The notes beneath the pieces are model-generated. The model made no database searches. It saw only the letters and a list, made by a program, of their open reading frames with translations, and had not been told where the DNA came from. A program made the translations under genes and the position numbers. From the IMG/VR virus record IMGVR_UViG_3300033153_003795, positions 1 to 63,869 of that record: DNA of 63,869 bases. One strand, written 5' to 3'. Below are positions 1 to 63,869 of this stretch, piece after piece. The DNA comes from a virus. Its lineage: Duplodnaviria; Caudoviricetes. The first letter of the stretch is position 1. Every line of letters starts with the position of its first letter.

Positions 1-125
1 CGATTCCCTACCAGTTCTAAGCCCCTACCTTGCGTATGAGCCAGCCTTGTTTAGACTAGCAATTAGTTCCAACTATAGTATCTGGACCTTGATCGTATGG
101 ATCTTCATATTCATCAAATTGGTTT

Positions 126-383
126 TTAATCTGATTCATTGGTAGCTCCTGTATTTGGTTTAGTACCATTTAGTCTGTCTAGTACATCATTAATATTAGG
201 TATATCCCCTAATTCTTCAACTTCTTTATTGATTTCGATAATTTTCTTAGCAACTGGAACACCAGATTCTGCTGAATTTACTTTCATATCTCTTTCGATA
301 TCTTCTGACTTTTGTTTAATCGGTTTACGGAACCAGTATATTAATAGTAATACAATAATTCCTGCTGTGAATGATAATTCCAT
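126..383 (-). CDS. Small early membrane-anchored protein (N-terminal TM helix)
   Basis: 85 aa; hydrophobic N-terminus followed by RKP; start overlaps the upstream stop (TAATG). Confidence 0.7.
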   Translation of the reverse strand: MELSFTAGIIVLLLIYWFRKPIKQKSEDIERDMKVNSAESGVPVAKKIIEINKEVEELGDIPNINDVLDRLNGTKPNTGATNESD

Positions 384-610
384 TAACTGTCCCTTTTGTT
401 TATTTCTTTAACGATACTATCGCCTAACTCTTCTAATTCAACGGCTTCAGTAACACTTACACCTTTGTCTAATATTTGCTTAGCTTCTTCAGCTGTTACA
501 TTATCGGTTAATGCATTTGCTGCGTTTGATGCTAATGTTCCCATTTTAACCACTGTTTCGGTTAATGCTATGTATAACTCTTTTACTGTCATATCCTCTA
601 AATTTTTCAT
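383..610 (-). CDS. Hypothetical early protein
   Basis: 75 aa helical ORF; AAGGA RBS upstream. Confidence 0.7.
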   Translation of the reverse strand: MKNLEDMTVKELYIALTETVVKMGTLASNAANALTDNVTAEEAKQILDKGVSVTEAVELEELGDSIVKEINKRDS

Positions 611-789
611 TTAGTGTTTCCTTTGTATTTAGTCTTTATACGCTCTATTGAACGCATAATAAAATAAATAAACTTAGACAGGTTCTATCGATGATAATAT
701 TCGTGACACAAAAGCAAAGGTTGTGAGGAGAGAGGACTGGTAAAAGTCTTGTAGGTTCTATCGAGGGTGTGAAAGGTGTGAAGGTGTGA

Positions 790-826
790 AAAAAATAAAA
801 GGGTAGACTAAGCCGAAGCTTAGCCA
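790..826 (-). terminator. Intrinsic terminator
   Basis: Minus strand GGCTAAGC-TTCG-GCTTAGTC followed by CCCTTTTATTTTTTT. Confidence 0.7.
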
Positions 827-887
827 ATCAAACTGAGATGAACGCGATACATCTGTTTGGTTCTGATATCAAAAACAATTGTATACA

Positions 888-1148
888 TTAGTTAGCTTCT
901 GTAGTTGGAGTAGGTTTACGACCGTCGAATAGGAATGCGTCCATATCATCTCTAGTTATAGCAACAGCTTCATCTTGGATTAGAGCTTGAACTTCTTTAG
1001 CAGTATGGATGTCTGCTTTAGCTACTGTAACAAGGACTTCTCTTGCTTTAGATTCAGAAGCGTTTTCAGAGACGTGAGCCCAAATGCGGATAGTTTTACG
1101 AAGAATCCATAGTACTGATACTATAATGAATGCAATAAGGAACTCCAT
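888..1148 (-). CDS. Small early membrane-anchored protein, possible paralog of 126..383
   Basis: 86 aa; N-terminal TM followed by RK; similar length and P/T-rich tail. Confidence 0.7.
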   Translation of the reverse strand: MEFLIAFIIVSVLWILRKTIRIWAHVSENASESKAREVLVTVAKADIHTAKEVQALIQDEAVAITRDDMDAFLFDGRKPTPTTEAN

Positions 1149-1150
1149 AG

Positions 1151-1513
1151 TTATATCTTTTTTACAGCAGTAGCAAGGTTAAACGCTGTCATTGGTGGTC
1201 TTAGTGGGTCTAGTACAAGTTGAAGCCATTTACCCTCGTTCTCAAGGTCTTTTACTCTACCAACAGCTACTAATGCTTTCATTGCATTTACTGGGATGTA
1301 GGCAAAAGCACCGTCTTGTACAGGTACACTAGCTTGATACTGCTGAACTTGGTCATTGTTTGTACTAACTACAGCTTTGTTATTCTCATCATAGAAGACT
1401 TTCAATAGTACTGCGTTGTTTACGATATCTTCTTGCACTAGGTTTTGAATCCAAATTGTATCGTGGACTAGGCCTTTGCTTGTTTTATAAGTGATTGTTG
1501 CTCTTCTTCTCAT
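1151..1513 (-). CDS. Hypothetical early protein
   Basis: 120 aa; AAGGA RBS; first gene of the leftward operon. Confidence 0.7.
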   Translation of the reverse strand: MRRRATITYKTSKGLVHDTIWIQNLVQEDIVNNAVLLKVFYDENNKAVVSTNNDQVQQYQASVPVQDGAFAYIPVNAMKALVAVGRVKDLENEGKWLQLVLDPLRPPMTAFNLATAVKKI

Positions 1514-1733
1514 AGTATATCCTTTAGGGTTGTTGTAGTACTATATAGATATAATACTCATTACACAAGAGCCTATGGTTAAGCGTAAGGTATCTAAGTT
1601 ATGGTCAAGAATAAAGATAGTTAGAATGGTATAGGGGGGGTGTACAATGGATGGTAGTCAGATTTAGGTAGTATTGACAATTCGGGAAAAAATTTAAAAA
1701 TTACCAACATAAGTTTAAGCTTCATTTAAAGAT

Positions 1734-1851
1734 TTGTCGGAAGATACCACTCCTATATAAATAATGTAATATACAAAAACTTGTCGGAAAACGTACAACT
1801 TTTATTAATATTGTCGGAATCTGTACAACATAATTGTCGGAAAACGTACAA
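1734..1851. repeat. Four TTGTCGGAA repeats, three extended to TTGT-N10-ACAA
   Basis: Copies start at 1734, 1781, 1811 and 1834. Confidence 0.85.
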
Positions 1852-1862
1852 GTCAAGACACG

Positions 1863-1894
1863 TAAGTATACTTTAAGTACTAATTAGGTATACT
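1863..1894 (+). promoter_or_regulatory. Host sigma70-type promoter
   Basis: TAAG..TTAAG..TATACT (1889-1894) upstream of the AAGGA RBS. Confidence 0.55.
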
Positions 1895-1911
1895 TTTACA
1901 AAGGATAATAT

Positions 1912-2211
1912 ATGTCAGCAATGAAAATTACAGATTCTGTAAAACACGAACTAGATAAGTTAAAACAACTAACAGGGCTAAAATCTTACAGCAGTGTTGT
2001 AGCTTTATTGGTAGAAAAGGAAACATACAAGTACTGCTGGACTGTAGATGGCTATGCGGATATAGGAATGAACTTACAACTAGATGACGGAGTATACCAA
2101 ATAATAGATATGACAGAAGAGTTAGTATACGCTAGAAAAGGGAGTGTAGTTACAGAATTCCATAAACGAGGTAAAGTGGCGTGGAAAGCAAGGATTATAA
2201 ATGCAAAATAA
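1912..2211 (+). CDS. RHH/CopG-like DNA-binding protein with extra C-terminal domain
   Basis: N-terminus MKITDSVKHELDKLK...SYSSVVALLVE fits a ribbon-helix-helix pattern. Confidence 0.5.
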   Translation: MSAMKITDSVKHELDKLKQLTGLKSYSSVVALLVEKETYKYCWTVDGYADIGMNLQLDDGVYQIIDMTEELVYARKGSVVTEFHKRGKVAWKARIINAK

Positions 2212-2950
2212 ATTTATTAGCGAGGTGTACAGTGTAGACCCGACTACTATACAGTTTAATGATGTGTATGTAGAAAAGAATAAGCACCATACAGAAGCAC
2301 AGTACCGAGCTACTAAGATGTTAATAGAAGAGCAAGGTCAAACTAAGCCTATATACATGTTAAACAACAAATGTGCTGATGGGCGACATAGGACTAAGAT
2401 AGCAATAGAGTTAGGCAGAGAAGTATTATGCGTAGATATTAATCCTAACCTTACAGCCGAAGAGATTACAATACTATGTAATGAAGAAGTACTAAGCGGT
2501 AGAGACTATAATATTAGTCAAAGGGCTATATGGGCTTTAAGAGAACTTGTACTAGGGCTAGGGATGAGTATGTCGAAAGCTGCGGAGATGTCTAAAGTAG
2601 ATAGAAGAATGGTCAGTTACGCTAGTACTATCAGAGGTTTAGGTAAAGATGACTTACTAGATATACTAATGAAAGGCGAAAGAGTTCAGTTAGATAGTAT
2701 GATACGTCCGTCATCATCACTAGAGGTAATATGCAAGAACGTAAAAGCGGAAGTAGAAAAAGTAGTAGAAGTAGATGATAGTGAACGTATACATTTTAAC
2801 CCTGAAGCAGTTATTAAAACTGAAAAAGGAAAAGCATGGTATTATGAGCACATCAGAAGTAGAAATATACCAGAAAACTGGATAGAGGTGCGAATGGACT
2901 ATATGGAACTCGCTAATTTAAAATATAGATTAGATAAGGAAGAAGAATGA
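2201..2950 (+). CDS. ParB/Srx-like N-terminal domain protein with HTH
   Basis: GQTKPI...DGRHR motif; later MSKAAEMSKVDRRMV helix-turn-helix. Confidence 0.65.
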   Translation: MQNKFISEVYSVDPTTIQFNDVYVEKNKHHTEAQYRATKMLIEEQGQTKPIYMLNNKCADGRHRTKIAIELGREVLCVDINPNLTAEEITILCNEEVLSGRDYNISQRAIWALRELVLGLGMSMSKAAEMSKVDRRMVSYASTIRGLGKDDLLDILMKGERVQLDSMIRPSSSLEVICKNVKAEVEKVVEVDDSERIHFNPEAVIKTEKGKAWYYEHIRSRNIPENWIEVRMDYMELANLKYRLDKEEE

Positions 2951-3201
2951 ACTACATAGACACTAAACCAGCACGATTATGTGCAGTATGTGGACATAGC
3001 AATGAAGTAGGTAGTGATGCGTGTAAAGGATGTAGTGCAGTATTCACATTAAGCGCGATAAGCAAGTCTATACACAAAAATCTAGGTTTAGACAAACCGT
3101 TAAACGGTGTATATAGCACTAGTTGTCTTAGAGAACAATACACAGATCCTGCACAAGCAAGTAGTGTATACTGCACTTGCCCTAAATGTATAATTACATA
3201 A
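2947..3201 (+). CDS. Zinc-ribbon protein
   Basis: CxxC-x10-CxxC plus C-terminal CTCPKC. Confidence 0.55.
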   Translation: MNYIDTKPARLCAVCGHSNEVGSDACKGCSAVFTLSAISKSIHKNLGLDKPLNGVYSTSCLREQYTDPAQASSVYCTCPKCIIT

Positions 3202-3206
3202 GGAGT

Positions 3207-3461
3207 AGAATGACAACTAATAGGATAGTATTTACTTACTTAGACGGTACAGAGCAGATAATAAAAAACGAGATGTTTAAAGGTTTACGTGACAAAAATG
3301 GTTATAGACCTGTAAAAGCAGTAGTGTCAGCAACTATAGACGATAAGTCTTTGCGACATGTAATACACGCGTTATCTGCAAATCACAAACATAACCCAAC
3401 CGTAGTAGACACTAAAGGTAACATACTTTATAAGAGAGTTGATTATGATACACGAAACTAA
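3207..3461 (+). CDS. Hypothetical protein
   Basis: In-frame part of ORF 3186..3461; AAGGAG RBS precedes the ATG near 3210. Confidence 0.55.
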   Translation, partial: RMTTNRIVFTYLDGTEQIIKNEMFKGLRDKNGYRPVKAVVSATIDDKSLRHVIHALSANHKHNPTVVDTKGNILYKRVDYDTRN

Positions 3462-3630
3462 TCCGATAATCTGGTTAATACATAAACTTAGAGTAAACAA
3501 TGAATTACCTGTAGATAAACCTACTAGTTTACCTAAATGTCCGATAGACAAAGAACCGTGTGCTCACTACGATAGCCCGTTGTGTAATAACTTTAATTGT
3601 GACATAGTCACCATGAGAAATAGGATATAA
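3439..3630 (+). CDS. Small Cys-rich hypothetical protein
   Basis: 63 aa ORF coupled to both neighbours. Confidence 0.5.
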   Translation: MIMIHETNPIIWLIHKLRVNNELPVDKPTSLPKCPIDKEPCAHYDSPLCNNFNCDIVTMRNRI

Positions 3631-4725
3631 ATGGCATTTCTAAAAACAGATAAGAGTAAAATAAAAAAACCTTATAAGCTAAGCAGGAAAGGTACTAACC
3701 ATGCACCAGGAGCACAACAACGGCTGTACCTAATTGAGTTTAGAGATGATAGTGGATACTACATAAAGTGCGGAAAGGCTAGTGGTAGTAGTTGTGGAGA
3801 AAGACTATCCTGTATAATAGAAAGCTACTTTAATGCCAGTGGAGGATGTTGTCCTTATGCTAAAGTCCTTAGAGACGTAGAGGTAACTGATGTATTTAAA
3901 CGAGAAACAGAATTTCACCACAACTTTAAGAATAGACGTCATTACCCTACGCATAGTTTTTCTGGGTACACAGAAATGTTTGCTATAACTAAGGAAGAGG
4001 CATTAGTAGCGTTTGATGAAATCGTGGGTAAGCAGTATAATAGAGCTACCACCAAAAAGTGCTACACATGTAGTAGAACTAAAAGTACAATAGAGTTTCA
4101 CACAAACAAAGCCAAAAAAGACGGCTTAAACCACGATTGCAAAGAGTGTACACTACATAAGCAGCGTAGTTATAGCGCATTACCGTACCGTATGTATTCT
4201 AATCAAATAGAACACTCCAAAACTAGGGGTCACCCTAGACCAGAGTACACCCGTCAAGAGTTTAAGTTATGGGTAACAACACAAGGTAAGTACAATAAAC
4301 TATATGAGCAGTATAAAGCTAGTGACTACGATAAACGACTAGTTCCATCGGTAGACAGACTAGATCCTATGCAAGGATACAACTTCAGTAACATAGAACT
4401 AGTAACTTTCATAGAGAATATGAAACGTAATGGTGATGTGCAGAAAAAAGTATCCGGTAAACCTGTGATAGCTATAGATAAACATTCTGGGAAAGCTGTA
4501 GCAGAATTTCAGACCCAGAATGAGTGCGCTAAAGTACTAAAGTTGTGCACAAAAAAGATATGCTCTAAAGTGGATAAAGTTTTGAGTTATGGGTGGATGG
4601 CTACAATAGGAGACTATCAACTAGTTAGTAAGCATAACGAGAATAATTTTATGCGTAATGGTTGGCTAAAACCTAGGTATAGGTATAAAAGGAAAGACGA
4701 TGTTCCTGAAAATAACGAGGCCTGA
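3631..4725 (+). CDS. Composite endonuclease: GIY-YIG/T5orf172-like + Zn finger + HNH-like + NUMOD1-like HTH
   Basis: LYLI..YIKCG..ETEFH..GYTEMF; KKCYTC..K..EF..DGL...CKEC; PSVDRLD..GY..NI.LV...EN; C-terminal KPV/EF..QNECAK. Confidence 0.65.
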   Translation: MAFLKTDKSKIKKPYKLSRKGTNHAPGAQQRLYLIEFRDDSGYYIKCGKASGSSCGERLSCIIESYFNASGGCCPYAKVLRDVEVTDVFKRETEFHHNFKNRRHYPTHSFSGYTEMFAITKEEALVAFDEIVGKQYNRATTKKCYTCSRTKSTIEFHTNKAKKDGLNHDCKECTLHKQRSYSALPYRMYSNQIEHSKTRGHPRPEYTRQEFKLWVTTQGKYNKLYEQYKASDYDKRLVPSVDRLDPMQGYNFSNIELVTFIENMKRNGDVQKKVSGKPVIAIDKHSGKAVAEFQTQNECAKVLKLCTKKICSKVDKVLSYGWMATIGDYQLVSKHNENNFMRNGWLKPRYRYKRKDDVPENNEA

Positions 4726-4900
4726 ACCTGAACAAGCCGTACTAGAGAAGCAATTAAAGCTACTAGATGGGCGGAATGATGGTGCAGATTGGATGTATCT
4801 TACTAGTGAGCTGGCTAGGTACAATATACAGCGTATTAAGCTAGTAGAACAGATAAGAACTATGGACGACTATTGGGTAGAACCCGAAAAGCCTACTTAG
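4700..4900 (+). CDS. Hypothetical protein
   Basis: 66 aa; AAAGGA RBS. Confidence 0.55.
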   Translation: MFLKITRPEPEQAVLEKQLKLLDGRNDGADWMYLTSELARYNIQRIKLVEQIRTMDDYWVEPEKPT

Positions 4901-4907
4901 TAGGTAG

Positions 4908-4941
4908 TTTAAGTTCTATTTAATATAAATGACGTTATACT
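4908..4941 (+). promoter_or_regulatory. Promoter for the leader and tRNA array
   Basis: TTTAAG..TTTAA..TATACT (4936-4941). Confidence 0.5.
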
Positions 4942-4972
4942 GTCATTACAACTACATAAAAGGAAACACAGC

Positions 4973-5095
4973 ATGTTATCAACTAACTGGTCTACATCAT
5001 CGTTATCAATGTTAACGCATAGATATAATAATGTAGATAGCTGTGGCTTCCGTAGTATTCTTGGAAACAAGATACAGGAACCTGCCACTAGGTAG
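4973..5095 (+). CDS. 40-aa leader peptide upstream of the tRNA array (not in the ORF track)
   Basis: AAAGGA RBS; MLSTNWSTSSLSMLTHRYNNVDSCGFRSILGNKIQEPATR*. Confidence 0.55.
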   Translation: MLSTNWSTSSLSMLTHRYNNVDSCGFRSILGNKIQEPATR

Positions 5096-5160
5096 CTCTC
5101 TTTCCCGGAGAGTTACTGAAAAGTAGCTTTCTGGAAACCCACTTCACAAAACTACTTTTC
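5091..5160 (+). promoter_or_regulatory. Attenuator-like alternative hairpins
   Basis: 5092-5100 pairs with 5108-5116; 5101-5117 pairs with 5122-5137 (GAAA loop); 5118-5126 is the exact complement of 5152-5160. Confidence 0.55.
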
Positions 5161-5200
5161 ATAACAATATAGTTCGAGAGAACTTTAAATATCAACTCAT

Positions 5201-5276
5201 GGGGTACTAGCTCAATCGGGAGAGCACTTGGTTTGCAACTAAGAGGTACGGGGATCGTAACCCCGGTATTCCACCA
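5201..5276 (+). tRNA. tRNA-Ala(UGC)
   Basis: Cloverleaf, G3:U70, encoded CCA; T-loop ATCGTAA. Confidence 0.9.
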
Positions 5277-5281
5277 ATAAC

Positions 5282-5358
5282 GGGCTTGTAGCTTAATAGG
5301 TTAAAGCCTTCCGCTCATAACGGAACAGATTTAGGTTCGATTCCTAATGAGCCCACCA
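5282..5358 (+). tRNA. tRNA-Ile2/Met(CAU)
   Basis: Cloverleaf, CAT anticodon, GGGCTTG acceptor typical of Ile2, CCA. Confidence 0.85.
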
Positions 5359-5360
5359 AA

Positions 5361-5431
5361 CGGATATGTCAAGGTGACAGTAGTTCCTCATAAGAACTAA
5401 TAGTCTGGCTCGATTCCAGAATATCCGACCA
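5361..5431 (+). tRNA. tRNA-Met(CAU) with truncated D-arm
   Basis: CGGATAT/ATATCCG acceptor, CAT anticodon, T-arm, CCA; D-arm only GTC-AAGGT-GAC. Confidence 0.75.
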
Positions 5432-5434
5432 TAT

Positions 5435-5510
5435 ATGGGTGAAGTGTTGATGGAAACACGCGGCGTTTGGGACGCTGAGATTGAGGGTTCGACCCCCTCG
5501 ACCCGTACCA
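5435..5510 (+). tRNA. tRNA-Pro(UGG)
   Basis: Anticodon arm CGGCG-TTTGGGA-CGCTG, TTCGA T-loop, CCA. Confidence 0.85.
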
Positions 5511-5584
5511 GCCCGGTTAGTTCAATGGTAGAACACCAGTGTTACATACTGAAGACAGAGGCTCGAACCCTCTACTGGGTACCA
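5511..5584 (+). tRNA. tRNA-Val(UAC)
   Basis: Cloverleaf, TAC anticodon, CCA. Confidence 0.85.
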
Positions 5585-5590
5585 AAACAA

Positions 5591-5667
5591 AGCTGAGTGA
5601 TGGAATTGGCATACATACTAGATTTAGAATCTAGGTTTTGAGGGTTCAAGTCCCTCCTTGGCTACCA
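5591..5667 (+). tRNA. tRNA-Leu(UAG), short variable loop
   Basis: CTAGA-TTTAGAA-TCTAG anticodon arm, CCA. Confidence 0.85.
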
Positions 5668-5668
5668 T

Positions 5669-5744
5669 GCCCAATAAGCTAATCAGGTGAAAGCGTCGGT
5701 GTGAAGTACCGAAGAGCTAGGATCAATACCTAGATTGGGCACCA
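5669..5744 (+). tRNA. tRNA-Phe(GAA)
   Basis: TCGGT-GTGAAGT-ACCGA arm, GCCCAAT/ATTGGGC acceptor, CCA. Confidence 0.85.
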
Positions 5745-5959
5745 TAGAATTTAATAAGCATTTTGTATCTTAACGAATGTTTACAGATTTTATATATTTT
5801 AGCGAGAAAATATATTGGTACTAGTAAGATAAGGTAATCAGCGCCTTCTAGGTCGAAAGATAAGCGGGAACCTAAGTGCAGAGAATGATATGATTTCTCT
5901 GTTTAAATAACAGTCACTATATAGTATGCCCCTTTCGGCCTTGGAACTGAGATGTTCTA
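5745..5959 (+). ncRNA. Putative structured ncRNA inside the tRNA array
   Basis: Several hand-folded stems, including 5846-5859 with 5932-5946; ends complementary; no credible ORF. Confidence 0.5.
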
Positions 5960-5971
5960 CTATGTAAATAT

Positions 5972-6049
5972 GCTCCCTTGACCCAACTGGCAGAGGTGAC
6001 GGGCTTAAAACTCGTTTACGTATCGGTTCAAATCCGATAGGGAGTACCA
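5972..6049 (+). tRNA. tRNA-Leu(UAA), short variable loop
   Basis: ACGGG-CTTAAAA-CTCGT arm, CCA. Confidence 0.85.
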
Positions 6050-6052
6050 AAT

Positions 6053-6128
6053 CTTCACGAAGCACAAACGGTCGTGCAACGGATTCCAAACCCGTAGGTT
6101 GTAGGTTCGATCCCTATCGTGTTGGCCA
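6053..6128 (+). tRNA. tRNA-Trp(CCA)
   Basis: CCA anticodon, G73, CCA end; two U-U mismatches in the acceptor stem. Confidence 0.8.
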
Positions 6129-6140
6129 AAGAAGGAAATT

Positions 6141-6236
6141 ATGAGAGATAAAGATAATAGGAAGATTACACAATCAAAGAAATCCTATAATAGAAAGAAA
6201 ATTAAAAAGGTGTGTGTCGGTAGCCCAATTGGTTAG
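6141..6236 (+). CDS. 31-aa basic minigene with ArfA-like motif, running into tRNA-His
   Basis: AAGGA RBS at 6132-6136; MRDKDNRKITQSKKSYNRKKIKKVCVGSPIG*. Confidence 0.45.
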   Translation: MRDKDNRKITQSKKSYNRKKIKKVCVGSPIG

Positions 6237-6291
6237 AGGCAGGTGGTTGTGATCCATCTTGTTGTGAGTTCGAGCCTCACCCGTCACCCCA
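6214..6291 (+). tRNA. tRNA-His(GUG)
   Basis: GTG anticodon, C73, CCA; position -1 is T, not G. Confidence 0.85.
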
Positions 6292-6292
6292 T

Positions 6293-6367
6293 ACTCTGTT
6301 AGCTAAATGTAAAGCACTGGACTGCAAACCCAGAGATTTATCGGTTCAAGCCCGATACAGAGTTCCA
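6293..6367 (+). tRNA. tRNA-Cys(GCA)
   Basis: GCA anticodon, U73, CCA. Confidence 0.85.
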
Positions 6368-6371
6368 ATAT

Positions 6372-6447
6372 GCCGTCGTAATTCAACTGGATGAAATTCG
6401 TGCTTCTAACGCGAAAGTTGGGGGTTCGAATCCCTCCGATGGTGCCA
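6372..6447 (+). tRNA. tRNA-Arg(UCU)
   Basis: TCT anticodon, TTCGAAT T-loop, CCA. Confidence 0.85.
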
Positions 6448-6449
6448 AT

Positions 6450-6521
6450 GCCCTTGCTTGAGGATAAGATTCCGGCCTTCGAAGCTGGTAATTGAAGTTT
6501 CGATTACTTCCAAGGGCTCCA
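6450..6521 (+). tRNA. tRNA-Arg(UCG) with truncated D-arm
   Basis: GCCCTTG/CAAGGGC acceptor, CCGGC-CTTCGAA-GCTGG arm, CCA. Confidence 0.75.
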
Positions 6522-6552
6522 AAAATAAACAAAAATAATAGAGGAACTACAC

Positions 6553-6999
6553 ATGAATACATTTGACATAGACTACATTAAAACATTTATCGCTGCTCAT
6601 GAGGATAGTAAAGTGTATTTAGGCGTAGATTCTCAAAGAGCAAAGAAAGATAAAATAAAATTTGCGACGGTTGTTATTATACATTATAATGGGTGTAATG
6701 GAGCTCGCGTATTTCATGATATTACTTACGATAAGATTGCAGATGCCAAACTTGGTCGACCATTTAATCGTATGATGAAAGAGGTACAACTAGTTACTGA
6801 ACTATACACTAAGCTAGAAGACGTGTTAATTGATAGAGAGTTTGAAATTCACCTTGACATAGCTGAGGATCCCTGTATGGGGTCAAGTGTAGCTGCTGGA
6901 GCAGGAAAAGGATATATATACGGAATGGTTGGAATTCCTCCAGTAATGAAACCTGATGCGTGGGCAGCAAGTTGTTGTGCAGATAAGTATAGTAAATGA
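6553..6999 (+). CDS. RNase H-like YkuK/DUF458 family protein
   Basis: VYLGVDSQ...EIHLDI...G.S...GYI.G...KPDAWAAS..AD motifs. Confidence 0.8.
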   Translation: MNTFDIDYIKTFIAAHEDSKVYLGVDSQRAKKDKIKFATVVIIHYNGCNGARVFHDITYDKIADAKLGRPFNRMMKEVQLVTELYTKLEDVLIDREFEIHLDIAEDPCMGSSVAAGAGKGYIYGMVGIPPVMKPDAWAASCCADKYSK

Positions 7000-7008
7000 G
7001 TATTATGG

Positions 7009-7095
7009 TATAATACTATAATGAGTTGATGGGATTAATTACCCCTCTAAGGACTTGACCCTTTAGGTAGCCTCACTTCAATAAAAGGTCAAGAA
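7009..7095 (+). promoter_or_regulatory. Promoter plus structured 5' leader sequestering the RBS of the endonuclease gene
   Basis: TGGTATAAT (-10 at 7009-7014); CTTGACC (7054-7060) complementary to GGTCAAG just before the GTG start. Confidence 0.55.
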
Positions 7096-7782
7096 GTGCA
7101 TTACACGATATACAAAACTACAAATAACGTAAACAACAAACACTATATAGGTGCGCACGCGACAACTGATGCTAATGACAAATATATCGGCTCAGGAAAA
7201 CATTTGCTTCGAGCGATAAAAAAGTACGGAACAGCATCCTTCAGTAAAGAGGTAATCTTTATGGCAAAGTCAGAAGCTATAATGTATTGGATTGAAGAGA
7301 TGTTAGTCGATAGAGCGTACGTAAATAATGTAAACAGTTATAACCTTAAAACCGGCGGGAAATCAGGAAGCGGTCTAAATAGATTTACGAAAGAAGAATC
7401 TTGCGCTATATGGAAAAAGAGATCCGAGTCTAGTTTATGGGTAAACGGCAAAACCTATGAGGAAATTTACGGAAAAGAGCGTGCAATTGAGCTTAAAAAA
7501 CTTCGAAGCGATACCTTTAAAAAGATAGACAAGAATGGAGCCAAGAACCCAAGAGCTGGTTTTGTAACTGTGTACAACGCTTCTTCTGAAGTCGTGCATG
7601 AGTTTGATGGAACATTTAGAACTGCAACAAAAGAGCTTGGATTACCGACAAACGCTCTGTTACAGTCATACTTGAACGGCGGAGTTAAAATATACGAGAA
7701 CATAGTAGACAATGGTAATATAGCTATTCTTAAATCAAAAGGATTTTATAAGTATAAAGGATGGTACGCAATAAAAAGATAA
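7096..7782 (+). CDS. GIY-YIG (Seg-like) homing endonuclease
   Basis: YTIYKTTN..NNKHYIG.H...Y.GSG..L..AIKKYG...F.KE...YN. Confidence 0.85.
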   Translation: MHYTIYKTTNNVNNKHYIGAHATTDANDKYIGSGKHLLRAIKKYGTASFSKEVIFMAKSEAIMYWIEEMLVDRAYVNNVNSYNLKTGGKSGSGLNRFTKEESCAIWKKRSESSLWVNGKTYEEIYGKERAIELKKLRSDTFKKIDKNGAKNPRAGFVTVYNASSEVVHEFDGTFRTATKELGLPTNALLQSYLNGGVKIYENIVDNGNIAILKSKGFYKYKGWYAIKR

Positions 7783-7824
7783 GCTCATTATAAGAAATTC
7801 TATGTTACAATCTTATATAGAGGA

Positions 7825-8034
7825 TTGAAAATGAAAATAGGAATTGATAACTTAGATTTAGTAGTACAAAGCGATGATATAGATTTAAGTGAGTATAGGT
7901 ATCTTGACGAAAAGTATGTACATGCTGTAGATAGTTTAGTAGATATACTAATTACTAGCGACGAAGAAACAGCAAAGTATTTTTCTGATAACGGGATTAC
8001 ATCATTTGTGCAATTTAAGGAAGATTTAAGCTAA
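7825..8034 (+). CDS. Hypothetical protein
   Basis: 69 aa acidic ORF; GAGGA RBS. Confidence 0.55.
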   Translation: MKMKIGIDNLDLVVQSDDIDLSEYRYLDEKYVHAVDSLVDILITSDEETAKYFSDNGITSFVQFKEDLS

Positions 8035-8076
8035 ATAATTGTACCATAACTGTAAATAACTAACAGGTGGACAGTA

Positions 8077-8820
8077 ATGGCTTTTAAAAGTTTAGTAAGA
8101 AAACCTAAGACTGAGGTAGATGTAGAGACGTTACGGGAAATGTTCCCTCAACGTAAGGCTACAATTACAAAGGACTTAGCGTTTTACGTGGATAGCGCTA
8201 ATAGCGATGAAGATTTTAACGGTGATGAGTTTTTAGACACACTTGTCTCGTATAGAGATGTTATGCTAAAAGGTACATATAGTATAAAAGAATATGTAAC
8301 GGCTGTAAAGTTCTGTGCATACTTAATAGCAGAAGATGACAATATTGTAGAGGCGTATAAAAGAGCTAGAGGCGAAGACGATTTCGTAAAATCTAGAGTA
8401 GGTGCTAAAGCAGGTAGTAAAGACTACAACGCATTAACTAGTGCGTCTAGTAGGTATAGACAAAGCAAATTAGTTAAAGAGTTACTTACCGTATCGCAGA
8501 TGCCACTATACTTAATGTTTCAAGGTGAGCGTTATAGAGCAGTAGAAGTACTAGCAGATGAGATGCAGTCAGCGGCATATAGTAAAGATAGAATTAACGC
8601 AGCAGATAAACTACTAACACACGTTAAACCCCCAGAAAATATGCAAATAGAATTAGAAGTTGGACCTAACCAGGAGTCTAAGGACTTAAGTGCGGTTATT
8701 AGTGAGAAACTAGCTACATCGATAGCCTTACAGAGACAACTACTAGATGCTGGTGTTCCATTAGAGGAAGCACAAAAACTAGGTATACAAGAAACAGTAA
8801 TTGAAGCGGAGATAGAATAA
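8077..8820 (+). CDS. Putative terminase small subunit (N4 gp69-like)
   Basis: Y..AVKFC.Y and AAD.LLTH.KPPE motifs; position upstream of TerL. Confidence 0.75.
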   Translation: MAFKSLVRKPKTEVDVETLREMFPQRKATITKDLAFYVDSANSDEDFNGDEFLDTLVSYRDVMLKGTYSIKEYVTAVKFCAYLIAEDDNIVEAYKRARGEDDFVKSRVGAKAGSKDYNALTSASSRYRQSKLVKELLTVSQMPLYLMFQGERYRAVEVLADEMQSAAYSKDRINAADKLLTHVKPPENMQIELEVGPNQESKDLSAVISEKLATSIALQRQLLDAGVPLEEAQKLGIQETVIEAEIE

Positions 8821-9059
8821 TGATAGAGCTTAAGTTAAAATATGTAAACAAGATGGATATAGATATTAGGTGGATGATGGACATAAGTAAAAACTACAGC
8901 AAACCTGGTAGTTTAGAAGTAACTACTGATAACCATTTATTAGAGACAGAAAAAGAATGGTTAAGTGATGTACTTAATTGGGTGTATAAAGATAATGATA
9001 ACCGCGACATAAAAGTTAACGGCGAGTTTTACATAGTAGACGAGTTTATTGATGCGTAA
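8820..9059 (+). CDS. Hypothetical protein
   Basis: 79 aa; TAATG-coupled. Confidence 0.6.
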   Translation: MIELKLKYVNKMDIDIRWMMDISKNYSKPGSLEVTTDNHLLETEKEWLSDVLNWVYKDNDNRDIKVNGEFYIVDEFIDA

Positions 9060-9207
9060 TATTATAGCACTTCTAATGATGCTAGTATGGATAGCTGGCA
9101 TAGTAATCAGTAATGGCTTTTGGTCTGCACTTTTTGCGATATTCATACCACCGTACTCTTGGTACTTAGTAGTAGAATTGGTGTTAAAAACTAATGGATG
9201 GGTCTAA
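9052..9207 (+). CDS. Small membrane protein (not in the ORF track)
   Basis: 51 aa MRNIIALLMMLVWIAG...GFWSALFAIFIPPYSWYLVVE...; its stop overlaps the ATG at 9207. Confidence 0.6.
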   Translation: MRNIIALLMMLVWIAGIVISNGFWSALFAIFIPPYSWYLVVELVLKTNGWV

Positions 9208-11048
9208 TGGAAGAAGAACAAGTATTTTCATTTAATAAAAAAGAGCAAGCACTATACAGTGAAGATATTATTAATGACATAGTCACAGAAGAACAAGTAA
9301 GTAAAGCCGAAGAAGAGTATGAGGTATTAGCAGCCAAAGCTACATTCGATTTAGATAAAGCATTAGATACTTACGATCCGACATTTCCTAGGTACTCTAT
9401 AAGTGAAAATGCTTTAGAATTCTTTGCGTGGATGAGATTAGTTCAAGGTAAAGACTTTGAGTTTAGCACACCTGTTGCTCATTACTTTATGGTAGACTTA
9501 CTATTAGGTAATATAACTGATCCTATGGCATTTCCATATAGTGAAGAAGTGTGTAAAACAATTACTATAGATATCCTTAATATAGGATTTATGGCAAGTC
9601 GTGGTATGGCTAAATCTACAGTAGTATTGTCATTCTTTGGTGTGTACAGTGCTATGAAAGGTAAATTACCTAATGATATAGGCGAAGTGTTCTTTTATGT
9701 AGTGCTTGCAGCTTCTAGTAGAGGTGGTGCGAGAGTTAATGCGTTAGCTGTTAAAGCAATGTGTGAAGATAGTGAATTTTTGAAGGAATACTTTGAAGAT
9801 ATGAGATTTACCGAAACTGAGAGCGAGTTCGTAAGAAGAGGTTCTGGTCCAAAAAAGGATAGGTCATTTTTAATTAGGTATCAAGGTATAGCGACTGGTA
9901 TTCGTGGATCTAGGTACGGTGAAAGACGACCTGATGCAATCTTATTTGATGATGCTATTTTGAACACTGCTGCTGCATATTCGAAAATTATGAGCGATAA
10001 CCTAGATGAAATTATTAGTTCAGATGCTACCAATGCGCTAAAAGGTGGAGGTAAAGGTAGAGTTGTATTATGTTTTACTCCTTTTCACTATGGAGATGTT
10101 AATACTAAAGCATTACTAAATGGTTCATTCACTCCTGTTGTAATACCGATTGCAAGAGATTTTGATGCAGAAACTGATGTAGAGGCAAAGGATATAGAGA
10201 GCAGTTGGTCTGCAATGCATCCTAACGATTCTATAGCTAAGCTATGTAAGAAAGCAAAAAAGGCGACTAAATTAGGGTCATTTCTACAAGAAAGAATGCT
10301 TAGACTTACTAGTGGTAGTGATAGATTAGTACCGGAGAAATGTATACAGTTTTGTAATATGACTCCTATAGTAAAGAATATCGATAAGTATAATGTATAT
10401 ATTACTACCGATTATACTACTACTAGTGGTGAAGGTAGCGACTTTAGTGGTAGAGCGACTTGGGCAGTAAGTAATAACGAAGATTGGTTTATGCTAAGTC
10501 TCTCCCTTAGAAAACTAGGTATGTCTGCACAATACGAAGATACTTTAGATGAAGCGACCAAATGGAAACGTAGAGGCAAATATGTTGAGATAGGGGTTGA
10601 AGTTGATGGAAATCAATCAGCACATATACATTCACTAGAAAGTATAATGATGCAAAGAGGTGAGTATTTTACGTTTGCTAAACAAAAAGGTGCAACAAAC
10701 CTGGAGAGAAAAGGCATATTAAGCAAAAGTACTGGTGTTAAAAAGCACGAAAGGTTTAGAATTGCGGTTAATAATGTGATACTACCTAAGAAGTTATGGT
10801 TACCTGAGCACTTAAAAGGCACTCCTGAGATGGATGAGTTTTTAGCACAGATACGTGGTGCTACACACGAGCAGTTTACTAGAGCAGATGATGGTCCAGA
10901 TTTGATTACTATGGGAGCTGTAAGTATGCATGTAGTTTATCCTAGTGAAGGCTATAGTAGTAGCGATACTACAAGTCCTACAGACGCATACTACCCAGAC
11001 CCTTATGACGATGATGATGAGAGTATTTCAGGAAGTACTGTTTTCTAA
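9207..11048 (+). CDS. Terminase large subunit (N4 gp68-like)
   Basis: Walker A SRGMAKST, GIRG...RPD.ILFDD, nuclease YITTD..TT..SDFS and DD.PD; start at 9207 by TAATG coupling (track gives 9198). Confidence 0.92.
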   Translation: MEEEQVFSFNKKEQALYSEDIINDIVTEEQVSKAEEEYEVLAAKATFDLDKALDTYDPTFPRYSISENALEFFAWMRLVQGKDFEFSTPVAHYFMVDLLLGNITDPMAFPYSEEVCKTITIDILNIGFMASRGMAKSTVVLSFFGVYSAMKGKLPNDIGEVFFYVVLAASSRGGARVNALAVKAMCEDSEFLKEYFEDMRFTETESEFVRRGSGPKKDRSFLIRYQGIATGIRGSRYGERRPDAILFDDAILNTAAAYSKIMSDNLDEIISSDATNALKGGGKGRVVLCFTPFHYGDVNTKALLNGSFTPVVIPIARDFDAETDVEAKDIESSWSAMHPNDSIAKLCKKAKKATKLGSFLQERMLRLTSGSDRLVPEKCIQFCNMTPIVKNIDKYNVYITTDYTTTSGEGSDFSGRATWAVSNNEDWFMLSLSLRKLGMSAQYEDTLDEATKWKRRGKYVEIGVEVDGNQSAHIHSLESIMMQRGEYFTFAKQKGATNLERKGILSKSTGVKKHERFRIAVNNVILPKKLWLPEHLKGTPEMDEFLAQIRGATHEQFTRADDGPDLITMGAVSMHVVYPSEGYSSSDTTSPTDAYYPDPYDDDDESISGSTVF

Positions 11049-11077
11049 GGTTATACAAAGGTTTTATCCGCTATAAT
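11046..11077 (+). promoter_or_regulatory. Promoter
   Basis: TAAGG..AAAGG..GCTATAAT (11072-11077). Confidence 0.6.
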
Positions 11078-11147
11078 GATGTAGATAAAAGTTAAGATAA
11101 TAGTAGTACCGTGGATATTTTGCAGGTACACGAAAAAAGGATAGAAG

Positions 11148-11459
11148 ATGGCAACAGTCATTTATAAAGGTGATTCAACAAATGTTTACAACATTAAAGT
11201 TAATGGCGAAACCGACTATAGTCTATATTCTTGTCAAGGGATAATAGTTAAAAGCATTGGTGACACACCGATAGTTAATAAAACTTTTACTCTTGACGAA
11301 ACAGATGGCTTTGATGTCTTTTTTCTTGCCGAAGAGACAGATTTATTGGAGATAGGAACTTATTTGGAAATATACGAACTTACAAAAACTGAAAGCGGAG
11401 AAATCGTATACAGAAGAGAACTTCAAAGAATAATCCAAGTTAAAAAAGACGGGATATAA
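11148..11459 (+). CDS. Putative virion protein (BppU N-terminal-like)
   Basis: IYKGDS...ETDLLEIGTY..ELT pattern. Confidence 0.5.
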   Translation: MATVIYKGDSTNVYNIKVNGETDYSLYSCQGIIVKSIGDTPIVNKTFTLDETDGFDVFFLAEETDLLEIGTYLEIYELTKTESGEIVYRRELQRIIQVKKDGI

Positions 11460-11464
11460 AGGCA

Positions 11465-11671
11465 ATGAGTCTTGAATTTAGCTTAAAGAGTGAAAAAAAT
11501 CTTATCATTTCCGAAATACTATCAAATCTAATAATCACAATAACAAATAAATTCCCAAAAGTCGCTGATACTATCTTTGGTGGCATTGCTTCTAGCAGTT
11601 TCACAGACATATATTACGGTGGATTACCATCAAGCAGTTTTAGCAATTCAATATACGGAGGAACACCATAA
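11465..11671 (+). CDS. Small tail-associated protein with GG-x-SSSF repeats
   Basis: FGGIASSSF / YGGLPSSSF / YGGTP; coupled to the fibre gene. Confidence 0.5.
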   Translation: MSLEFSLKSEKNLIISEILSNLIITITNKFPKVADTIFGGIASSSFTDIYYGGLPSSSFSNSIYGGTP

Positions 11672-14600
11672 TGGCACAAACAGACGCATACATAAGACTT
11701 AGGAGTGGAACAGCAGCGGCATGGACTTCAGCAAATCCAATACTACTAAGTGGAGAAAAAGGCATAGAGAGCGATACACTAAAAGAGAAAGTAGGCGATG
11801 GCGCAACTACTTGGACTTCCCTAGGTTATCAAATCGGAACAGCAGTGCCAGAGAGTGCAGTTTTTACGGATACAACGTACTCAGTAGAAAATGGTGGACT
11901 AACTGAGATCAACTTAACATCAGCACTAAAAACAAACTATGACGATGCCTATACGCATAGTCAAGCAAGTCATGCACCAACAAATGCAGATAACACAGCC
12001 GCTAACGAAACAAGTCATACTGATGTTCTTGTTGATGGTGATGTAGGTGTGGATGTTCAAGGATATGACGCTGGACTTACTTCAATAGCAGGGTTAACTA
12101 CTTTAGCTGATAGAATGATATATACAACTGCTTCTGATACTTATGCGGTAACTCCCCTTACTACTGCAGGTAGAGCGCTATTAGATGATGCTGATGCCTC
12201 TGCCCAAAGGACTACACTTGGACTAGCTATAGGCACTGATGTCCAAGCTCATGATACTATTTTAGATAACACAACAGCTTCATTCCTAACCGCTGATGAA
12301 ACTAAACTAGACGGACTTCCTTCTACTGTCGATTTTAATACAGTCGACTTTGTAGAGAAGATAGGTTCTCCAACACACATTAGTACTTTAGCAGAAGTAT
12401 TTAATCATATGTATTCTGCTGGAGTAATGGATGACTGTACTATGTCCGATAATGGAGATGGAACAGTATCTTTTACAAGTGGTTCGGCAATGCTTAGATC
12501 TTCAGCAGATAGTCATAGCACTTTATATGCTATAGAAATTGACGCACAAGCTAATCTAGAACTAGTAGACGGTGCTACCAATTACATCTATTTAGATTAC
12601 AATGGTGGCTCTCCTATATTTGTTGCAAGCTCATCTGAGACCTCATTTAACTGTCAAGATAAGTGTATTGCCTATCTTGCGGTAAGAGATGGTAATCATA
12701 TTGATTTTATAGACGCTTCTCAACAAAATGTGGATGGTAACACTAAACAAAGAAGACTATTTATGGACTTTAGCAGATTCATACATAAAGCTGGGGGAAG
12801 TGTTATCTCTGAAGTTGATACTAGAAATATAGATATTACTGCTGGTGCATTTTACTTTATGATTTCTAAGACAGAACATCCTCATTTTGATACGTCTATT
12901 GCTGGAACAGCTAATGAGAATATATTTTCATTGGCATATAGAGATGGTGCAGGTGGATGGACAGAAATTATTGAAGAAAAACGAGTAACTAATACTTTAT
13001 ATGATGATGGTTCAGGAACCCTAGCTACAATCGCAAACTCTAAGTTTGGTGTAACATGGTTTTATATTGTAAATAATACACCATCACATCTAGTTGCTGT
13101 TTATGGACAGGATGAATATGCGAGTCTAGCTGACGCAGAAAACGCTTCTCCCCCAGCAACAGTTCCAATCGATGTTGGAGGGTTAGGTGCTTTAGTAGGA
13201 TTTGTTGTATATCAAGAAAATGCTACAAACTTCGATAATACGTTAAGTGCTTTCTCTCAAACTTTTAGCCCTAGTGCTGCAACTACGCATAATGGTCTTG
13301 CCGGTATAGAAGGTGGTGGAATAGACGATTATCAGCATTTAACTACGACTGAATTAACTAAACTAGGCGGTATAGCGACAGGAGCAGATGTAACTTCAGC
13401 TAATGAAACCTCTCACGCTGATGTTGTAGTAGATGGAGATATTGGTTCAACCGTTCAAGCACATAGCGCAGTACTGGATGCAACAACTGCCAGTTTCTTA
13501 ACAGCTGATGAAACCAAGCTTGATGGTATAGAGGCAAGTGCAAATAACTACTCGCACCCAACTGGTGACGGTAATCTTCATGTCCCTGCAAATAGTACAA
13601 CTAATGACGGTAAAGTGTTAACAGCTGGTGCTTCTGCTGGTACGTACACTTGGGAAACATCAGGTGGTGGACTTTCTGATCCAATGACAACTAGAGGTGA
13701 TTTAATATTTAAGAATGCTTCTAATGTTACTGTTAGACTTCCAGCTGGTACAGTTGGTCAAGTATTAACAAGTGATGGCACAGATATATCATGGGATGAT
13801 GCTGCTGGTGGTGGAGGAGGTATTGGCGAGTTCAAAGACAGCACTATTGCAATCTCTCATAATGATACCGCTTTTGCCAATGATGATGAAACATATAATT
13901 CAAATATAGGTATTGGTTACTCAATTATGGCAGCAGCTACTACTGGCGCAATTAAAAATGTTTGTATTGGTGTAAACTTAGGTACAGCTAATACAACTGG
14001 TGATAACAATGTATTTATCGGTGAGGATATAGCAGTAAACAACACAGGCCCTAACGCTTCTATAGCTATAGGTGATCAAGCTTATTACTATGGTAATGGT
14101 CTTAATAATATTGCTCTTGGAAAATGGGCAATGTTTGGTGGTGCTGCTGGTGTAAGTGGTGGTTATAATTTAGCTATATTACCACAAGCTGGTTATGCTC
14201 TTACCACAGGAGCCAATAATGTCAACATAGGCCAATTAGCTGGATATACAAATGCTACTGGCTCATTCAATGTATTCTTAGGATACAATGCAGGTAAGTT
14301 AAGTACAGGTGGAAACAGTGTGCATGTAGGTAAAGATGCAGGTATTACATTAACCACAGGTGCTAATAATATGTGTTTAGGTTATTTAGCAGATGGAAGT
14401 TCAGCAACAGTGTCAAATGAGATCACTCTAGGTAATTCATCAATAGCTACTCTAAGATGTCAAGTTACAACAATTACTTCATTGTCAGATGAAAGAGATA
14501 AAGCCAATGTTCAACCATTAGATGCTGGACTTGACTTTATTAATACACTTAATCCAGTTAGATTTGACTGGAATACGCGAGATGGTGCTAAAGTTGGAGA

Positions 14601-14808
14601 TAACGATATTGGCTTTATTGCCCAAGAGTTACAACAAGCACAAGTAGATAAAAATATAGGTATACCTCATTTAGTTATGGATAGTAATCCAGATAAGCTA
14701 GAAGCAGGTTATGGGATGTTAATAGCACCTCTAGTACAAGCAATTAAAGAGTTAACCACAATAGTGGATAATCAACAATTAGAAATAAACGCATTAAAAG
14801 GATTATAA
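11671..14808 (+). CDS. Tail fibre/spike with Mtd-N-like N-terminus and C-terminal peptidase S74 chaperone
   Basis: IRLRSGTAAAWTSANPILLSGE.G.E.DT...KVGDG; NxxIG beta-repeats; SDERDK...GFIAQE chaperone. Confidence 0.85.
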   Translation: MAQTDAYIRLRSGTAAAWTSANPILLSGEKGIESDTLKEKVGDGATTWTSLGYQIGTAVPESAVFTDTTYSVENGGLTEINLTSALKTNYDDAYTHSQASHAPTNADNTAANETSHTDVLVDGDVGVDVQGYDAGLTSIAGLTTLADRMIYTTASDTYAVTPLTTAGRALLDDADASAQRTTLGLAIGTDVQAHDTILDNTTASFLTADETKLDGLPSTVDFNTVDFVEKIGSPTHISTLAEVFNHMYSAGVMDDCTMSDNGDGTVSFTSGSAMLRSSADSHSTLYAIEIDAQANLELVDGATNYIYLDYNGGSPIFVASSSETSFNCQDKCIAYLAVRDGNHIDFIDASQQNVDGNTKQRRLFMDFSRFIHKAGGSVISEVDTRNIDITAGAFYFMISKTEHPHFDTSIAGTANENIFSLAYRDGAGGWTEIIEEKRVTNTLYDDGSGTLATIANSKFGVTWFYIVNNTPSHLVAVYGQDEYASLADAENASPPATVPIDVGGLGALVGFVVYQENATNFDNTLSAFSQTFSPSAATTHNGLAGIEGGGIDDYQHLTTTELTKLGGIATGADVTSANETSHADVVVDGDIGSTVQAHSAVLDATTASFLTADETKLDGIEASANNYSHPTGDGNLHVPANSTTNDGKVLTAGASAGTYTWETSGGGLSDPMTTRGDLIFKNASNVTVRLPAGTVGQVLTSDGTDISWDDAAGGGGGIGEFKDSTIAISHNDTAFANDDETYNSNIGIGYSIMAAATTGAIKNVCIGVNLGTANTTGDNNVFIGEDIAVNNTGPNASIAIGDQAYYYGNGLNNIALGKWAMFGGAAGVSGGYNLAILPQAGYALTTGANNVNIGQLAGYTNATGSFNVFLGYNAGKLSTGGNSVHVGKDAGITLTTGANNMCLGYLADGSSATVSNEITLGNSSIATLRCQVTTITSLSDERDKANVQPLDAGLDFINTLNPVRFDWNTRDGAKVGDNDIGFIAQELQQAQVDKNIGIPHLVMDSNPDKLEAGYGMLIAPLVQAIKELTTIVDNQQLEINALKGL

Positions 14809-14809
14809 G

Positions 14810-15094
14810 ATGTCGACAGTTTTAAACAACCCATTAGTAGAAACAAAAACAATAGATAAAGTACAGATCACTCGTATAGATAATAATATAGAAGAGGGTT
14901 ACATAGAAATTAGCTACCTTACTCTATATGATAATAACACTCCCGCACAAAGAGGCATAGTGGGAGTAAAAGGTTATGATGCAGTTAAAGCACTATATAC
15001 TGAAACTGATATATTAATAGCTACTGGTAAAACATTTGAAGAAGCTAGTACTGAAATACTTTATGCAAAAGTAGTAGCACAATTAGAATTATAA
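14810..15094 (+). CDS. Hypothetical tail-associated protein
   Basis: 94 aa; AAAGGA RBS; directly after the fibre gene. Confidence 0.6.
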   Translation: MSTVLNNPLVETKTIDKVQITRIDNNIEEGYIEISYLTLYDNNTPAQRGIVGVKGYDAVKALYTETDILIATGKTFEEASTEILYAKVVAQLEL

Positions 15095-15184
15095 AATGGG
15101 AAAAACTACATGTATATTAAGGTTATTAGAAGAGCTGACTAAGTCGGAGTAGTGAAATACAGATTAAGAAACTACTATACTAAC

Positions 15185-15216
15185 TAAGGTCTAATTTAGA
15201 AAGATTACTGTATAAT
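15185..15216 (+). promoter_or_regulatory. Promoter
   Basis: TAAGG..TTAG..TGTATAAT (15211-15216). Confidence 0.6.
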
Positions 15217-15252
15217 ATAGCCAAAGAATGACGCTAGGGTCAGGAGAATGGT

Positions 15253-15864
15253 ATGACTATACAACAATTGGTAAATTTAGCTGTTGAAGGTGAACTAAGG
15301 ACTTTACAAGTAAAAGACAATATACCTGCTATAATAGGTTATGTCAACTTAGGCCTTATCGAATTATATAAACGATTTCCACTAGATGTGCAAGAACACT
15401 TAATAGAGTTGTTGGATGGTGTAGAAGTATACACAATGCCTACTGACTTTATGTGGATAGTAGCTGCGTATGATGAAGTACCTGAAGGTAGTAGTGTAGT
15501 GGTACTCCCTATCCCTATAAACGAAGAAGATAATCCTGTAAGTATTAATACTATTAATTGGAATCAAGTACAGATACCTGTAACTGTGACTGGTTCGTAT
15601 ATAAGTATTATCTATGTAGCCGCTCCTTCGTATTTTACGGAAAGCGATGTAGCTGAAGCATTACCCCTCCCACCTCAAATGGTAGAAGCGTTACTACACT
15701 ATATTGGGTATAGAGCACATGGTTCTGATGATGGTAATGTACAGGCAGAGAATAGCACACATTATCAAAGATTTGAACTTAGTTGTAAAAGAATCGAGCA
15801 GATGGGTATGTTTACCTCTGATGATTTAAGTATGATTGATAGAAATATGAAAGGATTTGCCTAA
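15253..15864 (+). CDS. Head-tail adaptor (N4 gp67-like)
   Basis: NLGL.ELYKRF and EALL.YIGYR motifs. Confidence 0.75.
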   Translation: MTIQQLVNLAVEGELRTLQVKDNIPAIIGYVNLGLIELYKRFPLDVQEHLIELLDGVEVYTMPTDFMWIVAAYDEVPEGSSVVVLPIPINEEDNPVSINTINWNQVQIPVTVTGSYISIIYVAAPSYFTESDVAEALPLPPQMVEALLHYIGYRAHGSDDGNVQAENSTHYQRFELSCKRIEQMGMFTSDDLSMIDRNMKGFA

Positions 15865-18467
15865 TGCCTAGACGTAGTACAGCCTTAAATAACTTTACCG
15901 GTACAGGAATTACTAGAGAGATTGATAGTAAATATGATGTAATTAAAGAAGTAAGTGGTTATTTAACAGATATAGAAACTGTCGCAAACGAAGATATTGA
16001 CGGTCTAATAGCCGAACTAGAAGCGGCACAAGATTTTTCTGGAATTACCGCAGTTTCTGGTAGTCCAGTAGATTGGGATGACGAGACTAAAGTACTCACA
16101 ATACCGCCAGGTGATAAAGGTGACACCGGAGATGCAGGATCTGATGGAGCAACAGGTACTCAAGGTTCACAAGGTATACAAGGTATACGAGGAACTACCG
16201 GAGCCCAAGGTACTCAAGGTTCACAAGGTGTAGAAGGTAAAGTTGGTGAGACAGGAGCGACAGGTACCACTGGTTCTACAGGTGATACTGGTGCAGATTT
16301 AACAGTTGAACAAGTTATTGATAATGGTGATTATACATTCACATTCGATTTTAGTGATGGCACCAACTATACAACACCTAGTCTAAGAGGTGGGACTGGA
16401 GCAACAGGCGATACTGGTGACCAAGGCGTACAAGGTATATCTGTACATCACATTAAAGGTACAAGTACAACTGACTTAGAAGGTGATTTTACTACGCCTG
16501 GCGAAGTAGACACCTACACGCTTTACGGTGATGCAGCGGAAACGATAAACTTAGGGCATTTTAATGTGTCTAACGGCTATGCTGATGATGACGGCGGATT
16601 CGTAGGTTTAATGTATAGAACTGTATATGATACAAATAGTAGTGGTACAGTAGATAACTCTGAAGCACTAGGCGGTAAAAGTCTTACAACTGTAGAGACA
16701 GAAAGAGATGCGGCAATACTAGTTGCTACCTTAGCACTAGGTACTAACTATTCAGTAGCCGACCACACTGAGAAAGATGCCTTAACTGACCTGATTATAG
16801 ACGATAAAATATTTATTACTGATGACGGTGATGGTAAATGGGCTCATTATATTGTAACTGTTGTTACTGATGGGTTAGGTTCTACATCTACTTATGAAGT
16901 TATAATGGATGAAGACACTTATTTAAATGCTAATACAGCCGCTAGTATCAAAACTACTTACGAAAGTAATGCCGATACGAACGCATTTACAGATACTGAA
17001 AAAACAGAACTAGCCGCTATTCCGGATGGTGCAGATATTGTAACTAATGTAGGCACATCTACAGCTAATGCATTATCTAAATTTGATGGTACTTCTGGTA
17101 AAATTGTACAAGATTCAAATGTAATACTTGATGATACAGGTAAGTTAACAGGTATTACAGCTATGGATGTTATTTTACTAGGAACAGACAATATTTTAAT
17201 AGATGGTGCAACAAACGCTAGAGCTATAACAGAAGGAGCGACTAGGTGGAATCATAGTCCCGCTATCCCTGGTACTAGAGCTATTCACTTAGAGGTAGAC
17301 GCTAATAACCAATCTGATACTATGGGTATAAATGTTAACTACATCGCTACAGGTTTAGATGTTGGAGATGTTGGTATGGGTATCGAGGTAAATATCGATA
17401 CTACTGCAGCTAATGGTGGGCATATAGAAGGCTATAGAGTTAATAGGGCCGGTAACGGAAGTACAGAAGTTCACGCTTTACACGCAGGTGCAAGTGTACA
17501 CCCTGTTCATCACGAGTCAGGTATAGAAGAAACCACAGAAATTGCTTTTAGTTATGATGATTCATTAACCTCATTTACTGATATAACAACTGCGGTAGGA
17601 ACTGGTGGTACTAATGTAACACTATTCGATGACGATAACGATGTACTCTACATAGGACATTCAACTACATTCAATATAATAAATTTACTGTTTAGTACTT
17701 TTGCAAGTCAAGACGTAACACCGGAATTCGGATTTTCAGATGGAGTTGGTGGTTTTACTAGTTTTGGTGCAAATGATAGTACAAGTGGTTGTACAGCTAA
17801 TGGTAATATGTCATGGAGAACTGATGATTTAGTAGGTTGGGCGCAAGATACTGTAAATGCAGTAGGCTCTAAATACTGGATTAAAATCACTAGAACTAGA
17901 AACAACATAGTAACTTCGCCTATAGAATCTACTATTAAGGTTGTGAGCGCTATAGTTTACGATTGGCATGAAGATGGTATGTTGAATGTAAAAGATATAA
18001 CACCCGCTGTTGCGCTAGATACTACAGCTACTACGTATTCAACAGCTATTAATGAACATAACACTAAACTAAGTGGGATTGAGGATAATGCTACAGCAGA
18101 TCAGAACGCTAGTGAAGTACCTTATACTAATACTACTAGTGGTATGACAGCTACTGATGTTCAAGGGGCAGTAGATGAAGTAGATACTCGTCTAGATACA
18201 CTTGAAGCTATTAACTACATAGATAGAGCAGATAAAATTTTAGCAGGATACAATATTGCTAATATGATATATACAACTGGATTTTTAACGAAAATAAGGT
18301 ATAATGCCGATACGGATACTGATTACGAAGTATTTGCGTATGACGGTAATGATGTACTAATAACTATACAGCATTATATAACAACAGCACTTGAAGGAAC
18401 AACGACATTATCATATGATGGTAATGAAGATCTAATTTCAGTGATTTATGTAGGATCAGGAGAATAA
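15864..18467 (+). CDS. Tail fibre/appendage with collagen-like repeats (N4 gp66 position)
   Basis: N-terminal REIDSKYD.IK.V anchor; G-X-Y repeats. Confidence 0.8.
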   Translation: MPRRSTALNNFTGTGITREIDSKYDVIKEVSGYLTDIETVANEDIDGLIAELEAAQDFSGITAVSGSPVDWDDETKVLTIPPGDKGDTGDAGSDGATGTQGSQGIQGIRGTTGAQGTQGSQGVEGKVGETGATGTTGSTGDTGADLTVEQVIDNGDYTFTFDFSDGTNYTTPSLRGGTGATGDTGDQGVQGISVHHIKGTSTTDLEGDFTTPGEVDTYTLYGDAAETINLGHFNVSNGYADDDGGFVGLMYRTVYDTNSSGTVDNSEALGGKSLTTVETERDAAILVATLALGTNYSVADHTEKDALTDLIIDDKIFITDDGDGKWAHYIVTVVTDGLGSTSTYEVIMDEDTYLNANTAASIKTTYESNADTNAFTDTEKTELAAIPDGADIVTNVGTSTANALSKFDGTSGKIVQDSNVILDDTGKLTGITAMDVILLGTDNILIDGATNARAITEGATRWNHSPAIPGTRAIHLEVDANNQSDTMGINVNYIATGLDVGDVGMGIEVNIDTTAANGGHIEGYRVNRAGNGSTEVHALHAGASVHPVHHESGIEETTEIAFSYDDSLTSFTDITTAVGTGGTNVTLFDDDNDVLYIGHSTTFNIINLLFSTFASQDVTPEFGFSDGVGGFTSFGANDSTSGCTANGNMSWRTDDLVGWAQDTVNAVGSKYWIKITRTRNNIVTSPIESTIKVVSAIVYDWHEDGMLNVKDITPAVALDTTATTYSTAINEHNTKLSGIEDNATADQNASEVPYTNTTSGMTATDVQGAVDEVDTRLDTLEAINYIDRADKILAGYNIANMIYTTGFLTKIRYNADTDTDYEVFAYDGNDVLITIQHYITTALEGTTTLSYDGNEDLISVIYVGSGE

Positions 18468-18468
18468 T

Positions 18469-18804
18469 ATGGATGCTGTAAGTTACTCATATGCAGATGC
18501 ACAGAAGAAAAAAATTGATAAGTTTGTAGCAGAGCCTACTAATGACTATGGAGTAGTTACTACCCCTAGTTTAATACCGACGGGTGAATCTGTCAGTATT
18601 CCAGCAGGAAGACAAGCAGTGGTAAGTAATCTTACAGTTGAGGGTACATTAACAGTTGATGGAGAACTAGGGATAATAGGCGGAGGAAGTGTAAGTAACG
18701 TACAAATAATTACAAACGAAATAATTATGGATGACACAACAGACGGTAAAACGTATTCAGTAAAAATGACAAATGGTGCTTTTGTTATACAAGAAGTAGT
18801 ATAA
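18469..18804 (+). CDS. Tail-associated protein
   Basis: 111 aa, beta-rich; AGGAG RBS. Confidence 0.6.
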   Translation: MDAVSYSYADAQKKKIDKFVAEPTNDYGVVTTPSLIPTGESVSIPAGRQAVVSNLTVEGTLTVDGELGIIGGGSVSNVQIITNEIIMDDTTDGKTYSVKMTNGAFVIQEVV

Positions 18805-18833
18805 ACTTTAATACTAAACCACAAGGATAGATA

Positions 18834-21035
18834 ATGGCAGGAAAATTAACACTAGTAGACGGTAATGGCTATGGAGCATCGTTAAAAACAACAGACGGTT
18901 CTGCGGATAGAGATATCACTATTCCTGATGCTTTATACAGTCAAACAGAAGTAGATAACCTAGTTGACAATGCTGGTAGTATAGAGGCCGGTGTCTTAAG
19001 AAACGGACCAATTCATGATGGTGTACTAGCACTAGATACTGTAAGTGAAGTAGGTTCTAAGCCGGTTCTTTATACAGGTAATGGTACAAGTCAAGATGTT
19101 ACAACTCCTATGGATATAGCAAACCATAATGGACAAACAGGTCTTGCTACAATAGCTGCAGACTGGGCTTACTCAGCAGCAGATGACTATGATGATTGGA
19201 ATGGTACAGGCACAACTAAAGCTTCATTTGCTATTGATAATAGTGCAACAGGTGATGCTAGAGTATATGAGAATATAACTGGTGTAAATACAACATCTTC
19301 TCCTGTAATTGATACTACTAACTGGGTTCTAGCTGAAGAACAGTTAGGCGGAAGATTTCACTTTAAAAATAGAGATGCTACTGATGACCATAAAGTATTT
19401 GATAGTATTAGAAGAGAGCTTAAAAATATTGAAACTAATACAACAGCAATTGAAGCAAGTCTAGCGAATAGCTTAACAGCTATAAATGTTGCTAGTCTAT
19501 CTGTTGGTTCTGATGTAACTGTTAATACAAACGCAGAAGATTATGTAGTTTGGGTAGACCAAACAACTAGAAAGACAGCTGGTTATAGAACTGATGCTGG
19601 TGTAATTCAAAACAGTAAGAACAATACAGCTACAGATTTACTTGAAGTAGATAGTGTTGGTGGATTTGTTATAGAGCATTACAACCCTACAACTGGTTTT
19701 GGTATAGTAATGGATGTTGGTGATGGTGTAGCTGGTAGAGATATACCTATAAGCTGTCAGAAGAAACCTTTCTTCTTTGTTAAGAAAAAGCTAACCACAA
19801 CACCAGAGAATTGGAATACCTATGATAAAGTAAACACAGCTACTAAGTATATGCTACTTAATACAACTGTTATTGCAACTGCAGCTACTACCCTATGGAA
19901 CGATACAGAACCGACAGAAGATAAATTCACAGTAGGAACTTCAAATGGTGTAAATACTTCTGGTGAACAGTTCATAACTTACTACCAATGTGAAACAGAT
20001 AACCATAAGTTTAAAGCTTATACTGGTACAGGTGCAGTAGGTAATGAGGTTGATTTAGGTCTTGATATGACTGAAGCTGGTAGTTGGTGTAGGATTAAGT
20101 CTTATGTTGGAGGAATTGGTAATTGGACTATTGTAGATAATATTCGTGGTGATGCTGTTTCTTTATTAGCAGATTCTTCATCCGCAGAAGGGGCTGTTAC
20201 GGCCTTCGATTTTACAGCAACAGGTATTACAGTAAACGCTACAGGAATTAGTCAAAATGCCTCAGGTTATTTATACATCATAGAAGCATACTCACCAACA
20301 TACAATAAACCTACAGGTGGTAATTTAATAGGTGTAAATACTGATAAAGATATTACATATACTAAAGGTGTAGGTATTACAAATGCTTTAGAGACTACAT
20401 CAGCACATACAGTAGACTGTTCAGCATTGGCTGGAGAAACTGCATATATAGTTAGAGAGAATGGTGTAGGCACAACAGCAGAATTGACTACTATACCGGC
20501 CTACACAGAAAGACCTTCTGGGTATACAGATGTGTATCTAAACACTACAGACAACAAAGTATACAATGGCTCAGATGTAGCTAAAGAACTTGTTGTGCTT
20601 GGAGAATGTAAAGTAGATGGTCAAGGTCTTGTATTTGATTTAGTTGAGTACAGACCAAACATATCTTACTTTGATGAAGTAGTTGCTACTGGTGATGTTA
20701 AGACATTAGGTAAGTTTGTGGGCGAAAATGCTTGTACTGCTTTTGTTAATTTTGACGCTACTACTACCCCTGTTACTGTACATAGTAGTTTTAATGTGAG
20801 TGATGTTATAAAAACAGCTGCAGGATATTTTGAGATATTCTTTGAGGATGATATGGATAGTATAGCTTATACTCCAACTGTTACTCACGGTGATATTAAT
20901 GCTAGTGCTAATGGTATTCAATATAACAGGTCAGCATTTAAGAAAAGCAAATTCTCGGTTAGGACAACAATATACTCGACAGGTTCAGTTAATCCTACAA
21001 GTGTTACAGTAGATATTAAAGGGGGTAAAAACTAA
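18834..21035 (+). CDS. Tail fibre/receptor-binding protein
   Basis: Repeated YTGNG/YTGTG domains; C-terminal AFVNFD..SFNVS.V..G.F.I.F tip. Confidence 0.75.
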   Translation: MAGKLTLVDGNGYGASLKTTDGSADRDITIPDALYSQTEVDNLVDNAGSIEAGVLRNGPIHDGVLALDTVSEVGSKPVLYTGNGTSQDVTTPMDIANHNGQTGLATIAADWAYSAADDYDDWNGTGTTKASFAIDNSATGDARVYENITGVNTTSSPVIDTTNWVLAEEQLGGRFHFKNRDATDDHKVFDSIRRELKNIETNTTAIEASLANSLTAINVASLSVGSDVTVNTNAEDYVVWVDQTTRKTAGYRTDAGVIQNSKNNTATDLLEVDSVGGFVIEHYNPTTGFGIVMDVGDGVAGRDIPISCQKKPFFFVKKKLTTTPENWNTYDKVNTATKYMLLNTTVIATAATTLWNDTEPTEDKFTVGTSNGVNTSGEQFITYYQCETDNHKFKAYTGTGAVGNEVDLGLDMTEAGSWCRIKSYVGGIGNWTIVDNIRGDAVSLLADSSSAEGAVTAFDFTATGITVNATGISQNASGYLYIIEAYSPTYNKPTGGNLIGVNTDKDITYTKGVGITNALETTSAHTVDCSALAGETAYIVRENGVGTTAELTTIPAYTERPSGYTDVYLNTTDNKVYNGSDVAKELVVLGECKVDGQGLVFDLVEYRPNISYFDEVVATGDVKTLGKFVGENACTAFVNFDATTTPVTVHSSFNVSDVIKTAAGYFEIFFEDDMDSIAYTPTVTHGDINASANGIQYNRSAFKKSKFSVRTTIYSTGSVNPTSVTVDIKGGKN

Positions 21036-21382
21036 TGTTAGGATATGGTAAATTAAATATAGATGGTACTCTACAGAGTGCCAACAAACCACACGAAGGT
21101 TTTGTTCCACTAGAGAACTTTGAAAAAGATATAGATGGTAATTACTATAATAAGTATAACCAAAATGGTACTCCTGACTTAGTAGCTATTCAAGCAGATA
21201 AAGACGCTGAGATAGCACAAACAAATCTTGAAGCCTTAGAAGCTACTGATAAAGATATGATTAGAGTAGCAGAGGATATATTGAACTTACTTGTAACTAA
21301 AGGTCTAATGACTGAATCAGAACTTCCACAGTCGGCTCAAGACAAACTAGTTAATAGAAGAAATGCAAGGAGTGCCTTATGA
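21035..21382 (+). CDS. Tail fibre assembly-like protein
   Basis: L..TD..M.R..ED...R..AR C-terminal pattern. Confidence 0.55.
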   Translation: MLGYGKLNIDGTLQSANKPHEGFVPLENFEKDIDGNYYNKYNQNGTPDLVAIQADKDAEIAQTNLEALEATDKDMIRVAEDILNLLVTKGLMTESELPQSAQDKLVNRRNARSAL

Positions 21383-22173
21383 GTACAGTAATAACAGGTG
21401 CCGATTTAATAACGCCACAACTCAAACTTAAAAAAGGTATAGATATAGCAAGTGCGACAGAACTACCTATTGGTACAGACGGTAATTCTTTTGATGTAAC
21501 AGGAACAACCACAATAACTTCAATAGCAACAACAGGTAATGTAGGAACTTCAATTAGATTGCATTTTGATGGTATACTTACTTTAACTCATCACGCAACA
21601 GATTTGATATTACCAACAGGTGCAAATGTTGCAACAGCAGTAGGAGATATTGTAGAGTTTGAAGAGTATGCTTCAGGTGACTTTAGATGTACTTCTTACA
21701 CTAGAGCAAACGGACAACCACTAGCAGGAGCAGCAGGAGGATTACTTGCAGCTAATAACCTTAGTGATGTTTCAAATATTTCTACCTCAAGAGATAATTT
21801 AGGTGTAACCATAGGAACTGATGTTCAAGCTTATGATGTTGATACAGCAAAAACTGATGTTATTCAAACATTTTCTGTATCTCAAAGAGGAACAGTTACA
21901 ACAGATAATGATCTATCTTTTAATTTAGGTGCTACAAATAACTTTAAATGTACTCCAACAGGTGCAGGAACAATGACTTTTACAGGTCTTGCAGATGGGC
22001 AAGGTGGAAGTATAAGGTTTGAAAACACCTCTGATTACGCCATTACTAAAAATGCCTTAGTGCTAGCAAGCAGTACATTCCTTGATACTATATCTGCAAC
22101 AGGGGAGTATATACTGGCATATGAGTGCGACGGTACAAATGTATTTATTACATGCTCTCAAGGACTTACATAA
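21379..22173 (+). CDS. Tail fibre protein
   Basis: DIASA..L..G..F.VTGTTTIT; NNLSDV; SQRG...F.L...NNF. Confidence 0.7.
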   Translation: MSTVITGADLITPQLKLKKGIDIASATELPIGTDGNSFDVTGTTTITSIATTGNVGTSIRLHFDGILTLTHHATDLILPTGANVATAVGDIVEFEEYASGDFRCTSYTRANGQPLAGAAGGLLAANNLSDVSNISTSRDNLGVTIGTDVQAYDVDTAKTDVIQTFSVSQRGTVTTDNDLSFNLGATNNFKCTPTGAGTMTFTGLADGQGGSIRFENTSDYAITKNALVLASSTFLDTISATGEYILAYECDGTNVFITCSQGLT

Positions 22174-22946
22174 TGAATAACACCAAAAAGAATACTCATT
22201 ATGTTTATTTGATACAAGTTTTAAATACTGTAAATAAAACACAATGGTATATTGGATGCAGAAGTTGTAAAAGTATTGATACAGATACCAACTATATCGG
22301 TTCATCGAAGCATCTCAAAAAATTCGTAAAAAATAATAATCCTAAGACAAGAAAGAAAATCTTATCTGTATGGAAAACTAGAAAAGAGGCAATTACGGAA
22401 GAAATAAGACTACACAATCTTCATGATGTCGCAAAGAATGGCAAGTACTTTAATAAAGCCAAACAAACAAGTACTGGCTTTGACACAACTGGTTGCGGGT
22501 ACCGACCAAGTGCTGAACACATAGAAATATTAAAGAATTCACAAAAAGGTAAAATAAAATCTAAAGAGTCGATTGCAAAAATGAGAAAAGCTTTAATAGG
22601 AAGAAAACTATCAGAACAACATAAAATAAATATTAGTAAAGGTGGTAAAGGTAGAGTTTTTTCCGAAAACCACAAACAAAAAATATCAGAGTCAACTATA
22701 GGAAAACGAGTATCAGAAAAAACAAAGAAAAAACTTAGTGAGGCCGCTATAGAAAGGTATATAAAAAGTAACCACCCATGCAATAAACCAGTTGTTAATT
22801 TAGATAATGGTATGCTTTTTGAAAGTGCTTCTATTGCTTCAAAATGGGCTAATGCCCAAGGCGTTAAACATGTATGTAGAGGAGTCAGAAAAACCGCAGG
22901 CGGTTATAGATGGGCTTATGTAGATAGCGTAAAGGAGGTTGCTTAA
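22173..22946 (+). CDS. GIY-YIG homing endonuclease with NUMOD3 repeats
   Basis: HYVY..WYIG.R..Y.GSS; SE.HK.KIS repeats; TAGGY.W; start at 22173 by TAATG coupling. Confidence 0.85.
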   Translation: MNNTKKNTHYVYLIQVLNTVNKTQWYIGCRSCKSIDTDTNYIGSSKHLKKFVKNNNPKTRKKILSVWKTRKEAITEEIRLHNLHDVAKNGKYFNKAKQTSTGFDTTGCGYRPSAEHIEILKNSQKGKIKSKESIAKMRKALIGRKLSEQHKINISKGGKGRVFSENHKQKISESTIGKRVSEKTKKKLSEAAIERYIKSNHPCNKPVVNLDNGMLFESASIASKWANAQGVKHVCRGVRKTAGGYRWAYVDSVKEVA

Positions 22947-24847
22947 TGGATAGTGTAATTAAAGGGAAGGTTATCCCTGCAAGTGCAAGCGGTTGTCAAA
23001 CAATTCCACAAGATTCACTCATAGCTTCATACTTGCTTCAAGGTACAGCAGAAGATGAAACAGGTACTTATGATGGTACAGAAACTGGTTCAGTAACTTA
23101 TGAGTATGATGACGATAGAGGTATTGGGCTTAGACTAAACGCAGATAGTGAGTGGATAACTATTTCAGGCGAAATTCTTGACCTTGATGGAGATTTTACA
23201 ATATCTGCTTGGATTAACCCAAGTGCAATAGGTTTAACTAGTGCAATATACTGTCAAAGAGATTCAAACAATGAAGGAATTGGTTTTTTTGTTAATCAGA
23301 CAACTAATAAAGTAGGAATAGTAATAGAAAATACAGCTACAACACAACTCTATGCTTATTCCGATACTGCTGTTACTGTTGGTATTTGGTATCATTGCGT
23401 AGCTAGAAAAACAGGGACATCTGTTATGGTTACGCTAGACAAGGTCAATGGAACACCAACGACAGTCAGTGGAACATTTGGAGACACTTCAGTAGATAGT
23501 TATCTTGGAAGATACCAAAATACTATAAACACTAGTGCAAGACATCTTTCATCATGTTACCATTTTTACAGCAGGGCAATTACAGACCAAGAAATAACAG
23601 ACATCTACGACCTTGAAAAATACCAACACAACAATGCTTTAGACCATGGTTTAATAGCTTACTATCCTCTTGATGGCAACTCACTTGATAATGCTATTAA
23701 TCAAGAAGATGGTACAGATGCGAATATGACTTATCCTACAGATAGCGATTTAGGAGTTGTTGCGGCTTTTAATGGCACATCAAGTTATATACAGCATGGA
23801 GTTGCTTCAACAACTGATTTTTCTTTTTCTGTGTGGTTAAACTTTAATGATATAAGTGGAAACCAAATGGTTATAGATTTTGGTGATGGAAGGGCATTGG
23901 GTATACTGTATGGTACAGCAGGAGAAAAGCTCGTTTGGCAGTATGCTTCTGTTAGTGCTAACCATATTATCCAAAATACCGCAATATCGTATGATACTTG
24001 GTATCATGTTGTAGGTATAAGAGAGAGTAGTTCAGTCAAACTGTATATAGATAATGTTTTGCAGACTGGTGGAACTGTTGCTGATAATTTAACTTCAGAG
24101 GTTGCAAGATTTGGTTCAAGAAATGGGGCATTGTTTTTTAATGGATTACTGTCAAACCCTAGATTTTATAATAGGCTTTTATCTGAAAAAGAAATTGATT
24201 GGATATACGACTATGAAAAACCAGATTCTACAGAGTGTAAATATAACTCAACTATAAATAATCCAGACCCGTTTGAAGATGGTAGTGGAATAGCTCTTTA
24301 TAAGTTAGATGGAAATGCAAATGATACAACAGGTGATTATGACGGTACTCCAACAAGTGTTACTTATGAAGATGGAGTATTTGGGCAAGCAGGTGTATTT
24401 AATAGTACAACTTCACGAATAGTAACTTCAATACCTGCTCAAACGGATTTTTCTATATCTTTTTTCCTGACAATAGACACTATAGAACTTATGATATTTT
24501 GGGGTAATAAGACAGATGACCAATTTAATATGCAGCTGAATAGTTCAACGCTTGTTAAGTCTTATATTAGTGGAACAGCATATAGTTTTACTCCTAGCCC
24601 TACTTTAGCTGTAGATACGGTATACCATATGGTTCTTACGAGAAGTGGCTCTGACCTCAAAATTTATCAAGATGGAACATTACTTGGCACACAAACAGTA
24701 GGTACAGGTTCAATAGCACCAGATACAATTGGGGGTGACTCTTCAAGTTTATATGCTACTAAAGGTTCTTTAGGTCAATGTAGAGTATTTGATAAAGCAA
24801 TATCAACAGATGAAATAGCGATACTAGCAAACGAAAGGAAAGTATAA
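22946..24847 (+). CDS. Protein with three LamG/ConA-like domains
   Basis: Three copies of the pattern Y.LDG.A.D..FS.S.W..WYH.V..R..RAL. Confidence 0.85.
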   Translation: MDSVIKGKVIPASASGCQTIPQDSLIASYLLQGTAEDETGTYDGTETGSVTYEYDDDRGIGLRLNADSEWITISGEILDLDGDFTISAWINPSAIGLTSAIYCQRDSNNEGIGFFVNQTTNKVGIVIENTATTQLYAYSDTAVTVGIWYHCVARKTGTSVMVTLDKVNGTPTTVSGTFGDTSVDSYLGRYQNTINTSARHLSSCYHFYSRAITDQEITDIYDLEKYQHNNALDHGLIAYYPLDGNSLDNAINQEDGTDANMTYPTDSDLGVVAAFNGTSSYIQHGVASTTDFSFSVWLNFNDISGNQMVIDFGDGRALGILYGTAGEKLVWQYASVSANHIIQNTAISYDTWYHVVGIRESSSVKLYIDNVLQTGGTVADNLTSEVARFGSRNGALFFNGLLSNPRFYNRLLSEKEIDWIYDYEKPDSTECKYNSTINNPDPFEDGSGIALYKLDGNANDTTGDYDGTPTSVTYEDGVFGQAGVFNSTTSRIVTSIPAQTDFSISFFLTIDTIELMIFWGNKTDDQFNMQLNSSTLVKSYISGTAYSFTPSPTLAVDTVYHMVLTRSGSDLKIYQDGTLLGTQTVGTGSIAPDTIGGDSSSLYATKGSLGQCRVFDKAISTDEIAILANERKV

Positions 24848-25524
24848 TGTACTTAAATAAAAACACAACGCCAACTAGCATAATTAAGAAAGCTAAACCA
24901 ATGAGTTTACCAAATAAAGATGTAGGTAAATCTTGGTTTTTACAGTCTAGTGAAGCGGAGCGAAACGCAAATGGCATCTTTACTATTACAGAGGATTTAA
25001 TTCCGAGTAGAAGATATTACACTTGTGAAAGTGTATTAAATGAAGATACAGCACATATCACCAGAACACCGGTTAATAGAGATGTAGCAGATGTTCAAGC
25101 ATTGATGTACAAAGATTTAGAGGCTACTGCAAATACCCAATTCAATGATGCTACAGAAGGTTATACTCCAGCTGAGATGAGTTCATGGAATGAGTTAGAA
25201 GCCGAAGCAATAGCACATCAAACTACCGCGTTAACATCAGGAATGTTATATGATGAAGCAGTTTTTGCTGGAATTACTGTTGGTGAACTAGCAACAAAAG
25301 TATTAGCGAATGCTGCAGTTTTGAAACAGTATAAATCGTATATCTCGGGTACTAGGAAAAAAGTGGCATTAGAGATAGTAGCACTTACTGATGTTAATGA
25401 ATGTATACTTTATGAACGTACTCCTTATGACTACACGTTAACAGAAGAAGATGTAATCGATGGTAATGGTACAGTTGGTGACATAGTTGTTAGACATAAA
25501 AACAACGTATCAGACTGGAGCTAG
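24847..25524 (+). CDS. Tail fibre assembly-like protein
   Basis: Y...E..SW...EAEA...L..KVL.NA motif. Confidence 0.55.
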   Translation: MYLNKNTTPTSIIKKAKPMSLPNKDVGKSWFLQSSEAERNANGIFTITEDLIPSRRYYTCESVLNEDTAHITRTPVNRDVADVQALMYKDLEATANTQFNDATEGYTPAEMSSWNELEAEAIAHQTTALTSGMLYDEAVFAGITVGELATKVLANAAVLKQYKSYISGTRKKVALEIVALTDVNECILYERTPYDYTLTEEDVIDGNGTVGDIVVRHKNNVSDWS

Positions 25525-25526
25525 TA

Positions 25527-25751
25527 ATGAGAGATCATTGTACTTTATGGTTTGAAGGTACATGGTCTATGTGTTGTGCTAGGCACGACAAAAGATACGC
25601 TAATAAAAGACTAACGAAATACCAAGCAGATAAACTTTTGTTTAGATGTGTAAAGCGTAAATCGAATATAATTATGGCGAGCTTAATGTTTTTAGGTGTT
25701 ACAGTGCTTGGGCATTATAACTACTATAAAGCGCAAAAGGAAATAACATGA
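25527..25751 (+). CDS. Small phospholipase A2-like protein with C-terminal TM
   Basis: D.CT....W..CC..HD..Y...AD..L..C. Confidence 0.55.
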   Translation: MRDHCTLWFEGTWSMCCARHDKRYANKRLTKYQADKLLFRCVKRKSNIIMASLMFLGVTVLGHYNYYKAQKEIT

Positions 25752-26302
25752 AGTGGGAAGATATAAGTAGCACAATAGGTAAAGTAGCTCCAATGTTGGG
25801 GACGCTTTTAGCGCCGGCAACAGGTGGAGCAAGTCTAGCAATAGGTGCTTTAGTTTCTAGTGCTTTAGGCGTAGATAATACTCCGGAAGCAGTGGAAGCA
25901 GAAATTAAAAGAAATCCAGAGGCGTTGCTTAAAATTAAAGAGCTAGAACAAAAAGAAAATGAAAGTCTTAGGAAACAAGTACTAAACTTAGCTAAACTAG
26001 ACCAGGAAAAATACCTTAAAGCTCACGATACTTACCAGGCTGAACATGAAATGGCTGATACTATAGCTAAAAGAATTATAGAAAAAAATCTTCCTTATAT
26101 CGCTATTTTAGTTATGTTAAATCTTGTTCTTATATACTATATGAAAACAGAAGTCGCTTTATTAGCTATTGCTTCTAATATTATCGGTATTACTATAGGT
26201 AACCTGTTTGCTGAAAGACAAGCTATTGTAAATTTCTTTTTTGGGTCAAGTTCATCTAGTAAAGAAAAGACCAAAATGTTGACAAAACAGTTAAAAACAT
26301 AG
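25748..26302 (+). CDS. Holin-like membrane protein (3TM holin type)
   Basis: AP.LGT.L N-terminus, two TM helices, FFFGSS motif. Confidence 0.65.
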   Translation: MKWEDISSTIGKVAPMLGTLLAPATGGASLAIGALVSSALGVDNTPEAVEAEIKRNPEALLKIKELEQKENESLRKQVLNLAKLDQEKYLKAHDTYQAEHEMADTIAKRIIEKNLPYIAILVMLNLVLIYYMKTEVALLAIASNIIGITIGNLFAERQAIVNFFFGSSSSSKEKTKMLTKQLKT

Positions 26303-26332
26303 TATAATAGTACTTTAATAAATGGAGATACA

Positions 26333-27022
26333 ATGGGCAGAAAATTAATAGGTCTTAAAGCTGAGTACGAAGGTACTAAAGTAGTAACTGATTTAGGTAT
26401 GTGTAAAGGAAGAAGACGTGCAGTATTTGCGTGTAAAATCTGCGATAAAGAGTTTAACTCTAGGGTAGACGCTGTACAAAACGGTAGTACACTATCTTGT
26501 GGATGTTATAATAAAAGTAGGGAAAGAGGAACGCATAAGGCGTCAAATACTGACTTATACCACGTATGGGAAGCTATGAAACAGAGGTGTCTTAATGAAA
26601 AGCACCCAAGTTACAAATACTACGGCGGCAAAGGTGTGACTATAGTTACAGAATGGTACAAATTTGAACCGTTTCAAAAATGGGCTTTAGAAAATGGGTA
26701 CAGAAAAGGGCTTGAATTAGATAAAGACATAGCTAAGAACATGGAGTATTCACCGAATAGTTGTAAGTTTATACCGAAGATCGAAAACATGCAATCAAAA
26801 AACCAAAAGGCATGTGCAGCAAAATATGGATATAGTCATGTATACTATAGCAAACTTAGGGGTAAGTATTTTGGCAGTAAGGTTATATATGGGAGTAAAT
26901 ACAGAACACCTTTGTGTAGCACACCAAAAGAAGCTAGTACTAAACTGCAGCTAATGGTAGTTACTAGTTCAAGTTCATTAGGTTCTAAACAAAAACAAAA
27001 ACAAATCAATAAGGATAGTTAG
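26333..27022 (+). CDS. HNH-related homing endonuclease
   Basis: SCGC; LY.VW.AMKQRC.N...Y..YGG.G..I..EW..F..F..WA..NGY..GL.LDKD...YSP..C.F. Confidence 0.8.
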   Translation: MGRKLIGLKAEYEGTKVVTDLGMCKGRRRAVFACKICDKEFNSRVDAVQNGSTLSCGCYNKSRERGTHKASNTDLYHVWEAMKQRCLNEKHPSYKYYGGKGVTIVTEWYKFEPFQKWALENGYRKGLELDKDIAKNMEYSPNSCKFIPKIENMQSKNQKACAAKYGYSHVYYSKLRGKYFGSKVIYGSKYRTPLCSTPKEASTKLQLMVVTSSSSLGSKQKQKQINKDS

Positions 27023-27426
27023 TGATAGAAAATGATGTAATAGAGTTAGTCACAAAACATGATAAGCACATAGATAGTATGGCACAGTCGATAGAACACT
27101 TAGCGGGAGCTGTTGGTACTACTAATAAGAAACTAGAAGACGTTATCGAGGTGATGGGTAAACAAAACGTATTAATGGAAAAGTTCGCCAATTTAGAAGA
27201 TAACTTAAAAGAATCCTTTGGAAGAGTTCACGAGAAAATTGAGAAAATTGAGATTGTGCATTCTGGTGATGGCTGTTCAGCTTTAAAGTTAAGTAATAAA
27301 GATATTAAGTCTTTAGAAAAAAGAGTAACAAAACAAGAAAATAATACTACTTGGATAGTAAGACTGTTTGTTGGTTTTATAGTCTTAGGTTTACTAGGTT
27401 CAGGCATAACCTTTGGGATAGGATGA
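27022..27426 (+). CDS. Coiled-coil protein with C-terminal TM (lysis module)
   Basis: GTG start with AAGGA RBS; heptad repeats then a hydrophobic tail. Confidence 0.6.
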   Translation: MIENDVIELVTKHDKHIDSMAQSIEHLAGAVGTTNKKLEDVIEVMGKQNVLMEKFANLEDNLKESFGRVHEKIEKIEIVHSGDGCSALKLSNKDIKSLEKRVTKQENNTTWIVRLFVGFIVLGLLGSGITFGIG

Positions 27427-27429
27427 TAA

Positions 27430-27858
27430 ATGGTAAGTAAACACTTTAAACTGTATGAAGTATTCCCGAGAGGTTTATACAATTTACTAGTAAATATAGT
27501 ACCTGCAGAAGTGATGTGGAGGATGGTTAATCCTAAGCTAGTAGCTACTATAGACAAATTAAAAGAGAAGTTTCCGGACGGTTCTATGACCATAAATAGT
27601 TATAAGTGGAATGGCAATAGAGAGTGGAGTGGACTAAGAACTAAAGAGTCTAAATGGTATAGTCCTACTAGTAAACATTCTAGCTTTGACGCTATTGACG
27701 CCGTGTTTAGTGCATATAGTATAGACGAAGTTAGGAACTACATCTTAGAGAATCCAGAGGAGTTTCCAGAGATAGGCGCGATTGAAATAGGCGTATCATG
27801 GTTACACGCGGATGTGCGTGATAGAAGAGATGGACAAATAGCAACATTTACTGCTTAA
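27430..27858 (+). CDS. Endolysin, peptidase M15-like
   Basis: GLR...S.H....A.D...WLH.D Zn-binding motif. Confidence 0.8.
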   Translation: MVSKHFKLYEVFPRGLYNLLVNIVPAEVMWRMVNPKLVATIDKLKEKFPDGSMTINSYKWNGNREWSGLRTKESKWYSPTSKHSSFDAIDAVFSAYSIDEVRNYILENPEEFPEIGAIEIGVSWLHADVRDRRDGQIATFTA

Positions 27859-27887
27859 GGTAGTCTTAACAGACAGTGTAGTATAAT
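27855..27887 (+). promoter_or_regulatory. Promoter
   Basis: TTAAGG..TTAAC..GTATAAT (27882-27887). Confidence 0.6.
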
Positions 27888-27912
27888 ATGGCAATTAAAA
27901 TAAGGTTTATAC

Positions 27913-29871
27913 ATGGTAAACAAACAAAAATTACTACAAGCTTTCAAAGCCGACATGAAAAACGCAGAAACAATGCAAAAAGATTGGAAGGCTAAAAGAG
28001 ATGAATGGCTAAATGAATCTTACGGAAATCCTTACGGCAATGAAGTTGATGGTAAGTCTAAGATTGTTAGTAAGGACATTAAAAAGCAATTAGAGTGGTT
28101 AATCCCTAGTGCTACTGATCCATTCCTTAGTACAGCTGATGTGATCAAATGTAATCCTGTTACTTACGAAGACGTACATAGTGCTAAACAAAATGAGTTA
28201 TTACTTAATACTCAGTTCTGTAGAAAATTCCCTAGATACAATTTTATAAATAAAGGTGTAAGAGTCTTAGCTACAGAAGGTACAGTAGTTATTGAGACTG
28301 GTTGGGAATACGAAGATAAAGAAATAGAAGAAGAAGTAGAAGTTATTGCTATTGACGAAAATGGTATGGAGTACGTTTCTATTGAAACACAGACTATTAC
28401 AAAAGTTATAAAAAACCAGCCTACTGCTACTGTATGTAGAAATGAAGACATATTTATTGATCCTACTTGTATGGACGATATAGATAAATGCCAATTTGTT
28501 ATACATAGGTATGAAACAGATTTAAGTACACTTAGAGCTGATGGTAGGTATAAGAACCTAAAGACTGTAGCAAAACAGGAAATATCAGAAGATCCTGACT
28601 TTGAGTCCGAAGATGTAACAGAGTTTAGATTTGAAGATGCTGCTAGAAAGAAGATTATTATACATGAGTATTGGGGTAACTATGATATTGATGAGGATGG
28701 TCAAGTAGAACAAGTGGTATGTTCGTGGGTAGGTAATGTAATAGTAAGACTAGAAACTAACCCTTATCCAGATGGTAAACCACCATTCATTATTGTACCA
28801 TTCAACTCTATACCATTTCAATTATTTGGTGAAGCTCTTGCTGAGAATATCGGTGATAACCAGAAAGTTAAAACAGCTATTACTAGAGGTATTATAGATA
28901 ATATGGCCCGTAGTAATAATGGGCAACTAGGTATTAGACGTGGTGCTTTAAATGGTGATAATAGAAAGAAATTCTTAGCAGGTAAAAACTTCGAGTTTAA
29001 TAATACTGCGTCAGACTTTTGGCAAGGTAACTATAACCAAATACCAGGTAGTGTATTCGATATGTTATCGTTACAGAACAGTGAAATAGAAAGTCAAACT
29101 GGTGTTAAGAGTTTTAGTGGGGGCATAACAGGTAATTCATTAGGTAATACTGCTACAGCAGCTAGAGGAGTTATGGACGCCACTGCTATGAGAAGACTAC
29201 ACCTAGTTAGAAACTTATCAGAGAACTTGATGAAACCTTTAATGAGAAAATGGATGTCTTATAACGCTGAGTTCTTAGAAGAAGAAGAGATTGTTCGTAT
29301 TACTAATGACAACTACGTACCTATTAGAAAAGACGACTTAGATGGTAGAATAGATATTGAAATTAGTATATCGACGTTCGAGGATAACTCAGCCAAAGCT
29401 GAACAACTATCGTTTATGTTACAGACTTTAGGTAATACACTAGACCCAGAAATCACTAAGATACTATTAAGTGACATAGCTAGACTACAAAGAATGCCTG
29501 AGATTGAGAAGAAGATACAAGAGTATGAGCCACAGCCAGATCCTATGCAAGAACAAATCAAACAGTTGGAGTTAATAAAACTTCAAAAAGAGATTGAAAA
29601 AATGGATGCTGATATAGCAGATAAGTACGCTAGAGCAGGTGAGAATGAAGTTGACAGAGTTCTTAAAGAACAGAAAGCTATAGTAGAAGCAGCTAAGGCT
29701 AGAAAGCTACACAGTGACGCTGATAAAATAGATTTAGACTTTGTTCGTTCTGATGAGCAAGTTAACCATAAAGAAAAAATGGAGATGGAAGACTTTAAAC
29801 GTATAACTAATCTAGAACAAATGATGGTACAAGCTAGGCAAGGCGATAAAGCTATAGGTGTGAGACAATGA
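27913..29871 (+). CDS. Portal protein (N4 gp59-like)
   Basis: KQLEW; IDPTC; EYWG.YDI; ESQTGVKSFSGGITG; C-terminal coiled coil. Confidence 0.92.
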   Translation: MVNKQKLLQAFKADMKNAETMQKDWKAKRDEWLNESYGNPYGNEVDGKSKIVSKDIKKQLEWLIPSATDPFLSTADVIKCNPVTYEDVHSAKQNELLLNTQFCRKFPRYNFINKGVRVLATEGTVVIETGWEYEDKEIEEEVEVIAIDENGMEYVSIETQTITKVIKNQPTATVCRNEDIFIDPTCMDDIDKCQFVIHRYETDLSTLRADGRYKNLKTVAKQEISEDPDFESEDVTEFRFEDAARKKIIIHEYWGNYDIDEDGQVEQVVCSWVGNVIVRLETNPYPDGKPPFIIVPFNSIPFQLFGEALAENIGDNQKVKTAITRGIIDNMARSNNGQLGIRRGALNGDNRKKFLAGKNFEFNNTASDFWQGNYNQIPGSVFDMLSLQNSEIESQTGVKSFSGGITGNSLGNTATAARGVMDATAMRRLHLVRNLSENLMKPLMRKWMSYNAEFLEEEEIVRITNDNYVPIRKDDLDGRIDIEISISTFEDNSAKAEQLSFMLQTLGNTLDPEITKILLSDIARLQRMPEIEKKIQEYEPQPDPMQEQIKQLELIKLQKEIEKMDADIADKYARAGENEVDRVLKEQKAIVEAAKARKLHSDADKIDLDFVRSDEQVNHKEKMEMEDFKRITNLEQMMVQARQGDKAIGVRQ

Positions 29872-30746
29872 AACAATGGTTAATATATAAGCATACTAGT
29901 ACTAAGTCTGGTAAATCTTATATAGGGATGACATGTGTTGGAGTAAAAAGAAGATGGGTGCAACACACTAGTGAGGCTAGAGGTGGCTCAAATAAACATT
30001 TTCATAGGGCAATAAAACTCTACGGCGAAGAAGAATGGGAGCATACAGTACTTGTAGACAATATAAGCGCCTTAGAAGAAGCACAAGCGTTAGAAAGGTT
30101 TTATATTGAAGAACAAGACACTCTCAGAAATGGGTATAACTTAACAGAGGGTGGAGAATGTAGGACAACTGAAGGTCCTGTAAAGTACAAAAGTGTATAT
30201 AAATGGGTACATACTGACTATGGACTAGAAGAATGTACGGCATGGGACTTAGCTAAGAAGTACAACTTACATCTCACTCAACTTACTAAAATAGTACAAG
30301 ACGACAAGGCAGCGAAAGTTTGTCAAGGTTGGCAGTTGTATGTAGAAGGTTCAGAAGTTGTCGCCGAATACTCAGAAACTCCTATTACAATATACCATAA
30401 AGACGGACGAGAAGATTATGTGACTCCGTCAGAGATGGTTACTAGGTACAACATACCACGACCACAAATACTAAAACTGTTTAGAGGTCATAGTAAAAAG
30501 GTTCATGGGTGGAGTACGGTAAAGCACATAGTAAATTATAAATCCTATAAGCAAGTGTACGAGTACGATACGGACTACACACTACTAAACACTTATGAAA
30601 GCTCGTTTGATTGCGCTAGATGTTTAGGAGTTAAAGAGAAGCGGGTAAGCGGCTGGCTTGCACCAAATAAAAATAGGACTGAGTACGTATATGAAAACAG
30701 AGTATACTCGTATGTATTAATCGAAAAGGAAATTACATGTCAATAA
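29868..30746 (+). CDS. GIY-YIG homing endonuclease
   Basis: IYKHT..SGKSYIG.T...RW..H...FHRAI..YG...E..YI...NGYNLT.GG. Confidence 0.85.
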   Translation: MKQWLIYKHTSTKSGKSYIGMTCVGVKRRWVQHTSEARGGSNKHFHRAIKLYGEEEWEHTVLVDNISALEEAQALERFYIEEQDTLRNGYNLTEGGECRTTEGPVKYKSVYKWVHTDYGLEECTAWDLAKKYNLHLTQLTKIVQDDKAAKVCQGWQLYVEGSEVVAEYSETPITIYHKDGREDYVTPSEMVTRYNIPRPQILKLFRGHSKKVHGWSTVKHIVNYKSYKQVYEYDTDYTLLNTYESSFDCARCLGVKEKRVSGWLAPNKNRTEYVYENRVYSYVLIEKEITCQ

Positions 30747-31051
30747 TTGAACAAGCAAACCAGAGAGCAGTAGAAAAACAGAAAGCGCAGGCTTATGACA
30801 ATATGCAAAGAGCTTCTTATGAAGAAGGACTAGCTAGGGATGCGTATAGCCAAGGTGCAGTGGATAAGACAGCAGAGCTAGACGCATTGATGAATACTTA
30901 TATACCACAAATGTATGATCCTAGAGAGTTTAATATTGGAGATAGACCGACTCCCCCTATGGAGGCTATAGACTACGCGATAGCTAGTGATAACCCGATA
31001 CTACCTAGTCCTGGTACAGGCGAAGCTGGATTAGCAAGTAGGAGCAGATAA
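30737..31051 (+). CDS. Hypothetical virion-region protein
   Basis: 104 aa; AAGGA RBS; GLA motifs. Confidence 0.6.
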   Translation: MSIIEQANQRAVEKQKAQAYDNMQRASYEEGLARDAYSQGAVDKTAELDALMNTYIPQMYDPREFNIGDRPTPPMEAIDYAIASDNPILPSPGTGEAGLASRSR

Positions 31052-31275
31052 TGGACGAATTAGGACTAGCTCAAGCAGGCATAGGGCAACAAACAGAGCC
31101 GATGAGAGATATAAACCAAATAGTAGCAATGCTACTGCAAGGCGTAAGTCCTGACCAATTAATTGCTCAAGGACTACCTCAAGAATTGGTAATGGAAGCT
31201 ATGCGTATTGTACAACAGCAAACTACTGAAGTGCCGGCAGAACAAGCTGGACTAGCTGGAATGGTAACGCAATAA
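31051..31275 (+). CDS. Hypothetical virion-region protein
   Basis: 74 aa; L.QG..P..L..QG.P motif. Confidence 0.6.
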   Translation: MDELGLAQAGIGQQTEPMRDINQIVAMLLQGVSPDQLIAQGLPQELVMEAMRIVQQQTTEVPAEQAGLAGMVTQ

Positions 31276-31433
31276 TGTCAAGAGAGACTATACTACCGCC
31301 AGAAGAAGTAGTTGTAGATAAACCTGGTACTAAGACTACTGTAAGTACTAGTCATGGTATGTACGGTAGTGGTGAAGGTAATACTAATAAACATCATTAT
31401 GCAGGTATTCATACTCCAAAAGGTAAGAAGTAG
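31275..31433 (+). CDS. Small hypothetical protein (not in the ORF track)
   Basis: 52 aa MSRETILPPEE...HTPKGKK; TAATG-coupled. Confidence 0.45.
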   Translation: MSRETILPPEEVVVDKPGTKTTVSTSHGMYGSGEGNTNKHHYAGIHTPKGKK

Positions 31434-31449
31434 CGTAAATAAGGGCTAA

Positions 31450-31481
31450 TAAGGATTTCTTAAGAATTACTTTAGTATAAT
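31450..31481 (+). promoter_or_regulatory. Promoter of the capsid operon
   Basis: TAAGG..TTAAG..AGTATAAT (31476-31481). Confidence 0.65.
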
Positions 31482-31558
31482 ACGAGTATAGATAAGAGTG
31501 GACCAAAGCTGATGTCTTAAAAAGCCGTAACAAATCAACAATATGAAGGAACTCAAAG

Positions 31559-31891
31559 ATGAGCACACCTAAAGACATAACTGATTTTTCAGTAAACACA
31601 GATATAGAAGCAGAAGCGAATATAGAAAACCAGTATTGGGTTACTATGCGAGATGCACTAGAGAGATTGGAAAGTAACAAAGATTTCCAAAAAGTTGTAC
31701 TTGATGGGTACTTTAAAGATTTTGCTATTAACCAAACTAGTTTACTAGCTATGGACTATATCAGAAGAGAAGGTACAAGACCAGAAGTAATGGAAAGACT
31801 TGTTGCTATCTCTAATTTACAAGACTTTTTTATGACAATTAGCCAACTAGGCTCTACTGCTGAAGACGATGAAGCAGAAGACGAAGGATAA
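31559..31891 (+). CDS. N4 gp58-like protein
   Basis: AL.RL..N.DF.KV..DGYF motif; synteny. Confidence 0.75.
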   Translation: MSTPKDITDFSVNTDIEAEANIENQYWVTMRDALERLESNKDFQKVVLDGYFKDFAINQTSLLAMDYIRREGTRPEVMERLVAISNLQDFFMTISQLGSTAEDDEAEDEG

Positions 31892-31894
31892 CAG

Positions 31895-33127
31895 ATGGCT
31901 GATGATATAACTAGAGAAGAAGAAGCTCTACACAATATGTCAGATGAAGACCTTGAGGCTGCTTATTTAGCGGCTAAAGAGGAAGATTATTCTGATGAAG
32001 AGGATGCTGACGATGGTACAATCGAGGCAGAGCCGGAAGAAGCGGAGGATTCAGAGATTGTCGAAGACGATGCTGATGAAACTGAAGATATCGAAGAAGA
32101 TGAGATTAGTGAAGACTTGGAACAACCTGGAGAGGATTCCGATGATGATACTAGTTCAGATGAAGAAGATGAGGATGAGTCTGATGAAGATTCTGAGGAT
32201 GAAGATGGGGAACCTGACGAGGAACTTGACGCAGACGAAGAAAAACCTGAAGAAGACAAAGACGAGTTAGAAGCAGAAGAACAGCCAATACAGAAACAAA
32301 AGTTTAAAGCCAATGGGCGTGAGTACGAGTTTACAGACGATGAAATGAGAACACAGTTCCCTAAAATCTTCGGACAAGCTATGGACTACACTAGAAAGAT
32401 GCAAGCAATAAAGCCTCATAGAAAAACTATAGATGCAATAGAGCAAGCTAAACTTTCCCATGATGACGTTAACTTGATGATAGACGTGTTGAAGGGCGAC
32501 AAAGATGCTATTTCAGAAGTAATGAAACGAACAGGCGTAGATGCAATCGATTTAGAAACGGAAGATAGTAATTATGTAGCTAAGGATTATGGTCGGGACG
32601 ATACAGCTCTTGCGATCAAAGATGTGATAGACGATATTAGTGCTGATAAAGAATACGGTACTACTGAAAACATATTAAGCAAACAGTGGGATGATAAGTC
32701 ATGGGACAGAGTTTCTAAAGACCCAGAACTTATTAGATTACTACATGTTGATGTAAAAAGTGGTATGTATGATAAAGTACAACCGATAGCAGAGAAGTTG
32801 AAAGTATATGGCAGAGGCGCCAAAAGTGACCTCGAATACTACGAAGAAGCTGCCGGTGTCTATTTTCAAGAAGAAGCGCAAGAGAAAGCTAGACTCGATG
32901 CAGTAGAAACCGCTAAAGTAGAAGCGGAAACTAAAGCAGCCGATAAGGATCGATTGGAACAAGTGCGCAAAAAGCAGGAAAAACAGGTAACTGTAAAGAA
33001 GACTGCGAAAGGGCGTAAAGCCGCTGCACCTTCGAAGAAGGCTGCAGGGACAAAAACAAATACTGATTTCTTAGATGACTCTGATGAGGCGTTTGAAGAT
33101 TGGTATAAGAAGCTACAGGATGCGTAA
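31895..33127 (+). CDS. N4 gp57-like scaffold/tape-measure protein
   Basis: Very acidic N-terminus; FKANG...DYT.KMQ.IKP; C-terminal SDE.FE. Confidence 0.8.
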   Translation: MADDITREEEALHNMSDEDLEAAYLAAKEEDYSDEEDADDGTIEAEPEEAEDSEIVEDDADETEDIEEDEISEDLEQPGEDSDDDTSSDEEDEDESDEDSEDEDGEPDEELDADEEKPEEDKDELEAEEQPIQKQKFKANGREYEFTDDEMRTQFPKIFGQAMDYTRKMQAIKPHRKTIDAIEQAKLSHDDVNLMIDVLKGDKDAISEVMKRTGVDAIDLETEDSNYVAKDYGRDDTALAIKDVIDDISADKEYGTTENILSKQWDDKSWDRVSKDPELIRLLHVDVKSGMYDKVQPIAEKLKVYGRGAKSDLEYYEEAAGVYFQEEAQEKARLDAVETAKVEAETKAADKDRLEQVRKKQEKQVTVKKTAKGRKAAAPSKKAAGTKTNTDFLDDSDEAFEDWYKKLQDA

Positions 33128-33167
33128 TAGCTCTGTAGCGTAAGTTGTTAAAAAAGGAAATATAGTT

Positions 33168-34505
33168 ATGGCAACAAATGTTTATGGTAATGGTTCGAAT
33201 AGTACTGCTGGTGCTAACACGATTGTACATTTTTATGATAGAGCGGGTATTAAAGCTGCGAATAGAATGAATGTATACGGTCAGTTTGCAGATAGTAAGA
33301 CTATGCCAAGAAAAATGGGTAAAACGTTTAAGATCTCTAAGTTCTTACACATGTATGACAGAGCGTTAAACGATGGTGAGTTTAGTTCAAAAGGTTATTT
33401 AACAGCTAGATCAGCTGCTGATGTATCTGCTGCTCTTACAGCTGCAACACTTTCAGAAGGTGCTGGTGCGGTTAATAAGAAAAGTATCTCTAAAGTTACA
33501 GTAGAAGCAACTCTTGCTCGTTATGGTGAGATGATTGATTATACTGATGAAGTAGAGTTATTCTCTGAAGATACTATTCAAACTAGATATCGTGAAGAGC
33601 TAGGTGAGTTAGCTAACTCTCGTTCAGAAGATTTAGTACAGTTAGATATGTTAGGTACTGGTACAGTAACATATTCTGGTGCAGCTGCTTCAATGAAGGG
33701 TATTACAACTAAAGCTTCTTATGATTTAATCAGAAAAGCTGAGAGAAAACTAGTACGTAACCGTGCTAAGAAAAACACTTCTCTAGTAACTGGTTCAACT
33801 AAGATTGATACTAAGACTATAGCTAAATCGTTTTATGCTGTAGTAGGTGCGGATGTTAAATCTGACTTAGAGAACTTGACTCGTGGTTCTACATATGAGA
33901 CTGAGTATGTATATGTTCCATCTCACAAATACGGAGCTGCTGCGAGTTTAGCAGAAGGCGAAGTTGGTAGAATGCACGAAACTACGTTCATTGAAGCAGA
34001 AGGTGCGGTAGTTTATCGTGGTACTGGTGCTGGTGTAATTAGTTCAGCTCAAGAAGCGGCAGCAACAACTATCGTAACTACAGCGGCTGAAAATACTGCT
34101 AGTGCTCAAGCGACTACTTATGCTACAGGTGCTGATAATTCAGCGGATAGATTCAATGAAATCTTAGCAGCTCGTGGTTCTGTTGTATACGTTGATGCGT
34201 CTGATTCTAGTAACATTAAAGACACAGCGACAATCGGTGATACTGATATCGGTGGTGCGGCAGCGGATGTACTGATTAACAGTTACTTCGATGTATTCCC
34301 TATTCTTTACCCAACTCAAGGTTCGTTCGCGACTGTTGGTCTAAAAGGTATGGGTAAAATCAAGTTTAACTCTAAGTCTCCAGCGCAAGTTGAGAATAGT
34401 AATCCTTATGGAACTACTGGTTTCTTCAGTTACAACTTCTTCTATGCAGGGTTAATTCTTGAAGAAGAAAAACTAGTTAAAGTACTAGTAGCGGCGTCTG
34501 AGTAA
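33168..34505 (+). CDS. Major capsid protein (N4 gp56-like)
   Basis: GQFAD...MP..MGK; L.EG.G.VN; TGSTKIDTKTI; Y......GE.G; PYG..GF.S. Confidence 0.92.
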   Translation: MATNVYGNGSNSTAGANTIVHFYDRAGIKAANRMNVYGQFADSKTMPRKMGKTFKISKFLHMYDRALNDGEFSSKGYLTARSAADVSAALTAATLSEGAGAVNKKSISKVTVEATLARYGEMIDYTDEVELFSEDTIQTRYREELGELANSRSEDLVQLDMLGTGTVTYSGAAASMKGITTKASYDLIRKAERKLVRNRAKKNTSLVTGSTKIDTKTIAKSFYAVVGADVKSDLENLTRGSTYETEYVYVPSHKYGAAASLAEGEVGRMHETTFIEAEGAVVYRGTGAGVISSAQEAAATTIVTTAAENTASAQATTYATGADNSADRFNEILAARGSVVYVDASDSSNIKDTATIGDTDIGGAAADVLINSYFDVFPILYPTQGSFATVGLKGMGKIKFNSKSPAQVENSNPYGTTGFFSYNFFYAGLILEEEKLVKVLVAASE

Positions 34506-34516
34506 TCAGATTAATA

Positions 34517-34534
34517 GAGAGGGGTGACCCTCTC
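34517..34534 (+). terminator. Hairpin after the capsid gene
   Basis: GAGAGGG-GTGA-CCCTCTC; no U-tract. Confidence 0.45.
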
Positions 34535-34568
34535 ATACAACTAAAAAACCAATAAAGGAATTAGTAAA

Positions 34569-35066
34569 ATGGCAGCATCAACTGAAGTAAAACAAGAAGC
34601 AAAAGAATTAGGAATTGCGTTTAGTCCTAATATTAGTGAAGTTAAGTTAAAAGACAAAATTGAAGCATACTATGCGAGTAAAGAAGAACCTATTGAGGCT
34701 GTAGTCGAAGTAGAGCCTGAAGAAGTGGATACTGCAAAAAAAGCAGTTAGTGCGACTAAGGGTAAAAAGAGAACTCTTCAAGATATTATCAAGCAATCAA
34801 AAGCAGAAGCTAGTACAGTACATATCGTTACAATTATTGATAATGATCAAAGAATCAATAACCAAACAACTACTTGTACAGTAAATTGTTCAAATGAGCA
34901 TTTTGATTTAGGTACTAGAGTTATTCCGTTGAATGAAAGAATTGAAGTGGAGCAAGGGTTTATTGATACGTTGAGAGAAGTTAGAATACCGCAACATACA
35001 AAAGACCCTAAAACAGGTCTTAGTAGAACGGTAATGCGTCCGAGATATACTGTCTCAATAGGTTAG
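34569..35066 (+). CDS. N4 gp55-like protein
   Basis: K.EA..LGI.FSPNI...KLK.KI motif; synteny. Confidence 0.75.
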   Translation: MAASTEVKQEAKELGIAFSPNISEVKLKDKIEAYYASKEEPIEAVVEVEPEEVDTAKKAVSATKGKKRTLQDIIKQSKAEASTVHIVTIIDNDQRINNQTTTCTVNCSNEHFDLGTRVIPLNERIEVEQGFIDTLREVRIPQHTKDPKTGLSRTVMRPRYTVSIG

Positions 35067-35117
35067 TTATATAGAGGTCTCTTAGGAGGCTTCTAGTATA
35101 AATATAAAAGGAGCAGT

Positions 35118-36170
35118 ATGCCTAGTATACTTAGAAATAGTAGAGCAAAGGCTGCTCTAGCTTTAGCTAATAACTACGTTACGTTAGGAGCTGAGCACGA
35201 AACAGACACAGCTAACCCTCACGTCGTTACCAAAACTCAAATTGGTCTAGGTAATGTAGACAATACAACTGATGCAAATAAACCAGTTAGTACTGCACAG
35301 CAAACCGCACTAGACTTAAAAGCTAACATAGCTTCTCCTACATTTACGGGCACTGTTAGCGGTATAGACAAAACAATGGTAGGTTTAGGGAATGTTGATA
35401 ATACTTCCGACTTAGATAAACCTGTTAGTACAGCAACAACAACAGCGATAGGTAACGCAATTGACGCTACTGATATACAAGATGTGTACGAAAATTCAAC
35501 AACACCAGAAATACAAACAGATGCTACTAGAGGAGCATTTACTGTACAAGAAAACACAGCAGATGATACTGCTAATGTATATGAGGGTAAAAACAATACT
35601 GGAACGACTACATTCTCTGTTAATGGTAGAGGAGAGGTTGAATTTAGCGCAGGATGGAATGACTTAGTTTCATATGTTTCAACAGCTAAACTACCACCAT
35701 CTTCAGCCCCAACTTGGGCAAACTTTGCACCATCTGCGGGAAGACAAGAAGCTTCTTTTGCTATAGGTGACTATGTATGGTTATCACCGTATCACATACA
35801 GCACGATATAGACCCTAGTGCTGCAGCACATTTACATGTTCATTGGTCTACTGACGGTACTGATACTAACGATATTAAATGGGAATTAAAGTATATTAGA
35901 GCTAAAGGTCATGGTCAAGCTGCTTTCCCTACAGAGACGACGATAAATATAGTTGGTACACCGAACGGTACTGCATGGACTCATTATGTTCACGAGAGTA
36001 CAACTGACTTAGTACTAACTGAACCAGACGAACTTATACTAGTTACGTTAAAACGTGTAACAAACGGTGGTGTAGAGAATACAGATGCAGTATTTGGATT
36101 AATGGTTGATATACACTATGAAGTAACAAGAACAGCTACTCCAAATAAAGCACCAAACTTTTATACATAA
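35118..36170 (+). CDS. Virion fibre/decoration protein
   Basis: NPH.VTK.QIGLGNVDNT.D..KPVSTA repeat (twice) plus a C-terminal jelly-roll-like domain. Confidence 0.7.
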   Translation: MPSILRNSRAKAALALANNYVTLGAEHETDTANPHVVTKTQIGLGNVDNTTDANKPVSTAQQTALDLKANIASPTFTGTVSGIDKTMVGLGNVDNTSDLDKPVSTATTTAIGNAIDATDIQDVYENSTTPEIQTDATRGAFTVQENTADDTANVYEGKNNTGTTTFSVNGRGEVEFSAGWNDLVSYVSTAKLPPSSAPTWANFAPSAGRQEASFAIGDYVWLSPYHIQHDIDPSAAAHLHVHWSTDGTDTNDIKWELKYIRAKGHGQAAFPTETTINIVGTPNGTAWTHYVHESTTDLVLTEPDELILVTLKRVTNGGVENTDAVFGLMVDIHYEVTRTATPNKAPNFYT

Positions 36171-36210
36171 TATGGTATAATAAACAAAAAATAGTTAAGG
36201 ATAATACAAT

Positions 36211-36990
36211 ATGGGAATAATGAGCACAACAACTGGAATACAGACCATAGTAACTAAGGTTGAATACAATGATGGTACAATCGATACTTCAGAAACGAGG
36301 GCTGCGGTAGTTGATCCTACTGGGTATAGTGAAGTAGAAACACAGGAACGTATAGATGCTACTGCGACAGACGTAACTACAACTACTAGTGACTACAGTG
36401 ACGGTGATTATATACTAGACTCTTCTACTGACTTGTTTTACGAGTGTATAGCAGACTCTACGACTGGAGCGCTCCTAACTAACGCTACGTACTTCACAGA
36501 AATAGACGCTAGATTGGATGGTAGTATAACTACGACAACTACAATAACTGCACCAGCATCTATAGTAGATACTGTTGAAATAGATAGAGTATTTGAAGCG
36601 TTTATGGCTACAGAAAAAGATACACTAGATATATATTTTGAGGCGTCTGAAGTACCATCAGAGCTATACTCGAAAGTACTTGCATCAGCTATATCAACTA
36701 CTATGCAGTTAGCAGTGCAGACAGTACAACAACAACCGATACTAGATGGACAAGTAGCTAAGACTGAAGCTGATACAGGATTTGTAGGTACGCAAGAATT
36801 AGAACTTGGTAACTCAGTAATTTACAATAACAAGATTAAAGCACTAGATGCATACTCAGATGCTATTGGTACAATGGGTGCTGGTAGTTTAGTGATTAGT
36901 GAAGATATGTGGACTAAATACTTTAATATGGTACAAGAACTTAATGATGCTGGAACAATACCTGCCGGTACAACTATTACTAAACTGTAA
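36211..36990 (+). CDS. Virion structural protein (gp54 position)
   Basis: Promoter at 36176; Thr-rich N-terminus, helical C-terminus. Confidence 0.6.
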   Translation: MGIMSTTTGIQTIVTKVEYNDGTIDTSETRAAVVDPTGYSEVETQERIDATATDVTTTTSDYSDGDYILDSSTDLFYECIADSTTGALLTNATYFTEIDARLDGSITTTTTITAPASIVDTVEIDRVFEAFMATEKDTLDIYFEASEVPSELYSKVLASAISTTMQLAVQTVQQQPILDGQVAKTEADTGFVGTQELELGNSVIYNNKIKALDAYSDAIGTMGAGSLVISEDMWTKYFNMVQELNDAGTIPAGTTITKL

Positions 36991-37003
36991 AAGGTGTAGT
37001 AGT

Positions 37004-37414
37004 ATGAGCACAGAGGTAAGGTTATTAGATAATGAAAAGGAGTTAGTACATATGTATAACTTCTTTAAAGGATTGCCTAATAACGAGCTATTTACTATTA
37101 CCTTAGAAGAGTACAAATTCTATGCTAAGATGGGTGAACAATGGGGTATATTCAGCTCTAAAGGTAAATTAATAGGAGGACTATTTATGTATGAAATACC
37201 GACACAGATAAATATCTTAAACCTATATATACCTGAAAAGTACAGAAATAAAACAGGCAGTGTTCCTATAAAAGTGCTAAAAGCTATAGTAACCTATGCA
37301 AACAGAAAGCCCGGGAAAAACATGTACGTAACAACGAAACACCCAGAAGAGTTTACAAGGTATATCAAACATGTTAGGGATGATATATATAAAGTACTAC
37401 TGGTAGGAAGCTAG
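37004..37414 (+). CDS. GNAT-fold-like protein
   Basis: LYIPEKYRNK resembles GNAT motif A; start at ATG 37004 after AAAGG. Confidence 0.4.
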   Translation: MSTEVRLLDNEKELVHMYNFFKGLPNNELFTITLEEYKFYAKMGEQWGIFSSKGKLIGGLFMYEIPTQINILNLYIPEKYRNKTGSVPIKVLKAIVTYANRKPGKNMYVTTKHPEEFTRYIKHVRDDIYKVLLVGS

Positions 37415-37416
37415 TT

Positions 37417-38232
37417 ATGGGTGGCGTAGTTGACGCTGTAAAAGACTTTGTCGATGATGTAGTTGAAGTAGTTGTAGATGTACACGTAGCTTTTATAGAT
37501 AATGTGCTAACTCCTGATATACTGATTGACTCCGTTCTTGACTTTGCAGAAGTAGCGACAGATGTTTTAACGCTTGGACTAGTTGACGATTTAACGGATG
37601 ATGTATTTGATTTTGCGCGTGACATAAATACTGGTATGGAATACCTAACAGACCAAGCATTGACTGGAGATTTAAACGCAATAGGCCAACTAATAGTCGT
37701 AGCGGGAAGTATAGCTCTAACTGTGGCGTCGTTTGGTTCGACTGCACCTGCTACGTCTGCAGTACTAGCCGGTATATCAGCAGGAATGACAAGTGGTGCT
37801 ACTGCTTTGCTTCTCTACAATGTAGTTATGATTACAACTGTAGCCATGAGTGTCTATAGCCTATACGGAATAGCAGTGTCATTTGCAGAATTAGGGGCTA
37901 TGATCGCTAGTGGAGGGCTTATGAGCCTATTCAGCCAATTAAATACTATAAAAGACGCTATGAACTTAGCTACTGTAAATAGTTGGGTGAACGGTACTAT
38001 GGGTAGATGGATGGCAGGAGGTGAGCTATATGATGCACCTAGAGCAGGAGATTTACTATTCAATCCTACAGGTACTCAAAATACTACTAAGTTCTTAGGA
38101 TTACAAGATACGAATAGCAACTTTTATATACAGACTAGTATATTAGGGCACTTTCACACGCCACATAAGCTAAAGTTTGGCGCAAAAGCAGGTGATGAAG
38201 GATTTAGTGTATCATCTTTGGTGAAAGGTTAG
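37417..38232 (+). CDS. Hydrophobic virion/ejection protein
   Basis: MGG start, long hydrophobic helices, no Cys. Confidence 0.6.
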   Translation: MGGVVDAVKDFVDDVVEVVVDVHVAFIDNVLTPDILIDSVLDFAEVATDVLTLGLVDDLTDDVFDFARDINTGMEYLTDQALTGDLNAIGQLIVVAGSIALTVASFGSTAPATSAVLAGISAGMTSGATALLLYNVVMITTVAMSVYSLYGIAVSFAELGAMIASGGLMSLFSQLNTIKDAMNLATVNSWVNGTMGRWMAGGELYDAPRAGDLLFNPTGTQNTTKFLGLQDTNSNFYIQTSILGHFHTPHKLKFGAKAGDEGFSVSSLVKG

Positions 38233-38282
38233 ATTCAAGAAACTTTTGGTATAATGGAGATAATAATAATTAGGAGTGTGGT

Positions 38283-38900
38283 ATGTGGGAAGGATTAGCA
38301 GGTTTTGGTAGAAACGCGTTAGATTTTTTGAAAACTGGCGCAGGTCAGACTTTAGGCGGTGCTGCGTTAGGTGCAGGTGTAAGTGAATTGACTGGCGGTG
38401 ACTGGGAAACAGGTGCTGCGTTAGGTGGACTAGCAGGATTAGGTAATGCGTACTCATCTGGAGGCGGATTTGGCGGCGATACTTGGACAGGTAGCTCATT
38501 AGATAACGCTATGGCAGGTAGTGGTATGTTTGGGCAACCAGGACAACAATACCAAACACAAGCTAGTAAAGCAGCTACAGACTTAGGAAGAGCTTTTACT
38601 CCAGCGGAGTCTACGGCACTACAACAAGGATATGAAGGACTCGCTGCTAATCAACCAATGGGGCTAGCAGGTATGTACGATAAGTATAAAGGTCCTGTAG
38701 ATTTAGGGTTAAAGGGTTATGAAACGTACAGCAAAGCTCGAGACGCTAGTAAAAAATCAGATTTAGCTCAACGTGAAATAGACGAACAAGCTAAAATAAA
38801 TGCGTATAATATAGCTCAAGCTAAAGATGCAGATAGAAGACGAAGACAAACTGGAACAGGTGCAAGAGAAGGCTTTGCAGCTAGTTCTATGTTCAGATAG
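38283..38900 (+). CDS. Gly-rich ejection (pilot-like) protein
   Basis: Glycine zipper GAALG repeats, no Cys; promoter at 38250. Confidence 0.6.
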   Translation: MWEGLAGFGRNALDFLKTGAGQTLGGAALGAGVSELTGGDWETGAALGGLAGLGNAYSSGGGFGGDTWTGSSLDNAMAGSGMFGQPGQQYQTQASKAATDLGRAFTPAESTALQQGYEGLAANQPMGLAGMYDKYKGPVDLGLKGYETYSKARDASKKSDLAQREIDEQAKINAYNIAQAKDADRRRRQTGTGAREGFAASSMFR

Positions 38901-38908
38901 GATAAATT

Positions 38909-40258
38909 ATGGCTATGAACAGATTTGACTACTCAGCTCCTAATCAAGTAAGATTCCAAGGTGTAGACCCTAGACTAATAGAACAAGCAGGTACATCTGC
39001 TGGTTCTGTAGCAGTTGGGAATATACTAGGTGAGATTGAAAAAAGCGATGCGTTAACAAGAGAAGCATTAATAAGAAAACAAGCTCAAGCTGATCGCGAT
39101 AGACTATACGGTTTAAAGAAAACTGCTGCTGATAGAGCACAGACTGAATATGAACGTAAACTTGCTGTCGATAAAGCACTATCTAGTATGATAGCTAAAG
39201 TTCCAAAGACAAAAGAACAACTAACTAAGAAAACTACTAAAGGTACTCCTGGTAATATTAAAGAAATTGAACGTATTCGTAGAGAGAATGAAGCAATAAA
39301 CCAAAGGCTAGGTATTACTGATACAGCTATGACTGAAGCGTCTGAAAAATATAGTGATATATACACTAAGCCAGCGTCTAAAAAATATGTAATAGAAAAC
39401 TATCCTTTGATGCCTAAAGATAGTAAACGTACTTATATGGAAGATATGGAAGGTAAGCGAGGTAGTGGGTTTAATTGGATGTTCGGCAACTACGATAAAG
39501 CAAGAAGAGTAGCTAGTGCGAAAGAGCCTGCAAGAGTTATGCCAGACGACTATAGAGAACAGTTACATAAACAGGCTATGGAAGAATCAGGACTAAGTGG
39601 TCTTATAAGTACACGTGAAGATTTATCAAGTAGACTACAATCACTACCTAAACTAGATAAAGGTGTTAAAGATAGAATAGAAACTATCTCAACTAGTGTC
39701 AATACAACTGATATAGATAAAGCAAAAGCTCTACGTGAATTACTGGTTAAAAGTGAATTACCTGGATCTGTGAAAATAGGAGCTCTTAAGAACATTAAAG
39801 ATATTTACCCTATACCAGAAAAACCTACAATATCTGAGCAACTGGCATTAGCAAAAGATAGAAGAGCGTTAGTAAAAGATAGTAAAACATTAAATGACTA
39901 TAAGTCTATTTATGCAGGTATCATGCCTAATAGTATTACTACTGTAGATGGTGCGGAAGCGTTCTCTAAAAACTACGAAAATATGTTGAAGAGACAAGGT
40001 AAAAAGACGTCTAAGTTTAACCTAGGCGAAAAAATGTTTACCGAACTTACTGTTAAAGATGTAGAAGACACTGATGCAGTTGACGCGTGGCTAACAAAAT
40101 ATGATTCACAACTAGCTAAAATGTCTACAAATGAGAAGAAGAAGTTATTTGCTGAGATGAAAGCTAGGTATGCACAAGAAGCAGGAACAATTGATTTAAG
40201 TGATTGGATTGGCGGTTCTGCTTTTGGTGATATCACAGACAAGTTTCAGTTAAAGTAA
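38909..40258 (+). CDS. Ejection/internal virion protein (gp51 position)
   Basis: 449 aa, helical, no Cys, just upstream of the vRNAP locus. Confidence 0.6.
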   Translation: MAMNRFDYSAPNQVRFQGVDPRLIEQAGTSAGSVAVGNILGEIEKSDALTREALIRKQAQADRDRLYGLKKTAADRAQTEYERKLAVDKALSSMIAKVPKTKEQLTKKTTKGTPGNIKEIERIRRENEAINQRLGITDTAMTEASEKYSDIYTKPASKKYVIENYPLMPKDSKRTYMEDMEGKRGSGFNWMFGNYDKARRVASAKEPARVMPDDYREQLHKQAMEESGLSGLISTREDLSSRLQSLPKLDKGVKDRIETISTSVNTTDIDKAKALRELLVKSELPGSVKIGALKNIKDIYPIPEKPTISEQLALAKDRRALVKDSKTLNDYKSIYAGIMPNSITTVDGAEAFSKNYENMLKRQGKKTSKFNLGEKMFTELTVKDVEDTDAVDAWLTKYDSQLAKMSTNEKKKLFAEMKARYAQEAGTIDLSDWIGGSAFGDITDKFQLK

Positions 40259-40300
40259 ATCTAATGTAAAATCTGCTATAATAACTGTCAAAGGATAGTT

Positions 40301-42709
40301 ATGAGCAGATTTGATGTAACCAATTACTTAGCAGAGTCAGAAAAACTTGCACAAGATGTTGCAAGTACCCCAATAGATAAAACTACATTACTTAATAATA
40401 ATAAACAAAACAAACTTGATAGACTATCTAGTTACTCAGTAGGCTCAGTACGAAGCGTATACGATGCTGATACACTAACATTAAACCAAGATGAAGTATC
40501 TACTAGGCTAAGAGGTATAGATACTTTCGAAACACCTAAAAGTGGTGACTGGTTCAATAATCCCAACAACATTAAAAGACTAGACAAACAAAGACAACTA
40601 CTAGCAGCACAATCAGGTGTTGATCCATCTACTATAACTAATGAAGACATATTTCGTCGTGGAACAGAACAAACAGGAGAAGCACGTAGTGTACTAGGTA
40701 TGGGTGATAGTAGCTTACCGGCTTTTGTAGAATATGAGCAAGAATACTTAACACCATTAGAAAGACAACGTAACTACGGCAGAAATATAGGCTCAGTAAA
40801 GCCTTTAGCTGGACCATACTCATTACCGGATGATACTGAAGTATTACCAACGGATATTACTTTAGGAAAAGGACCTGTTGAAATAGGTACGGGTATTCGT
40901 GCATCAGATTTCGGTGAAGTTGATGATGATTCTATAGTTGGTGAAAGTGTAGATATAGCACAATCAAGTCTTATACAGCAGTACGGAAAAACTAACAAAG
41001 CCTTAAGAAAAGGATCTAGATGGTTAGCTGATAAGATAGGATTAGAAAAGGCTACTATAGACGAATGGCTACCAACAACCTCTGAAACAGGTACTATAGG
41101 ATTTGACGATATGCCATCTACCGATTTAGCTAAACGTGAAGTAACTGATAAATTGACTGGCGTAATGGCGAAGTCCAGAAAAGAACAACAACAAGGTATG
41201 GATAGTGCATTAAAGAATGTAGAAAAAGGTGAGTATTTAGATGCTGCTTGGGATACATTTAAAGTGCTACCGTATGTACTAGGTGATAGTACAGGTGAAA
41301 TAGCGAGTATGTTCGCAGGAGCTCCAGGTATAGCTACGGCAATAGCTGCTAGAGTTAGTGAAGACGCTGAAGTATACAAAGAAAACAACGGTAAAGAAGC
41401 TGATGCTGAGTGGGTACTAAAAAGTACTCTTGCGAATAGTGTTGCGTTGTTCGGTGAAAGATTTTTAATTAAGTCAGGTGTAGTTGGCGCGTTAGAGAAA
41501 GGTACAAGTAAATTTAAAAGACTTGGAGCTGTCGGATTATCTACAACAGGAGAAACTGTACAAGAATGGTATGACCAGATACAACAAGAGTACCTAACAC
41601 AAAAAGAAGGTGTTAAGGAACTGACAGAGATAGCTACGAGCCCTGAAGCACAGTTGGCAGCAATTACTGGTGGTGTAATGGGTGGTACATTGAAAGGTGC
41701 AGGTGAACTAACTGGCGCTACTTTTGACGCTACTAAAAAACTACCTGTAGATAAGCTAAAAGCAGAAATGGCACGTCGTAGAGAAGCTAAACAAACACCT
41801 GAACAAAAGAAAGCTGATAAGATAATAGAAGAGGAAAAAGCTACTACTAAAAGTGGCATAGAGCAGTTCTTAGATGTTTCAGATGAATTAGACGCTAAAG
41901 GTGAAACTGTTAAAGCTACTCAGGCTATTATAAGAGCATATAGCATGCTAGACGATGTTAAAGATGATACTGAACGTGCAAAATATGAAGCACGTGCAGA
42001 TAAGCGTCGTGAATCGATAAAAGCTAAACGAACTGCAGAACGAGAAGCTGTTATTGATAGACAAGATACAAAAGCTATTCAAGTGCTAGGCTCTAGTGAA
42101 GATGCTGTCAGTAAACTAAAAGAGCTACTTAGTACTGTAGATGACCTAGATAGCGATAAAGTAAATAGCGCGTTAGCTAAAGTATCGAAAGAGCTCGGTA
42201 TTAATATGGACGATATTAGTAAGATAAAAACGGAAGTCAAAGCAGAAAAATCCGCATTAGATGTTATCAAAAAGTCACAGATTGAAGTAGAAGGTGAAGT
42301 GGTTAGTGGACCTAAAGGTTATGAGACTTACTACGAAGGCTTGAAGAATGCTAAACTATTAGATGATAAAGAGGGTATAGAAGAATTTACAGGTAAGTTA
42401 GAATACTTTAAAGATAGCCAAACTAGAAAACGTGATAAACTAGAAACTGGTATAAAAGAAGTAAAAGCTAGCCTAATGGCAGATATAGAAAGAGATGCAA
42501 CTGCTAGAGGAATTAGCAAGGGACAAGCGTTAAAAGACTTTCTAAAAAGAAAGTTTAAACCAGTAGTTATTGAATATAGTGATACTGGTAAATCGTTTGA
42601 AGTAAACCCTAAAAATGTACTACAGAATATGTTAAATTCTGAAATTAGAGCAGGGGCATATTCGGTTGTAGATGCAGTAACTAACTCTATAGAGGCTATG
42701 GACAGCTAA
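40301..42709 (+). CDS. Virion RNA polymerase N-terminal part with SNase-like domain
   Basis: VYDADTL...RLRGIDTFE...NYGR; glycine-rich membrane helices; no Cys; promoter at 40277. Confidence 0.7.
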   Translation: MSRFDVTNYLAESEKLAQDVASTPIDKTTLLNNNKQNKLDRLSSYSVGSVRSVYDADTLTLNQDEVSTRLRGIDTFETPKSGDWFNNPNNIKRLDKQRQLLAAQSGVDPSTITNEDIFRRGTEQTGEARSVLGMGDSSLPAFVEYEQEYLTPLERQRNYGRNIGSVKPLAGPYSLPDDTEVLPTDITLGKGPVEIGTGIRASDFGEVDDDSIVGESVDIAQSSLIQQYGKTNKALRKGSRWLADKIGLEKATIDEWLPTTSETGTIGFDDMPSTDLAKREVTDKLTGVMAKSRKEQQQGMDSALKNVEKGEYLDAAWDTFKVLPYVLGDSTGEIASMFAGAPGIATAIAARVSEDAEVYKENNGKEADAEWVLKSTLANSVALFGERFLIKSGVVGALEKGTSKFKRLGAVGLSTTGETVQEWYDQIQQEYLTQKEGVKELTEIATSPEAQLAAITGGVMGGTLKGAGELTGATFDATKKLPVDKLKAEMARRREAKQTPEQKKADKIIEEEKATTKSGIEQFLDVSDELDAKGETVKATQAIIRAYSMLDDVKDDTERAKYEARADKRRESIKAKRTAEREAVIDRQDTKAIQVLGSSEDAVSKLKELLSTVDDLDSDKVNSALAKVSKELGINMDDISKIKTEVKAEKSALDVIKKSQIEVEGEVVSGPKGYETYYEGLKNAKLLDDKEGIEEFTGKLEYFKDSQTRKRDKLETGIKEVKASLMADIERDATARGISKGQALKDFLKRKFKPVVIEYSDTGKSFEVNPKNVLQNMLNSEIRAGAYSVVDAVTNSIEAMDS

Positions 42710-45700
42710 AGAAGTAGCAAGTAAAATTGCGACTGGTGAAGCACTAGCTAAAGCAGACTTACAAGTACAGGATAACGAAGGCGCTAAAGTAGAGAAAGAA
42801 TTACAAATACTCAAAGAAGAAACAAAGATAGAGAAAGACTATACCAAAGCAGAAGATGTGACATTAGAAACACGCTCTATTGATGAACAAATCGAAAGAA
42901 TGCAAGGCGAAAAAGAAGTAAAACTACAAGAGATTAATAAGTTTAAAGCAGATAGAAAAACTGCTAGTAAAGATGCTAAAGAATCAATCAGGTATGAGTT
43001 AGATAGCGCATACAGCGAGCTGGGTGATATGAACAGCGAACTTAGAATCCTTAATGAGAATAAAAGAGCTGTAATAAAGAAATTAAAAACAGATAAAGCC
43101 CAAAAGTTAATTGACGATTCAGCTAGTAAAGCAGAAGAAGTATTAGAAGCAAAAGGCGTTCCTGTTATAACAGAATGGGTAAATCCAGAGCTAAAGACCG
43201 AACTTGATACAAAAACTCAAGCGGTTAAGGTAGCTTTAGACAAGCTTATAGATCCTAGAACTACAGACTTTAGAGTCGATGAGTCTCCGTTTAGGTTACT
43301 AATGCAAGGCAAGAAAAAAGGTCAGTATCCTGTAGAAGTAGCAGAAGCGATGGCAATAACTATTAGTAGCTATTTAGGTGAGAGATATGGAGAGCTTAGA
43401 CTTAACGATGATACGCAAATAGCTAAGATGCTAGGGTTTAAGAATGGAACTAAGATTCCTGCTAAAGTACGAAGAGAGTTGGTTAAAGCCGGTAGACTAG
43501 AAAGTAATGAAGCAGCAGGATTAGGGCGTAGTATAATTAAGCTATTAGGTATAAATGTTAAAGATACTGCAGATTACGATTTACAAGCTAGAATAGAAGT
43601 AGCAGCCGGTGCAACTGCGTTAGCTGTAATGGAAGATATGGGACTAGTAGTTAGAGACCAGAGTATTACTGTAGGCACTATGGCAGGACTAGCTAGTGAT
43701 GTTAGAGGTGAGACTACTACGAAGACTGTAGAAAATGCCGATAAACCTGTAGCAATGACGAAAATTCATCCTAAAGTCGGTAAGAAATGGGTAGATAAGG
43801 CTAAAAGTAATAAGGAGTTCTCTGAAAAGCTTGATGAAGAATTAGACGTAAATATACACGAGAAGACACCTCGTTACAGTAAGAAGCGTAAAGCAACACA
43901 CCACGTAACTAGAAATGCTGAGAAGTGGACAGAGCTTACTAAGAAACAACAAGAAGTACTTGATACAGCTGAGAATAGAGCGCATGAAATAGACCTAGAT
44001 AACCTAGTAGTACTTAGAGATATGTGGGGAGACGTTGTAGAAGATGGTAGCGAGCTATCTGATAGACAAATAGAAGTTGCTGAATTATTTGGTTGGACTA
44101 GTCCAGAAAATAGCCATATTGACATAAGACCTAATATTGAAGCTAAGAATAGAGAAATTATAAGTAGTATACAAAATCTTTTAGAGTTTGCTGAAAATGT
44201 AGGAAATAAGAATGTTTATTTTGATTACTTTTTCAGTAAGAATGGTAGATTCTTTATTGACAGCTCGAAGATAAACCCACAGACAGATAAACTACATAGG
44301 TTTATATTAGGAACTAAAGAGCCTAAGAAGAATAGAATAGTTACAGATAAAACTAAAGATGCATTTAAGATAGGGGTTGTACAAGCATTCGATGGATCTA
44401 AAGTAGTAGAGTTTGCAGAAGAGAGTGATGGCGTAGAAGAGATAGTAAATGGTGAAAATATTAGAGGGTTAGGAGCTATTGATAAACAATCACAAGTAGA
44501 TAACATCAAACAATTTGAAGAGATTCTTAATAACGAAGTGGTTAAAGAAGCTGTTGAAAATCCTACTGCTGAGAACATACTAAAAGCTGTACAAGGTGTA
44601 GACCACCCTAGTCATGCGACTATGGCGATTATGGAATTAGCTAAGTATAAGGCAGATGCAGACTTTGAAACTAATATGACAATGGAGACAGATGCTGTTA
44701 CGTCAGGGTTTATACTAGGACTATTAACTAATCCTGTTATGGCTTTTGGTAAACTAAAGAAATGGTTAGCTAAAGGTGGTGTATGGTTTGGTGAAAACAA
44801 GTACAATACTTACGGAGACTGGAGAGCTAAAGGTAAAGACTCGTATGAAACGGGTGCTGAGTTAGCTACAGAAGAACTAGAAGTAGCGATAAGCAATGCA
44901 CCTGAAAAGGGATGGATAAACCATATCGTAGGTGAAATTGACAGAAAGTTTATGAAGAATCCGTTTATGGTATTTATGTACGGAGCTGGTATAGCTAGTA
45001 TTAAGAGAGCTATTAGTAGTACTGCTGTAGAAAAAGTAATGGAAGACTTAAGTAATTCTGATAAAGTAGATACTACACTGATAATACTGATAAATGGTAT
45101 AGACAGTTCTATAAAGAGTTTAGAGATAGCGTTAGCAGAGGCTAAGACGCCTAAACAGAAAAAAGGTATTGCGTATGCTATTAAGACTAGAAAACAGACG
45201 TTAGCGAAGTTAGAGACTATGTCTGGCTTTATTGAGTCACGTACTGGTACACAGAAAGATAAAGCAAAAGTTAAAGTAGCTGAGCGTATAAGAGAAACTA
45301 AAGTAGACTTCTTCTACAAAGCTGGTAAAGACTTGTCTATGGATGAAGCAACCGCTAAGAACGAGCTAAGTGCAGCGTTAAAAAGTGTACAAGATGTAGT
45401 GTTCAATACAACTAGAGATACTTACGGAACTGCTGTAGCAACGTCTATGGAGAGCGAGTTTAGTGAGATGGTAGAAATGCGAAAAGCTATGAATAGTATG
45501 TTTGTAGGTATGTATGGAGCATTTAGACATGAGTTTGATATTCGTTTGAAAGAAGCACAAGGCGATAGAAAGAAACCTAGCACAGAACAGGTAGATAGTG
45601 TATTAGAAACTATGATGAAGGAAGGTAAAATTCCAGGTATCATGACAGTAGAAGCTGAGAACGTATACGAGAAAGCTCCTATTATGAAGACAGATAGGAT

Positions 45701-46730
45701 TAAAGCTAGACAAGATAGTCAAGTACAAATTAAAACTAAGCCTCAAAGAACAGTACATCCATTGATATACGATATGGTAGCTAATCCTACAGCAGGAGCA
45801 GTTGTTAACATACACTATTTAGATGGAGCTCTTATTATGAAAATAATTGGAGATAGTTCTGGATTTGGTGTGCATGACGCATATGTAACACACGTTAATA
45901 ATGTGGTAGATGCTACTAAAGCTTATAATAAACAGACATGGAACTTAACACAACAGTTTAATATGTTAGAAAGAGTACAAGAAGAGTTTGGTAAAGCTAT
46001 AAAGAGTAGTAATGAAGATATTGTGAAAGACGCTATATGGAATAACTTTGTTGAAACGTTTGGTGAGCCTAAAGGTGAAGATGCACCTACTAGAGATAGC
46101 ATGTATGAAGATGCTGTTAAGGTTGTTAAGGATAGTATAACTACTATTAATAAGAACAAAGCTGAGATGAAGAAACAAGGCGTTACTATAGCGCATATGG
46201 CTGGACCTGAAGGTAGTATGTATACGGTTGAAGGTACTGAACCAGTAGTAGACACTAGACGTAAAATAGAACGAGTTGAAGAGCCTGTAGTAGAAACTAA
46301 AGAACCTACGAAAGCGAATGAGCCAGTGAAGGCGATAGACGAGATAATAGAAACAACTACCAACGCTTCACAGCTAACTAACGTTAAAGACGCAAAACAA
46401 GCCCTAAAAGAATATAGAAAACGTGCTAGAGAAGTTAAGAAACTTACAGGTAAAGCGGCGGTTAAAGTAAAGAAGCCTGCAGGTGAGTCTAAGAATCCTG
46501 CTGTAGCTGAAGTACAACGACAATGGGAAGAAGGTATAATTACAAGTGAAGCTGAGTATAATGAAAAAATACAGAAAGCATTTAAAACTAAGGGAGTAGA
46601 TAACAGTAAAGACTACTCAGCAGAAGATATAGCAGAACTTGAACGAATGCACGAAGCAGATACTAAGGCAGAAGAAGATACAATACTAGTAGATAAAGCT
46701 AAAGAAGCTATAACAAGGTGTAAAAAATAA
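42693..46730 (+). CDS. Virion RNA polymerase catalytic part (N4 mini-vRNAP-like)
   Basis: KNGR, NPQ.DKL.R, motif A ETDAVTSG, motif B RKFMKNPFMVFMYG, motif C VHDA; frame is open from ~42693, upstream of the GTG at 42858. Confidence 0.88.
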   Translation, partial: RLWTAKEVASKIATGEALAKADLQVQDNEGAKVEKELQILKEETKIEKDYTKAEDVTLETRSIDEQIERMQGEKEVKLQEINKFKADRKTASKDAKESIRYELDSAYSELGDMNSELRILNENKRAVIKKLKTDKAQKLIDDSASKAEEVLEAKGVPVITEWVNPELKTELDTKTQAVKVALDKLIDPRTTDFRVDESPFRLLMQGKKKGQYPVEVAEAMAITISSYLGERYGELRLNDDTQIAKMLGFKNGTKIPAKVRRELVKAGRLESNEAAGLGRSIIKLLGINVKDTADYDLQARIEVAAGATALAVMEDMGLVVRDQSITVGTMAGLASDVRGETTTKTVENADKPVAMTKIHPKVGKKWVDKAKSNKEFSEKLDEELDVNIHEKTPRYSKKRKATHHVTRNAEKWTELTKKQQEVLDTAENRAHEIDLDNLVVLRDMWGDVVEDGSELSDRQIEVAELFGWTSPENSHIDIRPNIEAKNREIISSIQNLLEFAENVGNKNVYFDYFFSKNGRFFIDSSKINPQTDKLHRFILGTKEPKKNRIVTDKTKDAFKIGVVQAFDGSKVVEFAEESDGVEEIVNGENIRGLGAIDKQSQVDNIKQFEEILNNEVVKEAVENPTAENILKAVQGVDHPSHATMAIMELAKYKADADFETNMTMETDAVTSGFILGLLTNPVMAFGKLKKWLAKGGVWFGENKYNTYGDWRAKGKDSYETGAELATEELEVAISNAPEKGWINHIVGEIDRKFMKNPFMVFMYGAGIASIKRAISSTAVEKVMEDLSNSDKVDTTLIILINGIDSSIKSLEIALAEAKTPKQKKGIAYAIKTRKQTLAKLETMSGFIESRTGTQKDKAKVKVAERIRETKVDFFYKAGKDLSMDEATAKNELSAALKSVQDVVFNTTRDTYGTAVATSMESEFSEMVEMRKAMNSMFVGMYGAFRHEFDIRLKEAQGDRKKPSTEQVDSVLETMMKEGKIPGIMTVEAENVYEKAPIMKTDRIKARQDSQVQIKTKPQRTVHPLIYDMVANPTAGAVVNIHYLDGALIMKIIGDSSGFGVHDAYVTHVNNVVDATKAYNKQTWNLTQQFNMLERVQEEFGKAIKSSNEDIVKDAIWNNFVETFGEPKGEDAPTRDSMYEDAVKVVKDSITTINKNKAEMKKQGVTIAHMAGPEGSMYTVEGTEPVVDTRRKIERVEEPVVETKEPTKANEPVKAIDEIIETTTNASQLTNVKDAKQALKEYRKRAREVKKLTGKAAVKVKKPAGESKNPAVAEVQRQWEEGIITSEAEYNEKIQKAFKTKGVDNSKDYSAEDIAELERMHEADTKAEEDTILVDKAKEAITRCKK

Positions 46731-49700
46731 TGAGCTGTATAATAGAAAACTACAAAGAATGGGTAAAAGACGGACTAGCAGAAGGTAAAACTACAGAACA
46801 ACTAGATGAGTACTGGAAAGTAGCTATGCTAGAGTCTGCTAGTTCTGAAATGAAAGCTACTATTGATAGAGTACTAAATGGTAATGTAACACAAAATGGT
46901 AGTATTAATATAGCGATTCAGTACAATAATGGAAAAGCCAAACTAACTAAGATGTTAAACATAGAAGTAGAAAAAGATGGATATAGGCTATTTACGCCTA
47001 ATGGAAGCTATATGTTTGAATACGGTAAGAGTATAGGTAAACCATTATATAGCACGAAAGTAGAAAAAGTAATTGTACCAGTAATGGTCAATACAGTAGA
47101 CTTAGAAAACGCTTCAGATCCTAGGAACTTGAAAGTACTGAGAACAATGCCTTCTGATAAGGTAGAAACAGTATACGAAACTTTAGCTAGTGATAGAGAC
47201 GCAGAGATTAAAGGCGACTATATTAAACAAGCTGAGCTAGTTAAAGATCCTACAAAAGCTATAGAATTAGCAGAACGATTAGCAGAAAGTGATAGTGTTA
47301 ATATTAGTAGTGCACAGAAGAATAGGTTGATAAATATACTAGGTACGATAACAAATCCTTTGAAGAACTTTATACCAGAACTGTCTATATACTTGAATGA
47401 GAAAGCTGAAAAGACTGGCGGTGTTATAGTACTAGCAGGTAAGAATGCAGGTATATACATTAATAAAGCAGATAGAGCACCTACTGATGTAACACAAATG
47501 AGCGCAGTAGAGGCGTATGTACATGAAATGATACATAGTACAACAGCGTATGCTATAAGACAGCGTGGAGCTAAAGTAGCCGGAACTATACAAAGACTTA
47601 AGACATTACGAACTAAAGTAATGAAAGAACTTACAGCAGAGCACTTGTTACCAGATGTGTATATTGATAGAGATGCTGAACTAGCTAACGCAGAAGAGAT
47701 TTTAGACTATATGAATGGAAACTTAGAAGAGTTTTTAGCTATAGCGTTAACGAATGAAAAAGTATTTAGTAAGCTAAAGGATATGAAAGCATATAGAGAC
47801 CCTAAAGAAGATTATAAGAACTTATGGGAACAAGTACTAGACTTTGCCGGTAGACTACTAGATATGGTATTTAGAGTAGCTAGAAAAGAAGGTAAAGAAT
47901 TTAAGAACGATGAACTATTGATGAAGTTAATGCTAGAGCTTGCAGAGAATAATAATAGAATAGTAGAAGTAGAAAAGCAAGGAATACTTAGTAGAACGTT
48001 TGAGGCTAAAGATAAATTAGACGAAATGGGTGCTGCAATGCTTAAAGAGCTAGAGAAGCTTGCCAAAAAAGGTAAAGTTATTGATATGCCACAGAATATG
48101 ACTAGAGTTCAAGAAGTGGTATGGCTAGGTAGGAATCTATGGAAATTCTTAGTGAATCCAGATACAAGAGATGCTTTTGAGTGGATATTGGCTACATACG
48201 GTTTACAACGAGAAGGTACAGTACAGTCGTTTATAAGAGCTGTTAGAGATAACGATAGTTTACAGAATATAGTTGAAAGAATGGGGTTATTGTCAGGACA
48301 GATAGATAAGCGAAGAGAAGATAAGGCTATAGAAGTAAGTATAATGGCTACGCAGGGGTTTAATAAAAGACCTACAGATAATGAGTTTAAAGCGCTAACG
48401 TTAGCAGGATTAGATACAGAACTTGGTAATATATATGAAGCTTATGGTGATGAACGTATAGCAGAACTGTTGTCAAATAGTGAAGCACTAGCAGAAGAAG
48501 CATCGAAATTGCGTAAAGAATTAAGAGCAAAAGTAAGTAAAGGTATAGGAAACTACTATGTAGCACAAGCGGATGGACTAGGTAGGTATATGGCAAGTCA
48601 TATAAGTTCAAGATCACAAGTATTCAATGCTGAAATGATAGCTAGTCTTAAAGGTACGTTGGTTGCAGATAAAGGTACAACAGACCCTGAAATTATAGGA
48701 TTGATTGATACATTAGCAACACTAGAAGGATTAAAGTATACAGATAAAAGCTCTAAAGACGTAGTGGCAGACTTGATAAACAAAGAACCAGATGGTGTAA
48801 AGAACGTAATGTACTTGCATAGGTCGTTTGTGGAGACATCGAAGAAAGAGTTATTTGATGGAGATAAGATAGCCCATAGAATAAAAGGATATAATAAAGA
48901 GATATTTGATGATACGATAACACTGAAAGTAGCTCCAGTAATAGATAAGGCAGACTTAGAAAAAGAAGGGTTCACATTAGATAGAGTACTAGAAAAAGCT
49001 AAAGGTGATCGTAGTACTACAACTATGGCGCTATATATAAATAAACATCATATGACACAAAGTTTTAATAGGTCTGCAATGAGAATGACAGACTTAAATA
49101 GAAAAGGTACAAGTTTAGCACATGCAGGTCCAGGTGAAGTGGATATGAATCGTTGGGCTAAAACTAAACGTGATGTAGCAGCTATAAAAGCTGATGCACA
49201 GAAAGAAACTACTGCTATGTTTAAGGGTACATATAAGTTTAAAGAGACGGGTGGACTAGCGCCTGTATATGACCAAAATGGTGTAGTAATAGATTATAGA
49301 TATATGATGCCAAAAGCAGAGAAAGCTAGGTTGTTAAAACAAGATTTAAGAGCTAATACGATATTAGGTAGAAATATGGCCAGTATTCAAGATAAAATAG
49401 AATCTAGTCAATTTAACAAAGAGCTGGTAAGTATTATTAGAGATGATATGGAGAATTATGTTGAGGGTAGTACACTAGGTAAGAATTTGAAAGAGTATAT
49501 TGTAGTAGGAAAAGATTCAACTAATAAAGATATTCAAGATATTTATAATATATTACCTAAAGAAGTTAAACGTGATATAGAAGAAAATGGGGAGATTGCG
49601 GTTAGACGGGAATTGTTGTATGCGTATTTTGGATTTAGAGATCCTAGTATAGTAGGCCTAGTAGGTATTAAGCTACTACCAAAATCAATAAAAGAACTTG

Positions 49701-50668
49701 TTAGACAAGCTGAGAATTGGTGGAAAGAAATAGTAAAGATACATAAAGTAGATATTATTATTAGAACTCCAATGGTTCTTATAGGTAACATAATATCGAA
49801 TTATATGTTAGGTATATTAGCAGGTCATAGACCGGATCAGATTGCTAAATATCAGTGGGATGGTTTTAGAGAGATAAAGCAATATCAGAAGAATTTGCAT
49901 GAGCTTATTAGATTGAAAGAGTCGGAAAAGTCGGGTAATGTAATGAAGTATGATTTAAAGCGTATTAAGCAGTTGGAGAATGAAATTGAGATGAGTCCTG
50001 CGAAGGATTTAATTGATGAGGGATTGTTTCAAGCGATTATAGAGGATGCGTCTGTAGAGGACCTTAAAGTAAGTAATAAGATTACTCAAAAGAAAGATGA
50101 ATTGTTAGAGAAGTATGGTGCGCCTGAATGGGTAAAAGATGGGTCTAATATACTATGGTTAACAGATAAAACTAAGTTTTTTAAGATGATGACAACTGCT
50201 ACACAGTATAGTGATTTTGTTGCTAGGTATGCACAGTATAACTTGATGATGGATAAAATGAAGAGGAATTATGTGAAGGAGACTGGTAAGCAGCCTGATG
50301 TAATTGCGACTGATAAGATGAAAGATAAGGCGATAATTACGGTTAAAGAAGCGTATATTAATTATGATTTACCGAGTAGTAAGTGGACACAGTATGCTAA
50401 TGATATAGGATTAGTGATGTTTACAAAGTATTTTGAGAGGATACAGAGAGTTATTAAAACTAACAGTCAAGATAAACCTATGACAATGCTTATGGCATTA
50501 TTAGGGCAGGCATATTTGACTGGTGATATAGAGGATATAACAGACCAAAGTATCTTTACTAAGAACTATGGCGGGATGTTCCATTTAGATCCGTTTGAGC
50601 ATATAATGGGAGCTGTTACGCCTACATTAGGTGAATACGCTTATGATGCCTATAAGATGGTTAGATAA
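46730..50668 (+). CDS. Virion RNA polymerase C-terminal part (zincin-like HExxH)
   Basis: HEMIH...EEFLA.ALTN; FG.R.PS; QYSDF.A.Y; F.NY-like C-terminal motifs; TAATG-coupled. Confidence 0.8.
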   Translation: MSCIIENYKEWVKDGLAEGKTTEQLDEYWKVAMLESASSEMKATIDRVLNGNVTQNGSINIAIQYNNGKAKLTKMLNIEVEKDGYRLFTPNGSYMFEYGKSIGKPLYSTKVEKVIVPVMVNTVDLENASDPRNLKVLRTMPSDKVETVYETLASDRDAEIKGDYIKQAELVKDPTKAIELAERLAESDSVNISSAQKNRLINILGTITNPLKNFIPELSIYLNEKAEKTGGVIVLAGKNAGIYINKADRAPTDVTQMSAVEAYVHEMIHSTTAYAIRQRGAKVAGTIQRLKTLRTKVMKELTAEHLLPDVYIDRDAELANAEEILDYMNGNLEEFLAIALTNEKVFSKLKDMKAYRDPKEDYKNLWEQVLDFAGRLLDMVFRVARKEGKEFKNDELLMKLMLELAENNNRIVEVEKQGILSRTFEAKDKLDEMGAAMLKELEKLAKKGKVIDMPQNMTRVQEVVWLGRNLWKFLVNPDTRDAFEWILATYGLQREGTVQSFIRAVRDNDSLQNIVERMGLLSGQIDKRREDKAIEVSIMATQGFNKRPTDNEFKALTLAGLDTELGNIYEAYGDERIAELLSNSEALAEEASKLRKELRAKVSKGIGNYYVAQADGLGRYMASHISSRSQVFNAEMIASLKGTLVADKGTTDPEIIGLIDTLATLEGLKYTDKSSKDVVADLINKEPDGVKNVMYLHRSFVETSKKELFDGDKIAHRIKGYNKEIFDDTITLKVAPVIDKADLEKEGFTLDRVLEKAKGDRSTTTMALYINKHHMTQSFNRSAMRMTDLNRKGTSLAHAGPGEVDMNRWAKTKRDVAAIKADAQKETTAMFKGTYKFKETGGLAPVYDQNGVVIDYRYMMPKAEKARLLKQDLRANTILGRNMASIQDKIESSQFNKELVSIIRDDMENYVEGSTLGKNLKEYIVVGKDSTNKDIQDIYNILPKEVKRDIEENGEIAVRRELLYAYFGFRDPSIVGLVGIKLLPKSIKELVRQAENWWKEIVKIHKVDIIIRTPMVLIGNIISNYMLGILAGHRPDQIAKYQWDGFREIKQYQKNLHELIRLKESEKSGNVMKYDLKRIKQLENEIEMSPAKDLIDEGLFQAIIEDASVEDLKVSNKITQKKDELLEKYGAPEWVKDGSNILWLTDKTKFFKMMTTATQYSDFVARYAQYNLMMDKMKRNYVKETGKQPDVIATDKMKDKAIITVKEAYINYDLPSSKWTQYANDIGLVMFTKYFERIQRVIKTNSQDKPMTMLMALLGQAYLTGDIEDITDQSIFTKNYGGMFHLDPFEHIMGAVTPTLGEYAYDAYKMVR

Positions 50669-50900
50669 TTAAAGCGTAGACATATACGTCTGAACTAATA
50701 CCTTCAACTTGTCGTAAATGAGAGATTTGACGGTATTGGTGTACTATAGCACTTAATTGAGCGGTAGGGCTTATACGATTACCGTCAGATATAGGTTCTA
50801 GTAAGTTTGGTGTACTAAATACGGAGTAGTTACTTTGTGGAGTTTCTAACATCTTTGAAGTGAGATCTAATGGACCTCCTATAAAATAAGCTTTAATCAT
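50661..50900 (-). CDS. Hypothetical protein
   Basis: 79 aa; FIGGPLD motif; converges with the vRNAP gene. Confidence 0.6.
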   Translation of the reverse strand: MIKAYFIGGPLDLTSKMLETPQSNYSVFSTPNLLEPISDGNRISPTAQLSAIVHQYRQISHLRQVEGISSDVYVYALII

Positions 50901-51148
50901 AATAAATCCTTTAGTGATTTTGGTAATGTTGGTGGTTTAAAGTATAACCATACTGAGACTATCATAGAGCCAAATGTGCCTATAGCACGAGATTCGTTAG
51001 TTGCAGCGAATACAGACATTATTAGGATTAATGCTAGTACGTCTATTGTTAAGTCTAAGTAGCGTCTCTTATCATATTTGATTAGAATTACAATGAGGTT
51101 TAGTGCTACACATATAGCCATAAATCCAATTAACATTTTGTCACCCAC
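50897..51148 (-). CDS. Small membrane protein
   Basis: Three hydrophobic segments. Confidence 0.6.
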   Translation of the reverse strand: MGDKMLIGFMAICVALNLIVILIKYDKRRYLDLTIDVLALILIMSVFAATNESRAIGTFGSMIVSVWLYFKPPTLPKSLKDLL

Positions 51149-51351
51149 TCTGATTTAACTATAGGCTGCTTTTCTAGTTTAATTGGTTGGATAAGATGTA
51201 CTACAGTATTAATGTCATCCATGTCTTCAGGTACTGTAAAATCGTGTGATAGTACTTTCCAACGAACTTCTAACCCTTCACCAAACGGGTCAAACGCTGT
51301 GTATACTCCTTGTACTGTACGATCCAGTTCTAATTCTAGTGTTACTTTCAT
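51130..51351 (-). CDS. Hypothetical protein
   Basis: 73 aa; AAGGA RBS. Confidence 0.55.
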   Translation of the reverse strand: MKVTLELELDRTVQGVYTAFDPFGEGLEVRWKVLSHDFTVPEDMDDINTVVHLIQPIKLEKQPIVKSEWVTKC

Positions 51352-51360
51352 AGTTGTTCC

Positions 51361-51591
51361 TTATAGTTTAAATTTTTGGATTTCAATTGTTTCGATTAAC
51401 GTACCGTTAAAAGACACGTATTTGCAAGTTAGTTTATCGACCATGTCGTTTAGCCACTTTTTTACTAAGGGTACTTGTTCAGTTTTGATTAGTATTCCTG
51501 GAAATGACTCGATAACGCATGAGGTTATTGTACTTGGCAGTTTAGCACCAATGTTTACAGGTACGGTGTTTAGTTTAATAGATAAAAACAT
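51361..51591 (-). CDS. Hypothetical protein
   Basis: 76 aa; AAGGA RBS. Confidence 0.55.
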   Translation of the reverse strand: MFLSIKLNTVPVNIGAKLPSTITSCVIESFPGILIKTEQVPLVKKWLNDMVDKLTCKYVSFNGTLIETIEIQKFKL

Positions 51592-51607
51592 AATATTCCT
51601 TTATAAG

Positions 51608-51634
51608 TTTAAAACAAGATTCCGAAGAATCCTG
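51608..51634 (-). terminator. Intrinsic terminator
   Basis: Minus strand CAGGATTC-TTCG-GAATCTTG followed by TTTT. Confidence 0.65.
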
Positions 51635-51641
51635 TATTAAG

Positions 51642-52022
51642 CTATTTTCTAGAGTTTAAAATCTTTTGTAAGTTAGCTTCTGGACCTACAAAGTCAGTGG
51701 GTTTAGTGATTTTTCCAAGATGATTTTTCTTTGAGCTTTTAGACTCATTTGCCTGTAGTACAGCTTCATAGCCTTCTACTTGAGCGATTGGAGAAATATT
51801 CATTTTTCCTAAAGTGCCTACTCGTACAAAGTCTAAGTCTAGTAATGCATCAAACATAGCTACAGGATCGTTGGCTTCAACAGCTTCTATGAACTCGTCT
51901 AGTTCTTCTTGTAGCATGTCTATTTCTAGTTTGTAGTTAAGTGTATCTGAGGTATTACCTCTACTAGTATTCCATAGAACGGTACGTTCAATTTGTTCGT
52001 AGGCCTGTTTTTTATGTTGCAT
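51642..52022 (-). CDS. MazG-like/all-alpha NTP pyrophosphohydrolase
   Basis: EE..EF.EA...DALLD; V..AN.SK...GKI.KP..F..PE. Confidence 0.8.
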   Translation of the reverse strand: MQHKKQAYEQIERTVLWNTSRGNTSDTLNYKLEIDMLQEELDEFIEAVEANDPVAMFDALLDLDFVRVGTLGKMNISPIAQVEGYEAVLQANESKSSKKNHLGKITKPTDFVGPEANLQKILNSRK

Positions 52023-52269
52023 CAGAACTATCTTTAGCGATATTGTATAACATAGTTAGTACATGTGTTTCAGATTCTGACGGTAAGCTATCGAGTCTTG
52101 TATACTTTAATAGTCTGTTATTCACTAGTGTTAATGCTAAGTCTTGTACAAGTTGTACATCGTCTTCTGGTGTATCAGCGGGTTCTGTATTAGTAGGATT
52201 TTCATCAAGACTTGTCTCAATTTCGTCGAGCCAGTTGATGAAGTCTTCTACAGTGTTTATGTTTTTCAT
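52012..52269 (-). CDS. Hypothetical protein
   Basis: 85 aa acidic ORF, coupled. Confidence 0.6.
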   Translation of the reverse strand: MKNINTVEDFINWLDEIETSLDENPTNTEPADTPEDDVQLVQDLALTLVNNRLLKYTRLDSLPSESETHVLTMLYNIAKDSSDAT

Positions 52270-52793
52270 AAATTTTCCTTTATTTTTTTCATGATTATAT
52301 CTTTAGGTAGTAAGTTATAGCAAAAATAGCTACTACTAAAAGTTATTTTATTATTGGGTCTTCCCTCTGGGTTGACAAACTTTATACGTCTATCGAACAT
52401 TAAAAGCTGTAATTGCTTGTGTTCGAATAATTGCTTCGGAGCGGCGTCGTTCAGCCAGGTATTAGCCATCAAAAGGGCAAATGGGCGTCCAAGATCAATA
52501 GCTCTTTCAAAGAAAGCTCTCTTATTCTTGAATGGAGGATTTGAGATAAGTATATCCCATTTTTCCGGTTCATAATCGAAGAAGTCTTGACCATCTTCTA
52601 TATGGCTATAGACTACTTTGTTAGTCTTAGAGATGAGCTTAACGAATTCGCTGTCCTTAGTGTCAAAAGGACACCATACTGTAGCAAATTTAGGTATATA
52701 TTCTAGTATAGGTTCTACACCATAAGCAGGTGTGAAATTTTCGTCATTACCTACTTTATTGTATAGCACGTGTTGGCTATTTATATCGCTCAT
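52266..52793 (-). CDS. DNA adenine methyltransferase
   Basis: DE..TP, VWCPFD, GQDFF and SNPPF motifs. Confidence 0.8.
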   Translation of the reverse strand: MSDINSQHVLYNKVGNDENFTPAYGVEPILEYIPKFATVWCPFDTKDSEFVKLISKTNKVVYSHIEDGQDFFDYEPEKWDILISNPPFKNKRAFFERAIDLGRPFALLMANTWLNDAAPKQLFEHKQLQLLMFDRRIKFVNPEGRPNNKITFSSSYFCYNLLPKDIIMKKIKENL

Positions 52794-53566
52794 AATAGAT
52801 CCTTAATTGTTTGAACAAACTCTCTTGTCTCTTTTTGAGTATGAGAATCTAGTCTCTGATCTATAAAATGAGGGAACGCATTAGGGTTATTAGTATAGCC
52901 TCCAAGAGTAGACACTCTGTTTTGAAGCATGTCTGCTCCTCTGTCCCACACTTCTTTACGAGTGATACCTCTAGCTTTCATGAAGGATTTAAGTAGTTCT
53001 GGTGAAGACATAAATACTCTATCATTCCACGCTTCTTGTTTTTCTGCAGGAGTATAGGTTGATGCTATGCCACTATAGAATTTCTCTACCTCTGGTGGCA
53101 TCCAATAGCCTCTATCACATACTCCGTAACGTTGTGAATGTGATACGGATGTGATTTGATTATGTGTGGATAGTTGGCCGTAGATGAAATATGGTGTCTC
53201 GCATTTGAATGTGCGATAGTTAGTGAAGTCTACTGCTTCTAGACATTGCTCTACTGTCCAGCCCCAATTGAGAAGTTCTCTCATAGTTGTATGGTAAGTT
53301 CCTTTATCATCATTGAAGAACCCAAACCATTGTACTACACCATATGCCCACGATTTAGTGTCAGGTACCAGTGTAACACATATAGTACATGGTACGTACT
53401 CTAATACTCTCGAAGCTTTACCACCATACGATTCTTTTAGGAGTCTATTCCAGAGTTTTTCTGCTGACTTAGGTGCTTTGTCTCTAACGACGGATGCACA
53501 CTCAGCTATGTAGTTTTGTAGGTCTACAAGCGAGTTGCTCTTAGGTATGATTAGTTCTGCTGTCAT
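52790..53566 (-). CDS. thyX: Flavin-dependent thymidylate synthase (divergent)
   Basis: QLSTHNQITSVSHSQRY variant of the ThyX signature; F..QR...HTQ.E.R. Confidence 0.7.
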   Translation of the reverse strand: MTAELIIPKSNSLVDLQNYIAECASVVRDKAPKSAEKLWNRLLKESYGGKASRVLEYVPCTICVTLVPDTKSWAYGVVQWFGFFNDDKGTYHTTMRELLNWGWTVEQCLEAVDFTNYRTFKCETPYFIYGQLSTHNQITSVSHSQRYGVCDRGYWMPPEVEKFYSGIASTYTPAEKQEAWNDRVFMSSPELLKSFMKARGITRKEVWDRGADMLQNRVSTLGGYTNNPNAFPHFIDQRLDSHTQKETREFVQTIKDLL

Positions 53567-53569
53567 AAA

Positions 53570-53842
53570 CTACTCACCTAAGTGCTTAGTTACGGTTTCT
53601 TTAGAAAGCACTGAGTTTGCTAGTAACAACGCTAAATGGTAGTCTACTACAGGTTTAAGTAAGTACTGTGGGAGTACGGTTATGTCTAGCCTGCGATTAG
53701 TGATATTGTATAGTTTTTTATATTTTGGGTTTTTAAGGTTTGGTAATGTAAAGTAGTAATTTGCGCGACTTTTTAGTGTTGCCATCTTTAGTGCTTTACG
53801 GGCCTTTGCTTTACCTTTATTTTGTCGAGTTCTCAAGGTCAT
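53570..53842 (-). CDS. Basic hypothetical protein
   Basis: In-frame ATG after an AAGGA RBS within ORF 53570..53875. Confidence 0.55.
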   Translation of the reverse strand: MTLRTRQNKGKAKARKALKMATLKSRANYYFTLPNLKNPKYKKLYNITNRRLDITVLPQYLLKPVVDYHLALLLANSVLSKETVTKHLGE

Positions 53843-53852
53843 TATAATTCCT

Positions 53853-55124
53853 TTATTTATAGACTTCAGCAACAAATTTTGCTAATGCTGATCTATATAT
53901 CTCATCTAGTTTGATGTAACTAAATTCTGGCGCTTGACCAAAGTGTTGAAATAGGGGTTTAAATCCTTCATTGCCTCTATTCATACCGTAAGTTTGACCT
54001 TGGGTATCGCCGATAAGTAGGATCTTGCCACCCTCGGCTATTCTGGACATAACCATTTTTGCGGCGTTTTCGTCTACAAGTTCCCATTCGTCGATTACCC
54101 AGCATGCATCATGGAGTGAATCACCTTGAGCTTCGTCGATTTCTTTGACAGAGAAATGTTCAGACCATACCTTATCGGAGTTAGTTCGAATATTTTCTCC
54201 GTTGCTGTCTTTTTTTAGTTTGTCGCCACGTTTGTCTAGAAGGAATTCAAGGTTACTCTTAATACCGCCTAAGTGACCGCCCATCTTATCTTCAGATGTA
54301 CCAGGTTTGTAGCCTGTGTATAGGTCTCTGTTAGTACTTACTGGAGGTTTTGATACATAGATAGTGTCATAGACTTGGTAGCGTTTTTGACCGACTGTGC
54401 AGGCTAGTACGCCAGCTAGTGCAAGTAATGTTTTACCTGTTCCTAGTTCGCCGTCTATTACTGTAAGAGGTACATCGTTGTCAAATACCGCATGGAGTGC
54501 ACACATTTGTACGGAATCCATAGGATCGATAAGTACACCAGCGTCTCTGAAAGGTTTAATGCTTTGAGAGATGCGGTTGACCTCGCCATTGCGATTAAGC
54601 CAGATGTCGTTCTTGTCGACTATACGGTCTATGATACAGTACATATTTTCTTTCATGTCTACTTGGAAGCGTTCGTTGAATTCTTCTGTTTGGACTTGTT
54701 TGATTTGTACATAACGTTTTTCATAGTCTACATCACCTTCGATGGTAACGTAGCCTTTATACTCGTAGTCTATTTCACTATCGGCTTCGAAATCAGAGAT
54801 TGGAATACCGTGAGCTTTTGCGATAATACGTACAGCAATATCGTTGCTAAGTATACTGGCGTTAGCTTCTTTAGTATCTTGAATAATACACTCGTCAGGA
54901 GATTCCCCTAGTAAGTTAGGAATATTCAAGATTTCGATTTTGTCGTCTTTAAACATAAACCATATATTACGTATAGCCGCTTGAGCTGCACGTTTTAGAT
55001 TAGGGTTACGTTTTAGGTTGTCGAGTTCACGTATGACTGTAAAACTTAGTACGAAATCTTTAGTAGTATCAAATACGATATTCGGTTCATCGATTAGTAT
55101 GTTGGTGTCTAAACTAATTTTCAT
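53853..55124 (-). CDS. phoH: PIN-domain PhoH-family ATPase
   Basis: LDTNIL..P PIN start; GELGTGKT; G.KPG; G.SL...IDE; GD..Q; RS.LA. Confidence 0.88.
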   Translation of the reverse strand: MKISLDTNILIDEPNIVFDTTKDFVLSFTVIRELDNLKRNPNLKRAAQAAIRNIWFMFKDDKIEILNIPNLLGESPDECIIQDTKEANASILSNDIAVRIIAKAHGIPISDFEADSEIDYEYKGYVTIEGDVDYEKRYVQIKQVQTEEFNERFQVDMKENMYCIIDRIVDKNDIWLNRNGEVNRISQSIKPFRDAGVLIDPMDSVQMCALHAVFDNDVPLTVIDGELGTGKTLLALAGVLACTVGQKRYQVYDTIYVSKPPVSTNRDLYTGYKPGTSEDKMGGHLGGIKSNLEFLLDKRGDKLKKDSNGENIRTNSDKVWSEHFSVKEIDEAQGDSLHDACWVIDEWELVDENAAKMVMSRIAEGGKILLIGDTQGQTYGMNRGNEGFKPLFQHFGQAPEFSYIKLDEIYRSALAKFVAEVYK

Positions 55125-55125
55125 G

Positions 55126-55701
55126 TTAGCCTTTCAAATGTTTCTGTCTATTACCCCATCTCTCTAGTACTTGAGAACTGTTGAGCCAGATATCGTGGTC
55201 TTCTATAACGTCAGCTATTTCTTCTTCTGTTAAGAAGCCTGCGTAGTAGTCACGAAAAGACTCGTTGATTTCATTGTTTACGAAATCCATTTGGTCTTTA
55301 GCTTCTTTACCTTTACCTTGTACTCCACCGGAGTAGTTGTGAATCATAAATTGGGTGTAAGGAGTGACTACAATATCATCACAAGCCATTGTTAATACGG
55401 TTGCAGCAGAAGCTACGTCACCTGATAGGTGTCCTATAATAGTCGCTTTTGACTTGAGCATTGCGTAGTAAAGCATATTTGCTGAAGAGATATAGCCACC
55501 AGGGTTATTAATATGTATATGAAATACATCACCTTTTTGAGCTTGGCTTAGTATGAAACATAGTTCGTTGTAGTTTTCAGGTACGTCAATCCCATTAGTT
55601 AGGTATACGTGTGCTACTCTTCCATCTTTAGATCGAACTATTGGTACATAGTCGTCAAAAACATTTACTTTATCTTTTGGTAGTTCAATTTGAAATTCCA
55701 T
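55126..55701 (-). CDS. ClpP-like serine protease
   Basis: HIN.PGG, ASAAT, FMIH motifs. Confidence 0.8.
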   Translation of the reverse strand: MEFQIELPKDKVNVFDDYVPIVRSKDGRVAHVYLTNGIDVPENYNELCFILSQAQKGDVFHIHINNPGGYISSANMLYYAMLKSKATIIGHLSGDVASAATVLTMACDDIVVTPYTQFMIHNYSGGVQGKGKEAKDQMDFVNNEINESFRDYYAGFLTEEEIADVIEDHDIWLNSSQVLERWGNRQKHLKG

Positions 55702-56236
55702 TAATTTCCTTTATTATATTTTCTGCTGTGTTTGGTGTTACTTCTATTGAAATAAAAGGTATACTATTTGCGACTAAAAAATTGAATATTTCTTCGTCTT
55801 TAGCTCTAGCTTCTTTCAGTGTTTCCGATCTGCCGTACTATTGATAAGGATGTGTTTCCACATTTCTTTTAAGAAATACGTTTAAGTTCTCGTAAGTACT
55901 GTGTAGTTTTACTGAGAAGTCTATAAACGCTTGTGTTGGAAATTTTGTGTTAGTCTTATCGATGTAGTTACATCCCATCACAAATGGGCTATCGTGTACT
56001 GCGTAGTCGACTGAGCCTTGTAAGCGTACCATCCTATGATGTTGTTCACCTAGTATATGTACTTGGTCTTTTAGACGTGTAAGTTCGTTACTGTATGTAA
56101 GGTCTTTAGCATATTCTTGCAAGAGCTCTACTTTAGTACCGTTCTTCTTTAATTGCGCAAAGATTTCAGCTGCCGTAGTAGACTTACCTGTTCCAGGACC
56201 GCCAAATAAGTTGATATTAAGCATTGTATACTCCAT
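55685..56236 (-). pseudogene. P-loop (NadR/AAA-like) kinase with an in-frame TAG at 55838-55840
   Basis: GGPGTGKST, EYAK and DSP motifs; the frame continues YGRSETLKEA... for 50 codons to a TGA at 55685. Confidence 0.65.
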
Positions 56237-56465
56237 CTAGTTGAGCGATTCGTTCTTGACAGATGTGCATAATCTTTTCGTAGTCTAGTTTACGAGAATC
56301 ACCTTTTTTAGTTCTAAGAACTCTTTTAATGATATCGGCATCCCAAGGATTTAAACTGTACTCTCTCCAAATATCCCAAGGTTGGATGTTATGCTTTGAA
56401 TAATCAGAGTTACCTACATTCACGTTTTTGTGGGAAGGTCTACTTTTTATTGATTTTTTAAGCAT
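56217..56465 (-). CDS. DUF3310/SaV-like protein
   Basis: VG.S.Y....IQPWD....LN...IIK..LR.K...D..K..H. Confidence 0.7.
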   Translation of the reverse strand: MLKKSIKSRPSHKNVNVGNSDYSKHNIQPWDIWREYSLNPWDADIIKRVLRTKKGDSRKLDYEKIMHICQERIAQLDGVYNA

Positions 56466-56874
56466 CTTTACATTCCTTTATTATCTTGCCAGCATTTGCG
56501 TGGACAAATGGCAGTCTATGAGGTATTTCACAGTTAGAGCAGTCTAGATGGATTGCAGTTTCTGTAGTGAATTCACTACTTTTAATAGCGTTGAGTTCAC
56601 ATTTACTGTAGACCGTTTTTTGACTTCTTTGTGATATACCTTTATCGCTATAAGTAAAGTAAGGACATCCACAAAAGAAGCAGTTTAGTTTTTCTCGGTC
56701 ATGGCATTTAGTACTAGTAGCGTAAAGAGGGCAGTAATTTGGTTCATTTTTAACCATATTTTCAAAGTTAAAGTACTCTACGATTTCAGATGTAGAGAAC
56801 TCTTGAGCTTTTAATTTAGTAATTACTGTATTTCTACGTGCTACTTCGTCTTTTGACCATTCATTATATGTCAT
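56458..56874 (-). CDS. Cysteine-rich small-domain protein
   Basis: CPLY...CH...LNCFFC.CP...DCS.C..PH. Confidence 0.7.
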   Translation of the reverse strand: MTYNEWSKDEVARRNTVITKLKAQEFSTSEIVEYFNFENMVKNEPNYCPLYATSTKCHDREKLNCFFCGCPYFTYSDKGISQRSQKTVYSKCELNAIKSSEFTTETAIHLDCSNCEIPHRLPFVHANAGKIIKECKDA

Positions 56875-56883
56875 TTAACATCC

Positions 56884-57087
56884 TTAAAATATTTTGTATC
56901 GGCCTAGGAAATCTCGCCATTGGTACTGACGGAGACGTTCTAGGCTATTAGTAGCGTCTTCTATATTGTAGTAGTCTTCAAGAGTAAGCTCTTTATACTT
57001 CTTAGGTACAAATTTACTACTCTTGACTTCTTCTTCAGTTAGTGTGCATACAGGAAACTCTTTAGAATCCTGTTTCACATTGTCCAC
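56884..57087 (-). CDS. Hypothetical protein
   Basis: 67 aa ORF overlapping the RNR end. Confidence 0.45.
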   Translation of the reverse strand: MDNVKQDSKEFPVCTLTEEEVKSSKFVPKKYKELTLEDYYNIEDATNSLERLRQYQWRDFLGRYKIF

Positions 57088-59260
57088 CGCTACAACCTTG
57101 TGATGCGAGGGTATCTACGTCTACAAACTCTTTAGCGTCCAGGTCTATTACCCAGTCGATAGGTTTGATATTGTTCTGTATACGCCACCATTTGTGTAGG
57201 TTATATACATCTTTAAGACAATCACCGCATTCGGCTGTTGAGTTGAAATGTTGAGAGAACTTATTAAAGCGTCTTACAAAATCGTTTTTAAGAAGATGCT
57301 TGTGGTTATCTTCAAGTTGCTCGCCGAAACCTAGTGCTGTATTAATTGCAACCCATAGGTCATTGTTAAAAGCGTTCATTCCTGCCTCGATGAGACCACT
57401 AGAGAATAATGATTCTTGACCATACTTGGTGGTAATTGTATCTAAATCTAGTACTTCTGTGAATGGAGCTTGTGGGTAAGCTTTGTCACCTGAAGCAGCT
57501 AGAAGAGATACACCGCATAAAGAGTGTCTATTATCGTAGATATATTTTTCTACTTCGTCCCAGTCATCTACTGTGATGGTGTTAGACACGTTGTGTTTTA
57601 GAAATGGTTTTACACATAGATCGTGATTGGTTCCGTGTTCAATCCAGTTATCTTGTACGTTTTTAATGTATGCTAGTTGTTTAACTCCTAGAAGATCTGC
57701 TTTGTATATACTGTTCTCTGGTGATACTATTGGGAATGCCATTACGTAATCTGTACCGTTTGACCATACAGATTCTTCACACATTTCAGGATTCTTGTCA
57801 TGGAATAGCTTTGCTACTTCTGATTCTTTGTTCATTTGAACGTGTCTGATATAGTGTTTTGAGTGTTCTCCATGGATACCGGATGCTGTACCTAGTATTA
57901 CTGAAGCATTGCCAGAAGGTTTAACTACTGTAGTACGCGCTGCTTGGTTAATACCGATTAGGTCTGCTACAATTTTATTCCATTTCTTGACTTCTTCTGC
58001 ACCAGCTTTTTGGTTGGCTTCATCAAATAGGATGTCTGGATTATTCATCCAACCTGTTATGCCTACTCCGATTAAGGCTTCTCTAGCTACAATTTCAGAT
58101 GTTGCTTCAGATGCATATTTGAATTCTGTGTAGCCTGCTTGAAGTGTACCTAGTATACTTGCTGCTTTACACTGAGCGAGAAACTCTTCTTTTGTATTGC
58201 TAAGAGAGCCGTTGATTTCTGTAAGGTTACACATTTGCCAGCCTGAACGACCATCATCAGTGTAGCCATACATACCTACTTCTACGCAGGGGTTAAATAA
58301 TATGTCTAAGTCGTCTGTCCATACGAAACCTGGTTCTCCAGAGTGTTGTACTGAGTACATAATTTCTGCAAATTCTTCTTTAGTTGTTGTTTCTCTATGG
58401 AGAACTACAGAGTTATTGCTTCTTCCTCTTTGAGGATTTGATACGTACCAGTCTCCTGTTTTAGCTGTAATCATCTCTTTGTCTTCTTTTGAGGATAAAC
58501 AGATTGATGCTGCTCTACGTACTCCACCGGAGATTACCGCATCTGCCATATGCATAGCGATATCGTAAGCTACAATTGGACGTAGTTTAGTTTCTTCGTT
58601 AGCTAGAGAGGTTTTAATAAGGAGCTCTATTTTGTCTAGTGCTCTACGAAGAGGTTCTGGACCAGGTGCTTTAAAACCCCCTGAGATTTCTGCGCCTTTA
58701 GGACGTATTTTAGATAGGTCGAAATAGATTTTTCTACCTCTAAAATTCTCGTCTCCTCCAGATACGAAGAATGAGCTTACTAGGGCGCCTACTGCGTCTG
58801 CCCATCCTTCGATACTGTCTGGTACGACGAATGTTTTAGCACTTTTTGTACGCGTAGTTATTTCCGGTAGTTTTGAGATGTGGTGGGTTTGTACACTAAA
58901 TCCGATACCGCATCCGCTTAACATTAGTTGGAATGCTTCTTTAAAGAAGTCGACTCTGTCTAGGTATGTTGCAGTACAGTTGTATAGTTTAGCGTGGTTT
59001 CGTAAGAGCTGTTCGCCACCGAATTGTAGTGCTCTTTGTGCTCCGAGAATTTGTTTATTTTCGTAAGCTGTTTGAGATATGTGCATTAAATCACGAAGTT
59101 CTTGTGTCATTACATTAGCGTAGTATGTGTGGTGCATATCCATTACTCTAGCTACAGCTTCTTCCCAGCTCTCATACTTGTCTTGTTCGTTATTAAAACG
59201 AGCATATGACTCGTAAAATTTTGCATTTGACATCAAGGTACTTGCGTTTATTTCTTCCAT
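57062..59260 (-). CDS. nrdJ: Ribonucleotide reductase, probably class II (B12-dependent, monomeric RTPR-like)
   Basis: NPC.E, CNLTE, TTVVKPSGNAS, C-terminal CSGGQC; no beta subunit gene nearby. Confidence 0.8.
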   Translation of the reverse strand: MEEINASTLMSNAKFYESYARFNNEQDKYESWEEAVARVMDMHHTYYANVMTQELRDLMHISQTAYENKQILGAQRALQFGGEQLLRNHAKLYNCTATYLDRVDFFKEAFQLMLSGCGIGFSVQTHHISKLPEITTRTKSAKTFVVPDSIEGWADAVGALVSSFFVSGGDENFRGRKIYFDLSKIRPKGAEISGGFKAPGPEPLRRALDKIELLIKTSLANEETKLRPIVAYDIAMHMADAVISGGVRRAASICLSSKEDKEMITAKTGDWYVSNPQRGRSNNSVVLHRETTTKEEFAEIMYSVQHSGEPGFVWTDDLDILFNPCVEVGMYGYTDDGRSGWQMCNLTEINGSLSNTKEEFLAQCKAASILGTLQAGYTEFKYASEATSEIVAREALIGVGITGWMNNPDILFDEANQKAGAEEVKKWNKIVADLIGINQAARTTVVKPSGNASVILGTASGIHGEHSKHYIRHVQMNKESEVAKLFHDKNPEMCEESVWSNGTDYVMAFPIVSPENSIYKADLLGVKQLAYIKNVQDNWIEHGTNHDLCVKPFLKHNVSNTITVDDWDEVEKYIYDNRHSLCGVSLLAASGDKAYPQAPFTEVLDLDTITTKYGQESLFSSGLIEAGMNAFNNDLWVAINTALGFGEQLEDNHKHLLKNDFVRRFNKFSQHFNSTAECGDCLKDVYNLHKWWRIQNNIKPIDWVIDLDAKEFVDVDTLASQGCSGGQCETGF

Positions 59261-59292
59261 TTTTATCCTTTGTTAATTTTTATAGGGTTTGT

Positions 59293-59324
59293 ATTATAGC
59301 TAAGTTAAGCTTGATATTGCTTTA
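59293..59324 (-). promoter_or_regulatory. Promoter for the RNR operon
   Basis: Minus strand TAAAG..TCAAG..GCTATAAT. Confidence 0.55.
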
Positions 59325-59704
59325 ATTGTTATCTCACATCTTGGATTTTCTTTGGACTGTTCGATTACTTCCCAAGTACCGCCCATATCAAATTTAACGT
59401 TATCGTTAGAGATTAATGATAGCTCTTGTAAAGCGTCTAATAGGAATTTCTCAATCATAGGAACGATATTACGTCCATCGCATGACGGATTTTTGTAATA
59501 GAGTTTAGTGTGAAGTTTATAAGCTTCTTTTATAGGCTCTGCTGTTTGTAGCTGATTATGTACTAGTTCGTGAAAGTCTTGTTTCATTTTGTTCTGAGTA
59601 TGGTAATGAGCGTTTCTGTAAAAGTTAAGCCCGACTAAATGTGTAGTGGAGGGCTTAGTTTTTTTATGGTTAGTCCAATATATGGGTAACGTTACATTAA
59701 GCAT
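59300..59704 (-). CDS. RusA-like Holliday junction resolvase
   Basis: N.YRN.H; D..N....KF.LDAL......DN; PR.EI. Confidence 0.75.
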   Translation of the reverse strand: MLNVTLPIYWTNHKKTKPSTTHLVGLNFYRNAHYHTQNKMKQDFHELVHNQLQTAEPIKEAYKLHTKLYYKNPSCDGRNIVPMIEKFLLDALQELSLISNDNVKFDMGGTWEVIEQSKENPRCEITIKAISSLT

Positions 59705-60230
59705 GTACTATTGACCAGTCCTCACTTAACATATCTGATTGTGACGCAAGCCACGGTACAATTTCACCTGTAGCAGTCTTCATATCGATATGTGCGTGAT
59801 AACTGATTTCAGTACCTTCTTTATAGATTCCTAGTAAAGGAGGACGATTAACTTTGAACGTGCTTCCAGGTACTAGAAAGATAAACATACTTTTTCCATT
59901 CCATCCTTCACGTGCAACTTTATAACCTTCTTTTATATAATGGACAGCTTGACCAAAGTTCATGCACTTACCTGACATAGATAAGTCACTTGCTACTGGA
60001 ACTGGAAACACTGCGAGTTCTAAGTTGTCTTCAAAGTATTTTTTAGCTACTAGCCATTGGTCATTATGATTTTTAGGGTTTCTAGCAATCATGTCACCAG
60101 GTTTAGGTGAATCATTACATAGGTCAGCATCCGATACGGATACTCCACTATTTATAAGTGCTAGTTTAGTATCTTGTTCTACAACAGGTCTCATTTCTGA
60201 TAGACCTTTACGTTTATATTGTGACCACAT
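59697..60230 (-). CDS. Two-domain protein: PGD-motif N-domain + DUF2829 (Tad2-like)
   Basis: MNFGQA....G.KVAR.GWNGK.MFI.L...VPWLASQ.D.L.EDW. Confidence 0.8.
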   Translation of the reverse strand: MWSQYKRKGLSEMRPVVEQDTKLALINSGVSVSDADLCNDSPKPGDMIARNPKNHNDQWLVAKKYFEDNLELAVFPVPVASDLSMSGKCMNFGQAVHYIKEGYKVAREGWNGKSMFIFLVPGSTFKVNRPPLLGIYKEGTEISYHAHIDMKTATGEIVPWLASQSDMLSEDWSIVHA

Positions 60231-60424
60231 TACAAGTTCACTTTATCATTAGCTACTAATGTTGCTCTAAGATGAGTACCACTCTTACCAATATCAGTTG
60301 AGTGTTTACGAATTCTACGAGAACTAGCTTTTGTTGGACGTTTAGCAAATGCTTCAATTTCTTCAAGTGTTACTTCTAGTAAATATTTGTAGCTATCTAA
60401 GTCTTGGTTTATATTTTGTGCCAT
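60230..60424 (-). CDS. Histone H1-like Hc1 family protein
   Basis: F...TKASSRRIRK....K....R pattern. Confidence 0.55.
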   Translation of the reverse strand: MAQNINQDLDSYKYLLEVTLEEIEAFAKRPTKASSRRIRKHSTDIGKSGTHLRATLVANDKVNL

Positions 60425-60541
60425 TTAAGGTCCTTGTGTTAAATTATCCCCACTTAAGGGGGTAGGTATAGGTCTTACATAGAAAACGTTAAACTTCACA
60501 TATAGCGATGCAAGAGGTTGTTGCCTACTGCCTATTAGTAG

Positions 60542-61042
60542 TTACCAGCTTGCTTGATAGTGATATGTACCATTACTAGGTAAATTATCTATAATAACTA
60601 TAGTGTCTTCTAGATCTTGGTAAAACCAGCTATCTATAGTTGTTGAACCAAAGAAGAAGCCTTCTGTTGGAAGTAGTGGTAGATTTTCTTTTAAATCGGT
60701 CCATGTTTTACAGTCTCCGTCTATTTTAGAGGGTTGTGTAGTATCTAGGATTTTTTTAGTATCTTCGCACGCTTTACGTAACTCTAATAGCTTATCGAGG
60801 CTTACCCACGACCTTTGGCATTCATCTACGCCGTTTTGTACGTTTTCTACAAACCAGTTATGAATAGCGTTTGCTTTACGCCAATAGCCTACAGCTTCTA
60901 TAATTTCCGATATTTTTGATACATCTATTTCGATAGGTTTACTATTATCGCCTGATGTTAAGTTTATTGAGCCTTTTACTTTTCTATGCTCGTAATTAGC
61001 GCCTATGTAAATTTCTTTTGTTAAGTACATATCTAGTCCCAT
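60542..61042 (-). CDS. Conserved phage protein
   Basis: MGLDMYL..YWRKANAIH.WF..LP..GFFFG..Y.ASW. Confidence 0.75.
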   Translation of the reverse strand: MGLDMYLTKEIYIGANYEHRKVKGSINLTSGDNSKPIEIDVSKISEIIEAVGYWRKANAIHNWFVENVQNGVDECQRSWVSLDKLLELRKACEDTKKILDTTQPSKIDGDCKTWTDLKENLPLLPTEGFFFGSTTIDSWFYQDLEDTIVIIDNLPSNGTYHYQASW

Positions 61043-61581
61043 TATGTTTCCTTTAAGTTTTTGTATAAATCTATGTCTGGTCTTTTTATATCGAAGTGGT
61101 TGATAAGGTTTTCTATATCGGTATCGAGTTCGTCGTTATCATCGTCCCAGTACCAACAATCTAAATCTTCTTTAAAGTATTCTGTACCTTGCCAGTTTAT
61201 TCTTTCTATTGAATTGTAGTCGTATTCGTTGTTCTCTTCAAGACCGTCTTCGTTTACTGTTACCCAGTGGTAAAAAGCACAACCTGGTTCTGCGTCATGA
61301 TATTCTAGTTCTAGGTAGAATTTCTTTGCTACTAGAATAAAGAATCCACTAGGAGAGCACCATCTACCTGAACCAACTATTGTGATAATGCTGTCGTCTT
61401 TTTGGTAGTCATGGATTTCCATACCAGAGAATAGTGAACGGTCTGCTACTGAATCGCCATCAGCTAGGCTTCGTGAATCTAACCATTCGCTGTCTATAAG
61501 GTCAGTGATAAACTTATTAGCGTCTGTGATGCTGTTAGAACATCCTGTTAGTGTTACTTCTGTGCTACTCCAATTTGCCAT
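61042..61581 (-). CDS. YubB/DUF1281-like protein
   Basis: MANW....; W..P; Y..AEPG..F. Confidence 0.5.
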   Translation of the reverse strand: MANWSSTEVTLTGCSNSITDANKFITDLIDSEWLDSRSLADGDSVADRSLFSGMEIHDYQKDDSIITIVGSGRWCSPSGFFILVAKKFYLELEYHDAEPGCAFYHWVTVNEDGLEENNEYDYNSIERINWQGTEYFKEDLDCWYWDDDNDELDTDIENLINHFDIKRPDIDLYKNLKET

Positions 61582-63524
61582 TATAAGTCCTTTAGTACTT
61601 TAATTATTTCTGCTAGTGAAGCATCGTTAGGTATTTGAGTCATATCTGCCCAATCTAATCCAATTTCACTTATTGCAGTATTCTTGATAATTTGGTCTTT
61701 AGTCCAGTCTTGGACCATTAAAGGTACTAGCCTGTCATTGACCCATTTAATTGTGGTTGCATCTTTTTTTACTATGTAGTAAATCGAGTCATAAATCGTT
61801 GATATACATTGTATGTCATTTGACATACTATTTAGGTCGATAAGTTGATGCATTTTGTTAATTACTAGTAAGGTTAGAATTGACCAGAATTGACAAGTTG
61901 CGTTATTAAGCGTTCTGATGTCTCTGTTAGGATTATCAGATTTGATATAGCAACCTAATCCTAAGTGAACTTTGCCATGTTCTTGAGCTATTGGTAGAAC
62001 GTACTCTTCTCGGTATTGAGTAATTCCTGGGTATAGTTCGTTATGGTATGAATTGAAGATTGCTTCAGCTGCAGGTATAGATATTTTTAGAGATGAGGCT
62101 ACTTTAGGCGGGTATGCTCCGTATGATAGACCGAATGTTGCCGGTTTACCTTTTTGTCGGATAGCTTTTAGTTCTTTATGACCTTCTTCGCATAGGCGGT
62201 AGAATTCTTTAACGTCAGTAGTTGTGTCATTAGTTATCATCATGTGTTTAGATACTTCGTCTTTGAAATAGCCGTAGGCGTTTAGGCAGTGGCCATCTAG
62301 ACCTTCTAGGAATATGTTACACTTGTTGGTGTCATGTGATAGTGATGCGATTACACGATCTTCTAGAGCTCCATAGTCTATTGCTAGTACGACGTAACCT
62401 GGTGGTGCTATGAAGCATTTCTTAACTGGTTTGGAGTATATAGAACGTGTTGAAGGCATATTTAATAAGTTAGGGTTGCTACTAGTTAGTCTAAAAGACT
62501 TAGCTCCGAATAGTTTTAAATCGCCGTATAAACGACCATCTATAGTGTACTTGTAGAAAGCTTGTACGAAGTTATCTCTTACGATAGCTCCGAAGGAATA
62601 GTCTATTAGGGCTTGGCAGAGTTCTTTTTCGTCAGGGTCGATTGTAGTTTTGAAGACATTTTCTACGTTGTCTCTATCCCACGAGTATTTGTTTTTAGGT
62701 GGTGTGGGTTTAGGATTACCGTAGCGCTGTGCTATACGAAGTTTCTTTTCATATGTTTTATAAGCGTCGCCTAGTTTGTCAGATTTGTAGCCTAGCATGT
62801 CGGTAAAGATGTCGTGTTTTTGATCTGGACTGCCTGGATTAAAGTTTGGTATGTCTAGCCCTGATAACGATGATACTTGTTCTTCGAATTTACGATTGTA
62901 TATAGTAGCTCTATCATGCGCTAGACGTTGCATAGCCTCTTTAACGTACTTAGAGTTACCTTCGTTCAGTTTTCCGTCCAGTAGGCGTCGTAGTATGGGT
63001 TTAGACGCTGCAAACTTCTTAACTTGAGCTGCTGTCCATTTAGGTACACCTGTAGGTAGTAGATCTGATGGACTAGTCATAGAAACTGCGTTTGAGAATT
63101 CTTGCATAAAGTAAGAACGATGGTCCATTTTTTTATGGTCGAAGGGTTTTAGGTAGTAGTCAGGTGAACGACACATACCTAATCGGTCTTCGATGTATTC
63201 TTTATGGAGTTTTTTGTAGCGTTCTGCTTGATAGGCTTTTACTATTTTGTTGGTTTTAAGGGTCTTGTGTACTTTAGCGATTGTAATGTCTAGTGAGGCT
63301 TCGAGTTCTTTTACTTTTTTTAGGTCGATAGGTAAACCATTCATCATGATGCGGACTACGTCTTTGATTAGGTGTTTTGAGACATTGTCGTAGAAGTAAC
63401 CGAATGGTGGTGATTCTTCACTAGGTGTAGGTGCTGGAAGTAAATCGTGAGGAGAGAACACTTCACTAGTTTTACGGTTAATTGTATAGTTAGTCATCTC
63501 TCGTTTCTTCAGCGGAGATTTCAC
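61581..63524 (-). CDS. Family A DNA polymerase, polymerase domain only
   Basis: RL.S..PNL.N.P; motif A DYGALE.R; motif B RQ.GK..TFG..YG; motif C IYDS. Confidence 0.9.
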   Translation of the reverse strand: MKSPLKKREMTNYTINRKTSEVFSPHDLLPAPTPSEESPPFGYFYDNVSKHLIKDVVRIMMNGLPIDLKKVKELEASLDITIAKVHKTLKTNKIVKAYQAERYKKLHKEYIEDRLGMCRSPDYYLKPFDHKKMDHRSYFMQEFSNAVSMTSPSDLLPTGVPKWTAAQVKKFAASKPILRRLLDGKLNEGNSKYVKEAMQRLAHDRATIYNRKFEEQVSSLSGLDIPNFNPGSPDQKHDIFTDMLGYKSDKLGDAYKTYEKKLRIAQRYGNPKPTPPKNKYSWDRDNVENVFKTTIDPDEKELCQALIDYSFGAIVRDNFVQAFYKYTIDGRLYGDLKLFGAKSFRLTSSNPNLLNMPSTRSIYSKPVKKCFIAPPGYVVLAIDYGALEDRVIASLSHDTNKCNIFLEGLDGHCLNAYGYFKDEVSKHMMITNDTTTDVKEFYRLCEEGHKELKAIRQKGKPATFGLSYGAYPPKVASSLKISIPAAEAIFNSYHNELYPGITQYREEYVLPIAQEHGKVHLGLGCYIKSDNPNRDIRTLNNATCQFWSILTLLVINKMHQLIDLNSMSNDIQCISTIYDSIYYIVKKDATTIKWVNDRLVPLMVQDWTKDQIIKNTAISEIGLDWADMTQIPNDASLAEIIKVLKDL

Positions 63525-63723
63525 CGTTTACTATTAAGCCTGATATATCTTCGCTTGTTAGATATAGGCGTCTAGCGTCTATTGCTTCGTATATAATACG
63601 TCCTGATTCTTCATCTATGTTAGCCATAGAAACTGAAGTACCATAAGCTATTAATTGGTCTAAGTTCATACTTACAGTATTTTTAACTAAGTCATCTAAG
63701 TGGTCTTTAATTAATGTTGTCAT
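63490..63723 (-). CDS. Hypothetical protein between exonuclease and polymerase genes
   Basis: 77 aa; GAGGA RBS. Confidence 0.55.
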   Translation of the reverse strand: MTTLIKDHLDDLVKNTVSMNLDQLIAYGTSVSMANIDEESGRIIYEAIDARRLYLTSEDISGLIVNGEISAEETRDD

Positions 63724-63725
63724 TG

Positions 63726-63869
63726 TTATTCCTCATCTTGATTTTCTAGGTAGTGGTTTATATTTGTCCATAGTTTGTATGTAGCACATCCATCCGTAGC
63801 TGCGTATTTAAGCATATAAGGCTCGTACATCTCAGAAACTTTAAAGTTGCTAGCTGAAGTTGCCCATGC
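63726..63869 (-). CDS. 3'-5' exonuclease domain, C-terminal end (truncated by window)
   Basis: ...MLKYAATDGCATYKLW...EE*; ExoIII YxxxD motif. Confidence 0.7.
   Translation of the reverse strand, partial: AWATSASNFKVSEMYEPYMLKYAATDGCATYKLWTNINHYLENQDEE

What the first reader, a model, noticed from the sequence alone, without database searches (positions are those of the whole stretch)
4936..5200. Leader peptide plus four-segment RNA switch in front of the tRNA array: candidate tRNA-depletion sensor
Seen: a promoter, an AAAGGA RBS and a 40-codon ORF (4973-5095) lie directly before 13 tRNAs. Segment 1 (GTAGCTCTC, 5092-5100) overlaps the leader stop codon and can pair with segment 2 (GAGAGTTAC). 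Segment 2 can instead form a long GAAA-capped hairpin (5101-5137). GAAAAGTAG (5118-5126) is the exact complement of CTACTTTTC (5152-5160). This matches the 1:2 / 2:3 / 3:4 logic of ribosome-mediated attenuators such as trpL. The leader has codons for every amino acid the array supplies, including TTA x3, TGG, CAT, AGA, GTA, TGT, TTC and ATA. Inference: ribosome stalling after host tRNA loss (e.g. anticodon-nuclease defence) flips the switch and turns on the phage tRNAs. Caveats: no U-tract follows the 2:3 hairpin, and a 40-mer can contain these residues by chance.
Basis: partly seen in the sequence, partly recalled or inferred. Interest (0 to 1): 0.85.

Follow-up and report, generated by a model that had tools for sequence, protein, structure and literature searches.

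The report
Translated RNA switch heading phage tRNA arrays
A short translated reading frame followed by RNA hairpins that can fold in two mutually exclusive ways sits in front of the tRNA gene cluster of this marine phage and of several unrelated uncultured phages, which suggests that these phages tie tRNA production to how well ribosomes are working.

Summary
Window 4973-5095 is a 40-codon ORF with an AAAGGA Shine-Dalgarno. Its UAG lies inside the 5' arm of hairpin hp1 (5091-5117), and hp2 (5118-5160) abuts hp1. A GAAA-capped alternative hairpin (5105-5134) excludes both. The same layout precedes tRNA arrays in L084, L089/L090, L093 and L087. These form three sequence classes, and one comes from a T4-like phage. 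Helix sequences differ but pairing is kept. The alternative hairpin beat all but at most 1 of 1000 hp2-preserving permutations in 5 of 5 leaders. The stop codon lies 11-13 nt before its first pair in 5 of 5. I also found a fourth conserved helix that sequesters the Shine-Dalgarno with ORF nt +54 to +84 (5 of 5, counting L088). My best reading is a ribosome-coupled leader switch, similar in logic to trpL or mgtL. The output is unknown. No hairpin is followed by a U-tract in any member. Array-cognate codons are not enriched (12 of 40 against 26.9% background). The "tRNA-depletion or defence sensor" reading is therefore untested. I found no cultured relative, no RNA data and no prior description.

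The parts
4891..4905 (+). Terminator-like hairpin at the end of the upstream 66-aa ORF (4700-4900). It probably insulates the leader unit from upstream transcription.
   Evidence: 6 pairs, loop 3, T-rich tail. One search gives a weak sub-threshold Rfam DUF805b match at 4874-4906 (20.9 bits against a gathering score of 35.6).
4936..4941 (+). -10-like hexamer TATACT, a candidate promoter element. No convincing -35 was found.
   Evidence: Hexamers TATACT, TATACT, TACAAT and TATAAA end 29-32 nt before the ATG in the window, L084, L089 and L093. L088 has none there. The consensus scan did not call it.
4959..4964 (+). Shine-Dalgarno AAAGGA, 8 nt before the ATG.
   Evidence: An AAGGA or AAGGAG element sits at the same spacing in L084, L089, L093 and L088.
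4962..4972 (+). 5' strand of the Shine-Dalgarno-sequestering helix (Shine-Dalgarno plus spacer).
   Evidence: paired in the MFE with probability 0.7-0.9; duplex of -14.1 kcal/mol, reached by 0 of 1000 dinucleotide shuffles of the ORF.
4973..5095 (+). Leader ORF of 40 codons, MLSTNWSTSSLSMLTHRYNNVDSCGFRSILGNKIQEPATR, stop UAG.
   Evidence: Homologous ORFs are in L084 (42 aa) and L089 (41 aa), plus protein P0003 (39 aa). Indels are in threes in the nucleotide alignment.
5040..5051 (+). Anti-Shine-Dalgarno strand inside the ORF (codons 23-27), which pairs with 4962-4972.
5091..5117 (+). Hairpin hp1 (segments 1:2). It has 11 bp and the loop UUCCC. The stop codon at 5093-5095 lies in its 5' arm.
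   Evidence: -13.7 kcal/mol.
5105..5134 (+). Alternative hairpin (segments 2:3). It has 13 bp and a GAAA tetraloop at 5118-5121. It is mutually exclusive with both hp1 and hp2.
   Evidence: -19.3 kcal/mol; the MFE when segment 1 is masked; 0 of 1000 permutations are as stable; it is the MFE of transcripts ending at 5138-5150.
5118..5160 (+). Hairpin hp2 (segments 3:4), GAAAAGUAG...CUACUUUUC with inner pairs. No U-tract follows.
   Evidence: -10.9 kcal/mol.
5161..5200 (+). A-rich, G-poor spacer before the first tRNA.
   Evidence: 5118-5200 has 11% G against 21% for the window. Only 1.2% of 83-nt windows are as G-poor.
5201..6518 (+). Array of 13 tRNA genes: Ala, Met, Met, Pro, Val, Leu, Phe, Leu, Trp, His, Cys, Arg and a weak Phe.

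Best explanation
The region is a conserved, translation-coupled leader for a phage tRNA array.

Proposed sequence of events (inferred):
1. A transcript starts about 25 nt before the ATG.
2. Its Shine-Dalgarno is free only until ORF nt +54 to +84 are transcribed. After that it is locked in a long-range helix, so essentially only a first, co-transcriptional ribosome can load.
3. If that ribosome reaches the stop codon, which sits inside the 5' arm of hp1, it keeps hp1 open. Segment 2 begins 11-13 nt after the stop, just outside a terminating ribosome. It pairs with segment 3 into a GAAA-capped hairpin, and hp2 cannot form.
4. If no ribosome arrives, or it lags upstream, hp1 and hp2 both form.

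The two folds are proposed to decide how much RNA polymerase or processing proceeds into the tRNA genes. No fold ends in a U-tract, so the likeliest outputs are Rho-dependent attenuation, as in mgtL/corL or tnaC type uORF leaders, or differential RNase access to the A-rich, G-poor spacer.

Shown: the ORF, four helices, their mutual exclusivity, their conservation and the geometry. Inferred: ribosome dependence, and that the tRNA array is the regulated target. Unknown: which fold is ON.
For: **Conservation of the module**
- The same layout precedes tRNA arrays in L084, L089/L090, L093 and L087. L088 shares the ORF, the Shine-Dalgarno helix and the stop-in-hairpin feature.
- L093 lies next to a T4-like family B DNA polymerase. 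The window has an SU10-type portal. The module is therefore shared by unrelated phages.

**Folds**
- MFE is hp1+hp2 in 5 of 5 leaders. z-scores were computed for three: -5.0, -4.7 and -7.6.
- With segment 1 masked, the MFE is the GAAA hairpin in 5 of 5. Energies for hp1 / hp2 / alternative:

| Leader | hp1 | hp2 | alternative |
|---|---|---|---|
| window | -13.7 | -10.9 | -19.3 |
| L089 | -8.7 | -10.8 | -13.5 |
| L084 | -15.5 | -13.5 | -15.4 |
| L093 | -11.4 | -10.6 | -17.5 |
| L087 | -10.6 | -9.7 | -17.5 |

- The alternative hairpin is not a by-product of hp1 and hp2. Among 1000 hp2-preserving permutations per leader, 0, 0, 1, 0 and 0 reach the observed energy.

**Covariation**
- With the leaders anchored on GAAA, both sides changed at 9 of 12 hp1 positions, 12 of 13 alternative-hairpin positions and 9 of 14 hp2 positions.
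- Many G-U pairs are present, which fits RNA on the + strand.

**Geometry**
- The stop codon starts 1-3 nt inside the hp1 5' arm.
- The distance from the stop to the first alternative pair is 12, 11, 13, 12 and 13 nt.

**Shine-Dalgarno helix**
- It is in the MFE of 5 of 5 leaders, with pairing probability mostly 0.7-1.0 (lower at helix-end bases, e.g. 0.4 and 0.5).
- Among 1000 dinucleotide shuffles per leader, 0, 4, 9, 0 and 28 reach the observed duplex energy.

**The ORF is real**
- A Shine-Dalgarno sits at the right spacing in 5 of 5.
- Indels are in threes.
- Synonymous changes occur between L084 and L089 (6 synonymous, 8 non-synonymous, 26 identical codons).
- Other pipelines called it as a gene (P0001-P0005).
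- From base composition, an open run of 40 codons has a probability of about 0.05 per lineage.

**Stems are better kept than the peptide**
- The L093 and L087 peptides are 74% identical. Reading their DNA by eye, I saw differences only in the loops and the A-run, none in the stems.

**Precedent**
- uORF-controlled Rho-dependent attenuators without intrinsic terminators are described: tnaC, speFL, cruR, mgtL and corL (review PMC12360218, passages read).
Against: - No output element is identified. None of the 5 members has a U-tract after hp2 or after the alternative hairpin.
- The candidate rut stretch is G-poor (9-12% G) but only 15-20% C. In L093 and L087 it is only about 50 nt long.
- There is no expression, 5'/3'-end or ribosome data. 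No sequencing run was listed and no cultured phage carries the module.
- Only three independent sequence classes have DNA, so a formal covariation statistic such as R-scape is not possible. The pair tables use each sequence's own MFE, so the pairs are canonical by construction.
- With a footprint that also masks part of segment 2, hp2 rather than the alternative hairpin wins in L084 at all footprints tried, and in the window and L089 at the longer ones.
- Prefix folding shows the alternative hairpin is also the equilibrium fold of ribosome-free transcripts that end before segment 4. Ribosome dependence is therefore not forced by the thermodynamics.
- In the window/L084/L089 group the peptide is conserved (SLSL.LTH.YNNVD ... 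IQEP). Classical leader peptides are not conserved in this way.
- The module is absent from 4 related SU10-portal phage records with 0-5 tRNAs. It is also absent from the L002 array, which starts with a tmRNA.
Confidence: 0.55

Rival explanations
1. The leader is a tRNA-depletion sensor. When host tRNAs are destroyed, for example by anticodon nucleases, ribosomes stall in the leader, the switch flips and the phage tRNA array is turned on.
For: - The switch architecture and its position in front of tRNA arrays are real and conserved.
- Conserved amino-acid positions keep identical codons far more often than in a neighbouring gene. Between the window and L084 the leader has 14 identical and 2 synonymous codons, against 50 and 51 in the RNaseH-like gene. 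This would fit selection on particular codons.
- Rare UCG and ACG codons are conserved in the window, L084 and L089.
Against: - Array-cognate codons are not enriched: 12 of 40 against 26.9%, P = 0.39.
- The conserved YNNVD block uses Tyr, Asn and Asp codons, for which the window's array has no tRNA.
- A ribosome stalled well upstream of the stop gives the same fold as no translation at all, so stalling is not what uniquely flips the switch.
- The codon identity is equally explained by overlapping RNA helices. The GCC UUC / GGC UUC codons are the anti-Shine-Dalgarno.
- No terminator is present and nothing here links the leader to defence systems.
Confidence: 0.12
2. The ORF encodes a functional micropeptide. 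The RNA structures serve that gene only. Shine-Dalgarno sequestration limits its translation, and the tandem 3' hairpins stabilise or delimit its mRNA once RNase P releases it from the tRNA precursor. The tRNAs are merely co-transcribed.
For: - Peptide motifs are conserved in four sequences of one group: SLSL.LTH.YNNVD, SAFCNPIK and WIQEP.
- L084 and L089 differ by 6 synonymous changes.
- Shine-Dalgarno-sequestering long-range helices are typical of tightly controlled small genes (recalled, not tested).
- A second conserved micro-ORF lies inside the arrays. These arrays therefore do carry small genes.
Against: - The L093/L087 and L088 peptides show no detectable similarity to the window group, yet the RNA architecture is the same.
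- The peptide diverges faster than the stems. L093 and L087 are 74% identical in peptide, and by eye I saw no stem differences between them.
- A stabilising 3' hairpin does not need a conserved, mutually exclusive alternative, nor a stop codon placed inside its 5' arm in 5 of 5 leaders.
- No family match: PHROGs gave 0 for the window peptide. tblastn of the L089 peptide against cultured phages found only 3 weak places with E-values of 4 to 10.
Confidence: 0.2
3. The region is a structured non-coding 5' leader, a processing, stability or protein-binding module for the tRNA precursor. The ORF and the 'Shine-Dalgarno' are incidental strands of helices.
For: - The whole 4936-5200 stretch is unusually structured, z = -5.2.
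- The purine-rich 'Shine-Dalgarno' is one strand of a conserved helix.
- Blocks of 13-18 nt are identical between the window and L084 with no synonymous variation.
Against: - An open frame of 39-54 codons, starting with ATG 7-8 nt after a GGA/GGAG and ending inside hp1, is kept in every member with DNA.
- Indels come in threes.
- Synonymous changes are present.
- The chance of an open 40-codon frame is about 0.05 per lineage from base composition.
Confidence: 0.08

Closest known systems
Ribosome-mediated transcription attenuators of amino-acid operons (trpL, hisL, pheL, thrL, leuL)
   Same: A short leader ORF with its own Shine-Dalgarno, followed by four segments that form 1:2, 2:3 or 3:4 helices. 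The position of the lead ribosome selects the fold.
   Different: - 3:4 is not an intrinsic terminator, as there is no U-tract.
- There is no run of regulatory codons.
- Segment 1 overlaps the stop codon rather than the sensed codons.
- An extra helix sequesters the Shine-Dalgarno.
- The downstream genes are tRNAs in a phage, not biosynthetic enzymes.
uORF-dependent Rho-dependent attenuators (mgtL-mgtA, corL-corA; tnaC, speFL, cruR)
   Same: Translation of a uORF, or a ribosome held at its stop codon, remodels or shields the leader RNA, and no intrinsic terminator is needed (review PMC12360218, passages read). The stretch after the switch is G-poor with C exceeding G. Part of the peptide's C-terminal region is conserved within one group.
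   Different: Rho dependence and a rut site are not shown. C content is only 15-20%. There is no evidence for a sensed ligand. The target is an untranslated tRNA array.
Translational attenuation leaders (ermC, cat)
   Same: A leader peptide plus alternative hairpins whose choice depends on ribosome position.
   Different: Those switches free the Shine-Dalgarno of a downstream ORF. Here no ORF lies downstream, and the sequestered Shine-Dalgarno belongs to the leader ORF itself.
T-box riboswitches
   Same: A cis-RNA that links tRNA status to read-through.
   Different: Rfam gave no T-box match, and indeed no match at all, in 4907-5200. I noticed no specifier or T-box features by eye. T-boxes work without translation.

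Membership tests
trpL-type ribosome-mediated attenuator | Short leader ORF with a functional ribosome-binding site | tested here: met
   ORF of 40 codons with AAAGGA 8 nt upstream. The arrangement is conserved in 5 of 5 leaders. Translation itself was not tested.
trpL-type ribosome-mediated attenuator | Mutually exclusive 1:2, 2:3 and 3:4 helices | tested here: met
   Found in 5 of 5 leaders, with compensatory changes and permutation controls.
trpL-type ribosome-mediated attenuator | 3:4 is an intrinsic terminator (GC-rich stem followed by a U-tract) | tested here: not met
   hp2 is followed by AUAAC, AUAAU, AAAAU or AAAAAAA. The terminator scan did not call it.
trpL-type ribosome-mediated attenuator | Tandem regulatory codons for the sensed amino acid or tRNA within segment 1 | tested here: not met
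   There is no codon run. Array-cognate codons are 12 of 40 against 26.9% background. Only the last 1-2 codons and the stop overlap segment 1.
uORF-dependent Rho-dependent attenuator (mgtL/corL/tnaC type) | uORF whose translation or stop-codon occupancy remodels or shields the leader | tested here: inconclusive
   The geometry fits: the stop is inside hp1 and the alternative helix starts 11-13 nt after the stop. No functional data are available.
uORF-dependent Rho-dependent attenuator (mgtL/corL/tnaC type) | C-rich, G-poor unstructured rut site downstream | tested here: inconclusive
   G is 9-12% and C 15-20% over 50-103 nt. The stretch is G-poor but not C-rich.
uORF-dependent Rho-dependent attenuator (mgtL/corL/tnaC type) | Termination depends on Rho | not testable with these tools
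   This needs in vitro transcription with and without Rho, or bicyclomycin treatment in vivo.
T-box riboswitch | Match to the T-box covariance model (specifier loop, T-box antiterminator bulge) | tested here: not met
   The Rfam E-value search of 4600-6700 lists no T-box and nothing in 4907-5200.
Type I toxin mRNA | Small hydrophobic membrane peptide | tested here: not met
   The peptides are polar and have no hydrophobic stretch, judged by reading the sequences. An antisense RNA was not looked for.

The most novel reading that the evidence does not exclude
This is the first ribosome-mediated attenuator known to govern tRNA genes. The phage lets a single pioneer ribosome translate a 40-54 codon leader, and the Shine-Dalgarno is locked afterwards. 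It uses that ribosome's arrival at a stop codon buried in a hairpin to measure the host's current translational capacity, and it sets transcription or processing of its own tRNA array accordingly. The output would be homeostatic, or boosted when host tRNAs are depleted. The module travels with tRNA arrays between unrelated marine phages, from an SU10-portal podophage to a T4-like myophage.
Probability: 0.4. Interest if true: 0.85.

Novelty: new variant of a known kind. Interest (0 to 1): 0.75.

Why it matters
Why phages carry tRNA arrays, and how they deploy them, is still debated. The proposals are codon compensation, replacement of tRNAs lost during host shut-off, and escape from tRNA-targeting defences. 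See the abstract of PMC10264068 in the listing.

To my knowledge (recalled), regulation of phage tRNA genes has been discussed only at the promoter level. Two full-text searches listed no paper describing a leader-peptide attenuator in front of tRNA genes.

A conserved cis-element that couples array expression to ribosome behaviour would make the question testable, because the input of the switch would reveal what the tRNAs are for. It would also extend leader-peptide attenuation to untranslated target genes and to phages. Finally, it offers a compact, portable translation-sensing RNA device of about 210 nt for this window.

Tried and rejected
**Searches that found nothing or nothing useful**
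- blastn of the window leader, the L089 leader and the L093 leader against 50,697 cultured-phage records gave no homologue. tblastn of the L089 peptide gave only chance-level hits.
- Exact patterns from hp1 and from tRNA-Ala had no match in viral contigs.
- The upstream 66-aa ORF has no relative in viral contigs.
- The window peptide alone found no homologue among 5.8 billion proteins. A profile of three peptides found P0001-P0003.
- The genome-contig scan with the peptide profile gave one locus, L094. It lies inside a bacterial gene with no tRNA nearby, so I rejected it as chance.
- Four related SU10-portal phage records (G001-G004) hold 1, 3, 5 and 0 tRNAs and no leader match.
- No RNA holder was listed and no sequencing run was listed for window 4700-5700.

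**Analyses that failed or were dropped**
- RNAalifold on a MAFFT alignment of the five hairpin regions misaligned the stems and was uninformative. I replaced it with GAAA-anchored tables in scripts.
- I built no covariance model and ran neither count of structure pairs nor R-scape. With three sequence classes, they could not give a meaningful statistic.

**Ideas considered and rejected**
- hp2 as a weak A-tract / stem / U-tract terminator. The 3' U runs shrink from UUUUC to UUC across members and the loops are 7-17 nt.
- An internal sigma-70 promoter TTATCA-N-TATAAT inside the ORF. The spacers are 15, 15 and 18 nt.
- A T-box-like UGGN bulge, which I did not see conserved by eye.
- A GAAA tetraloop receptor (partial motifs in L084 only, seen by eye).
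- Pairing of freed segment 4 with the Shine-Dalgarno (4-5 bp only, by eye).
- The resemblance of WIQEP to arrest peptides is recalled only and was not tested.

- The metagenome records behind L084, L085, L087 and L088 are not held by the genome search.
- Supplements of papers were not consulted.
Full report
**What the window is.** It is an IMG/VR virus record of 63,869 bp, estimated 56% complete. It has an SU10-type portal. Its nearest cultured relatives are the Alteromonas podophages AD45-P1 to P4, at 62% portal identity. The finding lies in a 300-nt spacer between a 66-aa ORF (4700-4900) and the first of 13 tRNA genes. The region is flanked by an HNH-type endonuclease gene (3631-4725), a PF04308 RNaseH-like gene (6553-6999) and a GIY-YIG homing endonuclease gene (7096-7782).

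**Checking the observation.**
- The ATG is at 4973 and the TAG at 5093-5095, giving 40 codons. AAAGGA is at 4959-4964.
- GTAGCTCTC at 5092-5100 overlaps the stop and pairs with GAGAGTTAC at 5108-5116.
- GAAAAGTAG at 5118-5126 pairs with CTACTTTTC at 5152-5160.
- ViennaRNA folds 5084-5165 into two abutting hairpins, hp1 (5091-5117) and hp2 (5118-5160), with z = -5.0. The whole 4936-5200 stretch has z = -5.19.
- The GAAA-capped 2:3 hairpin (5105-5134, 13 bp, -19.3 kcal/mol) becomes the MFE as soon as the hp1 5' arm is made unavailable.
- Thirteen tRNAs is the union of ARAGORN (11) and Rfam (two more). Relaxed ARAGORN calls those two Trp and a weak Phe.
- The promoter is only a -10-like TATACT at 4936-4941, which the consensus scan did not call.
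- Rfam finds nothing in 4907-5200.

**Relatives.**
- Nothing similar exists in 50,697 cultured-phage records.
- A metagenome scan with the RNaseH-like protein that closes the array gave five loci, all with tRNA arrays.
- In L084, blastn found the leader (83% over 48 nt, E = 3.7e-8). Reading it showed the same layout: Shine-Dalgarno, a 42-codon ORF, a stop inside a hairpin, GAAA, a second hairpin, and then tRNA-Ala(UGC).
- A two-block pattern then found L089/L090 in IMG/VR, with a 41-codon ORF followed by tRNA-Ala.
- A peptide profile found the same ORFs already called as genes, plus a fourth variant, P0003.
- L087 shows the same hairpins in front of a 24-tRNA array. Its relative L093 lies on a 183-kb contig directly after a T4-like family B DNA polymerase gene. 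L093 has a 54-codon ORF with an unrelated peptide sequence, the same stop-in-hairpin / GAAA / hairpin layout, and tRNA-Thr 13 nt later.
- L088 has a 50-codon ORF whose stop also lies in a hairpin arm, but it lacks the GAAA alternative.
- Related records without the module: G001-G004 and L002, whose array starts with a tmRNA.

**Is the structure more than chance?**
- All five leaders fold as hp1+hp2. The three for which z was computed score -5.0, -4.7 and -7.6.
- In all five, masking segment 1 makes the GAAA hairpin the MFE. It is always more stable than hp2 alone and less stable than hp1 plus hp2.
- I permuted the base pairs and loop bases of hp2, so that hp2 was preserved. This produced an alternative hairpin as stable as the real one in 0, 0, 1, 0 and 0 of 1000 trials.
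- Aligned on the GAAA, the segment-2 bases differ at almost every position between the three sequence classes (window+L089, L084, L093+L087). Both partners follow them. Both sides changed at 9 of 12 hp1 positions, 12 of 13 alternative positions and 9 of 14 hp2 positions.
- These tables use each sequence's own predicted fold, so canonical pairing is built in. The information lies in the shared register and in the permutation control.
- MAFFT plus RNAalifold could not align the stems.
- Many pairs are G-U, which argues for RNA on the + strand rather than DNA repeats.

**Geometry.** The first base of the stop codon lies 1-3 nt inside the hp1 5' arm in 5 of 5 leaders. The first paired base of the alternative helix lies 12, 11, 13, 12 and 13 nt after it. 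From general knowledge, a ribosome with the stop in its A site covers about 12-13 nt downstream. Such a ribosome would therefore hold all of segment 1 and leave segment 2 just free. This is inference, but the constancy of the spacing is striking.

- In the window, L084, L089, L093 and L088, the Shine-Dalgarno and the spacer up to the ATG pair with ORF nt +54 to +84. In the window this is 4962-4972 with 5040-5051.
- The helix is in the MFE with mostly high pairing probability.
- It exceeds dinucleotide shuffles of the ORF. Only 0, 4, 9, 0 and 28 of 1000 shuffles reach it.
- The spacer sequences differ (ACACAGC, GCUACCC, ACUAC, GCUAAU, ACCACU) and the partner follows.
- The finished RNA therefore hides its own ribosome-binding site. 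Loading is favoured only while the polymerase is still within about 90 nt, which is the regime in which attenuators work.

**Is the ORF real?**
- Every member with DNA has an ATG 7-8 nt after a GGA/GGAG and an open frame of 40-54 codons that ends inside hp1.
- A nucleotide alignment shows indels in threes.
- L084 and L089 differ by 6 synonymous and 8 non-synonymous codons.
- From base composition, an open 40-codon frame has a probability of about 0.05.
- Within the window/L084/L089/P0003 group the peptide keeps SLSL.LTH.YNNVD, SAFCNPIK and WIQEP. Across groups the peptide is unrelated while the RNA layout is the same.
- The L093 and L087 peptides are only 74% identical. Reading their DNA by eye, I saw differences only in the loops and the A-run, none in the stems. 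The act of translation and the RNA therefore look more constrained than the peptide.
- An unexplained point concerns positions with identical amino acids in the window and L084. There the leader has 14 identical codons and only 2 synonymous differences, against 50 and 51 in the RNaseH-like gene. Part of this is the anti-Shine-Dalgarno. The 18-nt identical block GATATAATAATGTAGATA (which contains TATAATAATGTAGAT) and the 13-nt block GATACAGGAACCT are not explained.

- Codons read by the array's 13 tRNAs make up 12 of 40 leader codons, against 26.9% of 16,173 codons in the window's long ORFs (P = 0.39). With generous wobble it is 15 of 40 against 38.5%. The codon argument therefore carries no weight.
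- The conserved YNNVD codons have no tRNA in this array.
- No hairpin is followed by a U-tract, so this is not a trpL-type terminator switch.
- Because segment 1 overlaps the stop, stalling far upstream gives the default fold. It is completed translation, or dwelling at the stop, that flips it.
- Prefix folding shows the alternative hairpin is also the equilibrium fold of ribosome-free transcripts ending between segments 3 and 4. The decision must be kinetic.

**Mechanism I commit to (confidence 0.55).** This is a ribosome-coupled leader switch that sets read-through or processing into the tRNA array.
- The most likely output is Rho-dependent attenuation. The stretch from hp2 to the first tRNA is G-poor (9-12% against 21%) with C exceeding G. 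It is largely single-stranded only in the 2:3 state. uORF-controlled Rho attenuators without terminators are well documented (PMC12360218, passages read).
- On that reading, efficient translation would expose the stretch and reduce array transcription, while poor translation would hide it in hp2 and allow read-through.
- The opposite polarity, or an RNase E / RNase P processing output, is not excluded. The C content (15-20%) and the short spacer in L093 (50 nt) weaken the rut idea.

**Rivals.**
- A micropeptide gene with self-serving RNA structure (0.2).
- A non-coding processing module with an incidental ORF (0.08).

**Novelty.**
- Two full-text searches listed no paper describing a leader peptide or attenuator in front of phage or bacterial tRNA genes. 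I read only the listings and abstracts for these, and passages of one review.
- The element works like a leader-peptide attenuator but fails two defining features of the trpL family: an intrinsic terminator and regulatory codons. I therefore file it as a new variant of a known kind, not as a member.

Noticed in passing
window 6141-6236 (+); L084 3480-3541; L085 1504-1568: A second conserved micro-ORF lies inside the tRNA arrays. It encodes a basic peptide, MRDKDNRKITQSKKSYNRKK..., has a GAAGGA Shine-Dalgarno, and in the window runs into tRNA-His. It is 89-91% identical in DNA between three phages, more than the flanking tRNAs, with synonymous AGG/AGA and AAG/AAA changes.
   Followed up: partly
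window 6553-6999; L002, L084, L085, L087, L088 (match at about 4001-4444 or 2215-2658): A PF04308 'RNaseH-like' gene sits at the 3' end of, or inside, the tRNA array in all 6 loci examined. It has 79 tblastn hits in cultured, mostly Vibrio, phages. This suggests a role in tRNA or tmRNA handling.
   Followed up: partly
L002 2054-2411; L088 3491-3773; L093 6895-7182: Phage-encoded tmRNA genes are embedded in the tRNA arrays of related uncultured phages.
   Followed up: no
window 5022-5039 and 5071-5083: GATATAATAATGTAGATA (18 nt, containing a perfect TATAAT) and GATACAGGAACCT (13 nt) are identical between the window and L084 with no synonymous change. A 15-nt and a 12-nt core of these blocks were also found exactly in L089/L090. 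Flanking genes are saturated at synonymous sites. This points to a constraint beyond the peptide, such as a pause site, an internal promoter, further pairing or codon identity.
   Followed up: partly
window 5000-5002 and 5015-5017: The codons UCG (5% of Ser codons) and ACG (8% of Thr codons), rare in this phage, are kept in the window, L084 and L089 leaders.
   Followed up: no
window 4907-4913; same offset in L084 and L089: A TTAAG(C/T)T motif lies 22 nt upstream of the -10-like hexamer in the window, L084 and L089. The distance is too long for a sigma-70 -35 element.
   Followed up: no
window 5745-5971: A 227-nt gap in the array between tRNA-Phe and tRNA-Leu has two promoter-like hits (5770-5798, 5789-5816) and no tRNA or Rfam match.
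   Followed up: no
window 3631-4725 and 7096-7782: An HNH/endonuclease VII-like gene and a GIY-YIG homing endonuclease gene bracket the leader and tRNA array. This is consistent with the array region being a mobile or recombination-prone module.
   Followed up: no
L085 1-262: A long A-rich tandem repeat (units of roughly 13 nt, read by eye) directly precedes that phage's tRNA array at the contig end.
   Followed up: no

Follow-up and report, generated by a model that had tools for sequence, protein, structure and literature searches.

The window analysed here, the whole stretch of 63,869 bases, is an IMG/VR virus record with a completeness estimate of 56% and encodes an SU10-type portal. It carries a tRNA cluster from 5201 to about 6518, in which ARAGORN identified 11 tRNAs and Rfam added two more, at 6053-6125 (42.7 bits) and, weakly, at 6450-6518 (32.3 bits). 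The former is a tRNA-Trp(CCA) on the plus strand, which was missed by ARAGORN and ends at 6128 with an encoded CCA (6053..6128); its near-identical counterpart in L009, another carrier of the gene described below, is recognized as tRNA-Trp by ARAGORN. A Shine-Dalgarno-like GAAGGA (6131..6136, plus strand) lies 3 nt past this CCA, and 4 nt separate its AAGGA (6132-6136) from an ATG at 6141-6143. This ATG opens a minigene of 31 codons plus TAG, MRDKDNRKITQSKKSYNRKKIKKVCVGSPIG (6141..6236, plus strand), which is present in the ORF list and matches the profile of its own family with 60.3 bits (E 1.7e-17). The first 20 codons (6141..6200, plus strand) encode the conserved core M[RK]xKxNRKITQSKKSYxRKK of alignment A2. 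Downstream follows tRNA-His(GTG) at 6214..6291 (plus strand; ARAGORN, and 44.9 bits by Rfam at 6214-6288), so that same-strand tRNA genes flank the minigene on both sides. The minigene fills the 85-nt spacer between tRNA-Trp and tRNA-His, whereas most tRNAs of the cluster are 0-6 nt apart. A consensus-site scan found no promoter-like or terminator-like site in this spacer (6129-6213), and the frame would therefore be expressible only from the tRNA precursor transcript. Further upstream, the cluster is split by a 227-nt gap (5745-5971), in which two promoter-like matches overlap (5770-5816) and no noteworthy ORF is present; this gap may be the start of a sub-operon containing the minigene.

The first 23 nt of tRNA-His double as codons 25-31 and the stop of the minigene. 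The TAG (6234..6236, plus strand) is located in the D-loop, with the cloverleaf read by eye, five codons past the usual stop of the family. RNase P is the established enzyme of tRNA 5'-end processing, and from this role and the tRNA boundary its expected site is the 5' end of tRNA-His (6213..6214, plus strand). A cut between 6213 and 6214 is predicted to leave a message of 24 whole codons and 1 nt without a stop codon. The first-pass annotation had described the same ribosome-binding site, the ATG at 6141 and its translation, the TAG within the tRNA-His D-loop and the 24 codons left by 5' processing; sequence and ORF list, the ARAGORN and Rfam boundaries together with the cloverleaf, and the position of the boundary agree with these statements. 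The tRNA-His itself has a T at position -1, a C at position 73 (by eye; 6213-6214 and 6288) and a T-T mismatch in the acceptor stem. An extra G-1 is usual in bacterial tRNA-His, and with a T at this position it would therefore not be encoded. An exact 30-nt pattern of this tRNA-His matched none of the viral contigs. Weak tRNA-like matches were also seen at L003:6808-6875 and L004:8821-8888, with 35.3 bits each.

Through a neighbouring protein of 616 aa, two viral contigs (70% identity) were identified, which have the tRNA order Leu, Phe, Leu, Trp, gap, His, Cys in common with the window. Their 127-nt Trp-His gap contains AAGGA followed after 7 nt by GTG-KDKHNRKITQSKKSYTRKTKHKNR-TAG. Two patterns, the first of them a degenerate DNA pattern, and two scans guided by the profile recovered further copies, namely on three more viral contigs, at twelve metagenome loci and on one further viral contig, L147. 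After removal of identical copies we counted 15 distinct versions at the DNA level, namely the window, L003, L006, L009, ten from metagenome contigs, and L147. Alignment A2 comprises 14 rows, with the identical peptides of L004, L008, L018 and L022 left out; L147 and the seven library proteins P0126-P0132 were found after A2 and stand outside the codon test and the shuffle test. Searching 1.84 billion protein representatives with the profile returned seven matches at E<=0.001, six of them new and one being the L025 version, and all seven matched protein clusters are unnamed or "hypothetical". A gene of 26 codons is shorter than the minimum length of common gene callers, which may be the reason why so large a collection holds only seven cluster representatives.

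The core is common to all versions, and a typical member has 26 residues. Alignment A2 contains 13 invariant columns in 14 sequences, with the consensus MRDKDNRKITQSKKSYNRKKLxKxxY. Along the 14-codon stretch NRKITQSKKSYxRK, the third position varies in all 14 codons, the first in five and the second in four. The serine codons of the core swap between TCN and AGY and the arginine codons between AGR and CGN, and AAA and AAG are exchanged as well. The pooled pN/pS over these 14 codons is 0.067, with synonymous differences near saturation; a near-invariant core at such saturated sites therefore implies a very conserved target. In addition, the start codon of all 14 versions is preceded, at a distance of 5-8 nt, by an AAAGGA/AAGGA-type (or AAAGG) site. 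The frame at 6141-6236 is thus more than a chance one, because conservation of the coding type recurs in 14 other distinct versions, and we regard it as almost certainly a true gene of the phage, encoding a strongly basic micro-protein. The same codon pattern indicates that the gene is translated and under strong purifying selection. The earlier suggestion of a real minigene is supported by this recurrence, and conservation of the peptide in relatives, which had been put forward as a check, was found in that every version keeps the KKSYxRK core. It is extremely improbable that the frame is no gene, that is, an accidental reading frame in an A-rich spacer or a regulatory leader in which Lys and Arg codons matter: an A/G-rich spacer does favour Lys-rich open frames, but the residues are invariant across saturated synonymous sites, AAA/AAG swaps included, and standalone copies come with promoter-like sites of their own and are followed by no tRNA. 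A leader peptide or attenuator was considered as well and ruled out, as residues rather than codons are conserved.

The position of the stop codon divides the versions. Thirteen of the 15 have their own stop, and the stop lies inside tRNA-His in two, the window (23-nt overlap) and L009 (16-nt overlap), whose tRNA-His sequences differ considerably. Six versions have their own stop followed by a tRNA at 1 nt (L023), 6 nt (L020), 12 nt (L019), 21 nt (L006), 28 nt (L003) and 43 nt (L024) downstream. The other seven (L016, L017, L021, L025, L026, L027 and L147) have their own stop, no tRNA in the examined flanks and ordinary small phage genes around them. The family usually stops at codon 27, and in the window this position (6219-6221) is already tRNA-His sequence. 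The truncated product without a stop would be 24 aa in the window and 23 aa in L009, and in both cases the whole conserved core is retained.

These placements bear on a model in which the peptide is a minimal rescue factor of the ArfA type. Its message would be made non-stop by RNase P, and the product would be destroyed through tmRNA unless trans-translation is saturated; the peptide that then accumulates would enter the empty mRNA tunnel and promote release. We consider this model rather improbable. The overlap in the window and L009, with a truncated product that keeps the core, agrees with it, as do the stops of L023 and L020, which precede the 5' end of the tRNA by just 1 and 6 nt. However, 13 of the 15 versions have their own stop, and in L147 the TAG of the upstream gene abuts the peptide ATG while the peptide TAA overlaps the next ATG (TAATG), so that this copy is built for normal termination. 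In addition, library members carry C-terminal extensions, one of them a 78-aa form fused to an acidic tail of 58 aa, which indicates that the 3' end is unconstrained. An RNase P-made non-stop message, as the first-pass annotation had proposed, is therefore physically possible in the window and L009 but is contradicted as a family mechanism by the 13 versions with their own stop; likewise, the search for the same ORF/tRNA overlap in relatives, which it had suggested, succeeded for L009 and failed for the other 13. Judging from these 3' ends, the stop-in-tRNA design would be a lineage trait at most.

When the 3' ends of 12 other versions were folded, the stop codon was located within or directly beside a hairpin with z <= -3 in four of them (L017, L021, L025 and L026); hairpins were weaker in L020 (z -2.3) and L024 (z -1.9), and nothing was seen in the remaining six. 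The four stop-codon hairpins recall the hairpin of arfA (PMC8012679), and they are the only feature that might extend the non-stop idea beyond the window and L009, though they may be ordinary 3' stabilizers. In L024, a perfect hairpin of 12 bp (CATGAAGAACTT...AAGTTCTTCATG, L024:1585-1627) fills the spacer from the peptide stop to tRNA-His. The peptide of L147 is the middle one of three translationally coupled micro-genes (30, 25 and 29 aa; L147:2256-2515) between two DNA-polymerase-like ORFs, and the last of the three encodes a four-cysteine, zinc-ribbon-like peptide.

General searches connected the peptide to few known sequences. A blastn search of 5900-6560 for close relatives in GenBank phages matched only tRNA-Leu, and tblastn of the peptide against GenBank phages gave no match at E<=10. 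Among sequencing runs, no RNA run is listed as a carrier, and one DNA run contains a small share. No family for the peptide was returned by Pfam, NCBIfam and PADLOC-independent scans. In PHROGs, seven of ten peptides matched phrog_20887 (function unassigned) weakly, with E values of 0.0012-0.19, and E. coli ArfA did not match it. Against PDB sequences, the L003 peptide had nothing at E<=10; the family profile had one match, a chance KKSYDRKK in a glycine-betaine-binding protein, and ArfA was absent from the result. The search for a cellular homologue gave 83 pattern matches in one genome per species (185,579 species), none of which was confirmed, and the family profile found nothing at E<=10 in the E. 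coli chromosome and one Escherichia genome. The best ESM Atlas score was 0.82, which serves as a lead only, and a DUF7230 lead yielded nothing useful. A complex prediction of RF2_ECOLI with the peptide alignment scored 0.00, which, being run without controls, gives no verdict and weighs neither way. In the literature searched, no title or abstract described the peptide or a phage ArfA-like peptide; supplementary gene lists may differ.

We compared the peptides with ArfA from E. coli (annotated record), 25 enterobacterial homologues and three diverse ones. Alignment A3 holds 25 ArfA sequences chosen for low identity to E. coli ArfA among the 120 matches listed (730 found). The diverse sequences came from a class-level search in which four of 300 genomes matched and one was not scored; the other searches gave enterobacterial ArfA only. 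The motif KKGKGSYxRK, which the first-pass annotation had ascribed to ArfA, is present in the ArfA sequences compared. Pfam PF03889 matched none of ten phage peptides at E<=10, with E. coli ArfA as control at 89.5 bits (cut-off 25.5), and it matched nothing within the window. The ArfA HMM comparison proposed earlier as a check thus went against membership, and by these profiles the phage peptide is not a member of the ArfA family.

A directed test nevertheless revealed some likeness. BLASTP aligned the L003 version to E. coli ArfA with 9 identities in 14 positions (E 7e-5 for that pair), and hhalign paired SKKSYNRKKIK with GKGSYMRKGKH at an E of 0.021 and a probability of only 2.3%. With an HMM of 28 ArfA sequences, the real peptides scored 3.9-9.1 bits and beat 92.1-99.9% of 1000 composition-preserving shuffles each (p 0.001-0.08; window p 0.039); the best results came from two versions with a KH pair (p 0.001-0.002). 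Among 537 six-frame segments, including the E. coli ribosomal-protein operon, the best four profile matches were four ArfA frames. The phage core keeps the K, S, Y, R and K of the ArfA motif, and both glycines of ArfA KGKGSY, found in all 25 aligned and the three diverse sequences, have given way to an invariant S and K. The alignment covers ArfA aa 24-48 only, with no counterpart of aa 1-23; just seven residues (MRDKDNR), charged and not hydrophobic, precede the aligned segment. Demo et al. (PMC5378476) place ArfA aa 31-48 in the mRNA tunnel, which they fill, and aa 21-30 in the A site; the conserved hydrophobic N-terminal region (about aa 2-30) becomes ordered, contributes a strand to RF2 and opens it. 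The similarity to the tunnel segment of ArfA therefore appears modest: above chance in the directed test, but weak and short, and too short to prove either common descent or common function. What stands of the earlier ArfA-like assignment is KxSYxRK above shuffles, whereas the lack of a PF03889 match, the absent N-terminal half and the replaced glycines speak against it.

For the rescue-factor model, this comparison adds evidence on both sides. The motif likeness to the tunnel segment argues for it, and so does the KH pair that follows the core in L003, L024 and L006 (3 of 15), as in ArfA and BrfA (PMC8012679); L023 ends in KH. However, the peptide has no equivalent of the part that opens RF2 in ArfA (aa 1-23; PMC5378476), and the ArfA HMM recognizes none of the ten peptides. 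The resemblance to ArfA is that both proteins are small and basic, that phage K-x-S-Y-x-R-K with its flanking lysines is close to ArfA KGKGSYxRK, and that the window message is predicted to be able to lose its stop by RNA processing, as arfA mRNA loses its own via RNase III or termination with a hairpin involved (PMC8012679). The differences are that the phage peptide lacks an HMM match, a hydrophobic RF2-activating N-terminal region and the invariant glycines of ArfA, that its conserved part is N-terminal and that of ArfA central, and that the gene is phage-borne and ends at a normal stop in 13 of 15 versions.

Genomic context brings the peptide close to components of translation. Eight of the 15 versions are in tRNA clusters, between differing tRNA pairs (Trp-His, Leu-His, Phe-Trp, Pro-Arg, x-Cys and Leu-Cys), and seven have no tRNA in the examined flanks, one of which lies inside a DNA-polymerase gene region. 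In L026, a metagenome contig of 1 kb, 63 nt separate the peptide gene from an upstream smpB (198-635; Pfam SmpB E 6e-39), which encodes a short but complete protein of 145 aa with an HDKR tail; the peptide gene is preceded by an extended -10 promoter-like site of its own. This promoter-like motif, about 45 nt long and with TGGTATAAT, is present both before (640-700) and after (790-850) the peptide gene. None of 20 other viral smpB loci holds the peptide. L002, which is related more distantly (its RNase H-like protein shows 62% identity), has a tmRNA in its tRNA cluster (1054-1411; Rfam 86 bits; ARAGORN tag peptide ANTNTYTYEGALVA) and a decayed peptide copy, MCTIFNDSLVNFKIVQSKRSSNRLQFGG, just upstream of tRNA-Cys; no SmpB was found in L002 within 105 kb. 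The complete 155-kb relative G001, in which the peptide is present, has no SmpB, RF-1 domain or tmRNA above cut-off, and five related viral records contain neither SmpB nor an RF-1 domain. The smpB and tmRNA neighbours, each a single case, hint at ribosome rescue. Because tRNA clusters are known collecting places for small inserted genes, location alone is no proof of a role in translation. Homology to the SmpB tail was also considered and rejected, as hhalign gave a probability of 0.15% for L026 SmpB against the peptide and BLASTP no alignment.

Taken together, we favour, with slightly better than even confidence, a phage micro-protein expressed from a tRNA operon whose gene runs into tRNA-His in particular lineages and whose target is likely an RNA of the translation apparatus. 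The minigene would be transcribed within the tRNA operon, and the ends of its message would be set by tRNA processing. Loss of spacer in the lineage of the window would have removed the stop at codon 27 and added five codons up to a chance TAG in the D-loop. This overlap would be tolerated, as the variable C-terminus is presumably unimportant and the conserved core stays untouched; competition between translation and RNase P would give some non-stop messages in the window. The peptide would recognize a conserved RNA within the translation apparatus. The 30S mRNA tunnel or decoding region is the foremost candidate, given the likeness of the core to ArfA aa 31-48 and the rescue-related neighbours; the peptide would act without the RF2-activating part of ArfA. 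A ribosome- or RNA-binding peptide is our best guess, and we give a target in the translation apparatus about an even chance.

Three further readings differ in what the basic core does. One holds that the peptide binds nucleic acid outside the ribosome, such as tRNA precursors or their processing enzymes, a tRNA-directed host defence nuclease, or phage DNA, and that its likeness to ArfA arose by chance. This reading is unlikely, though the eight copies in tRNA operons suit it, as do the seven copies among ordinary small phage genes (the one in the DNA-polymerase gene region included), the exact KKSYDRKK occurring by chance in an unrelated solved protein, and the form fused to an acidic tail. 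It is opposed by the similarity to ArfA beating shuffles and by ArfA outranking basic ribosomal proteins in a small test set, and no family or fold links the peptide to such a function. In another reading, which seems very improbable, the peptide would lodge in the vacant mRNA tunnel or the A site and compete with host SmpB-tmRNA, ArfA, ArfB or mRNA loading, so that translation quality control of the host would be redirected or shut off. A likeness restricted to the tunnel segment, with no effector half, is consistent with such a plug, and the extreme conservation of the core fits a conserved rRNA target. A synthetic SmpB-tail peptide is described as inhibiting tmRNA-SmpB on the ribosome (review PMC8012679). 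The motif support, however, is as weak as for the rescue-factor model, and the tmRNA or smpB carried by relatives fits rescue support better than blockade.

The third, for which we see only a small chance, is that the peptide could be a minimal sensor of the empty mRNA tunnel on ribosomes stranded at message ends during infection, with its dose set by RNA processing. The 20-residue core would thread into the vacant 30S tunnel, and the peptide would either complete rescue with a host factor or shield ribosomes from host rescue. In the lineage of the window, RNase P would strip the stop, and the peptide would be tagged by tmRNA and lost as long as rescue capacity lasts; a hairpin over the stop codon may stand in for RNase P in other lineages.

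Several known systems offer parallels to the micro-protein. Like the peptide, mitochondrial messages punctuated by tRNAs are flanked by tRNA genes and released by tRNA processing, some of them without a complete encoded stop; the phage arrangement differs in belonging to a bacterial virus, in concerning a single gene of 26-31 codons and in being optional within the family. The C-terminal tails of SmpB and ArfB are likewise basic and probe the empty mRNA tunnel (PMC8012679), and the L026 member directly follows a phage-type smpB gene. However, L026 SmpB has no sequence similarity to the peptide, and the SmpB and ArfB tails belong to larger proteins. BrfA and ArfT, compared here by description only, are short, unrelated basic proteins able to do the job of ArfA. 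ArfA and BrfA are described as sharing only the tunnel KH motif (PMC8012679), which follows the core in the three phage versions named above. ArfT is described as belonging to a repeat family linked to stress proteins (PMC6514570), and the phage peptide is unlike it by any scan run. Huge phages are reported to carry tmRNA, SmpB, RF1 and RF2 (PMC7162821). Such phage-borne translation parts, tRNAs included, share the genomic neighbourhood and theme of the peptide, but they are recognizable homologues of cellular components, whereas the peptide has no cellular homologue in the search of 185,579 species.

The locus is thus a predicted case, in a bacterial virus, of a protein-coding message cut from a tRNA precursor. 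Maturation of the tRNA and termination of translation are predicted to compete for the same bases in two lineages, those of the window and L009. The tRNA-operon location, the single smpB neighbour and the ArfA-like motif suggest that the family could, if this holds true, represent a minimal ribosome-rescue or anti-rescue peptide of phages.

Other features of these tRNA clusters were also observed. Two ORFs, likely of the homing-endonuclease type, flank the cluster of the window at 3631-4725 and 7096-7782; a weak match to SegE GIY-YIG (E 0.0013) was returned for one of them and weak zinc-finger-like matches only for the other. At L002:2117-2246, a full-length tRNA model match extends over 130 nt (43.1 bits), as would be expected if an insertion of about 55 nt interrupted a tRNA gene. 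An RNase H-like gene (PF04308) at 6553-6999 follows the tRNA cluster of the window, and such a gene also lies after or within the clusters of several relatives (L020:1679-2140, L023:2210-2692, L024:2022-2468 and L002:3001-3444). The gene seems to accompany these tRNA clusters as a conserved partner.
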